Source of the DNA: an uncultured delta proteobacterium
GTDB lineage: Bacteria > Myxococcota_A > Polyangia > Fen-1088
Direction of reading: 5' to 3'
Length of the DNA: 64,000 bases
Assembly (NCBI GenBank): GCA_963767925.1
Contig: CAVYGB010000008.1
Span: forward strand, 3,104,001-3,168,000
Made by a program: the position numbers and the translations under genes. Under the pieces are notes generated by a model that searched no databases, was not told where the DNA came from, and saw nothing but the letters and a program-made list of their open reading frames with translations. Shown here in pieces: positions 1-64,000 of the stretch (position 1 is its first letter; every line of letters starts with the position of its first letter).

Positions 1-2
1 AG

Positions 3-655
<653 letters not shown>

Positions 656-680
<25 letters not shown>

Positions 681-1327
681 ATCACCCAGATCGAGATCGC
701 CTGACGCCCCGGGAACACCGCCCGCCGGCCGGCCCCCAGATCGCGGCGCGGCCCCCGCACCAGCGCGCTGTGCGACAGCTCGAGGGCGAGGTCCATCTCG
801 GGCAAGAGCTTGCGGGCGACACCCAGGGAGGCCCGCACCGCCAGGCGCGTGCCCTGGACAGGCGGGGCATCACCGGCGTCCGGGGCGAGCTGCTCGGCCA
901 GGCCGAAGCCCACCCCCAGGCCGACCTGGGGCCGCCAGACGCCTAGCGGCATGGCCAGCGTCTGCAGGGCCAGGAAGTCGCCGTGGCGCACGTAGGCCTT
1001 GCGCAGGCAGCTCGACGCGCTGGTACCGACGACGTCCAGCCAGGCGGCGCACTTGGAGTACCGCTGGTGGCTGAAGTGGAACCCCGTCCCCAGCTCGAAC
1101 CGGTCGCCCAGGGTGAGGTACCGGTAGGAGAAGGCCGCCTGCAGCGTGACGCCGAGCGCCCGCGGCAGAGGATCGGTCGCGCCCCCGAAGCGCCAGGCCG
1201 GGCCCACGGCCAGGCCCAGGCGGAAGGCCGGCCCGGCGACGACCGGGGCCTCCCCCTCCGCGCTCGGCGGAGGGGCGGGCTCGGCTTGCGCGAGGACCAG
1301 CAGACTGGCGAGGTTCAGCAGGAGCAT
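656..1327 (-). CDS. Secreted protein, probable small outer-membrane beta-barrel
   Basis: Signal peptide (MLLLNLASLLVLAQA) and alternating amphipathic strands; directly downstream of bamA. Alternative start GTG 1333. Confidence 0.6.
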
Positions 1328-1345
1328 GGCCACGAGACCCGGTCA

Positions 1346-3862
1346 TCAGAGGTCGTTGCCAATGTTGAACTGGAAGTCGTAGCTGCGCTCGCCGTACTGA
1401 TACAGCGGCTTGAAGGGGAAGCCCCACTCGAAGCGGAGCGGCCCGATCGGCGAGAACCAGCGGAACCCGAAGCCCCAGCTCGTGCGCAGGCTGCTGAGGT
1501 CTTCCCAGGGCCGCACGCAGGGGTCGAAGGAGACGTGGGGATCGGCCGGCCGGAGCTGGCAATATTGATCCTCGAGGTTGTAGGCGTTGCCCGCGTCGGT
1601 GAAGAGCACCGCCCGGATGCCGACCCGCTCGATGAGGGGGAACTCGATCTCCGCCCGCCCGATGAGCTGCAAGTTGCCGCCGATCTGGTTGACCTCGAGG
1701 ATCGAGTCGGGGACCTGCTCGGCCGGGGCGCGGATGCGGGGCCCCAGGCTGTAGGGCGGGAAGCCCCGGACGTCGTAGCTGCCGCCCAGGAAGTAGCGCT
1801 CGAAGATCGGCACGCCCTGCGGGTCGCGGGAGGTGATGAGCCCGACCTGGGCCCGCAGGCGCAGGACGAAGGGACCCCACAGGGGGTAAAAGTAGCGGGT
1901 GGTGGCGTCGTAGCGGTTGTAGGTGGTCTGCGAGCCGAAGATCCGCTCGGCGAACTCGGCGGCGGCGTCGTTGTACCAGCCGCTGGTCGGGAAGAGGCGG
2001 TTGTCCCGCGAGTCGAAGGCCAGCGACAGCCGGAACGACGAGCTGAGCCCGGGGCGGAGCAGGTTGGCCAGGGTCCCCGGGGGGAAGGGGGTGCGCTGCC
2101 CACCGGCCAGGAACCCGGTGCGGGTGCTGGTGGAGACCCCCACGTCCTCGAGCTGGTAGCGCAGGTAAAGGTGGAGGTTGTCGACCAGCATGTAGCCCCA
2201 GGTGAGGCTGCCGCCCTTCGAGGTGCGGTTGAAGGACGGGTAATACTGGAACTGGTTGTAGAGGTTGAAGCCGAAGGTCCAGTTGGTATCGAGGAAATAG
2301 GGCTCGTCGAAGGAGAGCAGGAAGATCTGCCGGATGCCCGACAACATGGCCTGCAGCGACAGGGCCTGGCCCCGGCCGAACAGGTTGTTCTGGGAGATCT
2401 GGGCCTGGAAGATGAAGTTCTCCGCCGAGGAGAAGCCGGCCCCGATCTGGAAGGCGCCGGTCTGGCGCTCGGTGACCTCGACGTTCACCTCCATCTTGTC
2501 GTCGCTGTCGCCCCGCTTCTCCGAGACGTCGACCCGCTCGAAGAAGCCCAGGGCGTTGACCCGGCGCTTGGACAGCTCGAGGCGCGTGCTGTTGTAGGGC
2601 TCGCCCTCGACCACCCGCATCTCCCGGCGGATGACCTTGTCCCGGGTGCGGGTGTTGCCGCGGATGTTGATGCGGTCGAAGCTGACCTCGCTGCCCCGCT
2701 GGATCTCGAAGGTGACGTCCACCAGGCGCTTGGTCTCGTCGACCGCGGTCTGGGGGATGATGTTGACGTAGGCGAAGCCCTTGTCCTTGTACTGCTCGGT
2801 CAGCTCCTGGATGTCCTGGCCCAGCTTGGAGCGGCTGAAGGTGTCGCCGCCCTTGGCCCGCAGGCGCTCCCGGATCCGGGCTTCGTCCTCGAGCAGCTCG
2901 CCCTTGAACTCGATCTTCCCCAGCGTGTAGGCGGCCCCCTCCTCGATGGGGATGGTGATGTAGAGCGAGCGCTTGTCGGGCGACAGCTCGAAGCGGGGGT
3001 CGTGGATCTTGACGTATATGTAGCCCCGGTCCTGGTAGTAGGACTGCAGCAGCAACATGTCGCGCTGAAAGACGTCCTCCCGGTAGGTGCCGGCCGAGGT
3101 GACGAACGACAGCAGGTCGGTCTCCTGGGTCAACATCACCGAGCGCAGGTCGCGGTCGGAGGCGGCCTTGTTCCCCACGAAGTTGACCCGCCGGACCTCC
3201 ACCTTGGCGTTCTCCCGGACCCGGAAGGTGACGTCGACCTCGGAGGCGCCGATGCGCTTGAGCTCGTGGGTGACGTCGGCCATGTAGAAGCCGCGCTGCA
3301 AGTACAGCTCGCGGATCTTCTCCATGTTCTTCTTGATCTTGGCGAGGTCGAGGATCTGCTCCTTCTTGATGTCGAGGACCTCGTTGATCTTCGTGAGCCC
3401 GACCTCATCGTGGCCCGAGACGTAGATCTTCCGGATCGACGGCTTCTCCTTGAGCACGAAGACGACGACCACCCCGCCCGGCTCGCTGTTGGCCTCGACC
3501 TGCACGTCCTCGAAGAACCCCATGCGCCAGATGGCGCGCACGTCCTCGCGCAGCAGGTCCTGGGTCAGCGAGGCGCCCGGCACCGTGCGCAGGTTGACCC
3601 GCAGGGCATCGTCCTCGACCTTGCGGTTGCCCCGGAAGGCGATCCGCTTGACCTCCAGGGAGAGGACGTCGGCCGGGACCTGGGGGTCACCGGGGGCGGC
3701 TCCGGGGGCCGGTCCCGCGTCGCCGCCGGCGTCGGGGGGCGCGCCCGCGTCGGGGGTAGCCTGGGCCTGGGCGCGCGCGGGCCACAGCGCCAGCACGAGC
3801 AGCAGCACCGGGAGGGGCCGGGAGGAGCGAACGAGGGTCAGGGGTCCTGGCACTGGAGGCAT
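1346..3862 (-). CDS. bamA: Outer membrane protein assembly factor BamA
   Basis: Signal peptide, POTRA repeats (GNRKV, GNTRTRDKVIRRE), VRGF motif, and C-terminal GFGFRWFSPIGPLRFEWG...FQFNIG. Confidence 0.96.
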   Translation of the reverse strand: MPPVPGPLTLVRSSRPLPVLLLVLALWPARAQAQATPDAGAPPDAGGDAGPAPGAAPGDPQVPADVLSLEVKRIAFRGNRKVEDDALRVNLRTVPGASLTQDLLREDVRAIWRMGFFEDVQVEANSEPGGVVVVFVLKEKPSIRKIYVSGHDEVGLTKINEVLDIKKEQILDLAKIKKNMEKIRELYLQRGFYMADVTHELKRIGASEVDVTFRVRENAKVEVRRVNFVGNKAASDRDLRSVMLTQETDLLSFVTSAGTYREDVFQRDMLLLQSYYQDRGYIYVKIHDPRFELSPDKRSLYITIPIEEGAAYTLGKIEFKGELLEDEARIRERLRAKGGDTFSRSKLGQDIQELTEQYKDKGFAYVNIIPQTAVDETKRLVDVTFEIQRGSEVSFDRINIRGNTRTRDKVIRREMRVVEGEPYNSTRLELSKRRVNALGFFERVDVSEKRGDSDDKMEVNVEVTERQTGAFQIGAGFSSAENFIFQAQISQNNLFGRGQALSLQAMLSGIRQIFLLSFDEPYFLDTNWTFGFNLYNQFQYYPSFNRTSKGGSLTWGYMLVDNLHLYLRYQLEDVGVSTSTRTGFLAGGQRTPFPPGTLANLLRPGLSSSFRLSLAFDSRDNRLFPTSGWYNDAAAEFAERIFGSQTTYNRYDATTRYFYPLWGPFVLRLRAQVGLITSRDPQGVPIFERYFLGGSYDVRGFPPYSLGPRIRAPAEQVPDSILEVNQIGGNLQLIGRAEIEFPLIERVGIRAVLFTDAGNAYNLEDQYCQLRPADPHVSFDPCVRPWEDLSSLRTSWGFGFRWFSPIGPLRFEWGFPFKPLYQYGERSYDFQFNIGNDL

Positions 3863-3927
3863 CGTCAACGCTTTTTCAGCTTAAGTCCTTCAGCGAACGC
3901 CTCTCGCGAACGCCTGCAGCGAAGCCC

Positions 3928-4674
3928 TCAGCGATCCTCCCCGATCAGGCCGTCGACCATGCGCACCCGCCGCATCGTCTGGGCGGCGAGCTCGTCGTTG
4001 TGGGTCACCAGGAGGACGGTCATGCCCAGCTCGCGGTTGAGCTCGAAGAATAACTCGTGCATCTCCCGGCTGGTCTTCGTATCGAGGTTGCCGGTGGGCT
4101 CGTCCCCCAGGAGGAGGCGGGGGGCCAGCAAGAGGGCCCGGGCCAGGGCCACCCGCTGCTGCTCGCCGCCCGACAGCTCGCCCGGCCGGTGGTGCAGCCG
4201 CTCCTTCAAGCCGACCCGCACCAGCAGGGCCTCCGCCCGGCCGCTGCAGTCCCGGCGGGCCAGGCGGTTGATGAGGCCTGGCATCATGACGTTCTCGAGG
4301 GCGGTGAACTCGGGGAGCAGGTGGTGGAACTGGAACACGAATCCGATGTTCCGGTTGCGAAAATCGGCCAGCCGGTTGGGGCTGAGGCTGGTCACGTCCC
4401 CGCCGTCGAACATGACCCGCCCGGCGCTGGGGGCGTCAAGGGTCCCGACGATGTGCAGGAGGGTCGACTTGCCGACCCCCGAAGCCCCCACCACCGCCAC
4501 CACCTCCCCGGGCCGGAGCTCGAGGTTGATCCCCTTCAAGACGCCGAGGGTGCGCCCGCCGTGCTCGAAGACCTTGGTCACGCCCTCGACCTGCAGATGA
4601 ACGCCTCCCGGGGCCATCGCCGCAGCGGCGGAAGGCGCGGTAGAATCGGCGAGCGGGCTCATCGGGTCTGGCAC
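3928..4674 (-). CDS. lolD: LolD-type ABC ATPase (lipoprotein release)
   Basis: GASGVGKST Walker [28 protein letters not shown] and DEPTGNLD; upstream of bamA. Start may be ATG 4662. Confidence 0.85.
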
Positions 4675-5031
4675 CGTAGCCGCCGGTTTACCTTAAGTCA
4701 ACGCAGCCCGGAAGGAGTCGGGTGCGCGTGGTCATGGGGGGCGCGAGCCAGCCGCGGACGGGTCGCGCAGCCGACGGTGCGGTCCCGCTCATTGCCCCGG
4801 ATGAACCCCGAAGCGCGTGGGCTCCGGCGGGACGGTGAAGGTAGCGAACGGAACGCCGAGGTAGGTAGGCGGCAGGTGGTCTCGCCGCACATCGTCGACG
4901 GCCAGCGGTCCACCCGCCCCCGGTCGCGCAGCACGATTCCTCGTCGGGGGCCTCCGGGCGCCCGGCGGGGTAGAAAAGGGCGGTGAACACCGCCCTTCCG
5001 CGAGGGAGGGGCGGGTGGTATCCCTTGCGCC

Positions 5032-5619
5032 ATGCCGGTCCGCGCCGGGGTCAAGCCCCGACCCGCCAAACCACCTCCTCCGGTCGAGAGCGAGGAGCTG
5101 AACCAGGCGCGTGACCTGGGCATCGACACCTGCGGCCGCATCGCCGAGTTCTGGGGGTTCACCCGAACCATGGGGCGGGCCTTCGGGCTGCTCTACCTGT
5201 CTCCCGACCCGATCACCCAGCTCGAGATCCAGAAGCGGCTGGGCATCTCCGCGGGCAGCGCCTCGATGACCCTGGCGGGCCTCATCCGCTGGGGCGTGGC
5301 CCACAAGGTCTGGGTGCGGGGGCAGCGGCGGGAGCACTACCGGGCCGAGACCGACTTCTGGAAGATGATCTCCGGCGTCCTCAACGAGCGGGAGCGGCGC
5401 GAGATCGGCGCCGCCCTCGACCTGGTCACCCGGGCCGAGGGGCGGGCCCGGACGGCGCGCCGAAACGCTCCCGCAACCTTGCGGCCAAACATCGATTTTA
5501 CCCTGCAGCGCCTGGAACGCCTGCACGAGCTTTACCGGATGGGCGAGACCATGCTCGACATGTTGCTCGGCCACCTCAAGCTCGACGTGGGCCGGTTCCG
5601 CGCGGTAATGAAGGCCTAG
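5032..5619 (+). CDS. GbsR/MarR-family transcriptional regulator
   Basis: GRIAEFWGFTRTMGRAFGLLYLS...EIQKRLGISAGSASMTL...WG...G.RREHYRAETDFW is the typical GbsR winged-HTH pattern. Confidence 0.85.
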   Translation: MPVRAGVKPRPAKPPPPVESEELNQARDLGIDTCGRIAEFWGFTRTMGRAFGLLYLSPDPITQLEIQKRLGISAGSASMTLAGLIRWGVAHKVWVRGQRREHYRAETDFWKMISGVLNERERREIGAALDLVTRAEGRARTARRNAPATLRPNIDFTLQRLERLHELYRMGETMLDMLLGHLKLDVGRFRAVMKA

Positions 5620-5660
5620 GAGTCGGGGAATGGCCAGGATCGACGCGAGGGTTGCGTTCG

Positions 5661-5686
5661 TTCAATTCTTTTTGAATATTTCAAAA
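5661..5686. promoter_or_regulatory. AT-rich candidate operator upstream of the menaquinone operon
   Basis: TTCAATTCTTTTTGAATATTTCAAAA contains TTCAA-N6-TTGAA (5661-5676) overlapping TTTTGAA-N3-TTCAAAA (5670-5686), in a GC-rich background. Confidence 0.6.
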
Positions 5687-5769
5687 GTCAGATGGCGCCC
5701 CCCCTCTCCCCCGCTGGCCCCTCGGCCCCCCTTTCGGTCCCCCCACCCGTCGCCGGGGGGAGGCCGGGC

Positions 5770-6732
5770 GTGAGCGACGACCGGCTGTTCGACCTGGTCT
5801 CCGCCGACATGCAGAAGGTGGAGGCGCTGCTCCGCGAGCGCATGCACAGCGCGATCGGCACCATCCCCGACGTGGGCGCCCACCTGCTGCTGGCCGGGGG
5901 CAAGCGGCTGCGCCCGCTGATCGCCGCCCTGGCCGGGCGGGCCACCGGCGCCGACCCCGCCCTGGCGCTGGCGGTCGGCTGCGCGGCCGAGCTCATCCAC
6001 ACCGCCACCCTGTACCACGACGACGTGGTCGACGACGGCCGCGTGCGCCGGGGCCGGCCCGCCGCCCGCATGGTGTTCGGCAACGGCATCGTCGTGCTGG
6101 TGGGCGACTTCTGTCTGGCGCGCGCGCTCGAGACGGTGGCCCTGACCGGGTCGCTGCCGCTCGTGCAGTCGCTCGCCGCCACCGTGACCGAGATGGCCGA
6201 GGGCGAGGTGGCCCAGCTCGAGCGGGCGGGCAACGCCGAGGTCACGACCGCCGAATACTTCGACGTCATCGATCGCAAGACCGCCTCCCTCATCGCCTGG
6301 TGCGCCCGGGTGGGCGGGGCCGCTCCACCACCGGCCGACGCCGCCCTGGCCCGCTTCGGCCGGGCGGTGGGGCGAGCCTTCCAGATCGCCGACGACATCC
6401 TCGACTGCGCGGGGGCCGAGTCGGTCACCGGCAAGTCGGTGGGCCACGATCTGAAGGAAGGCAAGCTGACCCTGCCGGTGCTGCTGGCCTGCGAGATCGA
6501 CCCCGGCGTGCGGGCCCGGCTGCGACGGGAGCTCGGCGAGGGCGGCCTCTCGGACGCCTCCACCCGGGAGCTCCTCGAGCTGGTCCGGCGGGTGGGCGGC
6601 GTCGATCGAGCGCGGGCCCGGGCCCACAGCATCGCCGCCGAGGCCATCGCCGAGCTGCAGGTGCTGCCCGAGTCGCGGCACCGCGAGGGGCTGGCCGATC
6701 TGGCCCGCCTCTCGGTGGAGCGGGTCTCCTGA
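5770..6732 (+). CDS. Polyprenyl diphosphate synthase (IspB/HepT family)
   Basis: GGKRLRP, DDVVD, KTA, FQIADDILD and GKLTLP motifs. GTG start after a GGGAGG RBS; alternative start ATG 5692. Confidence 0.92.
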   Translation: MSDDRLFDLVSADMQKVEALLRERMHSAIGTIPDVGAHLLLAGGKRLRPLIAALAGRATGADPALALAVGCAAELIHTATLYHDDVVDDGRVRRGRPAARMVFGNGIVVLVGDFCLARALETVALTGSLPLVQSLAATVTEMAEGEVAQLERAGNAEVTTAEYFDVIDRKTASLIAWCARVGGAAPPPADAALARFGRAVGRAFQIADDILDCAGAESVTGKSVGHDLKEGKLTLPVLLACEIDPGVRARLRRELGEGGLSDASTRELLELVRRVGGVDRARARAHSIAAEAIAELQVLPESRHREGLADLARLSVERVS

Positions 6733-7427
6733 TGGGCGCCGGGACCGACGTCCGCGGCATGTTCGACCGGATCGCCGGCCGCTACGACGCCGCCAACCGG
6801 GTGATGTCGGCGGGCATCGACGTGATCTGGCGGCGGCGGGCCATGGCCGCCCTGCTGGCCGACCTGCCCGCCGGGGCGCGGGTGCTCGACCTCGGCGCGG
6901 GCACTCTGGACGGCGCGCTGGAGATCGTCCGGCGGCGGCCGGACCTGCAGGTTGTCGGCGCCGACTTCGCCCGTCAGATGCTGGCGGTGGGCCGGCGCAA
7001 GCTGGCCGGCCACCCTCCCGGACGCATCGTGGCCCACGCCGCCGACGGGCACCACCTCCCCTACGTGGCGGGCGCCTTCTCCGCGGCCTTCTCCGGCTTC
7101 TGCGTGCGCAACCTGGCCGATCTGCCGGTGGCCCTGGCAGAGCTGCGGCGGGTGGTGCAGCCGGGAGGTCCGGTCGTCATCCTCGAGTTCTTCCGGCCGC
7201 TGCGGACCCGCTTGTTCTTCGACCGGCTGTACAACGCCCACGTCTTGCCCCTGCTGGGCTGGGCGGTCACCGGCGACCGCGAGGCCTACCGCTACCTGCC
7301 CCGCTCGATCGAAGCCTTCCGCTCGCGGGTCGAGTTCGAGGAGGCCCTCCGCCAGGCCGGCTTTCCCCAGGTGCAGGGGCAGGACCTGTTTCCCGGCGGG
7401 GTGGCCTCGCTGGTGGTGGCCCGATGA
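6732..7427 (+). CDS. menG: Demethylmenaquinone methyltransferase UbiE/MenG
   Basis: MFDRIAGRYDAANRVMSAGID..WRR, VLDLGAGT, ILEF and AYRYLPRSI; ATG overlaps the upstream TGA. Confidence 0.9.
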   Translation: MGAGTDVRGMFDRIAGRYDAANRVMSAGIDVIWRRRAMAALLADLPAGARVLDLGAGTLDGALEIVRRRPDLQVVGADFARQMLAVGRRKLAGHPPGRIVAHAADGHHLPYVAGAFSAAFSGFCVRNLADLPVALAELRRVVQPGGPVVILEFFRPLRTRLFFDRLYNAHVLPLLGWAVTGDREAYRYLPRSIEAFRSRVEFEEALRQAGFPQVQGQDLFPGGVASLVVAR

Positions 7428-7990
7428 AGCTTGTCGTGGCGGTCGGCGGCGCCTCGGGCTCGGTCTACGCCAAGCGCCTGCTCGACGCGCTGGCCGCCCG
7501 CCCCGCCAGCGCCGAGCTGGAGGTCGGCCTGTGTTTCTCCCGCTCGGGCGAGGAGGTCTGGCGCCACGAGATCGGGCAGCCGGCCCAGTACCCCTTTCGC
7601 CGCTACCCCCTCGACGACTTCCGGGCGCCCTTCGCCTCGGGCTCGGCCGGCTGGGACGCCATGGTGGTCATCCCCTGCTCGACCGGGGGCCTGGCCCGCA
7701 TCGCCCACGGGGTGTCCGACGACCTCATCGGCCGGGCCGCCGACGTCATGCTGAAGGAGCGGCGCCGGCTGGTGCTGGTGGTGCGCGAGACGCCGCTGTC
7801 GCTGATTCATCTCGAGAACATGCTGGCCGTCACCCGGGCCGGCGCGGTGGTGCTGCCGGCCTCGCCCTCCTTCTATTCCAACCCCACCACCCTGGAGGCG
7901 CTGCTCGACACGGTTGTCGGCCGGGTCTTCGATCAGCTCGGGATCGCCAACCAGCTCATGCCCCGCTGGGGAGAAGGACGCCCGTCATGA
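7424..7990 (+). CDS. ubiX: Flavin prenyltransferase UbiX
   Basis: GGASGS, APFASGS, PCS, RAADVMLKERRRLVLVVRETPL and PSFYSNP. Confidence 0.93.
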   Translation: MKLVVAVGGASGSVYAKRLLDALAARPASAELEVGLCFSRSGEEVWRHEIGQPAQYPFRRYPLDDFRAPFASGSAGWDAMVVIPCSTGGLARIAHGVSDDLIGRAADVMLKERRRLVLVVRETPLSLIHLENMLAVTRAGAVVLPASPSFYSNPTTLEALLDTVVGRVFDQLGIANQLMPRWGEGRPS

Positions 7991-8700
7991 TGCAGGCCCA
8001 GCCCCCCGGCGAGGCCGGTCGGCCCGACCCCGCCTCCGACCTGTTCGTCCTGGGCCGTCGGGCCGCCGCCGCCGCCCGGGCCGCCAGCGGCGGGCGGGGG
8101 GTCTTCTCGCGCTGCCGGCAGCTCCTGGCCACCGGCGCCTGGAAGGGCCCCCGCGACGCCGCCCTGGCCTACGTCGAGGAGGAGGACGCCGCCGCCCTCG
8201 GCGGACTGCCCGCCGTGCTGGAAGCGGGGGCCCGCCTGTACCTCGCGCGCACCCCGGGGGCCGCTCAGGAAGCGGCGGCCGCCGGGCTCACCGTCTCTTA
8301 CCGCCTGACCTACCGTGGCGGCGAGCGCGAGCCGGCCCGCCGCCAGCAGCGGGCCGCGCTGGCCGGTCTCGCGCTGGCGGGCGTGATCCCTACCCCCCAG
8401 GGGGAGCCGGGGGGCCTCGATACCCTGCGCCTGATGGCGCTCTGCCGCCTCGAGCTGCCCGAGCAGACCCGGGTTGTCGCCGACTTCGACCGCCTTGGGC
8501 ACCGGCTGGCCCAGATGAGCCTGGGGTTCGGGGCCGACGAGCTGTTCGGCCCCATACTGCCGGAGCGGGCCCTGCGCCTCGGGGCCAACGCCCACAGCAC
8601 CGTCATGACCCGCAAGGAGGCGGCCACCCTCCTGCGCGGCGCGGGGCTCTCGCCCTGCGAACGCCTCTCCGATGGCCGCCTCGAGGAGGTGCCCGAATGA
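7987..8700 (+). CDS. Degenerate CofH/MqnC/MqnE-family protein lacking the radical-SAM CxxxCxxC motif (237 aa)
   Basis: Overlaps ubiX and mqnE through ATGA junctions. Colinear by eye with the adjacent MqnE at both ends (e.g. LGHRLAQMSLGFGADELFG vs LGVKTAQTALWFGADDLDG); no CxxxCxxC. Confidence 0.75.
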   Translation: MMQAQPPGEAGRPDPASDLFVLGRRAAAAARAASGGRGVFSRCRQLLATGAWKGPRDAALAYVEEEDAAALGGLPAVLEAGARLYLARTPGAAQEAAAAGLTVSYRLTYRGGEREPARRQQRAALAGLALAGVIPTPQGEPGGLDTLRLMALCRLELPEQTRVVADFDRLGHRLAQMSLGFGADELFGPILPERALRLGANAHSTVMTRKEAATLLRGAGLSPCERLSDGRLEEVPE

Positions 8701-9846
8701 GCCAGCTCGGCGCAATCCGCAACAAGGTCGAGGCCGGCGAGCCCCTGTCGTTCGAGGACGGGGTGGCGCTGTTCCGCCACCCCAACGTCATGGAGGTGGG
8801 CTCCCTGGCCAACCGCGTGCGCGAGCGGCTGCACGGCGACCGCACCTACTTCAATCGCAACTTCCACATCAACGCGACGAACGTCTGCGTGGCGAGCTGC
8901 CGCTTCTGCTCGTTCGCCCGGCTCAAGGAGGGGGACCAGGGGGCCTACACCATGCCCCTCGAGGAGGCCTGGGGGAAGCTGCAGTCCCGGGTGGACGCCG
9001 GCGAGCCGGTGACCGAGATCCACATCGTCAACGGCCTGCACGACGGGCTGCCCTTCGAGTACTACACCGATCTCCTGCGCCGGGCTGAAGCGCATCAAGC
9101 CCAGCATCCACCTCAAGGCCTTCACGGCGGTGGAGATCTTCTATTACCACCAGCGCTACGGCCTCAGCGTGGCCGAGGTGCTGTCCCGGCTGCGCGCGGC
9201 GGGGCTGGACTCCATCCCCGGTGGCGGCGCCGAGATCTTCGCCCCCCGGGTGCGCAAGAAGATCTGCGACGACAAGTGCACCGGCGACGAGTGGCTGGAC
9301 GTGCACCGCACCGCCCACCGCATGGGCCTGCGCTCGAACGCCACCATGCTCTACGGCACCATCGAGACGGTGGAGGAGCGGGTCGACCACATGTTGCGGC
9401 TGCGCGCGCTGCAGGAGGAGACCGGGGGCTTCCAGACCTTCATCCCCCTGGCCTTCCACCCCGACAACAACGCCCTCATGAAGCTGCCGGCCCCCACCGG
9501 CATCGAGGACCTCCGCACCTACGCGGTGGCCCGCCTGCTCCTGCACAACATCCCCCACCTCAAGGCCTACTGGATCATGCTGGGGGTCAAGACCGCCCAG
9601 ACCGCGCTCTGGTTCGGGGCCGACGACCTCGACGGCACCGTCCAGGAAGAGCGCATCTACCACATGGCCGGGGCCGAGACCCCCCAGACGCTGAGCCCCG
9701 ACGAGATCGTGCGCATCATCGTCAACGCCGGGCGGGTCCCGGTCGAGCGCGACACCCTGTACAACGTCATCGCCGAGGGCGACGCCCTGGTCTCCCGCAA
9801 GCCCTTCCGGCGCGCCGTCCACCGCTCCCTGGAGGTGCTGCCGTGA
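8697..9846 (+). CDS. mqnE: Aminofutalosine synthase MqnE (radical SAM), with one extra base near 9080
   Basis: HINATNVCVASCRFCSF, IHIVNG, SIPGGGAEIF, HLKAYW and GTVQEERIYHMAG. Removing one C at 9080-9081 gives a continuous 382-aa protein (..LLRGLKRIKPSIHLKAFTAVEI..). Confidence 0.88.
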
Positions 9847-11851
9847 GCGCCCGCAAGCTCCGCCTGGCGGCGGTCTCCTTCCTCAACGCTCGCCCCATCA
9901 CCTACGGCCTCGAGCGCGACGCCGACGGCGACATCGACCTGCGCTTCGACATCCCCTCGGCCTGCGCCGAGGCCCTGGCCCGCCGGGAGGTCGACCTGGC
10001 CCTGTTGCCGCTGGCCAGCTACGCGACCTTCCCCGGCCCCTGCGGGTGATCCCGGGCGTCGCGGTCGCCAGCCGGGGCCCCGTGCGCACGGTCCTGCTCG
10101 TGGGCGAGGTCCCCTGGGCCGAGATGGAGAGCATCGCCCTCGACTCGGCCTCCCGCAGCTCGGCCATGTTGCTGCGGGTGCTCACCCGGGAAACGGGGCT
10201 GGACCCCCGCTTCGCGGAGAGCGACCACGAGGGCATCGTCGAGGCGGCCTCCGGCACCCGGGGCGCCCTCATCATCGGCGACGCTGGCTTCCGGGCCGCC
10301 GATCTCTACCCATACGTCTACGACCTGGGAGCGGAGTGGGCCGCCCTGACCGGCCTGCCCTTCGTCTACGCGGTCTGGGCCGGCCACCCCGAAGCCGCCA
10401 CCCCCGCCGACGTCGCCCGCCTGCGCGACAGCCAGCGCCGGGGGCTCGAGCACCGGGCCGAGATCGCCCGGGCCTTCGCTGCCGAGCGGGGACTGCCCGC
10501 CTCGGTCTGCGAGAGCTACCTCAGCCACAACATCCGCTACCAGCTCGGGGCCGAGGAGCTGTCGGGCGCGGGCGCCTTCCTGGCCCGGGCCAGCGCCCTC
10601 GGCGCCGTGCCCCCGGGCACCCGCATCCGCTTCTTCGAGGACGGGCGCCCCGAGCGGCCCATCACCAACGCCCGCAAGGCCGCCCCCCTGCCCCTGCCCG
10701 CGGCCACCCCGGCGGGCGGGTCCCCCCGCCGCAGCCTCGACAGCCTGCTGGCCGACGCCGCCGCCGGCCAGCGCCTCGCCTTCGAGGACGGCCTGCGCCT
10801 GTACAGCGAAGCCGACCTGCTCGACCTCGGCGCGGCGGCCGATCGCCGCCGCCAGAGCCTGCACCCCGACGGCACCGTCACCTACATCATCGATCGCAAC
10901 GTCAACTACACAAACGTCTGCGTCACTCGCTGCAAGTTCTGCAACTTCTACCGCCCGCCCGGCCACAAGGAGGGCTACACCCTGGACCGGGAGGTGCTCG
11001 GCCAGAAGCTGCAGGAGACGGTCGACCTGGGGGGCGTGCAGATCCTGCTGCAGGGCGGGCTCAACCCCGACCTGCCCCTGGCCTACTACGAGGATCTGTT
11101 CCGCTGGATGAAGGCCAGCTTCCCCCTGGCCATCCACGGCCTGTCGCCCGAGGAGATCCGCTACATCGCCGAGATCGAGGAGCTGCCCCTGCGCACCGTG
11201 ATCGAGCGGCTGGTGGCGGCGGGGCTCGACTCGATCCCCGGGGGCGGCGCCGAGATCCTCGACGACGACGTCCGCCGCCACATCTCCCCCCTCAAGTGCT
11301 CGACCGAGACCTGGCTCGAGGTGATGCGCCAGGGACACGCCCTGGGCCTGCGCACCACCGCCACCCTCGTGTTCGGCTTCGGCGAGACGCCCGAGCAGCT
11401 CTTCGGGCACCTCGAGCACCTGCGCGCCCTGCAGGACGAGACCGCCGGCTTCACCGCCTTCATCTGCTGGCCCTTCCAGGCCGAGGGGACCCGCCTCAAG
11501 CTGCGCGACGACACGACCGCCCTGCGCTACCTGCGGGTGTTCGCCGCCGCCCGCCTGTACCTCGACAACTTCCCCAGCCTGCAGGTCTCCTGGCCCACCA
11601 TGGGCCCGGAGGTCGGGCAGGTGGCCCTGCGCTTCGGGGGCAACGACTTCGGGTCGGCCATGATCGAGGAGAACGTCGTCTCCCAGGCCGGCGCGGTGTT
11701 CAAGCTGTCGGCCCAGGACATCGAGCGCTACGTGCGGGAGGCGGGCTTTGTCCCCCGCCGCCGCAACATGCGCTACGAGCTGTTGCCCCTGCCTCCCGCC
11801 GCCCGGAGCGCCCCGGCGCCCTTTGCCGCCGGCCTCGGCGTGGATCGCTGA
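9843..11851 (+). CDS. mqnA-mqnC: MqnA (chorismate dehydratase)-MqnC (cyclic dehypoxanthine futalosine synthase) fusion, one base missing near 10037-10040
   Basis: N-terminal AVSFLNARP, SRSS, LIIGD and YDLGAEW..TGLPFVYAVW (MqnA). C-terminal TYIIDRNVNYTNVCVTRCKFCNF, ILLQGG and GSAMIEENVVSQAG (MqnC). Adding one C to the C4 run joins GTG 9843 to the long ORF (669 aa). Confidence 0.85.
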
Positions 11852-11855
11852 CCCC

Positions 11856-12749
11856 ATGGCCAGGCCCCTCGCCACCGTCGCAGGCGCCGTCACCGACGCC
11901 GTCGCCACCTTCGGGCGCATGGTGAAGTTCAGCCACACCCTCTTCGCCCTGCCCTTCGCCCTGGCCGCCGCCGCCATCGCCGCCCGCGATCACGGCCTGA
12001 GCGCTGGCCGCCTGCTGGCCATCGTGCTGGCCATGGTCGGCGCCCGCACCGCCGCCATGGGCTTCAACCGCATCGTCGATCGGGACCTCGACGCCCTCAA
12101 CCCCCGCACCGCCGGGCGCGAGCTGCCGAGCGGGCGCGTCTCGCTGGCGGCGGCCTGGACCTTGACCCTGGCCAGCACGGCGCTGTTCGTGGGGGCTGCC
12201 GCCTGGCTGGGCCCCCTCTGCCTGGCCCTGTCGCCGGTGGCCCTGGCCCTGCTGTTCGGCTATTCGTACACAAAGCGCTTCACCTGGCTGTGCCACCTGT
12301 TCCTGGGGCTGGCCATCGCCGCCGGCCCGGGCGGGGCCTGGATCGCCGTGGCGGGGAGCGTGTCGGCGCCCGCCCTCTGGCTGATGGCCGCGGTGGCCAC
12401 CTGGATCGGCGGCTTCGACATCCTCTACGCGCTCGCCGACCGCGACTTCGATCTGGCCCACGGGCTCCGGTCGATCCCCGCCCGCTTCGGCGTGCGCGGG
12501 GCGCTGATCCTGTCGGCTGGCCTGCATGCGCTGACCGTTGTGGCCCTCTGTGGCCTGGCCCGGGCCGCCCACCTCGGTCCGGTCTACTGGCTGGGCATCA
12601 CCGTTATCACCGCCATCCTGCTCTGGGAGCACGCCGTGGTCCGCCCCTCGGATCTCAGCCGCCTCGACATGGCCTTCTTCACGCTCAACGGGTATGTCTC
12701 GGTGGCCTTCCTTGTCGCCACCGGCCTCGATCTGATCTGGAAAATCTGA
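11856..12749 (+). CDS. mqnP: UbiA-family prenyltransferase of the futalosine pathway (MqnP type)
   Basis: VKFSHTLFALPFA, ARTAAMGFNRIVDRDLDALNPRT..RELP, YSYTKRFT, FDILYA and AFFTLNG. Confidence 0.88.
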   Translation: MARPLATVAGAVTDAVATFGRMVKFSHTLFALPFALAAAAIAARDHGLSAGRLLAIVLAMVGARTAAMGFNRIVDRDLDALNPRTAGRELPSGRVSLAAAWTLTLASTALFVGAAAWLGPLCLALSPVALALLFGYSYTKRFTWLCHLFLGLAIAAGPGGAWIAVAGSVSAPALWLMAAVATWIGGFDILYALADRDFDLAHGLRSIPARFGVRGALILSAGLHALTVVALCGLARAAHLGPVYWLGITVITAILLWEHAVVRPSDLSRLDMAFFTLNGYVSVAFLVATGLDLIWKI

Positions 12750-12761
12750 CCGGACCAAACC

Positions 12762-12790
12762 TTGACAGCGGGAATCGCTCTCCTCATCAT
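12762..12790 (+). promoter_or_regulatory. Sigma-70-type promoter of the tRNA pair
   Basis: TTGACA (12762-12767), 17-nt spacer, CATCAT (12785-12790); 14 nt before tRNA-Arg. Confidence 0.65.
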
Positions 12791-12804
12791 GTCCCCCCTG
12801 TCAT

Positions 12805-12878
12805 GCGCCTGTAGCTCAACTGGATAGAGCATCGGCCTTCGAAGCCGAGGGCTGGGGGTTCGATTCCCTCCGGGCGCG
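12805..12878 (+). tRNA. tRNA-Arg (anticodon UCG)
   Basis: Acceptor stem GCGCCTG/CGGGCGC, D arm GCTC..GAGC, anticodon arm TCGGC-CTTCGAA-GCCGA, T loop TTCGATT. CCA not encoded. Confidence 0.92.
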
Positions 12879-12910
12879 CGACGCGAGCACGACGACGAAA
12901 ACTGAAAACC

Positions 12911-12983
12911 GGGCGCATAGCTCAACTGGTAGAGCAGTGGACTCTTAATCCATTGGTTGTAAGTTCGATTCTTACTGCGCCCA
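12911..12983 (+). tRNA. tRNA-Lys (anticodon CUU)
   Basis: Acceptor stem GGGCGCA/TGCGCCC, anticodon arm GTGGA-CTCTTAA-TCCAT, T arm GTAAG-TTCGATT-CTTAC. Confidence 0.93.
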
Positions 12984-13308
12984 CACCAGCTCGCTTCTCC
13001 GTGGAAGGCCGTGAGGGCCCCGCCGCCTGAACCAGGCGGCAGGAGGCCTCGGCCGACCCGGGCGGGCCGTGGTCCCCTCCCCCGGAGCGGCTGATTCGTG
13101 GGCTGGCCGCACCAAGCGGCGGGTCCCGTCCGATACCGGGGTGCATGCATAGACGCAGTGCCCTCGGAAAAACGCTGTCCCCTGGCGAGATGAATCTTCG
13201 GATCTGTCTGCCAGCCGGGGCTGGTCGGTCCAGTTGCTCGCCTCCGAGCCCCCTTTTTCGCGGCGCGCACCCGTAGCATTCTTCTTCGGGAAGAGGGATT
13301 GCTGCCAG

Positions 13309-13959
13309 ATGGGGCCCGGGCAAGTGGAGGACGAGATCGAGCGACTGCTCCCGCGCGTGTGCGCGGGGGATGAGTCGGCCTGGCAGGGCCTCTGGCGGCT
13401 GCTCGATCCCCGCCTCGACGCGCTCGTCCGGCGCCGGCGCTTGCTCGGCCGCCTGTCGCTCAGCGACGAGGACCGGCGGGTGGTAGCCCGGCTGGTGATG
13501 GAGCGCCTCCGCCAGGACGGCTACCGGCGGCTGAAGATGTTCAGAGAAGAACGCCAGCGGACCAGGACGCTCTCCTTTCTGGCCTGGCTCACGGTGGTGG
13601 CCCGGCACGTGGCGATCGACTACCTGCGGGCGCATCCCGACTATGTCGCGGGTGGCCCCCGCCGCTCCGAGCGACCCGGGACGGTGTTGCCGCCCGAGCC
13701 GCCGCCCGAGAGCGAGGGCCCTCCCGCCCAGCCACCCGTCACCGTGAAGGGGACGGCGGGCGAGCTGCTCGACTACGCCCGGCGGGAGCTGCCCGACCCG
13801 CAGCACCGGGCCCTCGAGATGTGGATGGCCGGCCGGCCGAGCGAGGACATCGCGGTGATGTTGCAGATGTCGAACGCCGAGGCCCAGCGCACGATCCGCG
13901 CCGCGGTCGAACGGCTGCGGCGGCGCTTCCCCGCAAGCGTCCCGGGGGAGCTGCCATGA
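13309..13959 (+). CDS. Divergent ECF-type RNA polymerase sigma factor
   Basis: AGDESAW, SFLAWLTVVARHVAIDYLR (region 2) and LP...RALEM..G...EDIA..L (region 4). Start uncertain. Confidence 0.75.
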   Translation: MGPGQVEDEIERLLPRVCAGDESAWQGLWRLLDPRLDALVRRRRLLGRLSLSDEDRRVVARLVMERLRQDGYRRLKMFREERQRTRTLSFLAWLTVVARHVAIDYLRAHPDYVAGGPRRSERPGTVLPPEPPPESEGPPAQPPVTVKGTAGELLDYARRELPDPQHRALEMWMAGRPSEDIAVMLQMSNAEAQRTIRAAVERLRRRFPASVPGELP

Positions 13960-15878
13960 CCGCCTGTCCCAGCATCGAGGCCCTCGGGCGGGGGGGCGAG
14001 CAGGTGGCGCGGCACCTGGCCCGCTGCCCGGTCTGCCAGTCGATCGCCCGCCGCCTGACCGCCGAGCGACGCGCCGGCGGCGGCGACCTGTGCGCGCGCG
14101 CCGAGCTGCTCATCGCGGTCGGCGCCGCCACCCCCCTGTCGCCCGAGGACGCGATGTTCCTGTCGAGCTACCTCACCCGCTGCTCGACCTGCCGGGAGAC
14201 GGCGCTCGAGCCGCCGCCCATCGACGACGAGCTGGGGGTGCCGGGCGTGGCCTCGGAGACCTACGCCATCGGGGCCGAGATCGGGCGGGGCGGGATGGGG
14301 CGGGTCATCACCGCCCGCGATCGTCGCATCGGCCGGGCCGTCGCCCTCAAGGAGCTGCTCAACGCCGAGCCGGCGGCCATCGCCCGCTTCGAGCGGGAGG
14401 CCCGCCTGACCACCCGCCTGCAGCACCCGGCGATCGTCTCGATCTACGAGGTGGGGCGCTGGCCCGACGGACGGCCCTTCTACGCGATGCCGATCCTCCG
14501 CGGCCGCACCCTGCATCAGGCCATCGGCGAGGCGGCCGGCCCCGCCGAGCGCCTGCGCCTGCTGCCGTCGCTGATCGCCGCCGCCGACGCCATCGCCTAC
14601 GCCCACAGCCGGCGAATCATCCACCGGGACATGACCCCCGCGAACATCCTGCTGGGCGCCTTCGGCGAGACGACGGTCATCGACTGGGGGCTGGCCAAGG
14701 ACCTCGACGAGCCGGTGTCGGCCGACGACCGGCACGGGGTGAGCCGCTACATCGGCCTCACCGCGCCCGGCACGGTCATGGGGACGCCGGCCTACCTCGC
14801 GCCCGAGCAGGCCGACGGCGGCGCGGTGGACGAGCGGGTCGACGTCTACGCGCTGGGCGCCATCCTCTACCACCTGCTGGTGGGCCGGCCTCCCTACGGC
14901 GACGCCGGCCCGGGCACGGTGATCGAACGCCTGCGCGCCCGCCAGCGGCCCGAGCGGGTGACGCCGGAGCGGGGGGTTCCACCCGAGCTGATGAGCGTGG
15001 CCAACCTGGCCATGAACCCCGACCGGGGCGGGCGCTACCAGGCCGCCTCGACCTTCGTCGAGGACCTCCGCCGCTACCAGCTCGGCGAGCGGGTGCGGGC
15101 CCACACCTACCCGGGGCGCGAGCTCGCCTCGCGCTGGCTGTCCCGGCACCTCGCCCTGGTGGCCACCGTGTCGAGCGTGCTGGCCCTCGTGGGGGTGACC
15201 GCCACCGTGGGGTCGCTGCAGGTCTCGCGCGAGCGGCGGCGGGCCGACGCGGCCAGCCTGGAGCTGGACATCGCCCAGCGCATGCTGGCCAACGCGAGCG
15301 GCGTCGCGGTGGAGTCCCACGACGACAACCGCCGCCTCGACGAGCCCCGCAACCTCGACTTCAGCGAGCCGGAGTACCGGGACGGGCTGCCCCCGGGGTG
15401 GATGCGCTGGCTCACCGACCGCCGGGACCACGTCATCGGCATCGATCGCCAGGACCGGCACCAGGGCCGGCCGACGGCCTACGTGCGATCCAAGCCGGAT
15501 CGCACGGCCCCCGGCTTCGGGACCCTCATGCAGACCATCGCCGCCTCGAAGCACCGGCAGCAGCGGCTGCGCTTCTCCGCGCTGGTGCGCACGGCCGACG
15601 TGGCCGGGACGGCCGGGCTGTGGATCCGCGCCGAGGGCGGCGACTCGGTCTCGGGGCCGGGGGCCTTCGACAACATGCAGGACCGCCCCATCCAGGGGAC
15701 GACAACCTGGCGCCGCTACGAGGTGTTCGTCAACGTCCCGGCCAACGCCCGGGCCATCGCCTTCGGGGCCTTCCTCCAGGGGACCGGGGCGATGAGCTTC
15801 ACCGATCCCCGGCTGGAGATCGCCCCTCCCAGCAGCGTGCCGGTCAGCCCCTCGGCCCGGCCCGCCGCCTTCCCCTGA
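13956..15878 (+). CDS. Membrane Ser/Thr kinase with N-terminal zinc-finger anti-sigma-like motifs and a C-terminal jelly-roll (CBM-like) domain
   Basis: HLARCPVC and YLTRCSTC; GRGGMGRV, VALKE, HRDMTPAN, DWG, GTPAYLAPE; a TM helix, then NLDF..GW..FGTLMQ..AGLWIR..FDNMQDRPIQGTT.W. Confidence 0.85.
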   Translation: MTACPSIEALGRGGEQVARHLARCPVCQSIARRLTAERRAGGGDLCARAELLIAVGAATPLSPEDAMFLSSYLTRCSTCRETALEPPPIDDELGVPGVASETYAIGAEIGRGGMGRVITARDRRIGRAVALKELLNAEPAAIARFEREARLTTRLQHPAIVSIYEVGRWPDGRPFYAMPILRGRTLHQAIGEAAGPAERLRLLPSLIAAADAIAYAHSRRIIHRDMTPANILLGAFGETTVIDWGLAKDLDEPVSADDRHGVSRYIGLTAPGTVMGTPAYLAPEQADGGAVDERVDVYALGAILYHLLVGRPPYGDAGPGTVIERLRARQRPERVTPERGVPPELMSVANLAMNPDRGGRYQAASTFVEDLRRYQLGERVRAHTYPGRELASRWLSRHLALVATVSSVLALVGVTATVGSLQVSRERRRADAASLELDIAQRMLANASGVAVESHDDNRRLDEPRNLDFSEPEYRDGLPPGWMRWLTDRRDHVIGIDRQDRHQGRPTAYVRSKPDRTAPGFGTLMQTIAASKHRQQRLRFSALVRTADVAGTAGLWIRAEGGDSVSGPGAFDNMQDRPIQGTTTWRRYEVFVNVPANARAIAFGAFLQGTGAMSFTDPRLEIAPPSSVPVSPSARPAAFP

Positions 15879-15881
15879 CGT

Positions 15882-16436
15882 TCAGGGCGCGGGCGGGGCC
15901 GCCGGGGCCGGCGTCTTCGGGCGGGGGATGTAGGCCGGCCGGAGCGCCTTCATGATGCGCTCGCGGGCGGCGTTGGGGTGCTCACGCATGTCGAGGTCCC
16001 GCACCCGTTCGAGGGTGTGGTGCAGCAGCTCGAGCCGGGTCCGTTCGGTCTCGCTGCAGGGCGTGCTCGAGCCGGCGCGGCAGAGGGCCAGGGCCCGGTC
16101 GGCCGCGAGGTAGGCCGGCCCGGCCTCGAAGTGGTCGGCCAGGGCCAGGGCCCGGCGGGTGTGCAGGCGGTGGTCCTGACCGGCGCGGTCGATGGCCCGG
16201 GTGGCGGTGGCGAGGGCCCAGTCCGGCCGGCGCGCGTCGAGGAACAGATCGGACAGCTCCAGCGAGGCGGCGGGCTGACCCGGGTCGGCCAGCAGGGTGG
16301 CCTCCAGCTCCGCGACGCGCAGCCGCCCCTCGGGATCGAGGCGCAAGCCCGGCTGCACGCGCACGTCGGGGCGCGGAAGCAGCACCACCACGGCGCACAG
16401 GCCCAGGACGGCGATGTCCAGCACCCGCGAAAACAT
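15882..16436 (-). CDS. Hypothetical membrane-anchored helical/TPR-like protein
   Basis: N-terminal hydrophobic segment and helical repeats; 3 nt downstream of the ABC permease. Confidence 0.65.
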   Translation of the reverse strand: MFSRVLDIAVLGLCAVVVLLPRPDVRVQPGLRLDPEGRLRVAELEATLLADPGQPAASLELSDLFLDARRPDWALATATRAIDRAGQDHRLHTRRALALADHFEAGPAYLAADRALALCRAGSSTPCSETERTRLELLHHTLERVRDLDMREHPNAARERIMKALRPAYIPRPKTPAPAAPPAP

Positions 16437-16439
16437 GGC

Positions 16440-17662
16440 CTATTCGTAGCGCAGAGCTTCGATGGGATCCAGGCGGGAGGCCCGCCAGGCCGGATAAAAC
16501 CCGAACACGATCCCCACCAGGGTCGAGAAGGAGACCGCGATGGCGTAGCTCTCGGCCCCGAGCTGGGTGGGCCACTCCATGAGCTGGGAGAACAGCTTGG
16601 CCGCCCCCGTGCCGAGCCCCACCCCCACCAGGCCGCCGATCATGGTGAGCACCACCGCCTCGAGGAGGAACTGCAGCAGCACGTGTTTCCCCTTGGCCCC
16701 CACCGCCATGCGGATGCCTATCTCCCGGGTCCGCTCGGTGACCGAGACCAGCATGATGTTCATGATGCCGATGCCGCCCACGATGAGGGAGACGGCGGCG
16801 ATCCCGGCCAGCAGGAGAGTCATGGTCTTGTTGGCCTCCTGGGCGGCCTCGGCGAACTCGGTCATGTCGCGCACGATGGGATCGTCGGGGTCCCCCTCGC
16901 GCGTGCGCTTGCGCTGGCGGAGCAGGTCCTGCACCTGCTGCTGGGCCCGGACGGTGTCCCCGGCCGAGGTGGCCGACAGGTTGATCCGCTCGACCCCCTG
17001 GGCCTGGGACCCGCCCGCGTTGTTCAGCTTGCGGCGCACGGCCGTGATGGGCATGAACACGACGTCGTCGAGATCCTGGCCGCCCGCCCCCTGCCCCTTG
17101 CGGGCCAGGACGCCGATCACCTGGCAGTTCATGGTGCGCACCCGGATGGTCTGCCCGAGCGGATCTTCGCCGCCGAAGACCTGATCGACGACCACCTGAC
17201 CGAGGACGCAGACCTTGTTGGCGGTGTCGACGTCGCGCTGGCCGAAGAAGGCCCCCCGCTGAATGGTCCAGGCGCGCACGTGGACGTAGTCGGGGGTGGT
17301 GCCGCGGATCTGGGTCGACCAGTTGAGCCCGCCCCAGACCACCTGGGCCATGCTCGACACCTCGGGCGCGGCGTAGCGGACGGCGTCGCACTCCTTGCGG
17401 ATGGCCTCGACGTCGTCGTCGTTGAGGGTGAGGCCGCCGCCGCCCCGCACGCCGCCGAAGGAGCCGCCGCCGCCCCGGACCATCAGCACGTTCGAGCCCA
17501 TGGCCGCCATCTGGGCCGCCACCCGCTCGCTGGCCCCCCGCCCCAGCGCCACCATGGCGATGAAGGCACCGACGCCGATCATGATCCCCAGGGTGGTGAG
17601 CAGGGCCCGCAGCCGGTGGCGGGAGAAGCCCTTGACCGCGATCCGGAGCAGCCCGAAAAAGC

Positions 17663-17666
<4 letters not shown>
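16440..17666 (-). CDS. MacB-type ABC transporter permease
   Basis: LLTTLGIMIGV, VGGIGIMNIMLVSVTERTREIGIRMAVGA and GFYPAWRASRLDPIEALRYE. Confidence 0.93.
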
Positions 17667-18445
<779 letters not shown>

Positions 18446-18455
18446 GGCAGGCCGC

Positions 18456-19916
18456 CTAGAAGAAGCGCGGTCCCCGGCCCCGGCCCCCACCGGGCGGGGT
18501 GGCCGGCCGCGCCGGCGACTGTTGCAGGCCCGGGCCGGTCGCCTCGGTCACGAGCTCGTCCCCCTCCTCGAGCTGGCCGCGCAGCACCTCGGTGAACTGC
18601 TCGTCGGCGATGCCGGCCCGGAAGGGGACCGCCACCACCCTGGTGCCCTCTTGCTTGTAGACCCGGGTCGCCATGCGGGGACCTCCCTCGCCGCCGGCGC
18701 GGCGAGAGCCGCCGCCACCGCCGCCGGGCCGCTCGCCCCCCTGGCCGCCGCCACGGCGGAACCCCTGGCCGCCGCCGGGACCGCCCCCGCCCTCGCGGTT
18801 GCGGCCCAGGCCCTCGCCGGTTCGGGCCATGGCCCCTTCGCCCTCGCGCCAGCGTCGCCCCCCACCTTCGCCCTCGGCGCCGCCGTCGCGACGGCCGAAG
18901 CCGCCGGAGCCCTGCCCGGGCGCCCGGCTCTGGGTCGACACGAGCTCGGGGGGCGGCTTGAACCGGAGGGCCACGTTGGGGATGCGCAGGACGTTCTCGC
19001 GCTTCTCGGTCACGATGCGCACGCTGGCCGTCATGCCCGGACGCAGCCGCCCGTCGGCGTTGTCGACCCGCAAGATGGCGTCGTAGGTGACGACGTTCTG
19101 CACGACGTTGGGGTTCGAGCGGATCTGATGGATGGTGGCCAGGAACTCCCGGCCCGGATGGGCGTCGACGGTGAAGCGGGCCTCCAGCCCCTCGCGCAGC
19201 TTGCCCACGTCCGCCTCGTCGACCGCCGCCCGGACCTCCATCTTCGAGAGGTCCTGGGCGATGGTGAACAGGGTGGGCGCCGAGAGCGAGGCCGCCACCG
19301 TCTGCCCGACGTCGACCGCGCGCTGCAGGACCGTCCCGTCGATCGGCGATTTGATGGTTGTGCGCTCGAGGTCGACCATGGCGATGCCCACCTGGGCCCG
19401 GGCCTGGGCCACCTGGGCGTCGGACGACTGGATCTCGACCTCGGTGAGGTCGTATTTCGCCTTGAGGTCGTCGAGCTCCGACTCGCCGATGACCTTCTTG
19501 TCGGCCAGGGCGCGGGCCCGCTCGTATTCGCGCTTGCTCGCCTCGTGGCTCACGCGGGCCTTGGCCAAGGAGGCCTGGGCGTTCTTGAGCGAGGCCCGGG
19601 CCTGCTCGACGTTGGCCTTGAAGCGGGTGGGCTCGATCTGGGCGATGATCTGCCCTTCCTTGACCTGGCTGTTGAAGTCGGCGCCCAGCTTCTGGATGAT
19701 GCCGGAGACCTGCGATCCCACCAGCACCGTGACCACGGCGCTGAGCTGGCCGGTGGCGGTGACCGTCTGCTCGATGGTGCCGCGATCGAGGGTCGCGGTC
19801 CTGAAGGTGATGTCGCTGCTGCTCGACGAGCGGCGCAGGGCAAAGTAGCCGACGCCCGCGCCGATCACGACGAGGAGCACGGCGGCCTTCACATAACGTT
19901 GGCGATTACGCGTCAT
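18456..19916 (-). CDS. MacA/HlyD-family periplasmic adaptor with a Gly/Arg-rich insert
   Basis: VGSQVSG, SPIDG, GQTVAASLSAPTLF, VDEADVG and LRPGMTA. Confidence 0.92.
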   Translation of the reverse strand: MTRNRQRYVKAAVLLVVIGAGVGYFALRRSSSSSDITFRTATLDRGTIEQTVTATGQLSAVVTVLVGSQVSGIIQKLGADFNSQVKEGQIIAQIEPTRFKANVEQARASLKNAQASLAKARVSHEASKREYERARALADKKVIGESELDDLKAKYDLTEVEIQSSDAQVAQARAQVGIAMVDLERTTIKSPIDGTVLQRAVDVGQTVAASLSAPTLFTIAQDLSKMEVRAAVDEADVGKLREGLEARFTVDAHPGREFLATIHQIRSNPNVVQNVVTYDAILRVDNADGRLRPGMTASVRIVTEKRENVLRIPNVALRFKPPPELVSTQSRAPGQGSGGFGRRDGGAEGEGGGRRWREGEGAMARTGEGLGRNREGGGGPGGGQGFRRGGGQGGERPGGGGGGSRRAGGEGGPRMATRVYKQEGTRVVAVPFRAGIADEQFTEVLRGQLEEGDELVTEATGPGLQQSPARPATPPGGGRGRGPRFF

Positions 19917-20245
19917 GGGGGGAAGCTCTCCTATGTGGACCTCGTCCCCGGTTCAAAGTTAGTCGCCATCGTACGCGGGGTCGGGGCAAACCGGGCCTCG
20001 AGCTGAGCGCGAACGGATCGCGCGATCTTAGCTCCGCGCGTCGAGGACGACCTTTCGCACACCGCCAGGAACATCTCCGCAGGCGGTTCCCGGATGGGGG
20101 TCCGCGCGGGATTCCAGTCGCGCAGCTAACGCGCGGTTTCAGCGTCGGCCCAAACCTCCCCGCCTCGGGGCAAAAAGCTACACCCGCCGGGAGCTTCACC
20201 GTGTGGTGACAGCCACTTCTGGGCTGGACAACCCGTCAGAAGCTG

Positions 20246-20260
20246 TGGCATTTGAATTGC
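20246..20260 (+). promoter_or_regulatory. Candidate sigma-54 (-24/-12) promoter of the agl-like motor operon
   Basis: TGGCATTTGAATTGC fits TGGCAC-N5-TTGC with exact GG-N10-GC spacing, about 140 nt upstream of ATG 20402. Confidence 0.6.
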
Positions 20261-20401
20261 CTCTCGGCCCCCCCAGGAGCTCTTCACGTCCGAGGTCTGC
20301 CCGCCCGTTGATCCGGTCCATCAGGCCTCGAAGGCTGGCTCGAGGGCACCGCAGGCCCGATCCGGCCAGCGTCATCCGCCGCGCACATCAAGGAGGATTC
20401 G

Positions 20402-21043
20402 ATGAGTGTTCTCAAGGGTATGGCAGATGCCTTCCACATGGGCGGCCCCGGGATGTGGCCGATCCTGATCCTGCTCATGCTCACGATCGCCATCGTGGTC
20501 GAGCGCGCGGTCTTTCTCCGTCGCGCCGTCGTGGACAAGGACAAGCTCATGGGCCTGCTCCGCTCGCAGATCTCGGCGGGGAACATCCAGGGCGCCATCA
20601 AGGTGTGCTCGGGCAACTCGGCGCCCATCACCCGCATCGTCCAGGCCGGCCTGATGCGGGCCAACCGCTCGGAGGAGGAGATCCAGTCGGCGATGGACGA
20701 GGCCAGCTTGCGCGAGCTGCCCGCCATCGAGAAGCGGACCGGCTACCTGGCCATGCTCAGCAACCTCGCCACCCTGGCCGGTCTGCTCGGCACCATCCAC
20801 GGCCTCATCGGGGCCTTCGCCGGGGTCGCCGGCGTCGATCCCGCCCAGAAGGCCTCGCTGCTCTCGAAGGGCATCTCGGAGGCCATGCACTGCACGTTCT
20901 TCGGGCTGCTGGTCGGCATCGTCGGCCTGGCCGCCTTCGCCTGGCTCAACGGCAAGACCCAATCGATCCTCGACGACGCCGCGGAAGCGAAGAAGAGCGT
21001 CGCCAACATGGTGATCACGGCCAAGGCCGCCCTGCGTGGCTAG
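20402..21043 (+). CDS. aglR: MotA/TolQ/ExbB proton-channel protein, AglR-like (copy 1)
   Basis: GMWPI..ER, MDEASLRELP.IEKRTGYLAML.N...GLLGT.GLI and GISEAMHCTFFGL; strong AAGGAGG RBS. Confidence 0.8.
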   Translation: MSVLKGMADAFHMGGPGMWPILILLMLTIAIVVERAVFLRRAVVDKDKLMGLLRSQISAGNIQGAIKVCSGNSAPITRIVQAGLMRANRSEEEIQSAMDEASLRELPAIEKRTGYLAMLSNLATLAGLLGTIHGLIGAFAGVAGVDPAQKASLLSKGISEAMHCTFFGLLVGIVGLAAFAWLNGKTQSILDDAAEAKKSVANMVITAKAALRG

Positions 21044-21085
21044 GCGCAGGCTCGTTCCAAGTCCCGAAACAAGGAGAAAGACCCG

Positions 21086-21709
21086 ATGAATCTCTGGGAG
21101 TTCTTCAAGCTGGGTGGCCCGGGCATGTGGCCGATCCTCGTCCTCCTCATCATCACGGCTTATATCGCCATCGAGCGCTGGCTGTACCTGAGCAAGGCCA
21201 AGATCGACGTGGACAAGCTCATGTCGCTGCTCAAGTCGCAGATCGTCTCGGGCAACATCCGCGGGGCGATCTCCACCTGTGAGGCCACCCCGGCGCCGCT
21301 GACCCGCATCATCGCGGCCGGCCTGCGGCGGGTGGGCGGTCCCGAGCAGGAGGTCCAGCAGGCGATGGACGAGGAGGCCCTGCGCGAGCTGCCCCGGGTC
21401 GAGAAGCGCACCGGGTACCTCGCCATGCTCAGCAACCTCGCCACCCTGGCCGGTCTGCTCGGCACCATCCACGGCCTCATCGGCTCCTTCGCCGCCGTGG
21501 TCGGCGTCGACCCGTCCCTCAAAGCGACATTGCTCTCGAGGGGTATCTCGGAGGCCATGCACTGCACCTTCTTCGGGCTGCTCACCGGCATCCTGGGGCT
21601 GGCGCTGTTCGCCGTGCTCAACGGCAAGACCCAGGCGATCATCGACTCCATCAACCAGGGGTCGGTCGAGGCGCTCAACCTCGCCACCACCGGCCGGAAC
21701 GAGGGCTGA
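21086..21709 (+). CDS. aglR: MotA/TolQ/ExbB proton-channel protein, AglR-like (copy 2)
   Basis: Tandem paralog of 20402-21043 with the same motifs and its own AAGGAG RBS. Confidence 0.8.
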   Translation: MNLWEFFKLGGPGMWPILVLLIITAYIAIERWLYLSKAKIDVDKLMSLLKSQIVSGNIRGAISTCEATPAPLTRIIAAGLRRVGGPEQEVQQAMDEEALRELPRVEKRTGYLAMLSNLATLAGLLGTIHGLIGSFAAVVGVDPSLKATLLSRGISEAMHCTFFGLLTGILGLALFAVLNGKTQAIIDSINQGSVEALNLATTGRNEG

Positions 21710-21756
21710 TCCAACGCCGGGACCAACGGGTTTCCCAGCAAGGGAGCTGAACCAAC

Positions 21757-22230
21757 ATGGGTGTTTCCATCCAGTCCGGAGGCGGGGGCGGCAAGAAGCC
21801 GCTCAACGCCGACCTCAACCTGGTCCCCTATATCGACCTGCTCACCTGCATGGTCGCCTTCCTGCTCATCACGGCGGTGTGGACGCAGCTTGCCCGCTTG
21901 CAGGCCAGTCAGAAGGGCCAGGGGCAGGCCGGCGAGGACACCCCTCCCGAGCAGCAGGTCAACATCGTCGTGGTGGTCAACCAGGACGGCTACAACCTGG
22001 TGGTCGGCCAGGAGCAGACCCCCATCCCCAAGAAGGGCGAGGGCTACGACCTCGAGAAGCTCGGCACCGAGCTCAAGAAGGTCAAGGACGCCCACCCCGA
22101 CAAGAACGACGTCAAGGTGGCCTCCGAGGACCAGATCAAGTTCGAGACCCTGGTCTTCACGATGGATGCTGTGTTGAGCGCGAGGTTCCCTGACATCTCA
22201 CTTGTCGATACCGGGGCGGCCGGGATCTAG
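21757..22230 (+). CDS. aglQ: ExbD/TolR-family protein, AglQ-like
   Basis: LNLVPYIDLLTCMVAFLLITAVWTQ (TM Asp present); order after aglR matches aglRQS. Confidence 0.7.
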   Translation: MGVSIQSGGGGGKKPLNADLNLVPYIDLLTCMVAFLLITAVWTQLARLQASQKGQGQAGEDTPPEQQVNIVVVVNQDGYNLVVGQEQTPIPKKGEGYDLEKLGTELKKVKDAHPDKNDVKVASEDQIKFETLVFTMDAVLSARFPDISLVDTGAAGI

Positions 22231-22239
22231 GAGCGGACC

Positions 22240-22794
22240 ATGCCATTTCACGCACCAGGCCCGCACCTCTACAGCTCGATCAAGCTCGAGGCCGCCTCCG
22301 CCAAGCTGAGCAAACACGGGCGCAAGAGCCTGTACGAGGCGCTCAACCTCGTGGCCTACATCGACATGATGACGATGCTGGTCATCTTCCTGCTGATGTC
22401 GTTCTCGGCCAGCGGGGAGATCCTCTTCGTGCAGAAGAACATCACCCTGCCTGACGCTCAGAACTGGACCGACCTCGAGCGGGCGCCGGTGATCGCCCTC
22501 TCCCAGGAGGTGGTCACCCTCGACGGCAACCAGATCGCCACCATGGACCAGCTCATGCAGGACAACACCAGCGGGGACTTCAAGATCCCCGAGCTGTTCG
22601 ACATGCTGGTCACCTTCAAGAACAACTACAAGCTGCTCCACCCCACCGAGCCCTTCGGAGGCGTGGCCATCGTGCAGTCCGACCGGAACGTGGAGTTCAA
22701 GGCCCTGCGGAAAGTCATGTTCACCGCCCAGGTGGCGGGCTACAACAACGTCAACTTCGCGGTCGCCCCGAAGGCGAAGGGCGGCGGGGGCTAG
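22240..22794 (+). CDS. aglS: ExbD/TolR-family protein, AglS-like
   Basis: LNLVAYIDMMTMLVIFLLMSFSASGE...LP.A and ..KVMFTA..AGY..VNFAV. Confidence 0.7.
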   Translation: MPFHAPGPHLYSSIKLEAASAKLSKHGRKSLYEALNLVAYIDMMTMLVIFLLMSFSASGEILFVQKNITLPDAQNWTDLERAPVIALSQEVVTLDGNQIATMDQLMQDNTSGDFKIPELFDMLVTFKNNYKLLHPTEPFGGVAIVQSDRNVEFKALRKVMFTAQVAGYNNVNFAVAPKAKGGGG

Positions 22795-22869
22795 TCCGCG
22801 CCGGTCCTCAGCAGCTTTCCTGACAACAAAGAGGCGGCGGCAGGCCGCCTCTTCCGTTTGGAGGTCATC

Positions 22870-24530
22870 ATGCGCAGCCTTGGACGGACTTTCATCCTCG
22901 TCTCTGCCCTCCTGGCGAGCCTCCCGGGTTGCTCCGGGGATCCCAACGATCCCCGCACCTGGGCCAAGAAGCTCGGCAACCTGCGCGAGCAGAAGGAAGC
23001 GCTCGATCGCATCGCCCAGATGGACGTCGAGCGGTCCCGGGTCGTGGTCCCCGACCTGATCAAGCTGTACGAGGACACCCGCGCCGCCGAGCACCTCTCG
23101 GCCCTGGCCCGCTACCAGGACCCCCGGACCACGCCGGTGTTCATCGAGGCCCTCTCCTACAGCGACGAGGAGTTCGACAAGGCCATCATCGCCGCTGCGG
23201 TGCTGGGCGAGATGAAGGCGACCGCCGCCGTCGACAAGCTGATCGAGGCGGCCGAGAAGCAGCTCCCCATCAAGTCGCGGGCCAACGCCGCCAAGCTGGA
23301 GGCCATCCGGGCCCTGGTCAAGATCGGAGACCCCAAGGCGGTCCCCCCCTGATCACCATCTTGACCACCTCGGCCGACGAGCAGGACTTCCTGCTCAACC
23401 AGCGGGCCGCCCTCGGCCTGGCCGAGATGCGCGATCCCCGGGCCATCCCGGCCCTCATCAAGGGCCTGTTCATGACCGGCCGGGGCACCGACATCTTCCA
23501 GGAGTGCCGGCTGGGGCTGGTGCGCCTGGGTGAGGCGGCCGTCGGCCCGGTCATCCAGCTCCTGCAGGGGAAAAACGCCGAGGTCCGGGAGATGGCGGCG
23601 AAGTTCAACTTCGACAAGGTCACGCCCGGGGTGGTGCCCTACAAGGCCACCTACCTGCTGGGGGACCTGCGGGCGGTCAAGGCGGTGCCCCTGCTGGTCG
23701 AGCGCCTGGGCATCCCTGCTCGAGGCAGCGAGCACTCGGCCATCCTTATCTCGCTCGGGCAGATCGGCACCCCCGCCGCGGTCGACGCCCTGCTGGCGGT
23801 GCTCCAGAACGCCAAGGCCGAGCCCAGCCTGCGCGCCTCCGCGGCGGACGCTCTCTACATGACCGGCGACCCGCGGGCGGTGCCGGTGCTGCTGGAGGTC
23901 GCGCGCTCGGGATACGTCACGGTGGGGGGGCAAAAGGCCTCCGACCTGCGGGCCAACGCGGCCATCGACTTCGCCCGCCTGGCCGGGCCCGAGCAGTTCG
24001 CCCCCTTCAAGGCCCTGGTCGACAAGGAGACCGAGGTCCAGGGCGTGTTCGGCGAGGCCCTCGACCGGCTACAGGTGGCCAAGGAGTGCCGCTCCGACCT
24101 GGCCTGTTACGGCAAGACGCTCAACGATCCGGCCTGGCCCCGGGCCGAGCGGGCGGCCTTCGCCCTGGGCTTCTCCGGGGACAAGGCGGCCGTCCCGCTG
24201 CTGCTGGCCGGGCTGCGTCCGCTGGTGACCCTGCCGCAGGAGCGCTACCTGGTCCAGCAGGCGGTGCTGTTCAGCCTGGTCCGGGTGGCCGACAAGACCT
24301 GCAAGGACTGCGAGGAGAAGCTGGTCAAGCAGATCGAGCGCGACGAGAAGGCGGTCCGCCTCCCCGGCGCGCGCAGCCTGCTGGCCGAGACCCGGGTGGC
24401 CCTGGCCCAGATCCAGAACGCCGAGCCGGGCGCCCGCAAGGCCCCCGCCCTGGCCGACAGCAGCGAGCCCGCCGCCGCCAAGGGCCCCCGGGGCAAACCC
24501 GCCGGAAAAAACGCCAAGCGCCGCCGCTAG
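22870..24530 (+). CDS. HEAT-repeat lipoprotein, one base missing in the C7 run at 23343-23349
   Basis: Signal peptide with Cys (LPGC) and HEAT/PBS-lyase-like repeats (AAAVLGEM, IRALVKIGD, AALGLAEMRD, LISLGQIG). Adding one C gives ..KAVPPLITIL.. and 553 aa. Confidence 0.75.
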
Positions 24531-24545
24531 CAGACCAGCGGTCCG

Positions 24546-25004
24546 CTACTCGCGGGTGTGCTCGACGACGATGGTCGTGTGGATCCCGCCGCGGACATTG
24601 AAGTCGCCCTCGACGCGGAGGCGGCGGGGAGCGATGGCTGCCACCAGGTCCTCGAGGATGCGGTTGGTGACCGCCTCGTGGAAGGTGCCCTCGTTCCGGT
24701 ACGACCAGAGGTAAAGCTTCCAGGACTTCAGCTCCACGCAGAGCTGGTCGGGCACGTATTCGATCCGGATGGTGGCGAAGTCGGGCTGCCCAGTCTTGGG
24801 GCACAGGCAGGTGAACTCCGGGCACTCGAAGCGGATGGTGTAGTCCCGCCCCGGGTTGGGGTTGGGGAACGTCTCGAGCGTGCGCGACGGTGAAGCAGAT
24901 GCAGCGCCGGACGTAGCGCCGGACGTAGCGCCGGACGTGGCACCTGACGGGGCGCCAGACGCAGCGACAGGTGCAGTTACATATGATTGACTGGCGGTCG
25001 ACAC
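24546..25004 (-). CDS. queF: NADPH-dependent preQ0 reductase QueF (short type)
   Basis: [34 protein letters not shown] and FNVRGGI. Start uncertain (GTG 25004 or 25034). Confidence 0.92.
24904..24963. repeat. Five 12-bp tandem units (GCGCCGGACGTA-like) encoding SGAx repeats at the QueF N-terminus
   Basis: GCGCCGGACGTA x2, GCGCCGGACGTG, GCACCTGACGGG, GCGCCAGACGCA. Confidence 0.8.
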
Positions 25005-25071
25005 GGGGCCGGCAACATTGACACGTCTTCGCACCGCACGCTAACTTGCACGGGCTCGCAGCACGATCAAC

Positions 25072-25758
25072 ATGCGCGGCTCCCACCTTCTGGTCTGTGC
25101 GGTCATAGTCGGCGTCGGGCTCGGGATCGCCCGGGAGACCGCGGCGGCGCCGGTGCGCGGTACCCTCCAGCTCCCGGCCGAGCTGAAGTCGGGCCGCCGG
25201 CTGCGGGGCTACTGGCGGCTGGAGAACGGGATCGTCCCGGTCGCGCCCGCGGCCAACCGGAGCGAGACGGTCGTGGTGCTGTCCGGCGTCAAGGGCCCGC
25301 CGCCGCCGGCCCGCACGGTCACCGTCGACATCACCGGCTTTCAGCCCGTCCCCTGGACGGTGGTTGTCGGCGAGGGTTCGGTGGTCGAGTTCAAGAACTC
25401 GGACCGCGTCCCGCACGACCTGTCGTTGCCCGACCTACCTTCGCTCATGTCCATCGAGCGGCTGGCCCCGGGAGCCTTGCGGCGGCAGAGATTCCTCACC
25501 GCGGGGGGCTACGCCGTGCGCGACTCGGAGCACCCCCACCTCGTGATCTCCGTGCTGGTGGTGGGCTCGCCGTATTACGATCTCGCCGATGAACGGGGGG
25601 GCTTCCGGATCGCCGACGCCCCCGAGGGCAAGGCCACCTTGAAGGTGTGGAGCGGGGGCAAGTGGGTGCACGAGCAGGCGATAGAGGTGGGACCGCGATC
25701 GGACGGCCTGCAGATCCGGATCGCGGACGGCGCAGGCAAGCCGGCCGCGGCTGACTGA
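25072..25758 (+). CDS. Secreted protein with cupredoxin-like and carboxypeptidase-regulatory-like segments
   Basis: Signal peptide, FQP..VVV..GS.VEFKNSD..PH and G.F.I.D.P.G..TLKVW. TTGACA-N18-TAACTT upstream (25018-25047). Confidence 0.7.
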   Translation: MRGSHLLVCAVIVGVGLGIARETAAAPVRGTLQLPAELKSGRRLRGYWRLENGIVPVAPAANRSETVVVLSGVKGPPPPARTVTVDITGFQPVPWTVVVGEGSVVEFKNSDRVPHDLSLPDLPSLMSIERLAPGALRRQRFLTAGGYAVRDSEHPHLVISVLVVGSPYYDLADERGGFRIADAPEGKATLKVWSGGKWVHEQAIEVGPRSDGLQIRIADGAGKPAAAD

Positions 25759-25781
25759 GCCAGGGAGAAAGAACCGGCGCC

Positions 25782-27782
25782 ATGTTCCTCTCGAAGATCT
25801 GGTTCGTGCTCGTCGGGCTGGGGGCAGGCGCCGCCGCCACCGCCGCGTTCGTGGCGCCCCGGGCGGCCGATCGCGAGATCGTGAACCTGCAGGGCGAGCG
25901 GCTCGACCGGGCCCAATACGCCGCCGAGCAGATGCTGAAGGCGGACGCCCATAGCTGGATCGACTACGTCGCCAAGCTGAGCCGGGACGCCAACCTGGCC
26001 GACTCGCTCGACGCCGCCAGCCGGGGGGCGGGCGAGGCCCGGGTTGTCAGCGACACCGCCCGGGCGCGCCTCAAGGCCCTGGTGCCGAACCTGGGCGGCA
26101 TCGGCCTGGAGTCGGTCGGCGCGGTCGACGCCCGGGGCCGGCTCATCGCCCGCCTCGGGGAGCGGGAGGGCGAGAGCGGCGAATCGCTGGCCGGCATCGA
26201 GGTCATCTCCGACGCCCTCCGCGGTTACCTGTCGGACGACGTCTGGGGGGCGGGGGGCAAGCTGCAGCGGGTGGCGGCGGTCCCGGTGCTGTCGCGGGCC
26301 CGCGACAGGATCGTCGGCGCGCTCTGGGTGGGGGCGGAGACCGGCAAGCGCCTGGCCGAGGTCTGGAAGCAGAACCTGGGGCTCGACATCGCCATCCTGC
26401 TGCGCGGGAAGGTGGCCACCTCGACCGTGCCCGAGGCGCTCATCAGCGGGCTGCCCGCCAAGATCGAGGAGCGCAAGCAGGAGATCACCGACTCGCGCCG
26501 CACCCGCCCGATCAGCTTCAACGTCGGTTCGGATCGGCTGCTGGCGGTGGCGGCCCCGTTCATCGGCCAGGCCGGCGAGCAGGGTGGCCTCTTCGCCCTC
26601 ATCGGCAAGGTCTCGCCCGCCTCCAGCCCGTTCGCCCTGATGGACACCACCACCGCCGAGGACCTGAGCTGGGGCAACTTCCCCTGGCTGGGGCTGGCCT
26701 TCTCGCTGGTCGTCATCCTGGGGGTGGGGCTGGCCCTGCAGCGGCTGGAGACCGAGCGCCCCTTGCAGCGGCTGCGCGACGAGGTGCAGCGGCTGGCCCG
26801 CGGGGAGCTGCAGAAGCTCGACGACACCGTCCACCCAGGCAAGTTCGGGGGCATCGCCCGCGACGTCAACGCGGCCATGGAGCGGTTCACCCTCGCCTCG
26901 CCACACCGCACGGACACCGCCCGCAAGGACCTGGGGGCCATCCTGGGCCCGGCGCCCACCGCGCCGCCCTCCCGGACGGCCGGCGTGTCGGCCAGCGTGT
27001 TCGACCTGCCCCAGTCTCACTTCGACACGCTGGCGCCCCCCTCGGCCGCCTTCGGCGGCATGTCCCGTCCTGCCACGCCCTCGCCCATGTTCCTGACGCC
27101 GCCCGCGCCGGAGGCGGCCGCTCCCCTGGGCGAGCTGCCCCCCTCGCGCGAGGTGAGCCCCCCCCGCGGTTACGGCGGCCCCCCCACCCTGACCGGGGCG
27201 GCCAACCTGGGCGCCATGCCGGAGCGCCGCCTGAGCTCACCGCCGATGCAGCCGCCGCCTCCCGCCCCACCCGGGCCCGCCCCGAGCCGGCCGCCCCTGC
27301 CTCCCCTCCCCCCGTCTTTCGGGCCATCGCTGACGGCGGCGTCCTCCGAGGACAACGTGCCGACCGGCATCGTCGCCAACCCCTTCGCCGCCGGCAGCCC
27401 GGCCTACGGCGAGCAGGTCACGGCGGTGGGCGCCGCGGCCCTCGAGGCCCGCAACGCCATGACCGCGATCGCGAGCCCCGCCGCGCCCCTGTCCGAGGAG
27501 GACGCGGGCGAGGAGGAGCCCTCCTCCCCCGGCAGCAACGGCAACGACGAGCCCCTCGACGACCGGGCCTACACCGCCCACATCCGCGAGGTGTTCGAGG
27601 CCTACGTGGCCACCCGCCGGCGCTGCGGCGAGACCGTCGCCACCTTGACCCTCGACAAGTTCCAGGCCCGGCTCGACACGAACCGGCAGCAGCTCGTCGC
27701 CAAATACGGCTGCCGGAGCGCGCGCTTCTCGGTCTACGTCAAGGACGGCAAGGCGGCGGTCAAGGCGACACCGCTCCGGTAG
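25782..27782 (+). CDS. MXAN_5187-family-like membrane protein (periplasmic domain, HAMP-like segment, Pro-rich linker, conserved C-terminal domain)
   Basis: Two TM segments. C-terminus VFEAYVATRRRCGE..LTLDKF..L..N..L..KY.C....FSVYVKDGKAAVKATP is recognised from memory as this myxobacterial family. Confidence 0.7.
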   Translation: MFLSKIWFVLVGLGAGAAATAAFVAPRAADREIVNLQGERLDRAQYAAEQMLKADAHSWIDYVAKLSRDANLADSLDAASRGAGEARVVSDTARARLKALVPNLGGIGLESVGAVDARGRLIARLGEREGESGESLAGIEVISDALRGYLSDDVWGAGGKLQRVAAVPVLSRARDRIVGALWVGAETGKRLAEVWKQNLGLDIAILLRGKVATSTVPEALISGLPAKIEERKQEITDSRRTRPISFNVGSDRLLAVAAPFIGQAGEQGGLFALIGKVSPASSPFALMDTTTAEDLSWGNFPWLGLAFSLVVILGVGLALQRLETERPLQRLRDEVQRLARGELQKLDDTVHPGKFGGIARDVNAAMERFTLASPHRTDTARKDLGAILGPAPTAPPSRTAGVSASVFDLPQSHFDTLAPPSAAFGGMSRPATPSPMFLTPPAPEAAAPLGELPPSREVSPPRGYGGPPTLTGAANLGAMPERRLSSPPMQPPPPAPPGPAPSRPPLPPLPPSFGPSLTAASSEDNVPTGIVANPFAAGSPAYGEQVTAVGAAALEARNAMTAIASPAAPLSEEDAGEEEPSSPGSNGNDEPLDDRAYTAHIREVFEAYVATRRRCGETVATLTLDKFQARLDTNRQQLVAKYGCRSARFSVYVKDGKAAVKATPLR

Positions 27783-30378
27783 GCGGGGCGGGCGCCGGCG
27801 TCTCCGACCCCGCGCCGAAGAGGAGCTGGTCCGCCCGCGAGGCCTCCTCGCGGGTCACGGTCGTCTCCCTCGGCGCGGTGCCGGTCACGAAGACCTCCTC
27901 GATCCCCTCCGCCCCCGGCGGTGGGAGCAGCCCGGTGGCCGGATCGATCCGCACCACCTCGATCCCGGGCGGGGCGGGGAAGTCCTTCACCGGACGATCG
28001 GCGAGGGCCTTGGCCATGAACTCGGTCCAGATCGGGACCGCCGTGCGCCCGCCCGCCTCGCGCTCGCCCAGGGTGCGGCCGTCGTCGAAGCCGAGCCACA
28101 CCGCCACCAGCAGGTCGGGGGAGAAGCCGACGAACCAGGCGTCGCGCCCGTCGCTCGAGGTGCCGGTCTTGCCGGCCAGCGGCCGGCGCAAGCGGGCCCC
28201 CGCTGCCCGGGCGGTGCCCTCCTCCACCACGCTGCGCATGAGCGACACCGTCAGGTAGGCGATCTCGGGGGGCATCGCCGCCACCGGCTGGTCGGTGCGG
28301 GGCAGCTCCTGGCCGTCGATGGCGACGACAAGGCGGGAGCTGAGCCGCTGTCCCCCGTCGACGAAGGTGGCGAAGGCGCCGGCCAGCTCGAAGGGGGTCA
28401 CGCTGTTGGTGCCGAGGGCCAGCGACAGGCCGACGTCGGGCGGCAGGGGGGTGACGATGCCGCTGCGGGTGGCGAGCTGGACCACCGCGGGCACCCCTAC
28501 CTCGTTGAGCAGGCGAATGGCCACCGTGTTGATCGAGTTGGCCAGGGCGGCGCGCAGGCTGACCGGACCGCGGAACTGCTCGCGCTCGTAGTTCTGCGGC
28601 TTCCACAGGTCGTAGACCTCGGGCGCGTCGTTGACGATGGAGGCGGCCGTCCGGCCCTGGGCCAGCGCGGCCGCGTAGACGAACGGCTTGAAGGCCGACC
28701 CGGGCTGGCGGGCCGCCCGCTGCGCGCGGTCGTACCCCCCGGCGCGGTAGCCGTAGCCGCCCACCAGGGCCAGCACCTCGTGGGCCTTCGGATCGAGCAC
28801 CACCATGGCGGCCTGCGGTCCCAGCTCCAGGGCCAGGGGCTGCAGGCCCTTCTGCACCTCGCCGGGGCGGCGCCGATCGCCGGCCAGCCGCACGCGCACG
28901 AGGTCGCCCGGCTTGAAGCGCTCGACCAGCCAGGGCTTGGGGCCCCGCGTGTAGCGGGGCTCGCCCGCCAGGTCGACGAGGCCCTGCCGGCCGCCGATGT
29001 CGACGATGAGGCGGCCGCTCTGCCCGGGGCTCGCGCCGGGGCGGGGCGCCTCCCGCTCGACCCGATCGACGACCCCCTGGAAGATGTCGTAGTCCCCCAG
29101 CGGGCGCAGGCCGTGGCGCAGGGGGCGCTTGTTGCGAGCGGCCGCCACCTTGGCGGCGTCGCCGCCCTGGCCCAGCTCGCGGGCCAGGGCCAGCTCGTAG
29201 CGGTACTGCTCGAGCTTGGCGCCGTCGAGGTGGCCCGCCGGGCCCCGGAAGCCCTGCCGCTGGTCGACCCCCTCGAGCCCCCGCTCGAGGCTCTCGCGGG
29301 CCAGCTTCTGCAGGGGGAGATCGATCGTCGTCTTCACGGTGGCGCCCAGGGTGGGCAGCACCTCGGGGCTGTATTTCTCGGCCAGCACCCGCTGCACGCT
29401 GCCGAGGGCCTCGGGGGCCTGGCCGGTCTCGCTGCGCGAGGGGGGCAACACCTGGATGGGCTGCCTGGCCACCGCATCGGCCGCGGCCTTGTCGATGTAG
29501 CCATGGTCCACCATCTGCCGGAGGACGTAGAGCTGGCGGTTCTTGGCCGACTGGGGGTTCTTGTAGGGCGAGTGGCTCTCGGGGCGCTGGGGCACGCCGG
29601 CCAGGAAGGCCCCCTCGGCCAGGGTGATGTCGCTGACCGACTTGCCGAAGTAGTGCTGCGAGGCCTCCTCGCAGCCGTAGTGGCCGCCTCCGTAGTTGAT
29701 GTGGTTGAGGTAGATCATCAAGATCTCGTCCTTGGAGAGCTGGCGCGACAGCCGGCGGGCCAGGATCAGCTCCTGGATCTTCCGGCGCACGGTCTTCTCC
29801 GGCGAGAGCACCAGCGGCTTGATGACCTGCTGGGTGATCGTGGATCCGCCCTGACCCCAGCGACCCGGCCCGAACCGGCCGCTCATGAGGTTGGTGACCT
29901 GCGAGCGCAGCACCGCCCAGTAGTCGATCCCCTCGTGCTGGTAAAACGAGGGGTCCTCGGCCGCGATAACGGCGTCCTTGAAGTGCTTCGGGATGACCGA
30001 AAGCGGCACGACCCGCCGCCGCTCCGGGCTGCCCACCGACCCGATGAGCGCGCCGTTGCGGTCGAGCACCCGCGTCATCTGGGGCGGGCGGTAGTCGCTG
30101 ATCTTCTTCAGGTTGGGCAGCTTGGGGTCGCTGCCGTAATAGAGAAACAGCCCGCTGGCGACGACCAGCCCGGCCGCGCCGGCCACCAGGAACCCGATGG
30201 CGGTCAGCTTGAGCCCGCGCAGGAAACGCTGGCGGCGATCGCCGCCGCCGCCCCGGCGTCGGTTGACACCCCGGCGCCCCCGCTTCGGCCGGGGGTCCTC
30301 GTCCTCCATGTCGATCCCGATAATGTGGTCGTTCTCCTTCAGCCCCCCGCCGCCGTCCCCACTGCCCGAGCTGGCCAT
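27760..30378 (-). CDS. mrcA: Class A penicillin-binding protein PBP1A
   Basis: Glycosyltransferase motifs AAEDPSF, GGSTITQQ and RKIQE; transpeptidase motifs SAFK, SIN and KTGT. Confidence 0.93.
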   Translation of the reverse strand: MASSGSGDGGGGLKENDHIIGIDMEDEDPRPKRGRRGVNRRRGGGGDRRQRFLRGLKLTAIGFLVAGAAGLVVASGLFLYYGSDPKLPNLKKISDYRPPQMTRVLDRNGALIGSVGSPERRRVVPLSVIPKHFKDAVIAAEDPSFYQHEGIDYWAVLRSQVTNLMSGRFGPGRWGQGGSTITQQVIKPLVLSPEKTVRRKIQELILARRLSRQLSKDEILMIYLNHINYGGGHYGCEEASQHYFGKSVSDITLAEGAFLAGVPQRPESHSPYKNPQSAKNRQLYVLRQMVDHGYIDKAAADAVARQPIQVLPPSRSETGQAPEALGSVQRVLAEKYSPEVLPTLGATVKTTIDLPLQKLARESLERGLEGVDQRQGFRGPAGHLDGAKLEQYRYELALARELGQGGDAAKVAAARNKRPLRHGLRPLGDYDIFQGVVDRVEREAPRPGASPGQSGRLIVDIGGRQGLVDLAGEPRYTRGPKPWLVERFKPGDLVRVRLAGDRRRPGEVQKGLQPLALELGPQAAMVVLDPKAHEVLALVGGYGYRAGGYDRAQRAARQPGSAFKPFVYAAALAQGRTAASIVNDAPEVYDLWKPQNYEREQFRGPVSLRAALANSINTVAIRLLNEVGVPAVVQLATRSGIVTPLPPDVGLSLALGTNSVTPFELAGAFATFVDGGQRLSSRLVVAIDGQELPRTDQPVAAMPPEIAYLTVSLMRSVVEEGTARAAGARLRRPLAGKTGTSSDGRDAWFVGFSPDLLVAVWLGFDDGRTLGEREAGGRTAVPIWTEFMAKALADRPVKDFPAPPGIEVVRIDPATGLLPPPGAEGIEEVFVTGTAPRETTVTREEASRADQLLFGAGSETPAPAPPTGAVSP

Positions 30379-30505
30379 CCAGGCAGTCTAACCGGGTCGG
30401 CACGGCCCGCGCCAATGCCCCCCGCCCGCCCGCGGGACCTCGAACACACCTTGCCCGACAAGCCCGAGCTGCGGCCAGCCGCCACATGCCGCATACTGGG
30501 GAATC

Positions 30506-31162
30506 ATGCGATATGACGCAGGCAAGTTGCGGGTTCCGACCGAGGCGGAGGCCCTGCCCGGTCGCAGCGAGCCGCTGCCCACGCCGGACAGCCACTACGT
30601 CTCGGACGCCCGGATCAAGCCCCCCTTCCCCGAGGGCACGCGCACGGCGATCTTCGGGCTGGGCTGCTTCTGGGGCGCGGAGCGGAAGTTCTGGCAGACC
30701 CCCGGCGTCTACAGCACGGCGGTCGGGTACGCCGGCGGGCACACGCCCAACCCGACCTACCGCGAGGTGTGCAGCGGCCTGACCGGCCACACCGAGGTGG
30801 TGCTGGTTGTGTACGACCCGAGCCAGATCTCCTACCCCCAGCTCCTGCGGGTGTTCTGGGAGAACCACGACCCCACCCAGGGGCTGCGCCAGGGCAACGA
30901 CGTCGGCAGCCAGTACCGCTCGGCGATCTACACCACCGACGACGAGCAGCTCGCCGCCGCCGAGGAGTCGCGCGACGCCTACGAGAAGGCGCTGGCCAAG
31001 GCGGGCTACGGCGCCATCAGCACCGAGCTCCGGCGGGCGCCCGAGTTTTATTACGCCGAGGACTACCACCAGCAGTACCTGGCGAAGAACCCCGACGGCT
31101 ACTGCGGCATCGGCGGCACCGGAGTGGCCTGCGCGGTGGGACCCGCCGTGGCCCGCGGCTGA
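30506..31162 (+). CDS. msrA: Peptide-methionine (S)-S-oxide reductase
   Basis: [22 protein letters not shown] and [17 protein letters not shown]. Confidence 0.96.
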
Positions 31163-31183
31163 GCGGCCCCGGCACCCCTCGAC

Positions 31184-32482
31184 TCAGGCGACGACCAGAC
31201 CGGCGGCGGCCAGCGGCGTGCGCCCGGCGGAACCGGCGCTGCCGTCGAGCACGGCGGCGCCCAGCCCGGCCGGAGGCGGGGCGGCCAGCTTGGCGAAGAA
31301 GTTGGGGAAGGTCTTGGCGACGCAGGCCGGGTCCTCGATCCCGATCCCGGGCACCACCAGCCCCAGGGTGGCGAAACACATCGCCAGCCGGTGGTCGCCA
31401 TAGGTCGCGATGCGGGCGCCGTGCAGGGGACCGGGCTGCACAGTGAGGGTGTCGCCCTGCTCGTCGACCACCGCCCCGCAGCGGGTGAGCTCGGTGCGCA
31501 GGGCGACAACCCGCTCGCACTCCTGCACCCGCAGGCGGCCGAGATCGGTGAAGGTTGTCGGGCGGGCGGCGAAGGGGGCCAGGACGATGGCGGTCATGAT
31601 GCTGTCGCCGAGGTCGCGCTCGCGCGACAGCGTGGGGGGCAGGGGCAGGTGCTCGGGGAAGGCGGCGTCGATCTGCCAGCCCGAGCGGGGCCAGCCCGCG
31701 ACCACCACCCGGCTGCCCCGGGTCGGCCCCTGGCCGGCGAGCAGGAAGCCAGCCGCCTGGAAGTAGCTTCCGCTCGAGGCGTCGGGCTCGATGGCAAAGA
31801 CCCCGCCGGTTGTCGGGAAGGCCCGCGCCAGGGCGGCGGTCATCTCGACGTAGGGGAGCTCGTCGGGGTTGGCTCCCTCGATGTCGACCTGCCAGCCGCC
31901 GAGCTGCCCGGCCAGCAGCAGGGCCGAGGCGTGTTGCGAGCTCTCGGCCACGCTGACCCGGGTCCGACCCGGGCGGGGCCCGCGGCCGTGCACCACGGCG
32001 GGCAGCCGGCCGTTGGGCGTGTCGATCGCGTAGCCGAGCCTGGCCAGGGCCTCGAACAGGGCGGCCTGCGGGCGCTCGTGCATGCGGGGGACGCCGCTCA
32101 GCCGGTAGCTGCCCCGGCCGAGGCAGACCAGGGCGGTCAGGAAGCGGGCCGCCGTGCCGGCGTTGCCGACGTGGAGCTCGAGGGGCGCCTCGGGGGATCC
32201 CGCCCGCGGCACCTCGCCGCCGCGGCCCACAACGGTGATGCGGCGGTTGCTGGGGTCGCCCGCGTCGGGCTCGACCCGCACCTCGAACCCGAGCCGGCCG
32301 AGGCAGTCGACCATGACCTGGGTGTCCTCGCTCCAGAGGGCGCCCGTCAGCGTGGTGCTCCCGCGCGCGAGGGCCGCCAGGACCAGCGCCCGGTTGGTCA
32401 CGCTCTTCGAGCCAGGGATCGTCACCTCGGCCTGGAGAGGGCCGGCCAGCGGGACGATCTCGACGAGGGGGGGCAGGGGCAT
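31184..32482 (-). CDS. aroA: EPSP synthase
   Basis: [33 protein letters not shown] and DHRLAM. Confidence 0.9.
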
Positions 32483-32568
32483 GGCCGGCCAGAATAGCCG
32501 AGGCGGCGGTTGCGGCGCCGTGTCTTGACAGCACCTACCCGCGGCGGGGATCCTCGCTCCTACCTGCG

Positions 32569-33221
32569 ATGCGTCACATGGCGGGCGAGCTACGAAGGTC
32601 TCGGGTGAGGGGCGGCGCGCTCCGCCGCCTGGCGGGCCTGCTGCTCGCGGCGGGGGCCCTCACCTGCGGCGGCGTGCGCACCGATGGCCTGCTCGACGGC
32701 GGCGCCCCCGCGCCCGACGCGCGCCGGGTGACGGCGGGACCAGCAGCGCGCCCCTTCCGGGCGCCGCCGGCAAGTCGTCGCGGTCTGGACCTGCTCGGGC
32801 GGGGGGGCCATCGCGGGCGACACCGGCGGGGGCATGGCCGGGGAAACGATAGACGGCGCGCCGGGCGCTCAGGTCGGCCTCACCCTCGGCGCGATCACGG
32901 GCGCCGGCTCGGTCTCATCGCCCGGCGGCTCCCAGGTCACTGCAGGGCTCCTTGCGCGACGGCACGGGCAAGCTGCAGTCGATGTCGGTGGCGGCCTCGG
33001 TCAGCCTGTTCGACGCCCAGACCGGGGGCGCCCGCCTCGGCTCGTTCCCCAACCTCAACGAGCACCTGCGCAGCCTGGTCAACGGTCAGGAGTCCCTGGT
33101 CTGCCCCCCCGGTCGCTACCTCATCAACCCCAGCGCCTTCAGCAACGGGGCCGTCACAACCCCGGGCGGCCTGCACTGCGCTCCTCAGACCGACAGCCGC
33201 CCGGTCTTCTGCTGCCGGTAG
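32569..33221 (+). pseudogene. Hypothetical secreted protein broken by several apparent frameshifts
   Basis: Signal-like start (LAGLLLAAGALTCGG); coding-like text continues in other frames (VVAVWTCSGGG..QVT, then LQGSLRDG..FCCR*). Confidence 0.4.
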
Positions 33222-33225
33222 GCGG

Positions 33226-34089
33226 CTATCGATCGAAGACGATCGTCCGGTTCTCGAAGATGAGGACCCGGCGCTCGAGGTGCAGCCGGACCGCGCGGGT
33301 GAGCACCCGGCGCTCGAGCTCCCGGCCCTTCGCCACGAGATCCTCCACCTCGTCGCGGTGGGTGACCCGACAGACGTCCTGCTCGATGATCGGGCCCTGG
33401 TCGAGCGCCGCCGTCACGTAGTGGGCCGTCGCGCCGATGACCTTCACCCCGCGATCTTTGGCCTGCTGGTAGGGCCGGGCGCCCACGAAGGCGGGGAGGA
33501 AGGAGTGGTGGATGTTGATGATCCGCCCGGGGTGCCGCTCGACGAAGGCGGGCGAGAGGATCTGCATGTAGCGGGCGAGGACGACGAGGTTGGCGCCGAG
33601 CTCGTCGAGCAGGGCGAGCTGGCGGGCCTCCGCCGCGGGCTTGTCGCTGGCCTCGACCGGGATGTGGTGGAAGGGGACGTCGAAGTGGCGACAGACGTCG
33701 GCCAGGGTGTCGTGGTTGGAGATCACCGCCGCGATCTCGCCGCCCAGCTCGCCGAGCTGCTGGCACAGGAGCAGGTCGTACAGGCAGTGTGGCGTCTTGC
33801 TCACGAACACCGCCACCCGCGGCCGCCGGTCGTCCACCGCCAGCTCCCAGGTGAGCTCGAAACGTTTTGCCAGGACCTCCATCGCCTTGCAGGTGGTCTC
33901 GTGGTCGAGCTGGAAGCGGGCGATGTCCCAGCTCAGGCGCATGAAGAACTGTCCGCTCTCCTGCTCGGCGTGCTGGTCGGCGTCGAGGATGTTGCCATTG
34001 TGACGAAACACGAAGTCGGACAGCGCGGCCACCAGGCCCGTGCGATCCTGACAGCTGACCAGCAGAGTGGCGATCTTGGCCGGGTTCAT
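33226..34089 (-). CDS. purU: Formyltetrahydrofolate deformylase
   Basis: ACT domain (CQDRTGLVA), VVLARYMQILS, INIHHSFLPAF.GARPY and GATAHYVT..LD.GPIIEQD. Confidence 0.95.
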   Translation of the reverse strand: MNPAKIATLLVSCQDRTGLVAALSDFVFRHNGNILDADQHAEQESGQFFMRLSWDIARFQLDHETTCKAMEVLAKRFELTWELAVDDRRPRVAVFVSKTPHCLYDLLLCQQLGELGGEIAAVISNHDTLADVCRHFDVPFHHIPVEASDKPAAEARQLALLDELGANLVVLARYMQILSPAFVERHPGRIINIHHSFLPAFVGARPYQQAKDRGVKVIGATAHYVTAALDQGPIIEQDVCRVTHRDEVEDLVAKGRELERRVLTRAVRLHLERRVLIFENRTIVFDR

Positions 34090-34206
34090 CCGATGTGAGC
34101 CTCGCACAGGAGGTGACAGATACGTGTCAGGCGGCCCTGGTATGCCGGCCTACCTCGCGCACCATCCTTGAGGCGATCGCATCGGGCGCGCTAGGATCCA
34201 GGTATT

Positions 34207-35013
34207 GTGTATGACGACGCGGAAGACCAATTTTATCAGGGCTACCCTTCGCAGACCCGGCGGGGCCATCCGCTGCTCGCCTCGATCATAACTTCGGTCA
34301 TCACGTCGGCGGCCGTCTTCTTCGGCCTGCGCGAGCTCGACCAGCGTGGGTACCTCGGCGGCGAGGGGCGCGCGCGCTCTGCCCCCGCGGCCGCCGCCGG
34401 ACAGGCGGTGCAGGTCCCCAACCTGGTGGGCCTGCGGCTCGAGCAGGGGCGCGAGCTGTTGAAGCTGCGGGGGCTCCTCGTCTCCATCGCCGAGGAGCGA
34501 GACGACCCGAGCCAGCCCGCCGGCGCGATAATCGCCCAGAACCCGCCGTCGGCCGCGGCCACCACCACCGGCACAACGGTGCAGGTGATCCTGGCCCGCG
34601 CGCCCGCCGGACTGACCGTCCCGGCGCTGACCGGCCTCAAGCCGGAAGACGCGGCCCGGCAGCTCGTGGCCAAGGGCCTGCAGGTGGCCGCGCCCAAGGC
34701 GGCGGCGAGCGAGACGGTGGCCCCCGGCCTGGTCCTCGGGACCGAGCCGCCCATGGGGGCCGCGGTGCCGCCCGGGTCGGCGGTGGTGCTGGTCCTGTCG
34801 GCGTCGAAGGCGGCCACCGTCCCCAAGGTGGTCGGAACCCGGCTCACCCGCGCCAAGCGCACGCTGGAGGAGGCCGGGTTCAAGGTCGGAAAGACGGTAT
34901 ACCGGTACGACCCATGCTGCGGCGAGTACATCATCCTCCGCCAGACGCCGGGCGAGGGGGAGGCCGCGGCGGCGGGCGCCACGGTCGACCTGATCGTCAA
35001 CGAACCGGGCTGA
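34207..35013 (+). CDS. Membrane-anchored stand-alone PASTA-repeat protein (about 3 repeats)
   Basis: TM helix followed by VPNLVG, VPALTG and VPKVVG repeats with Q.P..G motifs. Confidence 0.85.
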   Translation: MYDDAEDQFYQGYPSQTRRGHPLLASIITSVITSAAVFFGLRELDQRGYLGGEGRARSAPAAAAGQAVQVPNLVGLRLEQGRELLKLRGLLVSIAEERDDPSQPAGAIIAQNPPSAAATTTGTTVQVILARAPAGLTVPALTGLKPEDAARQLVAKGLQVAAPKAAASETVAPGLVLGTEPPMGAAVPPGSAVVLVLSASKAATVPKVVGTRLTRAKRTLEEAGFKVGKTVYRYDPCCGEYIILRQTPGEGEAAAAGATVDLIVNEPG

Positions 35014-35053
35014 TCGGTGACCACCCGACCGCCTTATCGTATGATTGCCTACT

Positions 35054-35410
35054 ATGAAGAAGCGGGGCCCCGACCGCGAAGGTGAGGCCGAGCCGGCCGA
35101 CGTGGCCCTGGTCTTCGACCGCACCGAGGACTCCGAGGGCTACCGGATCTTGCGCCGGCGCGCGGCAGCCGACCAGGTCGAGATCGGCACCATCCGCCCT
35201 CTCAAGGAGGGCCGCCCGATCGACGGCGAGGTGCTCAGCCTGACCGCCCGCCAGGACGTCCCCTTCCTCTACAACGTCAAGACCGAGCTGGCCGATCCCC
35301 ACGCCGCCACCCGCCTCACCAGCGACGGCCCCGCCCAGATAGCCACCGAGGAGTACCGGCGCGGCTGGGAGGCGATCTGGGGCACCGGCAGCGAAGACAA
35401 GCCGAACTAG
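35054..35410 (+). CDS. Hypothetical protein
   Basis: Typical GC3 codon usage; ends GPAQIATEEYRRGWEAIWG. Confidence 0.7.
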   Translation: MKKRGPDREGEAEPADVALVFDRTEDSEGYRILRRRAAADQVEIGTIRPLKEGRPIDGEVLSLTARQDVPFLYNVKTELADPHAATRLTSDGPAQIATEEYRRGWEAIWGTGSEDKPN

Positions 35411-35572
35411 TCCCCTGGAAAGGTGATTTCTTGCATATCTCGCCGGTCCTCTTCGTCCCTGGCTGCGTTGCTCGTCGGTTAAATACGCCTGGTATTCGCC
35501 CTCCTCGCGCCTTGCCAGGAACGAAGATGCCTCGCCGACATATGCAAGCCTTCACCGTTCCAGGGGACTAGT
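35406..35572. repeat. 167-bp imperfect palindromic element (MITE/REP-like) bounded by ACTAGT
   Basis: Perfect 15-bp terminal inverted repeats ACTAGTCCCCTGGAA; arms stay complementary for about 58 bp; lower GC than the flanks. Confidence 0.8.
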
Positions 35573-35641
35573 CGGGCCCGCGCGAAGCGAGGGGACCCGA
35601 CTACTTCGAAAAAAGTCCCTGGCCGGGGCGCGGGCGCCGGC

Positions 35642-36589
35642 TCAGAGCCGGATCTTCTCGAAGTGGACGAGGTCGACGAAGGCGGTGAAGCGCTCGCGGA
35701 TGTCGGCCAGGGTCAAGGTGCGGAACCGGTCGAGGCTGAAGGCCTCCACGCTGTAAGAGGCCAGCACCGACCCGAGGATCATCGCCGTGCGGATGTCGGC
35801 CGGGGTGGTGGCGCCGGCCCGGGCCAGCCAGCCCATGAACCCGCCCGCGAAGGAATCGCCGGCGCCGGTGGGATCGACAACCTCCTCGAGCGGGAAGGCG
35901 GGGGCGGCGAACACGCCCCCCTCGTGAAACAGCAGCGCGCCTGCGTCGCCCCGCTTGATCACGACCGCGCGCGGCCCCAGCGCCCGGATGGCCCGGGCGG
36001 CCGAGGGGAGGTTGCCGTGGCGGGCCAGCAGGCGGGCCTCGTCGTCGTTGAGCAGCAGCAGGTCGACCTTCTTGAGCAGGCGCTCGAGGGCCTCGCGCTT
36101 GCCCTCGATCCAGTAGTTCATCGTGTCGCAGGCGACGAAGCGGGGGCGATCGACCTGCTCGAGCACGTCGAGCTGCAGCTCGGGATCGATGTTGGCGAGA
36201 AAGACGTGGGGCGAGTCCCGCCACTCGGCCGGCAGCTTGGGCCGGAAGGTCTGGAACACGTTGAGCTGGGTGTCGAGCGTGGTGCGGGCGTTGAAGTCGC
36301 TGGAGTACCGGCCGCTCCAGCGGAAGGTCCGCCCGGGCACCCGCTCGAGGCCGGCGAGGTCGATCTGGTGGCCGCGCAGGAAGGAGACGTGGGCCTCCGG
36401 GAAGTCGTCGCCCACCACCCCGGTCAGGCGCACCGGGGCCAGGAAGGAGGCGGCCACCGAGAAGAACGAGGCGGCGCCGCCCAGCAGCTCCTCCCGGCGG
36501 GCGGTGGTGGTTTCGACCGTGTCGAGCGCGACCGAGCCGACGACCAGCAGGGGGGCCGCCTTGTTCTCGGCAGAAGGGACGGTTGCCAT
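35642..36589 (-). CDS. PfkB-family carbohydrate/nucleoside kinase
   Basis: VVGSVALD, GGAA, DTMNYWI, N..E and DPTGAGDSFAGG. Confidence 0.92.
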   Translation of the reverse strand: MATVPSAENKAAPLLVVGSVALDTVETTTARREELLGGAASFFSVAASFLAPVRLTGVVGDDFPEAHVSFLRGHQIDLAGLERVPGRTFRWSGRYSSDFNARTTLDTQLNVFQTFRPKLPAEWRDSPHVFLANIDPELQLDVLEQVDRPRFVACDTMNYWIEGKREALERLLKKVDLLLLNDDEARLLARHGNLPSAARAIRALGPRAVVIKRGDAGALLFHEGGVFAAPAFPLEEVVDPTGAGDSFAGGFMGWLARAGATTPADIRTAMILGSVLASYSVEAFSLDRFRTLTLADIRERFTAFVDLVHFEKIRL

Positions 36590-36654
36590 GGCAGCAGCGT
36601 CTATCACGGATCGTTCGCGCGGCAGAACCCGTGTTTGCGTTTAAGATCCAAGCG

Positions 36655-38655
36655 ATGACCGAGGCGGCCGACGAGGTGGTGGCCCTGGTGGCGGCGGGCG
36701 ATTACGCCGGCGCCGCCCGCCGCGCCGAGGCGGCGGGGGACCTGCGCCGGGCCATCGGGCTCTACGAGCGCATCTGGCGTTTCTCGGAGGCCCTGGCCCT
36801 GGCCGAGCGGCTGGGGGATCGGGCCCTGGCCATCCGGCTGGCGCTCGACGCGAAGGTCACCGACCGGGCCCTCGCCCTGGCCGCGTCAATCCCCGCGGAC
36901 GCGCGGGCGGAGCTGGAGGCGGCCGGCGCGGCCTTCGCCGCCCGGGGCCGCTGGCTGGAGGCGGCCGAGCTGGCCGAGCGGGCGGGGACGCCCGAGCGGG
37001 CGGCCAGCTTCTGGAAGCGAGGGGGCGCGATCTTGCCCGCCGCCCGGGCCCTGGAGAAGGCCGGGCAGTGGCACGAGGCCGGGCGGCTGTACGAGGAGCT
37101 GGCCGAGGCGGCCACCCGGGACGGCGAGCTCGAGCTGGCGGCCGAGGCCCGGCTGGCCCTGGGCTCGCTGCTGGGGCGCCTGGGCCGCCCCCGCGACGCC
37201 GCCCGTTCGTTGCAGGCCGCCAGCCGGCACCCCGCCACCGAGCTCTCTGCCCAGCGCCGCCTGTGCGTCGAGCTGGAGGTGCTGGGGCTGCACAACGCCG
37301 CCGAGGAGATCGCGCGCCGCCTGCAAGGCAAACATCCCGAGCTGCCGGCCAGCGCCGCGGCCATCGCCGAGATCGAGCTGCAGGCGGCGGCCGGGCGGCT
37401 GCTCCCCCCCGAGCCGCTGCGCCGCTTCGCCGACCTGGAGCTGATCGGGGCGGGGGCCCTGGGCCGGGCCTACCGGGCCCACGACGGGCTGCTGGGCGAG
37501 ACGGTGGCGCTGAAGATCCTCTCGGTGGGCCCGGGGGGCAGCAACGCCGAGCGCCAGTCCTTCCAGCGCTTCCTGCGCGAGGCGGAGGCCTCGAGCCGCC
37601 TGCGCCACCCCCACATCGTCCGGCTGCTCGACGCCGACGAGCGGGCCGGCATCCTCGTGCTCGAGTACCTGCCCGGCGGCACCCTGGCCCGGGCCCTCGC
37701 CCGCGTCGAGCGCCTCGAGCCGGCCGCCGTGCGCCGGCTGGCGCTCGAGCTGCTGTCGGCGCTGGCCTCGGCCCACGCCGCCGGGATCGTGCACCGGGAC
37801 GTCAAGCCGGCGAACATCTTCTTCGACGCCGCGGGCAACGCCAAGCTGGCCGACTTCGGCGCTGCCCACCTGGCCGACTTCGGCGGCACCCAGACCGCCG
37901 GCTTCATTGGCACCCTCGCCTACCTGTCGCCCGAGCAGATCACGGGCGGGCGCATCGGCCCGCCGGCCGATCTCTACGCCCTCGGTGTGACGCTGTTCGA
38001 GGCGCTCACCGGCCGCCTGCCCTTCCTGGGCCCCGACCTGGTCGGGCAACACCTCGGCGAGGCGCCGCCCCGGCCCAGCTCGCTCGACCCCTCGCTGTCG
38101 CAGGTCCATGACCAGGTGCTGGCCAGCGCCCTCGCCAAGAGCCCGAGCGACCGCTTCCCCTCGGCCGACCTCATGGCCGAGCTGATCCGCGCCTGGCCCG
38201 AGTCGCCGCGCACCGGCCCCCGCCCGGCGAGCGTGCGCGAGGCCAGCCGCGCCGACGCCCGCCCCCCGCTGGCCCCGCCCGACCGCCGCCCGGTCGGTCA
38301 CACGACCCGGGGGCCGCTGCAGGCCTCGACCGATGGGCGCATCGGGCGCCCCGTCCTGATCGAGGAGCTGCCGGGGCCGCTGGCCGGCGACGAGCTCGAA
38401 GCCCTCAAGCGGCTGGCCCGGGCCGGCGGTCCCCACGTGCAGCGCGTGCTGGCCCTGGACAACGGCGGCCGCGAGATCGTGTACGAGGTGATAGAGGGCC
38501 ACCTCGTGACAACCTCCGCGCTCGACGCCGAGGAGATGCTCCAGCTCGAGGAGGCCTGGGCGGCCCTCGCCTCGGCCGGGCTCTACGCCTCACCCCGCCA
38601 CCCGGTGGTGCGCACCGCGGGCGGCCCGGTGATCCTCGTGGTGCTCGCCGAGTAG
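36655..38655 (+). CDS. TPR-containing Ser/Thr protein kinase
   Basis: N-terminal helical repeats; GAGALG, VALK, HRDVKPAN, DFG and GTLAYLSPE. Confidence 0.88.
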   Translation: MTEAADEVVALVAAGDYAGAARRAEAAGDLRRAIGLYERIWRFSEALALAERLGDRALAIRLALDAKVTDRALALAASIPADARAELEAAGAAFAARGRWLEAAELAERAGTPERAASFWKRGGAILPAARALEKAGQWHEAGRLYEELAEAATRDGELELAAEARLALGSLLGRLGRPRDAARSLQAASRHPATELSAQRRLCVELEVLGLHNAAEEIARRLQGKHPELPASAAAIAEIELQAAAGRLLPPEPLRRFADLELIGAGALGRAYRAHDGLLGETVALKILSVGPGGSNAERQSFQRFLREAEASSRLRHPHIVRLLDADERAGILVLEYLPGGTLARALARVERLEPAAVRRLALELLSALASAHAAGIVHRDVKPANIFFDAAGNAKLADFGAAHLADFGGTQTAGFIGTLAYLSPEQITGGRIGPPADLYALGVTLFEALTGRLPFLGPDLVGQHLGEAPPRPSSLDPSLSQVHDQVLASALAKSPSDRFPSADLMAELIRAWPESPRTGPRPASVREASRADARPPLAPPDRRPVGHTTRGPLQASTDGRIGRPVLIEELPGPLAGDELEALKRLARAGGPHVQRVLALDNGGREIVYEVIEGHLVTTSALDAEEMLQLEEAWAALASAGLYASPRHPVVRTAGGPVILVVLAE

Positions 38656-38690
38656 CCCGCCGGCGCAGGCCCGTAGTACCCTGACCCATC

Positions 38691-40292
38691 GTGAAATTTT
38701 CGTCGTCGCCCGGGCTGGCGGGGCTTGTCGCGCTGACTCTCGCGGGCTGTGACGGGGACTTCGAGCCCGAGCAGCCGCCCCGCACCGTGCGCCTGACCGC
38801 CGGTCCGGCGGTCAAGGTAGGGCGCGCCCTCACGAGCTGCTCGCACGGCCCCGCCACGGCCTCCCGCCGCTTCTGCGCCTTCGCCCGGCCGCTCGACCAG
38901 GGAGGGGCCGAGCTCTGGGTTGTCGACGTGCAGCGGGCGCTGGCCGGGGAGGCGCCCTGCGACGGGAGCAGCCCCCATTGCCTCCGCCTCACCAGCGAGC
39001 TGTGGACCGGCCAGCCGCTCTTCTCCCCCGCCCACCCCGACATCCACGCCTTCCATGGCGACACCCTCGTGTTCTACGCCCGCTCGACAACCGGCAACGG
39101 CGACCAGGCCTATCAGGGCCCCGTCCACGCCTGGCGCCCCGACGCCGGCCCCGCCCGGGCCATCACCGGCGATCGCGGGCGGGTCTGCGTGGGCCACGAC
39201 CGCAGCGCGGGGGCCATCTGCATCGATGGCGAGCGCATGGCGGGGGCCGCGGTCGAGTTCGATCTCCTGGCCGGAACCGTGGGCCCCGGCCTCGACGGGC
39301 CCCTGCCCCGCATCGAGGCCATCCGCCCGCTCGACGAGGACGGAGACCTGCTGTGGCAGGTGGCCTTCTCACCCAGCGGATCGCACCTGGCCTTCTCCGA
39401 CCAGGTCCCCGAGGGCCTCAAGCAGGAGCGGCTGCGGGTCCTGCCGGTCGGGGACCTCGGGCGGACCCAGGCCAGCGAGCTGCTGCGGGACGCGGCCGCC
39501 TGGCAGTTCTCCCCCGACGGGCGCCAGATCTACTTCCTGCGCGGGTTCAACTACGGCGCCGACGAGACCCTCACCGGCATCCTGGCGGTCGCCGACTTCC
39601 CCTCGGGCGCCAACCCCCGCGAGCTGCAGCCGCGGGTCGGCCGCTACCAGGTCCTCGGCGAGCCCGGGGGGCCCACCCGGGCCCTCGGCCTGTTCCAGGA
39701 TATGGGCCAGTTCTCCGGACGGTTCAGCCTGCTGCGCGATCCGGCCAACCCGGGCGCGCTCACCCTCATCGGCACCGACGTCGAGGACGCGCTGGTCTCG
39801 CCCGACCTGCGCCACAGCTTGCTCTACGGAGAGGACCGCGAGGGCAACCGGGCCAGCTTCATCGCCCGCAACGACGGCAGCGGCCAGTGCCAGGTGGCCG
39901 CCCACCCCGGCCGCGACGTCTACGCCACCACCTTCCTGAGCGGCCCTCCCCTGCTCCTCTGGGCCGAGGACGACCCGCACGATCCGACGCTGATCCAGGG
40001 CTGGCTGGGAGACCTCGACACCTGCGAGGCCAGGCAGCAGTTCTCGAGCGCCCTCGCGCTCTACGAGCCCACCCGGGCGGGGGTGGTCTGGGCGGATCTC
40101 GAAGACGGGGCCCGGGCCTTGACGCTTCGGTACGCGCCGCTGGCGGGTGGGGCGCTGGACCTGGGGCAGGCTCGGGAGCTCCACCGGACCATCGACACGC
40201 AGGTGACGGTGATCGACGGCCGCTACCTGCTGTATTCGGTCAGCCAGGGGAGCCCGGAGAACACCGGCCTGTTCCTGCACGGCCCCTTGTGA
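38691..40292 (+). CDS. Lipoprotein, probable beta-propeller (TolB-like repeats)
   Basis: Lipobox LAGC; FSPSG, FSPDG and VSPD repeats. Confidence 0.7.
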   Translation: MKFSSSPGLAGLVALTLAGCDGDFEPEQPPRTVRLTAGPAVKVGRALTSCSHGPATASRRFCAFARPLDQGGAELWVVDVQRALAGEAPCDGSSPHCLRLTSELWTGQPLFSPAHPDIHAFHGDTLVFYARSTTGNGDQAYQGPVHAWRPDAGPARAITGDRGRVCVGHDRSAGAICIDGERMAGAAVEFDLLAGTVGPGLDGPLPRIEAIRPLDEDGDLLWQVAFSPSGSHLAFSDQVPEGLKQERLRVLPVGDLGRTQASELLRDAAAWQFSPDGRQIYFLRGFNYGADETLTGILAVADFPSGANPRELQPRVGRYQVLGEPGGPTRALGLFQDMGQFSGRFSLLRDPANPGALTLIGTDVEDALVSPDLRHSLLYGEDREGNRASFIARNDGSGQCQVAAHPGRDVYATTFLSGPPLLLWAEDDPHDPTLIQGWLGDLDTCEARQQFSSALALYEPTRAGVVWADLEDGARALTLRYAPLAGGALDLGQARELHRTIDTQVTVIDGRYLLYSVSQGSPENTGLFLHGPL

Positions 40293-40298
40293 CGGCTG

Positions 40299-41621
40299 CT
40301 ACCGCTGACCGCCGAATAGCTCGGTGATGTAAAACGGCGAGCCGCTGCGCACATCCACCGCGACAACGCCCACGCCGACGTGGGTGAGGCGGGGGTTGAC
40401 CACGTTCGCTCGGTGGCCCGGGCTGCCCATGAAACCCTTGTGGGCCTGCCGGAACCCGCCCTCCTGCCCGACATTTTCGCTCACCAGGCTGAAGCCCAGG
40501 CCGGCGGCCCGCACCCGCGCCTCGGCGTCGCCGGTGATGGGCGAGACGTGGGCCACGTAGCGGCGGGTGGCCATCTCGCGGCTGTGGGAGCGGGCGATGG
40601 CGGCCAGCCGGTTGTCCCAGATCAGCGGGGCCAGCCCGGCGGCCCGCCGATCGTGGTTCATGAGGGCGAACAGCTCCTGCTCCCCCTCGGCCGGATCGAT
40701 GTCCTCGCTCACGTCCTCGTCCTGGATCAGGACCTCGCGGGCGGCCTTCACCCCGCAGTGGACCGGGAAGTTGGCCAGGACCAGGGGGCCGCCCGCGTCG
40801 GAGGCGAGCATCTCGATCTGGTAGCGGCCGTCCCCGAAGTTGCAGCGCAGGTCGGCCTCGAAGCCGCCGCCCGCGTCGATGGTCAAGGGCAGCCGGCGCA
40901 CCTCGCCGCTCGGCATGGTGACCACCACCTGGGGATCGCGGTAGGCGCGCAGGAGCCGCCCGCGCAGGGGCACCCGGGCGCCCGAGGCGAGCTCGCGCCC
41001 GAGCGGCCGCAGCTCGATCATCTGGTGCCACATCGCCACCACGCTGATCATGTCGCTGTCCGAGCGCGACACCCCGACCCCCAGGCGGTTCCAGGGGGCC
41101 CGGCCGAGCATCCCCGGCACCGAACGCTGGTAGCGGGCCAGCGTGGCGTCCTCCTCGGGCGGCCCCCGCAACGTGTACAGGACCGGGTCGGCCTCGATGA
41201 TCCCGTAGTGGTAGCTGAGAAAGCGCACCACCTCCGAGGGGACGGCGCGCGAGACCCGGGCCAGGCGGGCCACGTCGGCGGCCAGCCGGGACAGCCGCTC
41301 GTCGGGCAGCGGGACGGTGGCCCCCATGCGGCGAGCCGTCGCCGCGACGAGGTCGACGAGCGCGCCCTCGAAGGTGCGCGCCGCGCCCCGGGCCGCCGCC
41401 CGCAGGGGCGGCGCCAGGTAGGCGGCGCTGGCGGGCGCCCCCGGCGTGAAGACCGTCGGGGGCCGGAGGGCGGGACGGGGGGGTCGCTCGGGCGCGTAGA
41501 TGCCGCCCGGGTCGCCCTCGTGGGTAGCGGCCGCACCCGGGCCCGGCTGGCTGGCGCAGGCGGAGGTCAGCGCGGCCGCCAGCAGGCCGATCCGACCGGG
41601 GGCCCCCGGCGCCCGTGGCAT
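40299..41621 (-). CDS. CAP/SCP-domain lipoprotein
   Basis: Lipobox-like SAC; N.DR...GL..L, AR.HS..M, ENV and SPGHRANVV....THVGVG. Confidence 0.85.
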   Translation of the reverse strand: MPRAPGAPGRIGLLAAALTSACASQPGPGAAATHEGDPGGIYAPERPPRPALRPPTVFTPGAPASAAYLAPPLRAAARGAARTFEGALVDLVAATARRMGATVPLPDERLSRLAADVARLARVSRAVPSEVVRFLSYHYGIIEADPVLYTLRGPPEEDATLARYQRSVPGMLGRAPWNRLGVGVSRSDSDMISVVAMWHQMIELRPLGRELASGARVPLRGRLLRAYRDPQVVVTMPSGEVRRLPLTIDAGGGFEADLRCNFGDGRYQIEMLASDAGGPLVLANFPVHCGVKAAREVLIQDEDVSEDIDPAEGEQELFALMNHDRRAAGLAPLIWDNRLAAIARSHSREMATRRYVAHVSPITGDAEARVRAAGLGFSLVSENVGQEGGFRQAHKGFMGSPGHRANVVNPRLTHVGVGVVAVDVRSGSPFYITELFGGQR

Positions 41622-41642
41622 CTGGCTACGGGCCCGTGGGAG

Positions 41643-43124
41643 TTAGCGGTCGTTTTCCCGGGCGACCTTGCGCTTGCGAAGGACCGCCTTCTTCTTGAGG
41701 TCGGCGGCCGGATTCTCCCCGGGGATGGCGCCGGCCATGCCGTCGGAGATGGCGGCCCGCATGGCGCCGTGGGGATCGGCCTTGCCGGGGGCGGCGGTCG
41801 AGGTGGCCGGGACCTGGCCCTTCTCGTCGGCGAAGACGATCTCGCCGAACTTGTCGAGGGCGTGGAAGTCTCCCACCAGCGGCGGCGACCAGGCGGAGGC
41901 CTGCTGCGGCTTGCCCTCGGGCGAGTCCATCCGGAACATGTTGATGCGCCAGGTGTCTCCCACCTTCGGCGGAACCTTGACCCCGCCCTGGGCCAGGCCG
42001 TTGACGTCGGCGTGGGGGATGGCGATCTCGGCCAGCCAGCCCTTGTCCTGGTCGTCGCGCTTGTTGAGCGTGCCGAGCACCCGGACCGAAACCTTGGCCT
42101 TGGAGTTCCAGTCGTAGGGCTTGCGCTTGGGGTCGAGGTCGTTCTCGTATTTGCGCCACTCGGGCAAATAGGTGTCGAACAGGTTGCCGTTGGGGGCGAC
42201 CTGGAACTCGACGTAGGTCTTGCCGTTCTTGTCGGCGTCGATCATCACCTCGACGACTTCCTGGGTCCACAGCTTGTCGTCGCGCTTGGACAGGGTCGAC
42301 CAGACGTCGGTGTCGGCGTTCTCGAAGGCGAAGTAGAGGTTGTCGTTGTCCCAGAGGAGCTTGGCCTCGGTCTTGTGCTCGGCCGGGGCACCGGTCAGCG
42401 TGTTGACGAACAGGCCCGTGCTGGGCGCGTCCTTCCAGGCCGCGTCGTCGATCTTCCCGTCGACCTTGACCGCCTTGCCGACCTTGCGGACCAGGTAGCG
42501 CTTGGCGCTGGCCACCGGAGCGGCCTTGTTGACCACCGGCACCGACGCCGCCAGCAGGCGGCCGGTGCTGTCCTTGGCCCCGGTCTTGATGTTCATGCGC
42601 TCGGCCCCGCGCCACAGGCCCGTGTAGACCTGCATCTGATCGTGCGGCCAGGTGACCGGGAGGCGGTTGGTGTGCTCGTCGCGGATGATCTCGCCGGCCT
42701 TCCACTGAGCGACGGGGTACTTGCCGCGCACCGGGTGGTGGTCCCAGTTGATGAAGCCCTGGTTGTTGGGCCCATTGATGTGCACGAACATGCGCCAGCC
42801 CGGCCCGGGCGGCGAGACGACCTTCCAGTAGTGGGTCAGCTTGACGTCTTTGCCCGGCTCGACCGGGTTCATCGAGACGTCCATGCCGAGGTAGATCACC
42901 TTGCCGTCGAGGTCACCGTTCACGGGGAACTGGGGTGTCGGGGCGGTGGTGAGGAGGTTCTTCTTGATGAAGTCCATGTCCTCGGCGGTCGGCTTCTCCT
43001 CGGCCTGCTCCACGCAGCCGAGGCCACCGGCCAGACCGAGCGCCAGGCTGAGGACCAGCGCGCGCCCGGCCGAATGTCGCAGCGCGCTGGCCGCGGAAAA
43101 CCGAAGTGAAACGGGTGAAATCAT
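41643..43124 (-). CDS. Lipoprotein with CBM9/DOMON-like carbohydrate-binding domain
   Basis: LGC lipobox; VDGKIDDAAW, AKLLWD..NLY, EVVEVMID, W.AEIAIP and WRINMFR. Start uncertain. Confidence 0.8.
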   Translation of the reverse strand: MISPVSLRFSAASALRHSAGRALVLSLALGLAGGLGCVEQAEEKPTAEDMDFIKKNLLTTAPTPQFPVNGDLDGKVIYLGMDVSMNPVEPGKDVKLTHYWKVVSPPGPGWRMFVHINGPNNQGFINWDHHPVRGKYPVAQWKAGEIIRDEHTNRLPVTWPHDQMQVYTGLWRGAERMNIKTGAKDSTGRLLAASVPVVNKAAPVASAKRYLVRKVGKAVKVDGKIDDAAWKDAPSTGLFVNTLTGAPAEHKTEAKLLWDNDNLYFAFENADTDVWSTLSKRDDKLWTQEVVEVMIDADKNGKTYVEFQVAPNGNLFDTYLPEWRKYENDLDPKRKPYDWNSKAKVSVRVLGTLNKRDDQDKGWLAEIAIPHADVNGLAQGGVKVPPKVGDTWRINMFRMDSPEGKPQQASAWSPPLVGDFHALDKFGEIVFADEKGQVPATSTAAPGKADPHGAMRAAISDGMAGAIPGENPAADLKKKAVLRKRKVARENDR

Positions 43125-43247
43125 GGACGACTCTCCTTACCCAGCGCGGCCAGTGGCGCCAGCCGATTGAACGGGGCCTCTTTTACCCGAGACCCCCTGC
43201 CTTGGCAACGTCGGGTCAGACGAGAGACGCCCCCGCCGCGCGGGCGA

Positions 43248-43583
43248 TCACCGCCGGGGACGGGCCGGAGCGCGGGTGGAGAAACGATCCCGCTGGCGGC
43301 GCGAGCCACCGGGCGTTCCCGCCCGCGGACCGGCCGGACCGCGCAGCTCGGTGGTCATCGTCAGGCGTGGCTGCTCGGCGATCTCGACGATCAGGACCGC
43401 CCGCCCGGACGGCAAGACGCCGTCCTCGAGCTCGGCGCTGACCGCGTCCAGCGCGCACTCGAGCGAGGCGCAGACCGCCCAGAGGGCCCCCCCGGCCACC
43501 ACCGCGAACTGCCCCCGACAGTGGGAGCACAGCTCGCGTTTGTGACGTTCGAATACCCGCATCCCGCGCGACACCCCCCGCAT
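43248..43583 (-). CDS. Possible small hypothetical protein
   Basis: ATG with a G-rich RBS-like run in an otherwise empty gap; no recognisable family. Confidence 0.3.
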   Translation of the reverse strand: MRGVSRGMRVFERHKRELCSHCRGQFAVVAGGALWAVCASLECALDAVSAELEDGVLPSGRAVLIVEIAEQPRLTMTTELRGPAGPRAGTPGGSRRQRDRFSTRAPARPRR

Positions 43584-43803
43584 GAGCCCCCCCTGGTGAT
43601 TGTGGGACCCCGATCGGCCCGCGTCCAAAACCCAGATGCGGCGCTCGGATAGGTCCTGGCTGGGCCCGGTTGCAACCGGCGCGTGAAAGGAAGCGACTTT
43701 CGTCACCTGGGCGCGCAGCGTAGCAAGGGGAAACCGCAGCGGTCTCCGGCTTTTGCGGGGGACCCAACGCTTTGGCAAGAGCCGTTGTAGAGTCAAGGTC
43801 GGA

Positions 43804-44994
43804 ATGGATGGCGAGGAGTCGCACCCCCGGTCTGAAGGGGAAGACAGAACGCAGCCTGCTGCGGGGCCACTCCTTTCCGGAAGCACGAGCGCGTTGCAGC
43901 GGACGGTAGCGGCGTTGCGGGCGCGGCTGGGCCAGCGGGGGTTCGCCGCCCTGCTGGCGGTGCTGGCCGCAGCGGCGGTCCTTGTCGCCTGGCTGGTGCC
44001 CCGCGAGGGGGGACCGGCCACGGCCCTGCGCCGCTGGGTCGGCCTCGAATCGGCCTGCGGCAACGGCCGGGTCGACGGCAAGGAGGAGTGCGACGACGGC
44101 AACGATCGCGCCGACGACGCCTGTCTGCCGGGCTGCCGGATGGCTCGCTGCGGAGACGGGGTCCAGCGGCGCGACGTCGAGGAGTGCGACGATGGCAACC
44201 GCCTGGAGGGGGATGGCTGCTCGAGCGCCTGCCTCTCCTGTCCGCGGGGCGGCAACGGCTTCTCCTCGTCGGCCAACGGGCACTGCTACTGGCGCGAGGA
44301 CGAGCCGCTCTCGTTCGACGACGCCGCCTCCCGCTGCGTGCGGGGCGACGGCCACCTGGTGACCTTCGCCGACGACCGGGAGTGGCGCGAGGTGACCGAG
44401 CAGCTCCTCTCGGGGGGCAACGCGCCGCCCGTGTGGATCGGCCTGCGCAAGGAGGACCAGAACGGCGTGCGGGACTTCGGCTGGGTCGACGGGGCCCGCG
44501 TCCTGGCGGTGCACTGGTCGATCCAGGAGCCGCGCCGCACACCGGGGGGCCTCGACTGCGGGGTGCAGGGGTCGGGGGGCAACTGGGCCGTCTCGACCTG
44601 CACCGAGCAGCGCGGATACGTCTGCGAGCGGCCGGCCTGGGTGGTCGAGCCGCGCACCGGCAGCGCCTACCGGCGTTTCGTCGAGCGGGTCACCTGGGAG
44701 CGGGCCCGGGCCCACTGCGCCGATCGTGGGGGTCACCTGGTCACGTTCTCCGACCTGAGCGAGCAGGCCTTCGTGGCGGCCCGCTTTCAGGGGACGGTCT
44801 GGATCGGCGGGCAAATGACCGACGAGCGAGGCGGCTTCGGCTGGATGACCGGGGAGGCCCCCGCCCACGCCGACTTCGCCCCCGGCGAGCCCAACTACCT
44901 GGCCGAGCAGAAATGCGTCGCGCTGGACGTCGACCGTCGCTGGTACAACCGCCTCTGCAGCGACCGCCACAGCTTCGTCTGCGAGACGCCGTAA
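43804..44994 (+). CDS. Membrane-anchored protein with Myxococcus cysteine-rich repeats (DUF4215 type) and two C-type lectin domains
   Basis: CGNG..EECDDGN x2; then HCY..A...C...GHLV..WIG..W..C..W..C..CE twice, the second with EPN. Confidence 0.85.
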   Translation: MDGEESHPRSEGEDRTQPAAGPLLSGSTSALQRTVAALRARLGQRGFAALLAVLAAAAVLVAWLVPREGGPATALRRWVGLESACGNGRVDGKEECDDGNDRADDACLPGCRMARCGDGVQRRDVEECDDGNRLEGDGCSSACLSCPRGGNGFSSSANGHCYWREDEPLSFDDAASRCVRGDGHLVTFADDREWREVTEQLLSGGNAPPVWIGLRKEDQNGVRDFGWVDGARVLAVHWSIQEPRRTPGGLDCGVQGSGGNWAVSTCTEQRGYVCERPAWVVEPRTGSAYRRFVERVTWERARAHCADRGGHLVTFSDLSEQAFVAARFQGTVWIGGQMTDERGGFGWMTGEAPAHADFAPGEPNYLAEQKCVALDVDRRWYNRLCSDRHSFVCETP

Positions 44995-45227
44995 TCGGGA
45001 CCCTCAAAGAGTCCCGCCCCCCCCCTCGAAGCTGCGCGCCGAGCAAGCTCGGCGGCTCCGCAGTTTCATTCTACTCGGGACCTCCTCTGGCTCAAGGCGG
45101 GGCGGGGGGCTGCCGATGCGGGTAGGTTCCTGCTCGGCGCTTGCCCCGGAATCGGCGGGGGCGGCGCTGGCAGCGCTCCGGATCGTTCCCGATTCTGACG
45201 ACAGAGATCGCCAGAGGTTGGTGGTCG

Positions 45228-48200
45228 ATGAGATGGACGGCGTGGGGGGCGGGGATCGTGTTCTGGGTCGGGCTTGTCGCGGGCTGCGACGGAACCCCGC
45301 CCGAGCCGAGCGCCGAGCCCGGTGAGAGCCCGGGGCCCAGCGCGGCCCCCGGCGGCGCGGGGATGCAGACCGTCTGGCTGGTGCTGCGACAGCAGGCCGA
45401 CCTGGCGCCCGCCCGGGCCATGCGCGACTGGCGGGCCCGCGGCCAGCTCGTCTTCGAGCGGCTGACCCGCACCGCCTCGCAGGCCCAGGGCCCGCTGCGG
45501 GCGCTCCTGCGCAGCCGGGGGATCGCCCACCAGCCGCACTGGATCGTCAACGCCGTCCGGATCACGGCCGACCCCGACCTGGTCGGGGTGCTGCGGCAGC
45601 TCCCCGAGGTGGCCAGCGTCCACCCGGACCGGACCATGAGCCTGCCGCCCCGCCTGGACGGCAGCGAGGAGACCCGCTCCCGCTCGGCCCAGTGGGGCCT
45701 GGACAACATCGGCGCCCCCGCGGTCTGGGAGCAGTTCGGCTTCCGCGGCGAGAACGTCGTCGTGGCGAGCATCGACACCGGCGTCGACTTCGAGCACCCC
45801 GCCCTGCGCAGGCAGTACCGCGGGCGCCAGCTCGACGGCAACCTCGACCACAATTACAGCTGGTTCGATCCAGCCAGCGTGTGCGGCTCGCCCTCGCTCG
45901 CCCCCTGCGACAACGCCGGCCACGGCACCCACACCATGGGAATCATCGTCGGCGAGGCCGACGACGAGCTCGAGCCCAACCGGATCGGAGTGGCCCCCCG
46001 GGCGCGCTGGATCGCGGCCAAGGGGTGCGAGAGCGGGGACTGCAGCCTGTCGTCGCTCATGCGGGCGGGCGAGTGGATGCTGGCGCCCACCGATCTGGCC
46101 GGGGAGAACCCCCGCCCCGACCTGCGCCCGCACGTGGTGAACAACTCCTGGTCGGCCGGCGCGGGCGACGACATCTTCTTCCAGACCATCGTGAAGGCCT
46201 GGGTGGCGGCCGGGATCTTCCCCACCTTCGCCAGCGGCAACGACGGCCCCGGCTGCAACTCGGCCGACTCGCCCGCCGACTACTCCGAGAGCTACGCGGT
46301 GGGGGCCCACGACAGCGGCAACCAGATCGCCTCCTTCTCCAGCCGGGGCAACACCAACCTCGGCGGGGTCAAGCCAAACGTCAGCGCGCCCGGGGTCAAC
46401 ATCCGCAGCAGCATCCCCGGCGGGGGCTACGGGATCTCCAACGGCACCTCGATGGCCACCCCCCACGTCTCGGGCGCGGTGGCGCTGATCTGGTCGGCCG
46501 CCCCCGGGCTCCTGGGCGACGTGGCCGCCACCCGCGCCCTGCTCGACCAGACCGCGGTCGACACCGCCGACGTCACCTGCGGCGGCAGCCCCGAGAACAA
46601 CAACGTGTTCGGCGAGGGCCGGCTCGACGCCTTCGCCGCCGTCAGCCGGGCCCCCCGGCCGGCGAGCGGCACCCTGCAGGGGACCGTGCGGGTGAACGCG
46701 GGCGGCCAGACCGGCACCGTGGCCGGCGCCCGGATCCGGGCCCAGGGTCTGGCCGACCGGACCATCGTCGCCGAGGCGGGCGGCGGCTACGGGGTGGTGC
46801 TCCCGGCGGGCCGCTACCTGGTGACGGCCAGCGCGTTCGGCTACGTCTCCCAGACCGTCACCAACATCTTCGTCGGCGCCGAGGAGCGCACCGTCCTCGA
46901 GTTCGTGCTGGAGCCCGCCCCCACCCACGTCGTGCGGGGGGTCGTCCGCCAGACCGACGGCCGGGCCCTGTCCGGCGCCCGGGTGGCGCTCGACGGCACG
47001 CCCCTGCTGGCCGCCCTCACCGACGAGCACGGGGCCTACGCCATCCCGGCGGTGCCGCCCGGGTCGTACCGGGTGTCGGCCACCCGGGGGGGCTGCTTCA
47101 CCCAGACCAGCCGGGTGCTCGCGGTGGCGGGCGACGCCCAGGTCGACCTCGATTTGCCCCGGCGCTCGGACTACTACGGCTACTTCTGCGAGCCGCGGCG
47201 GGCCGGGTTCATCGACGCCCGCACCGTGCTGCCGCTGGCCGGCGACCAGGACTCGGTCACGGTCTCCCTGCCCTTCGGCTTCTCCTTCTATGGCCGGGTC
47301 TACCGGCAGGCGGAGGTGGCCCGGGCCGGCTACCTCAGCTTCGCCCCGGCGGCCGCCCGCGTGCAGGACACCCGGCCGGGCGTCGAACGCATCCCCGGCC
47401 ACGGGCCGCCCAACGGGGCCATCTACGCCTTCTGGGACGACCTCGTCGTCGGCCAGGGCAGCGTGCGCACCGACGTGGTGGGGACCTCGCCGCAACGGGC
47501 CTTCGTCGTCGAGTGGCGCGATGTCACCTTTCGTGACGCGACCAACCTGCGGGTGCGGTTCGAGATCGTCCTCCACGAGGACGGGCGCATCGTCACCCAG
47601 TACCTCGACGCCGGCCCGGACGCGCGGCAACGCGGCGCCTCGGCGACGGTGGGCCTGGAGGACCCCGAGGGCATCGACGGGCTGGAGTACTCCAGCCAGT
47701 CGCCCAGCCTGGAATCGGGCGCCGCCCTCCTCTTCGGCCTCCCCCCCTCGGGCGTGCTCGAGGGGCAGGTGATCGACGCCAACAACGGGCGCCCCCTCCA
47801 GGGCGTCTACCTGCTGGCCTGGAACGAGGCGACCGGCGTGCGCGCCACCTACACCGACGCGGACGGCCGTTACCGCCTGGAGATGCAGGTCGGGCTGCAG
47901 TCGGTGGGGATCTACGCCCCCAGCTACGACGAGGAGACCCGCGCGGTGCAGGTGGACGAGGGAGAGGCCCGGCGCCTGGACCTGTCGCTGCGCAGCGGGC
48001 GGGCGACAATCGCCCCCCGCTCGCTCGGGTTCTCCGACGGATACAGCCGCTTCACCGTGTTTTCCCTCGGCAACACCGGCTCACGTGACCTGAGCTTCGA
48101 GGTGTCGGCCGGGCCCGCCCAAGGCGGTGACGGTGACGGCGACGGCGGCGATCCCTCCCGGGAGATCGACTGGCTGACCGTGTCGCCCCCCTCGGGCACG

Positions 48201-48494
48201 GTGGCGGTCGGCGGGCAGCAGGCCATCGAAGTGATCCTCGATCGGACGGCCCTGCCGCCCGGGCGGCACCGGGCCAACCTGCTGATCTGGACCGACACGC
48301 CCGGGGGCCACTCCCTGGCGGTTCCGGTCGAGGTCGTCATCCTCCCCCGGCAGCCGCTGCAGGCGCGGCAGGTGCCGCCGGCCTCGCTGGACGACCTGCG
48401 GGCGCCCTCCTCCGCCCAGCAGAAGCGGGGCCTCGAGCCAGCTTTCCGCCCCCGATCCGAAGCGAGCCCCGTTACCAGCAGCGACGGGCCATAA
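45228..48494 (+). CDS. S8 subtilisin-like serine protease (lipoprotein-like) with carboxypeptidase-regulatory-like and Ig-like domains
   Basis: Triad motifs SIDTG, HGTHT and GTSMA; NNSW; oxyanion SGN. Confidence 0.92.
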   Translation: MRWTAWGAGIVFWVGLVAGCDGTPPEPSAEPGESPGPSAAPGGAGMQTVWLVLRQQADLAPARAMRDWRARGQLVFERLTRTASQAQGPLRALLRSRGIAHQPHWIVNAVRITADPDLVGVLRQLPEVASVHPDRTMSLPPRLDGSEETRSRSAQWGLDNIGAPAVWEQFGFRGENVVVASIDTGVDFEHPALRRQYRGRQLDGNLDHNYSWFDPASVCGSPSLAPCDNAGHGTHTMGIIVGEADDELEPNRIGVAPRARWIAAKGCESGDCSLSSLMRAGEWMLAPTDLAGENPRPDLRPHVVNNSWSAGAGDDIFFQTIVKAWVAAGIFPTFASGNDGPGCNSADSPADYSESYAVGAHDSGNQIASFSSRGNTNLGGVKPNVSAPGVNIRSSIPGGGYGISNGTSMATPHVSGAVALIWSAAPGLLGDVAATRALLDQTAVDTADVTCGGSPENNNVFGEGRLDAFAAVSRAPRPASGTLQGTVRVNAGGQTGTVAGARIRAQGLADRTIVAEAGGGYGVVLPAGRYLVTASAFGYVSQTVTNIFVGAEERTVLEFVLEPAPTHVVRGVVRQTDGRALSGARVALDGTPLLAALTDEHGAYAIPAVPPGSYRVSATRGGCFTQTSRVLAVAGDAQVDLDLPRRSDYYGYFCEPRRAGFIDARTVLPLAGDQDSVTVSLPFGFSFYGRVYRQAEVARAGYLSFAPAAARVQDTRPGVERIPGHGPPNGAIYAFWDDLVVGQGSVRTDVVGTSPQRAFVVEWRDVTFRDATNLRVRFEIVLHEDGRIVTQYLDAGPDARQRGASATVGLEDPEGIDGLEYSSQSPSLESGAALLFGLPPSGVLEGQVIDANNGRPLQGVYLLAWNEATGVRATYTDADGRYRLEMQVGLQSVGIYAPSYDEETRAVQVDEGEARRLDLSLRSGRATIAPRSLGFSDGYSRFTVFSLGNTGSRDLSFEVSAGPAQGGDGDGDGGDPSREIDWLTVSPPSGTVAVGGQQAIEVILDRTALPPGRHRANLLIWTDTPGGHSLAVPVEVVILPRQPLQARQVPPASLDDLRAPSSAQQKRGLEPAFRPRSEASPVTSSDGP

Positions 48495-48631
48495 GAGCCC
48501 CTGAGCCGCGCCCCGCCCCCTTCCACGCCGACGGGGGCGATTTGTTCCCGGGTTACGGGAAGTAATTCCGGGTACGCGGTTTCTCCCAGGTAACCGCCGC
48601 GATACGGGCGCTGTGGCCGGCGCGCTGCCGC

Positions 48632-48659
48632 TTGCTGCGAAACGCGCCCTGCCTATAAT
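48632..48659 (+). promoter_or_regulatory. Candidate sigma-70 promoter for the TonB-dependent receptor
   Basis: TTGCTG-N16-TATAAT (perfect -10 in GC-rich DNA). Confidence 0.5.
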
Positions 48660-48800
48660 GCGGACCGACTGGCTCGATCCGGGTTATTGGACGTGGATTC
48701 AATACCGGCGAGAAGGTCTCCGATCCGGGCGCGGGCCGGAGACTCTGCTCGCGAGCTGGCGTTTCCCCCTGGCCGTCCCTCGGGACGAGAAGGCAGTGTG

Positions 48801-51800
48801 ATGATGTTGGAACCACGGAACCCCGAAGGTCTGGCCGGCTCCAGGAGCCGGACCTTCTCTCACGCCATCCTCTGGACAGTTCTCGTCACCACCCTGGCGG
48901 TCGCCGCGCCGGCTGCCGCCCAGACGGGCTCCTCCGTCATCACGGGTGCGGTCACCGACGCCGTGACCCGCGCGCCCGTGCCCGAGGCCATCGTGACGGT
49001 CAGCTCCCCCTCGATGCAGGGCGAGCAGACCGTCCTCACCGACGGCTCGGGCTTTTACCGGGCGCCCAGCCTCCCCGGAGGCCTCTACACCGTGCGGGTC
49101 GATCGCGAAGGGTATGACTCCTACGAGCAGAGCCGGATCTCGGTGCGCGGCGACGTCACCTTCCGGATCAACGTCTTTCTCGTCCCCCGCAACGTCGAGG
49201 GCAAGACCGAGGAGATCGAGATCACCGAGCGGCCGCCCACCATCGACGTCGGTTCGAGCTCGGTGAAGACGACGTTCTCCGAGGAGATGATCCGCCGGGT
49301 GCCCATCGCCCGGCCCGACACCGCCCGCGGCGGCGGCGTCCGCTCCTACGAGGCGGTGGCGGCGGCCGCCCCCCAGGCCCGCGGGGATCTCTACGGCACC
49401 TCCATCAGCGGCACCACCTCGCCGGAGAACCTCTACCTCATCGACGGGCTGGCGGTGAACGACGCCGCCTACGGCATCGGCACCACGCCGCTGTCGAGCG
49501 AGTTCCTCAAGGAGGTCAGCGTGGCCACCGGCGGCTACCTGCCCGAGTTCGGGCGGGCCACCGGCGGCATCATCACCGCCACGGTGAAGTCCGGGTCGAA
49601 CGAGATCCGCGGCTCGGCCTGGACCAACGTCACCCCGGGCGTCTTCGAGGGCACGCCCAAGAGCGCCTTCGACGAGGGCAGCACGATCTTCGCCGGCCGG
49701 CCCGAGATCAACATCATCGGTGACTTCGGCACCGACGTCGGCCTGCCCATCATCCGCGATCGGCTCTGGCTCTACGTGGGCGTGCTCGGGTCGACCACCC
49801 GGCACAAGCTCCCCCGCTCCCTCTACGCGACCGAGGTCGACGGGGCGAACATGCCGGTGCGCGACGCCAACGGCAACACCGTGCGCACGTTGATCCCCGG
49901 CACCGAGCGGGAATACGACGCCGTCGCCCACTCGATGCAGGCGGTCGGCAAGCTGACCTTCTCCCCCAGCCGCAGCCACTCGCTGACCCTCACCAGCATC
50001 GTCACCCCCTGGCGCGCCGGGGGCGGCAACAACTTCGGCTACGACCCTCAGGACAACCGGCCGGACGGGTTCGCGGCGGCCATGGCCGGGTCACCGGACG
50101 GCCTGACCAACACCAGCCGCAACGACCAGGTGAGCAACATCGTCAAGTGGACGGCCACCACCCAGAACAAGCGGGTCACCTTCGAGAACACCTTCGGCTG
50201 GCACCACTCGACCGAGTCCATCCTGCCGATGGACGGGTCGTTGCCCGGCAGCGGCCAGGGCCTGGCGGCCGTCCCCGGCATCCGCTACCGGCGCAGCCCC
50301 TTTCACTCCATCGCCGACTTCGAGGACGTGCCCGCCGGCTACTGCGAGGAGCGGGGCGCGGCCAGCGCGGTCCGCTGCCCGGTCAGCAGCTACGCCACCG
50401 GATCCGGCCTCATCTACACCCGGGGCCAGGATCGCCTGCAGCTCCGCAGCATGATGACCGTCCTGGCGCAGGCGCTCGGCCACCACGTGATCAAGATCGG
50501 CATCGACGCCGAGCGGGTGGGCAACGACATGAACAAGGGCTACGCGGGCGGCAACCTCTTCCGGGAGAACCCGGCCGGAAGCGCCTTCTCCGACTACCGG
50601 AACTACGCCTACCTGATCGGCCCCGACGAGGTGCTATGGGCCGACACCATCCGGGCCCAGACCACGCTCTGGAACATCGGAGCCTTCGCCCAGAATAGCT
50701 GGTCGATCGCGGACAAGGTCACGGTCAACCTCGGTATCCGCTACGACTCGGAGTACCTGTTCAACAACGAGGGCGACCTGCGGATGTCCCTGCCCCATCA
50801 GATCGCCCCCCGGGTCGGTCTGATCTACGACCCCACCCAGGCTGGCCGCTCCAAGCTGTTCGCCAGCTTCGCCCGCTACTACCAGCACGTGCCCCTCGAC
50901 GTCGCCGATCGATCCCTGTCGGCCGAGCCGTCCTTCACCGGGCTGCACGACACCGCGGTCTGCGATCCCCGCGACCCGGCCAAGCTGGCCGCCTGCCGCG
51001 AGCGCCGGAGCTACCAGCACGTGGGCAGCGCCTCGGACCCCGATCAATATTTCATCGGCACCGGCGGGGGGACCACCCCGATCGATCCAAACCTCAAGAC
51101 CCCCACCGTCGACGAATTCGTCTTCGGCGCCGAATACCAGCTCCTGCCCGAGAGCCGGCTGTCGCTGACCTTCACCCGCCGGCGGCTCAAGAACATGATC
51201 GAGGACATGAGCGTCGACGAGGCCCAGACCTACTTCATCGGCAACCCGGGCCAGGGCATCGCCGCCAACTTCCCGGTGGCACGCCGGGACTACGACGCCA
51301 TGACCCTCCTGTTCTCGAAGGAGTTCCTGGACAACTGGCTGATGCTGGCGAGCTACACCCTGGCCCGCCTCGAGGGCAACATCGCCGGGTTGTACCGGCC
51401 GGAGACCGGGCAGCTCGATCCCAACATCAACTCGGACTTCGACCTCCTCAGCCTGCTGCCCAACCGCTCGGGGCCGCTCGGCAGCGACAACCGCCATCAG
51501 CTCCGGCTGACGGGGGCCTACGACTTCGCCCTCACCCAGCGGCAGCGCCTCAACTTCGGGGCCAGCCTGCGCGCCACCTCGGGCGGACCGACCAGCTACC
51601 TGGGCTCACACGGCCTGTACGGCCCGGGCGAGGTGTTCGTGTTGCCCCGTGGGTCGGGCCCCCGCCTGCCCTGGAACTACACCTCCGACGTGAACCTGCG
51701 CTACGGGTTCTCGCTGGCCAACGGCCACATGCTCGAGGGCTACGTCAACGTCTACAACCTGTTCAATCTCCAGGGCGCCATCGACACCGACGAGACCTAC

Positions 51801-51974
51801 ACGAGATCCGACGTGTTGCCCATCGCCGGCGGCCAGAACACCGGCGACCTCGGCAAGCTGATGACCGAAGACGGCCGTCCCTTCAACCCGATGGACGTGA
51901 ACCCGAACTTCGGCGAGATCCAGACCTACCAGGCGCCGCGCGTGGTGACCTTCGGGGTTCGTTACAATTACTGA
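48801..51974 (+). CDS. oar: Oar-like TonB-dependent outer membrane transporter
   Basis: N-terminal carboxypeptidase-regulatory-like domain, SISGTTSPENLYLIDG, GGYLPEFGRATGG, GQLDPNINSDFDL and terminal FGVRYNY. Confidence 0.85.
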   Translation: MMLEPRNPEGLAGSRSRTFSHAILWTVLVTTLAVAAPAAAQTGSSVITGAVTDAVTRAPVPEAIVTVSSPSMQGEQTVLTDGSGFYRAPSLPGGLYTVRVDREGYDSYEQSRISVRGDVTFRINVFLVPRNVEGKTEEIEITERPPTIDVGSSSVKTTFSEEMIRRVPIARPDTARGGGVRSYEAVAAAAPQARGDLYGTSISGTTSPENLYLIDGLAVNDAAYGIGTTPLSSEFLKEVSVATGGYLPEFGRATGGIITATVKSGSNEIRGSAWTNVTPGVFEGTPKSAFDEGSTIFAGRPEINIIGDFGTDVGLPIIRDRLWLYVGVLGSTTRHKLPRSLYATEVDGANMPVRDANGNTVRTLIPGTEREYDAVAHSMQAVGKLTFSPSRSHSLTLTSIVTPWRAGGGNNFGYDPQDNRPDGFAAAMAGSPDGLTNTSRNDQVSNIVKWTATTQNKRVTFENTFGWHHSTESILPMDGSLPGSGQGLAAVPGIRYRRSPFHSIADFEDVPAGYCEERGAASAVRCPVSSYATGSGLIYTRGQDRLQLRSMMTVLAQALGHHVIKIGIDAERVGNDMNKGYAGGNLFRENPAGSAFSDYRNYAYLIGPDEVLWADTIRAQTTLWNIGAFAQNSWSIADKVTVNLGIRYDSEYLFNNEGDLRMSLPHQIAPRVGLIYDPTQAGRSKLFASFARYYQHVPLDVADRSLSAEPSFTGLHDTAVCDPRDPAKLAACRERRSYQHVGSASDPDQYFIGTGGGTTPIDPNLKTPTVDEFVFGAEYQLLPESRLSLTFTRRRLKNMIEDMSVDEAQTYFIGNPGQGIAANFPVARRDYDAMTLLFSKEFLDNWLMLASYTLARLEGNIAGLYRPETGQLDPNINSDFDLLSLLPNRSGPLGSDNRHQLRLTGAYDFALTQRQRLNFGASLRATSGGPTSYLGSHGLYGPGEVFVLPRGSGPRLPWNYTSDVNLRYGFSLANGHMLEGYVNVYNLFNLQGAIDTDETYTRSDVLPIAGGQNTGDLGKLMTEDGRPFNPMDVNPNFGEIQTYQAPRVVTFGVRYNY

Positions 51975-52026
51975 GGGCGAGGACGACGACATGAAGCGAT
52001 CCACGACACGACGACTGGAGGATCAG

Positions 52027-52857
52027 ATGAAGCGCCTCGCAACCACCACCTGGGCACCGGCGGCCGCCCTCCTGGCGACGCTGCTGGCAGCGGGCTGCTC
52101 GAGCGACCAGCCGCCCACCCGCTGCCAGAGCGCCAAGGGGGCCTTCTCCCTGAGGTACACCCTGGTCGAGGGGACGGGCACCTGCGCCAGCCTCAAGGGG
52201 GACACCGCCGGCCTCAACACCTACTGGCGGATCGAGGGCGACGTCCGCTCGGTCACCCGGGGCCCGCTGGCCATCCGCACCGACGAGATGGGCGCCCTCA
52301 TCGAGCAATATGGGGTCACCGCCGAATCGCGGGCGGTCGCCGCGCTCGGGGGCTTCGTCACCGACGATCCGGGCCCCGACGGCTTCTGCGACGTCAGCAT
52401 GACCTCGCCGGCCTCGCTGAAGCTGGAGCCGGTCCCGGCCATGCCCGCCGGAGACGCCGGCCTGACCGACCCCCTGCCCGGCATGGAGCTCACCCTGGAC
52501 TGGAGCAAGGTGCGCTTTTACGTCACCGCCGCCCAGCCGGGCACGATGTTCACCGCCCAGCTCAAATACGCCAAGACGGTCGACGGTCAGGCCTGCTCGG
52601 CGACCTACGACGTGGTGGGGCTCTGGCCGTCGATCCACTGCGAGGGCGAGATGATGGGTCAGGACGGCAAGCCGGTGGGCAGCGGCAAGCCGGACGATAG
52701 TCTGTGTCACCCCTGCGCCGACCCGTCGGTCGGGCGAGCGACCGGCTCGGGCATCAGCCCGACCCTCGACGTCTCCTGCGACGCCGAGACGCTCTCCTGC
52801 CTGCCCCGCAGCCCGGTCCCCTCGCTCCTGCCGCAGTCCCTGGTCTGCGGCGGCTGA
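52027..52857 (+). CDS. mlpA: Cys-rich lipoprotein, MlpA-like
   Basis: GGAGG RBS, lipobox AAGC, C..QP...C start and GSGI.P...C end; directly after oar as in Myxococcus. Symbol inferred from context and memory. Confidence 0.6.
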   Translation: MKRLATTTWAPAAALLATLLAAGCSSDQPPTRCQSAKGAFSLRYTLVEGTGTCASLKGDTAGLNTYWRIEGDVRSVTRGPLAIRTDEMGALIEQYGVTAESRAVAALGGFVTDDPGPDGFCDVSMTSPASLKLEPVPAMPAGDAGLTDPLPGMELTLDWSKVRFYVTAAQPGTMFTAQLKYAKTVDGQACSATYDVVGLWPSIHCEGEMMGQDGKPVGSGKPDDSLCHPCADPSVGRATGSGISPTLDVSCDAETLSCLPRSPVPSLLPQSLVCGG

Positions 52858-52873
52858 GCGGACAGGGCCCCGG

Positions 52874-53428
52874 CTACTGCCCGAGGAACAGCGCCATCAG
52901 GGCGGCGCGGTCCTCGGGCGTACGCCGGGCCAGGTCGGGCGGCAGGAAGATCTCTGCCGTCCCGACCATCCCCCGGCACACACGCCGGCCGGTGTAGCGG
53001 AAGGTCTCCATTTCGGCCCGCACCATGTCGTAGGTGCAGCCGCCGATCGAGCCGGCCATCTTGTTCGAGAGCAGCTCGATGGTGCCGAGCTTGCCGTTGT
53101 AGAGGCCCTTGAGAGCGAAGCCGCCGGGCCGCTCCTCCACGTAGAGCTCGGTCAGGCCCGAGCCGATCGACCCGAACACCTTCATCTCCGAGGTGCGCAG
53201 GTCGACCAGGCGGTTGCCGACGTGACCGCGAAAGCCTTCCTGCAGGCGCGACACCTCCACGTCGGGGCCGAACAGGCGGTCACCGTCGAGGCGGATCTGC
53301 TCGGTGCTGCTGGCCGTGCGGAGCGTGAAGTACTGCTCGTTGCCCCGCGAGGCGCCCGGGCCCGACAGGGCCGCGCAGCCGGTCGCCGCTGCCGCCAGAG
53401 TCACCATCAAGAGCCGCCCGCTAGCCAT
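52874..53428 (-). CDS. Hypothetical lipoprotein
   Basis: GGAGG RBS, lipobox ATGC, beta-rich body. Confidence 0.7.
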   Translation of the reverse strand: MASGRLLMVTLAAAATGCAALSGPGASRGNEQYFTLRTASSTEQIRLDGDRLFGPDVEVSRLQEGFRGHVGNRLVDLRTSEMKVFGSIGSGLTELYVEERPGGFALKGLYNGKLGTIELLSNKMAGSIGGCTYDMVRAEMETFRYTGRRVCRGMVGTAEIFLPPDLARRTPEDRAALMALFLGQ

Positions 53429-53556
53429 GGATCGCCCTCCTACGGGATGGATCGTCGATTGTGGCAGAGACGGTCGGCCCGCTGAAGCGGGATCTTCCCC
53501 GCGCTGACGCAATCAGGCGCGCTGCTGTCCGGGCGGCGGCGTGGCCCCGAGGCCGC

Positions 53557-54216
53557 TCAGAGCTTCACGCCGACCGCCATGCCTTCGCCGGTAGGTAACA
53601 CGGTCGCCCGGAACTCGACCCCCGCGGCCAGGCGGCGGTGAAAGGCGTTCATCGATCGAGCCGCGGGCGAGGCCCCGGGGCCGGGGTCTTCCTTCAGGTC
53701 GCCGAACAGGAAGGCGTTGTCCCCCACCACCACCCCGCCCGGCCGCAGGTTGCGGCTGGCCCAGTCGAGGTACTGCTCGTACCCCTCCTTGTCGGCGTCG
53801 ATGAAGCAGAAGTCGAAGGGCCCCTCGCTGCTCAGGGTAGGGAGCTGCTGCAGAGCGGGCCCTCGCAGCAGCCGCACCCGATCGGCCACTCCTGCCCGCC
53901 GGAAGGTCTCGCTGGCGACCTCGGCGTGGCGGGGATCGGCCTCGATGGTGTAGAGCAGGCCGCCCGGCTGCAGCCCCCGAGCGATCGACACCCCCGAGTA
54001 GCCGGCCAGGGTCCCGATCTCCACCGCCCGCCGCACGCCGGTGACCCGCACCAGGATCTCGAGGTGGCGGGCGTCGAGCGCGGCCACCTGGATCTCGGGC
54101 AGCCCCGAGGCCCGGGCCCGCTCCCGGATCTCGCGCAGGACCTCGTCCTCGGGCTGGTACACCTGGCGCACGTATTTTTCCAGAGCGGGGTCGTCGTTTC
54201 CGAAGGACTTGTTCAT
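53557..54216 (-). CDS. Class I SAM-dependent O-methyltransferase (caffeoyl-CoA OMT/YrrM family)
   Basis: VEIGTLAGYS, FDFCFIDADK and GGVVVGDN. Confidence 0.9.
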   Translation of the reverse strand: MNKSFGNDDPALEKYVRQVYQPEDEVLREIRERARASGLPEIQVAALDARHLEILVRVTGVRRAVEIGTLAGYSGVSIARGLQPGGLLYTIEADPRHAEVASETFRRAGVADRVRLLRGPALQQLPTLSSEGPFDFCFIDADKEGYEQYLDWASRNLRPGGVVVGDNAFLFGDLKEDPGPGASPAARSMNAFHRRLAAGVEFRATVLPTGEGMAVGVKL

Positions 54217-54226
54217 GGGGCGGTCC

Positions 54227-55033
54227 TCATCTGGCGTTGGCGGAGGCGGGCGGGCGACCCACGAACTGTACCTCGAAGACGCGGGGCCACAGCTTGCCCG
54301 TGATCAGGAAGGTCCCGCGCTCGGGGACGTAGGCGATGCCGTTGAGCACGTCGGTCTCCGCCCGCTCGCTGCCGTCGAGCAGGCCGGAGGCGTCGATCCA
54401 GCCGGTGACCTCCCCGCTGCCGGGATCGATGCGGGCGATGTGGTCCGAGCCCCAGATGTTGGCGTAGACGGTTCCGTCGACGCACTCGAGCTCGTTGAGC
54501 TGGCGCACCGGCTGCCCCGCGCGCACCACCCGGACGCCGCCGCCCTCCTCGAAGCTGCGGGGGTCGCGGAAGACGAGGCGATCGCTGCCGTCGCTCATGA
54601 TCAGCCGCCTGCCGTCGTGGCAGAGCCCCCAGCCCTCACCCGGGTAGGCGTGCTCGCGCACGCGCTGCAGGTTCGACAGGTTCCAGACGAAGGCCCGCCC
54701 GTTCTTCCAGGTGAGCTGGACGAGCTCGTCGCCCACCCGGGCCAGGCCCTCGCCGAACAGGTCGGGGTCGAGCGCCACCTCGGCCTGGACCGCGCCGCTG
54801 TCGGGATCGACCCGGCGGATCGAGGAGCGTCCCAGCAGCCCGGTGCTCTCGTACAGGCCGCCGTCGAAGTAGACCAGCCCCTGGGTGAAGGCCTTCGTGT
54901 CGTGGGGGTAGACGCGCACAACCCGCGTGACCAGCTCCTCCACGCGCCGGGGCCCCGCCGCCTGGGGGGGCGTCCTGTTGGCGCACGCCGCCAGCGACAG
55001 CGCCAGGATGAGCGCGGAGAGGGACCTGGCCAT
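54227..55033 (-). CDS. Glutaminyl-peptide cyclotransferase (bacterial/plant beta-propeller type), lipoprotein
   Basis: YPHD..AFTQGL, ESTG, FGEG, QLTW, GEGWG, LNELE, VLNGIA and TGKLWP. Confidence 0.93.
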   Translation of the reverse strand: MARSLSALILALSLAACANRTPPQAAGPRRVEELVTRVVRVYPHDTKAFTQGLVYFDGGLYESTGLLGRSSIRRVDPDSGAVQAEVALDPDLFGEGLARVGDELVQLTWKNGRAFVWNLSNLQRVREHAYPGEGWGLCHDGRRLIMSDGSDRLVFRDPRSFEEGGGVRVVRAGQPVRQLNELECVDGTVYANIWGSDHIARIDPGSGEVTGWIDASGLLDGSERAETDVLNGIAYVPERGTFLITGKLWPRVFEVQFVGRPPASANAR

Positions 55034-55100
55034 GGACAACCTGCCTCGCATCTTAACAGCGCGGCCCCCCGCGACCAGGGGGCGAGACGCTGGACCTGCC

Positions 55101-55763
55101 TCAGAACTGGGCGGGCTTGTCGAGCGCCCGGCGCAGGCGGGCCAGGTACTCGCGGCGCGTGATCTCGGTGGCGCCCATGCTCATCAGGTGGGGGTTGGGG
55201 ACCTGGGCGTCCAGCAGGATGAACCCCCGTTCGCGCAGGTGATCGACGAGGAACGACATCGCCGCCTTCGAGGCGTCGGTGGCCCGGTGGAACATGGACT
55301 CGCCGCCGAAGAAGGCCCCGAAGGTCACGCCGTAGAGGCCCCCCACGAGCTGGGCGCCGGCGTAGACCTCCACGCTGTGGGCGTGGCCCCGCCGGTGCAG
55401 ATCGGTGTACGCGGTGATGAAGTCCTCGCTGATCCAGGTGCTGGGGCGGTTGGCCCCGGGCGCGGCGCAGGCCCGCATCACCCCCTCGAAGTCGCGATCG
55501 ATGGCGAAGGTCCACTCGGCCCGGCGGATGGTCTTGCGCACGCTGCGGGCGGCCCGGAAGTCGTCGAGGTCGAAGATGGCCCGCGGATCGGGGCACCACC
55601 AGGTGATCTCTGGATCCGAGGACCAGGGAAAGACGCCCGCCCGGTAGGCCCGCACCAGCGTGTCGGGGTCGAGCGAGCCGCCCACCGCGACCAGCCCCTC
55701 GGGCCAGCCTTCGTCGTCCCCGATCGAGGACGGGTCGGCACGTTTGTCGGAATCGCCATCCAT
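55101..55763 (-). CDS. aat: Leucyl/phenylalanyl-tRNA-protein transferase
   Basis: GLVAVGG.L, AY..G.FPW, WW.PDPR, AHSVE, GGLYG, F.GESMF...DASK and HL.S.GA. Confidence 0.95.
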   Translation of the reverse strand: MDGDSDKRADPSSIGDDEGWPEGLVAVGGSLDPDTLVRAYRAGVFPWSSDPEITWWCPDPRAIFDLDDFRAARSVRKTIRRAEWTFAIDRDFEGVMRACAAPGANRPSTWISEDFITAYTDLHRRGHAHSVEVYAGAQLVGGLYGVTFGAFFGGESMFHRATDASKAAMSFLVDHLRERGFILLDAQVPNPHLMSMGATEITRREYLARLRRALDKPAQF

Positions 55764-55898
55764 GGACTTCTGGGAGTCTAGCGAAAGAACCGACCGCCCA
55801 CCTTTGACACAGCGGGTTGGCCTGACTGCACAGTAAATGGGTCGTAAAAAGCCTGCCAGAGCCCCGGAACCGTTTTCGGCAGCTCGGCCGCGACCTAT

Positions 55899-57890
55899 AT
55901 GATAGCTCCCGCCGTGGCTGACCAGGCAATTTCAACCCTCCGAGTCCTCCTGGTGTTTCCCCTCGTCTCGCTGGCGGGGGCTGCCTGGGCGGCCCCTCCG
56001 CCCGTGGACTTCGCCAGTGAGGTGCTGCCCATCTTCGAGAAGGCTTGCGTCTCCTGCCACGGGCCCAAAAAGGCCCAGGGGGGCCTGCAGCTCACCAGCG
56101 CCCGGCGCCTCATGAAAGGTGGCATCACCGACGACCTGATCGTGCCCGGAAAGTCGGCGCTGAGCTACCTCGTCATCCGGATGCTGGGCGAAGGGGGCGA
56201 GGACCGCATGCCCCTCAAGAAGCCGGAGCTGCCCGAGGCGGAGATCGCCCTCATCAAGCGCTGGATCGACGAGGGGGCGACGCTGCCCCCGGAGGCGCCG
56301 CTGCGCTTCGTGCCAGCGCCGGCCGGGCTCAAGCGGCTCACCAGCGACCAGTACCACAACACCCTGCGCGACCTGTTCGGCGAGACCTTGCCCCTGCCCA
56401 CCAACCTCGAGCCCGACACCCTGGTGGCGGGGTCGGCCACCGTGGGAGCGGCCCGCATCGGGCTGTCGGAAAACGGGGTGGAGAAGTTCGCCCGCGCCGC
56501 CTTCGAGCTGGCCGGCGCGGCCCTGCGCGACGAGGGCTTCCAGCGCCGATACGTCCCCTGCCCGGCCAGCGGCGCCTTCGACGAGGCCTGCGCCAGCAGC
56601 TTCATCACCGGCTTCGGCCGGCGGGCCTGGCGCAGGCCCCTGCTGCCCGAGGAGACTGCGCGTTACCTGCGGCTCGCCCGCGAGGTGGCCGGTCCCCCCG
56701 GGGGCAAGGGCCGCGGGCTGGGCGGCGGGCTGGCGGCGGTGACGGCCGCCCTGCTGCAGTCCCCGCATTTCCTCTACCGGAGCGAGCTCGGGACTCCCGA
56801 TCCCAAGGACCCCACCCGCCGCCGCCTCACCGACTACGAGATGGCCTCCCGGCTGGCCTACTTCCTGTGGGGGGCGCCCCCCGACGACCGGCTCCTCGAC
56901 GCCGCCGAGGCCGGCCGGCTGGCCACCGACGCGGGCCTCTCGGCGGAGACCGAGCGGATGCTGAAGTCGCCCCGGGCCCGCGAGACCATGTCCGGCTTCT
57001 TCGTGGAGCTGTTCCGCCTGCGCCGGCTCGACCGCCTGTACGAGGGGCGCGGCAAGCACCCGAAGTTCACGACCACGGTACCCCAGGCGATGAAGGGCGA
57101 GACCCTGCGGGTGATCGAGGAGATCGCCTTCGATCCGGCGCGCGACTTCCGCGAGATCTTCTCGACCCGCTTCAGCTACGTCAACGAGGAGCTGGCTCGG
57201 CTCTACGGCCTGCCCGGGCCCGCCCCGGGCAGCAAGCCGGCCGACGACAAGACCTTCCGGCGGGTCACCTTCTCGGCGGACAACCCCCGCACCGGCGTGC
57301 TGGGCCAGGCCGCCTTCCTGTCGATCTTCGCCCACTCGAACTCGTCCTCGCCGACCCGGCGGGGCAAGTTCATCCGCGAGGCGCTGCTCTGTCAGGCGGT
57401 GCCGCCCCCGCCCCCCAGCGTCGACACCCGCCTGCCGAAGGACAAGGAGGGGGTGGTCCGCACCACCCGGCAGAAGCTGCAAGAGCACCGGGACAACCCG
57501 CGCTGCAACGGCTGCCACAAGGCCATGGATCCCCTGGGCCTGGCCTTCGAGGGGTTCGACAACCTCGGCATCCAGCGCAAGGCCGACGCCGGCCTGCCCA
57601 TCGACACCAGCGGGGAGGTCGACGGGACCCCCTTCAAGACGCCGGCCGAGATGGGGGCCCTGCTGGCCAGGAACCCGAAGATCGGGGCCTGCGTCGCCCG
57701 CTCCCTGTTCCGCTACGCCCTCGGCAGCCTCGAGAGCGAGGGGGAAGAGCCCCTGCTCGAGGAGCTGGCCCGCGGCCTCGAGCGCGACGGCTACCGCTTC
57801 GTCGCCCTGGTGGCCAACGTGATCAAGAGCGAAGGTTTCCGGTATCTGTCCGCCCCCGCCGACGACAAGACGACCGCACAGCTTCATTGA
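55899..57890 (+). CDS. Planctomycete-type cytochrome c domain fused to DUF1587/1595/1592/1588/1585 domains
   Basis: VDF..EV.PIF...CVSCHG..RMP..WID.GA; RLT..QY.N; LQSP.FLYR; E.ASRL.YFLW..PD; SPT.RG; CNGCH..MDP.G. Start uncertain. Confidence 0.85.
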   Translation: MIAPAVADQAISTLRVLLVFPLVSLAGAAWAAPPPVDFASEVLPIFEKACVSCHGPKKAQGGLQLTSARRLMKGGITDDLIVPGKSALSYLVIRMLGEGGEDRMPLKKPELPEAEIALIKRWIDEGATLPPEAPLRFVPAPAGLKRLTSDQYHNTLRDLFGETLPLPTNLEPDTLVAGSATVGAARIGLSENGVEKFARAAFELAGAALRDEGFQRRYVPCPASGAFDEACASSFITGFGRRAWRRPLLPEETARYLRLAREVAGPPGGKGRGLGGGLAAVTAALLQSPHFLYRSELGTPDPKDPTRRRLTDYEMASRLAYFLWGAPPDDRLLDAAEAGRLATDAGLSAETERMLKSPRARETMSGFFVELFRLRRLDRLYEGRGKHPKFTTTVPQAMKGETLRVIEEIAFDPARDFREIFSTRFSYVNEELARLYGLPGPAPGSKPADDKTFRRVTFSADNPRTGVLGQAAFLSIFAHSNSSSPTRRGKFIREALLCQAVPPPPPSVDTRLPKDKEGVVRTTRQKLQEHRDNPRCNGCHKAMDPLGLAFEGFDNLGIQRKADAGLPIDTSGEVDGTPFKTPAEMGALLARNPKIGACVARSLFRYALGSLESEGEEPLLEELARGLERDGYRFVALVANVIKSEGFRYLSAPADDKTTAQLH

Positions 57891-57990
57891 CCCGGGACGT
57901 GACGGCGGGCCCCGGCCCGACGGCGCGTCCTGCCCGGTTCGCGGGACCCTCCCCGGGTCCCTTCCAGACAAAGCACAGGAGCACCCACCC

Positions 57991-59367
57991 ATGCCGCTCG
58001 CAAAGAAGCTCGACCGCCGCACCCTCCTTCGAGGCGCCCTGGGCGGCGCCGCCGTCACGGTGGCCCTGCCGACCCTGGAGGCCATGCTCAACGGCAACGG
58101 CACCGCGCTGGCCGCCGGCCAGCGGCTGCCCCGCCGGCTGGGGGTCTTCTTCTGGGGCAACGGCATCCGCCACAGCCACTGGGTCCCCGCCCAGCGCGGC
58201 GCCCGCTGGAACCTGAGCGACGAGCTCGAGCCGCTCGCCCCGGTCAAGAAGTACATCAACGTCGTGACCGGGATGCTGGTGAAGACCGGCAACGAGCAGG
58301 GGCACCACGCCGGCACGGTCGGCATCCTCTCGGGCTGCCCGATGGTGTCGCAGCCCCACCCGAGCTCGGCCTACGCCTCCACCTTCAGCGCCCCCTCCAT
58401 CGACCAGGTGGCGGCCTCGGTGATCGGCAAGACGACCCCCTTCCGCTCGCTCGAGGTGGGCGTCTCCCGGCAGGTGACGGAGAACGAGGGGACCACCCTG
58501 CTCTACCTCTCGCACCGCGGGCCCGACGCGCCCAACCCGCCGGAATACGATCCGGTGCGGGTGTTCGACCGCCTGTTCGGGGCGGCGGGGCGGCCAGGGA
58601 CGGGGCTGGGCGCCGACTCGGCGCTGGAGAGCGGCCGGCAGATGGGACGCAGCGTGCTCGACGTGGTGGCGGAGGACGCCCGGCTGCTCGAACGTCAGCT
58701 CGGCAGCAGCGACCGCCGGCGCATGGCCCTGCACCTCGATGGCATCCGCGAGGTGGAGAAGCGGGTCAGCCGGGAGTGGCGCCGCGCGGCCCAGTGCCTG
58801 GCGGGGGATCGACCGGGCCTGCTGCCGGCCGCCGTGAGCCAGGAGCCCCACTCCCAGATCAACGAGGCCATGAGCCGGCTGACGGCGCTGGCCCTCTCTT
58901 GCGATCTCACCCGCGTCTTCTCCTTCATGTTCTCGGGCAGCGTGGGCGAGACCAGCTACTGGGAGGTCGGCCAGGACCAGTCGCACCACCAGTTCACCCA
59001 CGACGAGAACGGGGATCAGCCGACCGTGCACGCGGCGACCGTGTTCGTGATGCAGCAGTTCTCCCGGCTGCTGCAGACCCTGCAGGCGACGCCCGACGGC
59101 GCCGGCAACCTGCTCGACAGCTCGGTGATCCTGGCCTCCAGCGACACCGCGGACGCGCGGGCCCACGACCTGAAGGACTACCCGGTGCTGATCGCAGGCC
59201 GGGGGGGCGGGTTCCTCAAGTACCCGGGCATCCACTACCGGTCGGACAGCCAGGAGAACACCAGCAAGGCCCTGCTCAGCGTGCTCCGGGCCGCCGGTCT
59301 CCCCCTGGCCAGCTTCGGTCAGAAGGGCGGCCAGGTGGCGGAGAGCCTCACCGCCATCGAGGCCTGA
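57991..59367 (+). CDS. DUF1552-domain protein with Tat-like signal
   Basis: DRRTLLRG..VALP.LEAM, SIDQ, AL.CD.TRV, H..TH and G.NLLD.S; the usual partner of DUF1592 genes. Confidence 0.85.
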   Translation: MPLAKKLDRRTLLRGALGGAAVTVALPTLEAMLNGNGTALAAGQRLPRRLGVFFWGNGIRHSHWVPAQRGARWNLSDELEPLAPVKKYINVVTGMLVKTGNEQGHHAGTVGILSGCPMVSQPHPSSAYASTFSAPSIDQVAASVIGKTTPFRSLEVGVSRQVTENEGTTLLYLSHRGPDAPNPPEYDPVRVFDRLFGAAGRPGTGLGADSALESGRQMGRSVLDVVAEDARLLERQLGSSDRRRMALHLDGIREVEKRVSREWRRAAQCLAGDRPGLLPAAVSQEPHSQINEAMSRLTALALSCDLTRVFSFMFSGSVGETSYWEVGQDQSHHQFTHDENGDQPTVHAATVFVMQQFSRLLQTLQATPDGAGNLLDSSVILASSDTADARAHDLKDYPVLIAGRGGGFLKYPGIHYRSDSQENTSKALLSVLRAAGLPLASFGQKGGQVAESLTAIEA

Positions 59368-59490
59368 GGCCGGCCTGCGGCGGCGCGGCCGGAGACGAGG
59401 GCGCCTAACGAGGCGCGTCCGCCGCGCGCCGCCAGGGGACACTATCCCCTTGGACGAAGCGGGGGGTTTTTCGTAGAACCATCCTGCATC

Positions 59491-60483
59491 ATGCCCCGCG
59501 TCTGGCCGTCCCACCGCCCCTGGCCGGTCCCGTCCGGGCACGCCGTCGTTTTCGCCTTCTTTGCCCTGGTCCTCGCCGCGGCCTCGCCCGCCGCGGCGGC
59601 CCGCGGCCGGCCGCCCCCTGTTGTGGGGCGCTGGAACCTCACCGTCACCGGGGCCGACGGCGTCACCTTCCCCTCCTGGCTGGAGATCACCTTCGACGAC
59701 GCCGGCAAGCTCGGCGGCCGGCTGTGCGGGCGGGTCGGGGTGGCCGAGCCGCTGGCCCGGGTGGAGTGGAAGAAGAACCAGCTCACCTTCGTCGACGTCG
59801 AGCCGGCCGGCGGTGGCCGCAACGTCGAGCGCCTGTACCGCGCCAAGATCGCCTTCGGGATGCTCGACGGCCAGATCAGCGGGCCCAGCGGTCCGCCCTG
59901 GAGCTTCATCGGGGCGCGCCCCCCGAAGTTCCGGGAACGGGGGCGGGTCCCCTGGGGCAAGGGCGTGCCCCTCATCAGCAAGGGGCTGCTGGGCTGGCGC
60001 CTGCGGGCCAGCGACAGGGGCTCCTGCTGGAAGGAGGTCGGCGGCGTGCTCGGCAACCACAGCCCCTGCGTCGACATCGTCAGCGACGGGCGCTACCAGG
60101 ACTTCCGGGTCCGCCTCGAGTTCAAGCTGGCCAGGGGGAGCCGCACGGGGGTCTACCTGCGTGGCCGTTACGAGGTCCCGCTGCGCGACGACGCCGGGGA
60201 GCGGCCGTCGAACCGGGGCACCGGCGCCGTGCATGGCCTGACGGTGCCCCTGCGCAACGCCGCCGGCGCGGCCGAGGCCTGGCAGTCGCTCGACGTCACG
60301 ATGATTGGCCGGCGCATCACCGCGCTGATCAACGGCGTCCGGGTGCTCGAGAACCACGAGATCCCCGGCCCCACCGGAGGCGCCCTCGACAGCGAGGAGG
60401 CCATCCCGGGGCCGATCATGCTGCGGGGGGACCAGGGTGAGGTGGCCTTCCGGAACATCGTCGTCTCGCCGGCGCTGTGGTGA
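59491..60483 (+). CDS. Secreted DUF1080 (3-keto-disaccharide hydrolase-like) protein, divergent
   Basis: PSWLE N-domain; DF...LEF, GVYLRGRYE, W...D.T..G, TGGALDS.E..PGPI.L.GD and FRNI. Confidence 0.8.
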   Translation: MPRVWPSHRPWPVPSGHAVVFAFFALVLAAASPAAAARGRPPPVVGRWNLTVTGADGVTFPSWLEITFDDAGKLGGRLCGRVGVAEPLARVEWKKNQLTFVDVEPAGGGRNVERLYRAKIAFGMLDGQISGPSGPPWSFIGARPPKFRERGRVPWGKGVPLISKGLLGWRLRASDRGSCWKEVGGVLGNHSPCVDIVSDGRYQDFRVRLEFKLARGSRTGVYLRGRYEVPLRDDAGERPSNRGTGAVHGLTVPLRNAAGAAEAWQSLDVTMIGRRITALINGVRVLENHEIPGPTGGALDSEEAIPGPIMLRGDQGEVAFRNIVVSPALW

Positions 60484-60797
60484 ACGACCGCTCCAACCCG
60501 ATCGAGCTGGAGATCGTCGAGGAGAAGGCGGGCACCCTGGCCCGCGTGGCCGAGCGCCTGGAGGCCTCCCTGCGGGCCCTGGAGGCGATCGAGCAGCGGC
60601 TGGCCGGCGCGCCGGGCGACGGGGCCGCGCTGGCGCTGCGGGAGGAGCTGCTGGGGGAGGCGGCGGAGTGGCTCTGGTTCCTGGTGGTCCAGCGCGAGGT
60701 TGTCGGCGCCACCAGCCACGATGCGCTGTTCGAGGTTTACCGGATCCCCGCCGCGGTCCGCCGGCGGATGGGTCCCCGGCGCCGGCCCGGCGGCTGA
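60480..60797 (+). CDS. Small helical protein, DUF6665-like
   Basis: EI..EKA..L......LE..L..L, W...VQRE..G and Y.IP..V..RMG; GTG overlaps the upstream TGA. Confidence 0.65.
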   Translation: MNDRSNPIELEIVEEKAGTLARVAERLEASLRALEAIEQRLAGAPGDGAALALREELLGEAAEWLWFLVVQREVVGATSHDALFEVYRIPAAVRRRMGPRRRPGG

Positions 60798-60851
60798 GCC
60801 GACCGGCGCCTTCGCGGCCTATTTCGCGGCGGGCGCGGGTATTCTCCCCCC

Positions 60852-62921
60852 ATGAACCGGAGCTGCCGCCGCTTGTCCCCGGGCGCCTTGCTGATCACCC
60901 TCCTGGCCGCCGCGCCTGCGCCCGCCCAGGAGCCGGCGGTGCGGCCGGTGCCCCCGCCCGGCATCACCCTCAAGGAGGCCGACCGCCGGCAGCTCGAGGT
61001 CGAGCTGTCGACCCTGGCCCAGGAGATGAAACGGCTGCGCGCCCGCCCCGAGCTGGCCGCGCTCACCCCCGACGTGGAGATCTACTACCGGGCGGTCGAC
61101 GGCGCCTTCCGCCACGGCGAGTTCTTCGCCGAGGAGGACCTGGTCAAGGCGCGCGCCTTGCTGGCCACCGGCCGGGAGCGGGCCAAGGCGCTGGCCAGCG
61201 GCCGGGCCCCCTGGCTCGAGCAGCCGGGCCCCACCGCCCTCGGGTACGTCTCGAAGCTCGACGGCTCGATCCAGCCTTATGGGCTGTACCTGCCGGAGCG
61301 CTGGGGCCCGCGCCAGCCGGGGCGCTGGCGGCTCGACACCTGGTTCCACGGCCGCCAGGAGAAGCTGTCCGAGGTGGACTTTCTCACCCGCGTCTCGAAG
61401 TCGGGCGGAGACTTCGTGCGCCCCGACGCGCTGACGCTGCAGCCTTACGGGCGCTATTGCAACGGCAGCAAGTTCGCCGGTGAGGTCGACTTCTGGGAGG
61501 CGCTGGCCGACGTCAAGCGCCGCCTCCCCGTCGATGAGGACCGCATCGTCATCCGGGGGTTCTCCCTCGGCGGGCACAGCGCCTGGCACCTCGGCGCCCA
61601 CCACGCCTGGCAGTGGGCGGCGGTGGCCCCGGGGGCCGGCTTCTCGGAGTCGCGGGAGTTTCTCACCCTGGGGTCCAAGGAGCCGCTCGACCCCACCCCC
61701 TGGGAGGCCAAGCTCTGGCAGCTCTACGACGCTCCCCCCTACGCGGCCAACTTCCGCAACGTCCCGCTGGTGGCCTACAGCGGCGAGAAGGACAAGCAGA
61801 AGCAGGCCGCTGACGTCATGGAGAAGGCCCTGGCCGGCGCCGGCATCTCGCTCGTGCACATCATCGGACCGGGCACCGAGCACAAGTACCACCCCGACTC
61901 CAAGGTGGAGATCGACAGGCGGATCGACGCCCTGGCGGCCCGGGGGCGCGAGGTGTTGCCCCGGCGGGTCTCGCTCGCCACCCCCACCCTCAAGTACAAC
62001 CGCCAGGCCTGGGTCCAGGCCGACGGCCTTGGCGAACACTGGCGCGAGGCCCGCATCGACGCCGAGCTGCGCGAGACCGGCGGCGCCACCGGGGTCCTCC
62101 TGCGCACCCGCAACGTCACCGCCCTGAGCCTGCTCGTCCCGAGCGGGCAGGCCCCATTTTTCCCCGGGCAGAACCCCGGCGTCGTCATCGACGGCCAGCG
62201 GCTGGCGGGTCCGCCCATCGCCTCGGACCGCTCCTGGACGGCCGCCTTCCACAAGGCGGGGAGCCGCTGGCGGGCCGGGCCGGTCACCGGCGAGGGCCTG
62301 CGCAAGCGCCACGACCTGCAGGGGCCGATCGACGACGCCTTCATGGGGAGCTTTCTCCACGTCACCCCCTCGGGGAAGTCGTTTTTCCCCCCGGTGGGCG
62401 AGTGGGTCTACGCCGAGCAGATGCGGGCCCACGCCGAGTGGCGGCGCCAGTTCCGGGCCGAGCCCCGCTCGCAGCAGGACAAGCAGGTGAGCGACGCGGA
62501 GATCGCCCAGCACAACCTCGTGCTGTGGGGCGACCCCCAGAGCAACCAGCTCCTGGCCCGCATCGTCGACAAGCTGCCCATCCGCTGGACCAAGGAGGGG
62601 CTGGTGGTCGGCAAGCAGTCGTTCCCCGCCGACAAACACGCGGCCATCCTCGTGTTCCCCAACCCCCTCAACCCCGCGCGCTACGTCGTCCTCAACAGCG
62701 GCTTCACCTTTCGCGAGTTCGACTACCTGAACAACGCCCGCCAGACGCCGAAGCTGCCCGACTGGGCGGTTGTCGACGTCTCGACGAAGCCCGACGCCCG
62801 GGCGCCGGGCAAGGTGGTGGCCGCCGACTTCTTCGGCGAGCGCTGGGAGCTGCGACCGGCAGCGCCCGCCCGCCGCGCCCCCCGCCCGGCCGACAACCGG
62901 AGGGCGGCAAACGCGTTATAA
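60852..62921 (+). CDS. Secreted alpha/beta-hydrolase (prolyl oligopeptidase-like)
   Basis: Signal peptide, nucleophile elbow GFSLGG, YSGEKD, H.Y and LQGPIDDAF. Confidence 0.85.
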   Translation: MNRSCRRLSPGALLITLLAAAPAPAQEPAVRPVPPPGITLKEADRRQLEVELSTLAQEMKRLRARPELAALTPDVEIYYRAVDGAFRHGEFFAEEDLVKARALLATGRERAKALASGRAPWLEQPGPTALGYVSKLDGSIQPYGLYLPERWGPRQPGRWRLDTWFHGRQEKLSEVDFLTRVSKSGGDFVRPDALTLQPYGRYCNGSKFAGEVDFWEALADVKRRLPVDEDRIVIRGFSLGGHSAWHLGAHHAWQWAAVAPGAGFSESREFLTLGSKEPLDPTPWEAKLWQLYDAPPYAANFRNVPLVAYSGEKDKQKQAADVMEKALAGAGISLVHIIGPGTEHKYHPDSKVEIDRRIDALAARGREVLPRRVSLATPTLKYNRQAWVQADGLGEHWREARIDAELRETGGATGVLLRTRNVTALSLLVPSGQAPFFPGQNPGVVIDGQRLAGPPIASDRSWTAAFHKAGSRWRAGPVTGEGLRKRHDLQGPIDDAFMGSFLHVTPSGKSFFPPVGEWVYAEQMRAHAEWRRQFRAEPRSQQDKQVSDAEIAQHNLVLWGDPQSNQLLARIVDKLPIRWTKEGLVVGKQSFPADKHAAILVFPNPLNPARYVVLNSGFTFREFDYLNNARQTPKLPDWAVVDVSTKPDARAPGKVVAADFFGERWELRPAAPARRAPRPADNRRAANAL

Positions 62922-62928
62922 GGCCGGC

Positions 62929-63780
62929 ATGACGAGCGGCAAGAGTGGCAACGGTGGAATGACGAGAAGGAAGCTCATGGAATCTTCACTGGCCCTGGGG
63001 GCGATGGCCGCAACCGCGGCCGCCGGCGAGGCCGAGGCCCAGACCCGCAGCGGCGGCGGGCCCGGCCCCGAGTTCTACGAGCTGCGGGCCTACAAGCTGC
63101 GGCTCGGCAACCAGCCCAAGGTGGTCAACGACTTCCTGGGCGAGGTGTACCTGCCGCTGCTCAACAAGCTCGGCGTCCGCCCGGTGGGCGCCTTCACCCA
63201 GACCTTCGGCCCCGAGGCCCCCACCGTCTACCTGCTGTCTCCTTATCCCTCGCTGGCCGCCTTCGGAACCACCCAGGATCGCATCGCCGCCGAGCTACCG
63301 AAGCTGACCTCCCCGGTGGCGCAGGCCTTCCTGTCGCCGCCCCCCGGCCAGTCGGCCTACCACCGCATCGAGAGCCAGCTCCTGGTGGCCTTCGACAGCT
63401 TCCGCAAGCTGGAGCTGCCGGCGGCCAGCGCCAAGAAAGAGCCGCGCATCTTCGAGCTCCGGATCTACGAGAACCCGGGCGAGCTGGGCCACGCCAAGAA
63501 GGTCGAGATGTTCGGGCCAAAGATGGGGGAGATGACCATCTTCCGCAAGGTCGGGCTCACGCCGGTGATGTTCGCCCGTCGCCTGGTGGGCCCCCGGCAG
63601 CCCAACTTCGCCTACCTGCTGGCCTTCCCCGATCTGGCCGGGCGCGAGGCGGCCTGGAAGCGCTTCCGCGAGGACCCCGACTGGCTCAAGCTGCGCGCCA
63701 CCCCCGGCTACAGCGACGCCGAGATCATGGCCAACATCACCGACCTCATCCTCACCCCCACCGCCTACTCGCAGATCTGA
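62929..63780 (+). CDS. NIPSNAP-domain protein with Tat-like signal
   Basis: TRRKLM signal; YELR.Y and FELRIYE repeats; W..F..DP.W..L...L.P..YSQI. Start may be 62959. Confidence 0.85.
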   Translation: MTSGKSGNGGMTRRKLMESSLALGAMAATAAAGEAEAQTRSGGGPGPEFYELRAYKLRLGNQPKVVNDFLGEVYLPLLNKLGVRPVGAFTQTFGPEAPTVYLLSPYPSLAAFGTTQDRIAAELPKLTSPVAQAFLSPPPGQSAYHRIESQLLVAFDSFRKLELPAASAKKEPRIFELRIYENPGELGHAKKVEMFGPKMGEMTIFRKVGLTPVMFARRLVGPRQPNFAYLLAFPDLAGREAAWKRFREDPDWLKLRATPGYSDAEIMANITDLILTPTAYSQI

Positions 63781-63821
63781 GCGGGGTGACGTTGCGCCGA
63801 TCCTGATCTAAGGTCCCTGCC

Positions 63822-64000
63822 ATGCGCACCCTCCATTCCGTCATGGTCGTTTGCGTCCTGGGCGTGTTCGCGGCGTGCAAGAAGCAAGAGCCTCCGCCTC
63901 CCGCTCCCGACCCGACGCCCCCGCCCAGCGAGCCGGTCAAGCCGGCCGAGCCCCCACCGGCCGCCGAGCCAAAGGCCGAGGAGCCCCCACCGGCCGCGGC
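63822..64000 (+). CDS. Pro-rich lipoprotein, 3'-truncated by the window edge
   Basis: MRTLHSVMVVCVLGVFAAC-KKQEPPPP; frame open to the end of the window. Confidence 0.7.
   Translation, partial: MRTLHSVMVVCVLGVFAACKKQEPPPPAPDPTPPPSEPVKPAEPPPAAEPKAEEPPPAA

Follow-up and report, generated by a model that had tools for sequence, protein, structure and literature searches.

The futalosine pathway of menaquinone synthesis has been described with two radical-SAM enzymes, MqnE and MqnC. Catalytically dead paralogs paired with an active enzyme occur elsewhere, as in the trypanosomatid "prozymes" of AdoMetDC and deoxyhypusine synthase and in eukaryotic Dph1-Dph2, where Dph2 still binds a cluster. The radical-SAM tyrosine lyase ThiH acts in complex with a TIM-barrel partner, ThiG. 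Apart from the case proposed here, we know of no radical-SAM enzyme that has a paralog without the cluster as its dedicated subunit.

Here we describe a gene encoding an MqnE-like protein that lacks the radical-SAM centre, located in an mqn operon directly next to mqnE. MqnE itself (TIGR03700; PDB 6XI9/6XIG, Pedobacter heparinus) is the closest described system in sequence and in fold, and the N-terminal helix and last ~140 residues of the two proteins are collinear. The paralog differs from MqnE in being about 145 aa shorter and in having no CxxxCxxC motif, no GGGAE motif and no match to the Radical_SAM Pfam family. Its C-terminal barrel strands and FGAD motif are also those of the CofH/MqnC C-terminal region (PF19288) and of the CofH family (TIGR00423); known PF19288 members, however, invariably have a radical-SAM core ahead of this region. 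The logic that we propose would be that of the prozymes and Dph1-Dph2: a duplicate that gave up catalysis, kept its dimer surface and became a subunit of its active paralog. Folds and organisms are unrelated in those cases, though, and the binding of our paralog to MqnE is a prediction. ThiH-ThiG is similar in pairing a cluster-less barrel protein with a radical-SAM enzyme that has a full barrel and belongs to the same structural group, but ThiG is no degenerate paralog of ThiH: the two barrels are unrelated, and ThiG is itself catalytically active.

The gene and its operon

The window is a stretch of 64,000 nucleotides from the genome of an uncultured bacterium. In it, an ATG at 7987 opens a reading frame that ends with a TGA at 8700 and translates into 237 aa. 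A longer mechanical ORF (6952..8700) encloses it in the same frame. The start of the gene overlaps the stop of ubiX in an ATGA at 7987-7990, and its stop overlaps the start of mqnE in another ATGA at 8697-8700. A previous sequence-only reading of this DNA had proposed this arrangement, with the gene hidden in a longer spurious ORF and joined by ATGA to both neighbours, and both overlaps are indeed read in the sequence. The GC content at the three codon positions (0.83/0.58/0.93) follows the coding pattern of the neighbouring genes, and the protein has 364 homologs at E<=1e-3. The features of the locus are as follows.

7424..7990, + strand: ubiX/mqnL, flavin prenyltransferase (Pfam Flavoprotein E 4.1e-39; TIGR00421 E 1.6e-57)
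7987..8700, + strand: gene for the cluster-less MqnE-like protein (P0001), 237 aa (translation, coding GC pattern, homologs, fold)
7987..8034, + strand: variable N-terminal leader, aa 1-16 (unalignable, of differing length across the family; pLDDT 64-73; conservation 0.13-0.49 after Met1)
8035..8124, + strand: aa 17-46 (DLFxLGRxA...F.R.R), N-terminal helix with the first strand, corresponding to the stretch of MqnE ahead of the CxxxCxxC loop
8134..8160, + strand: conserved, subfamily-specific loop GAW(K/R)GPRDA, aa 50-58 (alignment; conservation 0.64-0.98)
8254..8670, + strand: aa 90-228, homologous to MqnE residues 200-353 (hhalign; dN/dS of aa 140-228 0.09-0.22)
8685..8689, + strand: GGAGG, Shine-Dalgarno-like candidate site for mqnE (sequence; 7 nt before ATG 8697)
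8697..9846, + strand: mqnE, aminofutalosine synthase (TIGR03700 on both halves, E 4e-38 and 2.5e-98)
9843..11851, + strand: mqnA-mqnC fusion (VitK2_biosynth, Radical_SAM and CofH_C domains; TIGR03699 456.8 bits)

The GGAGG at 8685..8689 lies in the last codons of the gene, where it encodes the conserved ...LEEV tail, and a tail of this type recurs in the orthologs; it would serve as the ribosome-binding site of mqnE. In this assembly, an additional base at ~9080, a C that is absent in all four aligned relatives, disrupts the frame of mqnE, and mqnA has a one-base gap relative to its relatives at ~10036. Both single-base frameshifts had been overlooked previously.

Other steps of the pathway have candidates elsewhere in the genome. 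A full-length VitK2_biosynth gene at the C8:1535643-1537097 locus (202.7 bits) represents MqnD, and adjoining it is a MqnB-like gene (PNP_UDP_1/futalosine-hydrolase-like; 83.2 bits, below the 124.7 cut-off). We thus ruled out that the paralog substitutes for a missing MqnD or MqnB.

Relation to MqnE and the absent radical-SAM centre

The homology to MqnE is clearest in the C-terminal part. BLASTP against the C-terminal half of MqnE from the window gave 33% identity over 86 aa (E 2e-10), in line with the previously noticed resemblance of the last ~90 aa, and hhalign carried the homology further, aligning aa 90-228 with MqnE 200-353 (probability 98.6%, E 7.7e-16). The near-invariant motifs LG.RLAQ..LGFGAD.L.GP and ER.L sit within this region, whose FGAD is common to MqnE, MqnC and all subfamilies of the paralog. 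At many aligned positions where MqnE is invariant, the paralog has other residues (VADF for KAYW, ELFGP for DLDGT). An N-terminal alignment had also been proposed by eye (DLFVLGRRA... with NVMEVGSLA...). Pairwise BLASTP found no significant match of the N-terminus to MqnE, and hhalign gave a weak, collinear, secondary match (aa 17-52 against MqnE 29-64; E 0.004-0.017, probability 3-9%); the structural alignment described below does span this segment. Between the two matching parts, MqnE residues 65-199 (~135) are exchanged for ~37 residues, and the total of 237 aa, against 382 aa in the intact MqnE of a same-genus genome, agrees with the earlier estimate of ~145 aa.

MqnE is also closer than MqnC. 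The hhalign family score was 108.5 for MqnE and 70.0 for MqnC (E 1.8e-9), and BLASTP against the MqnA-MqnC fusion gave nothing below E 0.15. Existing models recognize the protein partially. The TIGR03700 MqnE profile matched it with E 3.5e-9, at 36 bits over model positions 257-344 of 351, short of the equivalog cut-off of 434.55 bits. PF19288 (CofH_C) matched residues 145-227 at 21.5 bits (E 2.2e-4; gathering score 27 bits), and TIGR00423 scored 26.1 bits, below its CofH-family cut-off of 260.25 bits. Exactly three genes in this genome match PF19288, this one among them.

The radical-SAM centre is absent throughout the family. In two sets of homologs, CxxxCxxC occurs in 0/86 and 0/54 members, and the GGG[AS]E SAM-binding motif (PGGGAEI in MqnE and MqnC) likewise in 0/86 and 0/54, versus 23/23 neighbouring MqnE proteins for each motif. 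The absence of both motifs, first read from the single sequence, therefore extends to every member of both sets. The Radical_SAM profile PF04055 did not match the 237-aa protein at E<=1. The number of cysteines in family members is 0-7, with a median of 2; of those in the window protein, two are partly conserved, at just 0.78 and 0.55. Having lost both the loop that holds the [4Fe-4S] cluster (CxxxCxxC) and the segment that binds SAM (GGGAE), the protein is incapable of radical-SAM chemistry.

The predicted fold is nonetheless that of MqnE. The AF2 model of the 237-aa protein (pLDDT 93.6, pTM 0.88) has MqnE as its top match both in Foldseek (6XIG/6XI9; E 5e-9, TMq 0.70) and in VIA, which aligned 217 residues, model 9..237 with chain 14..379 of 6xi9_A (Z 17.9, rmsd 3.7 A). 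A structural match to the CofH family, as the sequence-only reading anticipated, thus exists, and MqnE is the best one. PylB (Z 15.6), BioB (15.2) and HydE (15.1) came next in VIA, and ThiH had Z 13.4; superposition over most of the model places it in the MqnE-like barrel class (MqnE, BioB, HydE, PylB, ThiH). The model has ~7 barrel strands instead of 8 and is therefore a reduced version of the barrel. In the region of aa 17-46, it has a helix at 19-34 and strands at 37-46, and the GAW(K/R)GPRDA loop stands at the site of the cluster-binding loop of MqnE. The more divergent ~200-aa subfamilies do not have this loop; a ~200-aa subfamily model (pLDDT 90.2) again had MqnE as best match (Z 14.0, 183 residues aligned).

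The protein is a reduced alpha/beta barrel descended from an MqnE-like radical-SAM enzyme. What remains of that ancestor is the N-terminal helix with the first strand after it and, at the other end, the last ~140 residues; the cluster loop and the SAM-binding segment are gone. It would be a clear example of a radical-SAM barrel cut to ~200-240 residues that is still folded and under selection.

Distribution, synteny and selection

We found the paralog in 24/24 genomes of the same family, each time immediately upstream of mqnE, and three other families of the same class have more divergent ~200-aa forms at the equivalent place. Syntenic orthologs, an expectation set out beforehand, are thus present well beyond this genome. 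The overlap of 4 nt with the mqnE start is kept at 18/19 relatives' loci and at 5/5 further loci, and that with the ubiX stop at 16/19 relatives' loci, taking as start of the gene in relatives the one nearest the ubiX stop. In two genomes ubiX lies ~0.7 kb and 1.6 kb away, with the gene still abutting mqnE. The MqnA-MqnC fusion comes next in the operon in all loci compared, and operon membership is conserved.

This gene order bears on which protein the paralog may work with. It could be a non-catalytic partner of the MqnC half of MqnA-MqnC or of UbiX/MqnL, or form a homodimer: it is homologous to MqnC too, it overlaps the ubiX stop in most loci, and the fusion invariably follows in the operon. 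But MqnE scores higher than MqnC, two genomes keep the gene linked to mqnE but not to ubiX, and the complex with MqnE, the one that was predicted, passed (see below). We regard a partner other than MqnE as improbable.

Selection acts on the gene. Using NG86, which understates dS at the GC3 of these genes (93-98%), dN/dS over 10 pairs was 0.19-0.47 for the whole gene and 0.09-0.22 for its C-terminal core (aa 140-228), compared with 0.12-0.18 for mqnE (7 pairs). These values are well under 1, the figure near which a dying duplicate had been expected. Some columns in the alignment of 86 sequences are invariant. The non-synonymous rate is ~3x that of MqnE; the N-terminal half is fast-evolving, and there the three subfamilies diverge. 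Length ranges from 172 to 292 aa across relatives, with the variation in the N-terminal half, and short members of 172-198 aa within the same family are without the GAWRGPRDA loop.

A functionless, decaying remnant of an mqnE duplication, left open by chance in GC-rich DNA, would account for the faster non-synonymous rate and the variable N-terminal half, and long spurious ORFs are abundant in GC-rich genomes, this window included. Such a remnant would not be expected at one and the same place throughout the family (24/24 genomes) and in three families besides, nor with gene overlaps kept on both sides, a constrained core, invariant columns and confidently predicted folds in both the long and the ~200-aa forms. 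The present results already contradict this reading, which we consider extremely unlikely. That the gene is a true MqnE paralog, devoid of the cluster and under selection, is almost certain.

The family still lacks a name. No dedicated Pfam or NCBIfam model exists for it; among 15 members of the divergent subfamilies searched with Pfam, 4 matched CofH_C only and the other 11 nothing at E<=0.01. All homologs with source names are labelled "hypothetical protein", and searches of the literature on the futalosine pathway, MqnE and radical-SAM pseudoenzymes, mostly at the level of abstracts, turned up no account of such a paralog. In GC-rich genomes, genes of this family are readily masked by longer spurious ORFs. 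A third, cluster-less family member fixed in the mqn operon across a bacterial class suggests a menaquinone-synthesis component that has gone unrecognized there.

Predicted complex with MqnE and proposed role

The complex of the paralog with MqnE, both from a same-genus genome, was predicted with ipSAE 0.78/0.73/0.73, versus 0.00 for the best of three controls; partner pLDDT was at least 83, and at least 64% of contacts were common to the runs. The score mark used is attained by 116/157 solved complexes and by 2/215 mismatched pairs. This prediction agrees with the earlier suggestion that the two proteins might associate (ipSAE 0.73 versus 0.00). The predicted interface is pseudo-symmetric, using homologous segments of both chains, and the aa 17-46 region contributes to it. 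On the paralog, residues in the interface show a higher conservation (0.82, n=28) than those outside it (0.68, n=190; permutation p 0.00075, without control for burial).

Our preferred reading is that the paralog is a non-catalytic partner subunit of MqnE in one myxobacterial class, which, on the basis of these models, we hold to be about evenly balanced. The gene is a real member of the futalosine (mqn) menaquinone operon. Its product would be made together with MqnE through translational coupling, as the gene overlap suggests, and would bind MqnE side by side via surfaces still common to both proteins. The effect may be to stabilise or tune aminofutalosine synthase, or to pass on its substrate or product. 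A stronger version is that in Polyangia (the class according to the source names of the homologs) MqnE and the half-size cluster-less paralog form aminofutalosine synthase as an obligate heterodimer, with the paralog in place of a second MqnE protomer and necessary for the enzyme to be active, to be stable or to hand over substrate. We put this forward tentatively, and think it rather unlikely.

The predicted complex may also have another origin. Since 6XI9 and 6XIG contain two chains each, the model possibly remembered the MqnE-MqnE arrangement, and the passing score may mirror likeness to an MqnE homodimer and not binding. The interface segments are the most conserved parts of the CofH/MqnC/MqnE family, and therefore their conservation could stem from constraints on the fold. 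MqnE residues that strictly separate genomes with the gene from those without it were not enriched at the interface (1/25 versus 8/358 overall; Fisher p 0.44). A softer test of MqnE residues linked to the gene gave a higher mean JSD at the interface (0.34 versus 0.19, p 0.0045), a difference confounded by surface exposure and phylogeny.

Alternatively, the paralog could be a stand-alone ligand-binding protein or enzyme, its reduced barrel keeping part of the MqnE pocket and carrying, protecting or modifying an intermediate without a stable complex with MqnE. The candidate ligands would be of adenosyl or benzoate type (aminofutalosine, dehypoxanthine futalosine, carboxyvinyloxybenzoate). We view this as possible, though doubtful: every known futalosine step already has a candidate gene, residues invariant in MqnE are widely replaced, and the complex prediction favours MqnE binding. 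Moreover, neither the ~200-aa subfamilies nor the members of 172-198 aa have GAWRGPRDA, and therefore no single pocket is conserved family-wide. Consistent with a stand-alone function are the conserved operon membership, the FGAD motif kept in all subfamilies, and a set of polar loops at the barrel end that in MqnE holds the cluster loop and the post-beta8 loop. These loops, GAWRGPRDA (aa 50-58), ERALRLG.NA (aa 193-202) and TRKEA (aa 208-212), fall outside the predicted interface with a conservation of about 0.8-1.0, and are a hint that the paralog has its own site for a ligand or for catalysis.

Gene structure and the mqn operon

The short paralog (P0001), a cluster-less MqnE-like protein, is nested in-frame within a longer mechanical ORF (6952..8700) that crosses ubiX in the wrong frame, where a sequence-only reading of this DNA had already noticed it. 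The same reading had reported ATGA coupling to both neighbours, and the two overlaps are found in the sequence: the short-paralog ATG with the ubiX stop at 7987-7990, and its TGA with the mqnE start at 8697-8700. Its codon-position GC (0.83/0.58/0.93) follows the pattern of the adjacent genes. The gene and its neighbours, in order:

5692-6732: polyprenyl synthase, in the operon neighbourhood
about 6730-7427: UbiE/MenG-type methyltransferase region, named from position and by eye only
7424-7990: ubiX/mqnL (Pfam/NCBIfam profiles), directly before the short paralog
7987-8700, plus strand: short paralog, open frame of 237 codons
8697-9846: mqnE, directly after the short paralog
9843-11851: mqnA-mqnC fusion, after mqnE
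11748-12749: UbiA-type prenyltransferase, mqnP, after the fusion

MqnA (chorismate dehydratase) and MqnC form a single ~660-aa fusion throughout the class, immediately 3' of mqnE. Straight after mqnP lie tRNA-Arg(TCG) (12805-12879) and tRNA-Lys(CTT) (12911-12984). By eye only, the minus-strand translation of 1346-3868 resembles an outer-membrane assembly protein of the BamA/Omp85 type, and that of 3928-4674 an ABC ATPase like LolD.

In mqnE, an extra C at 9075-9085 (about 9080; ...ctgcgCcgggctg...), absent from all four aligned relatives, puts the N part of the gene in the frame of 8697 but its C part in that of 9130-9846; the halves share one frame in all 24 other loci examined. In mqnA, one base is missing compared with relatives at about 10036 (10030-10040; ttccccg-gcccctg), and the first ~65 codons (9843-10049) are out of frame with the remainder (10046-11851). 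The two indels lie within 1 kb and are the sole uncompensated single-base indels in 6.7 kb against a same-genus genome; the window's genome is 83.8% complete, in 13 contigs. We suspect assembly errors, not pseudogenes. Frame breaks were also seen in G024, where ubiX runs across three frames (locus L014), and in G022, where the short paralog and mqnE both switch frame (L026); since these genomes are 70-78% complete, assembly quality and not biology is the likely cause.

Kinship with MqnE and the lost radical-SAM centre

The claimed likeness to MqnE over the C-terminal ~90 aa is real: in BLASTP against the C-half of the window MqnE, 33% of 86 aligned residues were identical (E 2e-10), and hhalign of 25 short-paralog orthologs (alignment A1) against 23 neighbouring MqnE (A2) stretched it further, pairing residues 90-228 with MqnE 200-353 (probability 98.6%, E 7.7e-16). 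Both MqnE (TIGR03700, E 3.5e-9) and MqnC (E 2.2e-7) matched among NCBIfam models, and the hhalign score of the family was higher for MqnE (108.5) than for the MqnC domain (70.0, E 1.8e-9). Pfam CofH_C scored 21.5 bits, under its 27-bit cut-off. The N-terminal likeness claimed in the same reading fared less well, having no BLASTP significance; a second hhalign hit (17-52 against MqnE 29-64; E 0.004 to 0.017, probability 3-9%) is collinear, if weak taken alone, and the fold alignment begins at residue 9.

The AlphaFold2 model, built with 86 sequences (pLDDT 93.6, pTM 0.88), is an alpha/beta barrel of about seven strands, with a helix at its N-terminus and a hairpin at its C-terminus. It does match the CofH family: its best PDB match is Pedobacter heparinus MqnE (Foldseek E 5e-9, TMq 0.70), with which VIA-align aligned 217 residues (Z 17.9, rmsd 3.7 A; model 9..237, chain 14..379), followed by PylB (Z 15.6), BioB (15.2), HydE (15.1) and ThiH (13.4). 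Since the alignment to MqnE extends across the model, the entire short paralog, N-terminus included, is MqnE-like in layout. About 135 MqnE residues (65-199), which include the loop that binds the cluster and the PGGGAEI-bearing strands that bind SAM, are exchanged for ~37. The absence of CxxxCxxC and PGGGAEI from the window's protein, seen at first reading, holds for the family, with CxxxCxxC and GGG[AS]E in 0/86 and 0/54 members against 23/23 MqnE; judging from these sequences, the short paralog cannot be a radical-SAM enzyme.

CofH_C without the radical-SAM core also occurs outside the short-paralog family, in the 216-aa protein P0188 (29.9 bits, above the cut-off). In the ESM Atlas, CofH_C occurs on 77% of the 102 members of a cluster of 276-aa proteins that is found most often in Acidobacteriota. 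Such CofH_C-only proteins may be independent reductions of the same kind, or gene fragments.

Distribution, coupling and selection

Searching 41 whole genomes turned up the short paralog in each of the 24 that belong to the window's family, always with an MqnE cross-match 1.0-1.5 kb 3' of it on the same strand, and in one genome of another family. In a sample of 401 genomes from the phylum, only the window's class gave full-length matches (the window's own genome and 4/4 genomes of family f11); the 40 matching genomes outside the class (E<=1e-10) had one match each, MqnE itself. Seven more class genomes (six of family f7, one of f16) had, besides mqnE, a shorter match lying about 1.0-1.6 kb 5' of it. 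Six of these, when examined, revealed a third subfamily of ~192-201 aa without CxxxCxxC, in the context ubiX-ORF-mqnE-mqnA/C as in the window. In two of the six, a gap of about 0.7 kb and 1.6 kb separates ubiX from the ORF, which still abuts mqnE; the invariant link is therefore with mqnE. This speaks against a partner other than MqnE; such a partner, or a homodimer, we consider improbable.

When 1.84 billion representative sequences were searched with the profile, 1006 proteins matched at E<=1e-3; the number fell to 146 at E<=1e-10 and to 20 at E<=1e-30. Outside the window's subfamily, a second one of ~200 aa (Nannocystis pusilla, Nannocystaceae bacterium, Myxococcota bacterium; all "hypothetical protein") was modelled with pLDDT 90.2, again with MqnE as best match (Z 14.0, 183 aligned). 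The subfamilies have in common an N-terminal helix, GL..L(R/W)..A..R, LG..LAQ..LGFGA..L.GP and then an (E/D/K)R.L motif; in the window's own family, some members are just 172-198 aa long, without the middle part. A large protein database held 364 homologs at E<=1e-3, the named ones all "hypothetical protein", several in "Polyangia bacterium" records. We found no name, family model or published description of the short paralog in the databases and literature searched.

The order ubiX-short paralog-mqnE was unvarying in 19 relatives' loci. With each start codon placed as close as possible to the stop of the preceding gene, a choice biased towards overlaps, a 4-nt overlap joins ubiX to the short paralog in 16/19 loci (in the other three, the genes overlap by 8 nt, overlap by 1 nt or lie 4 nt apart) and the short paralog to mqnE in 18/19, plus 5/5 further loci. 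A GGAGG 7 nt 5' of the mqnE start encodes the conserved C-terminal ...LEEV tail of the short paralog, and the MqnE tail ...LEV(L/V)x is likewise encoded by the GGAGG ahead of mqnA; both tails are consistent with translational coupling.

dN/dS by NG86 (ten pairs for the short paralog, seven for mqnE); extreme GC3 inflates every value
whole short paralog: 0.19-0.47
short paralog, aa 17-89: 0.12-0.62
short paralog, aa 90-139: 0.26-0.71
short paralog, aa 140-228: 0.09-0.22
mqnE: 0.12-0.18

Since the gene is present in 24/24 family genomes, in constant order, with overlaps and with dN/dS below 1, we reject the reading as a dying duplicate of mqnE. The short paralog is almost certainly a selected, cluster-less, MqnE-derived barrel fixed beside mqnE across the class.

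Predicted complex and possible function

Because of the frameshift in the window's copy of mqnE, the complex was predicted with the MqnE and short paralog of a same-genus genome. The pair reached ipSAE 0.78/0.73/0.73 (best of three controls 0.00; partner pLDDT at least 83; at least 64% of contacts common to the runs), the mark used being one that 116/157 solved complexes and 2/215 mismatched pairs reach, a rough guide with our own alignments. The interface is pseudo-symmetric: MqnE 29-39, 264-272, 296-305 and 340-344 face homologous short-paralog segments (P0001 19-27, 111-112, 141-147, 172-180, 211-220). Short-paralog residues there are more conserved than elsewhere (0.82 vs 0.68, permutation p 0.00075; burial uncontrolled), and MqnE interface positions diverge more than its other positions between genomes with and without the short paralog (mean JSD 0.34 vs 0.19, p 0.0045; burial and phylogeny uncontrolled). 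A stricter residue test showed no enrichment at the MqnE interface (1/25 positions vs 8/358 overall, p 0.44). The interface segments are the most conserved ones of the whole CofH family. Since MqnE crystal entries contain two chains, the predicted complex may echo an MqnE homodimer.

The sequence-only reading had proposed a scaffold or partner of MqnE/MqnC. As far as computation reaches, it supports this proposal; as to the role, our best reading, which we put at about an even chance, is a non-catalytic subunit of MqnE. It would then be a case, among radical-SAM barrels, of a pseudoenzyme that pairs with the enzyme of which it is a paralog. Conserved polar loops off the predicted interface (aa 50-58, 193-202, 208-212) leave room for a ligand site; a stand-alone binder or enzyme we regard as rather unlikely, an enzyme being disfavoured by the candidate genes for all known futalosine steps. 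The operon supplies MqnA, MqnE, MqnC, MqnP, MqnL and a methyltransferase, and across operon and genome no known step checked lacked a candidate. A gap-filling role for the short paralog was therefore dropped.

At another mqn locus some 1.6 Mb away (C8:1535643-1537097), the window's genome has a full-length VitK2_biosynth gene, likely MqnD, convergent with an adjacent PNP_UDP_1/futalosine-hydrolase-like gene, an MqnB-like nucleosidase.

The MqnE C-terminus is about 20-40 residues longer in most short-paralog genomes, often ending ...LEV(L/V)x (window 9780-9846). MqnE has 366-402 aa with the short paralog (L002-L025, L035-L037, L063-L068) and 359-369 aa in 23/25 genomes without it (L038-L062; the other two are fusions of 838 and 866 aa), a comparison confounded by clade. 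The longer tail contains the GGAGG of the next gene.
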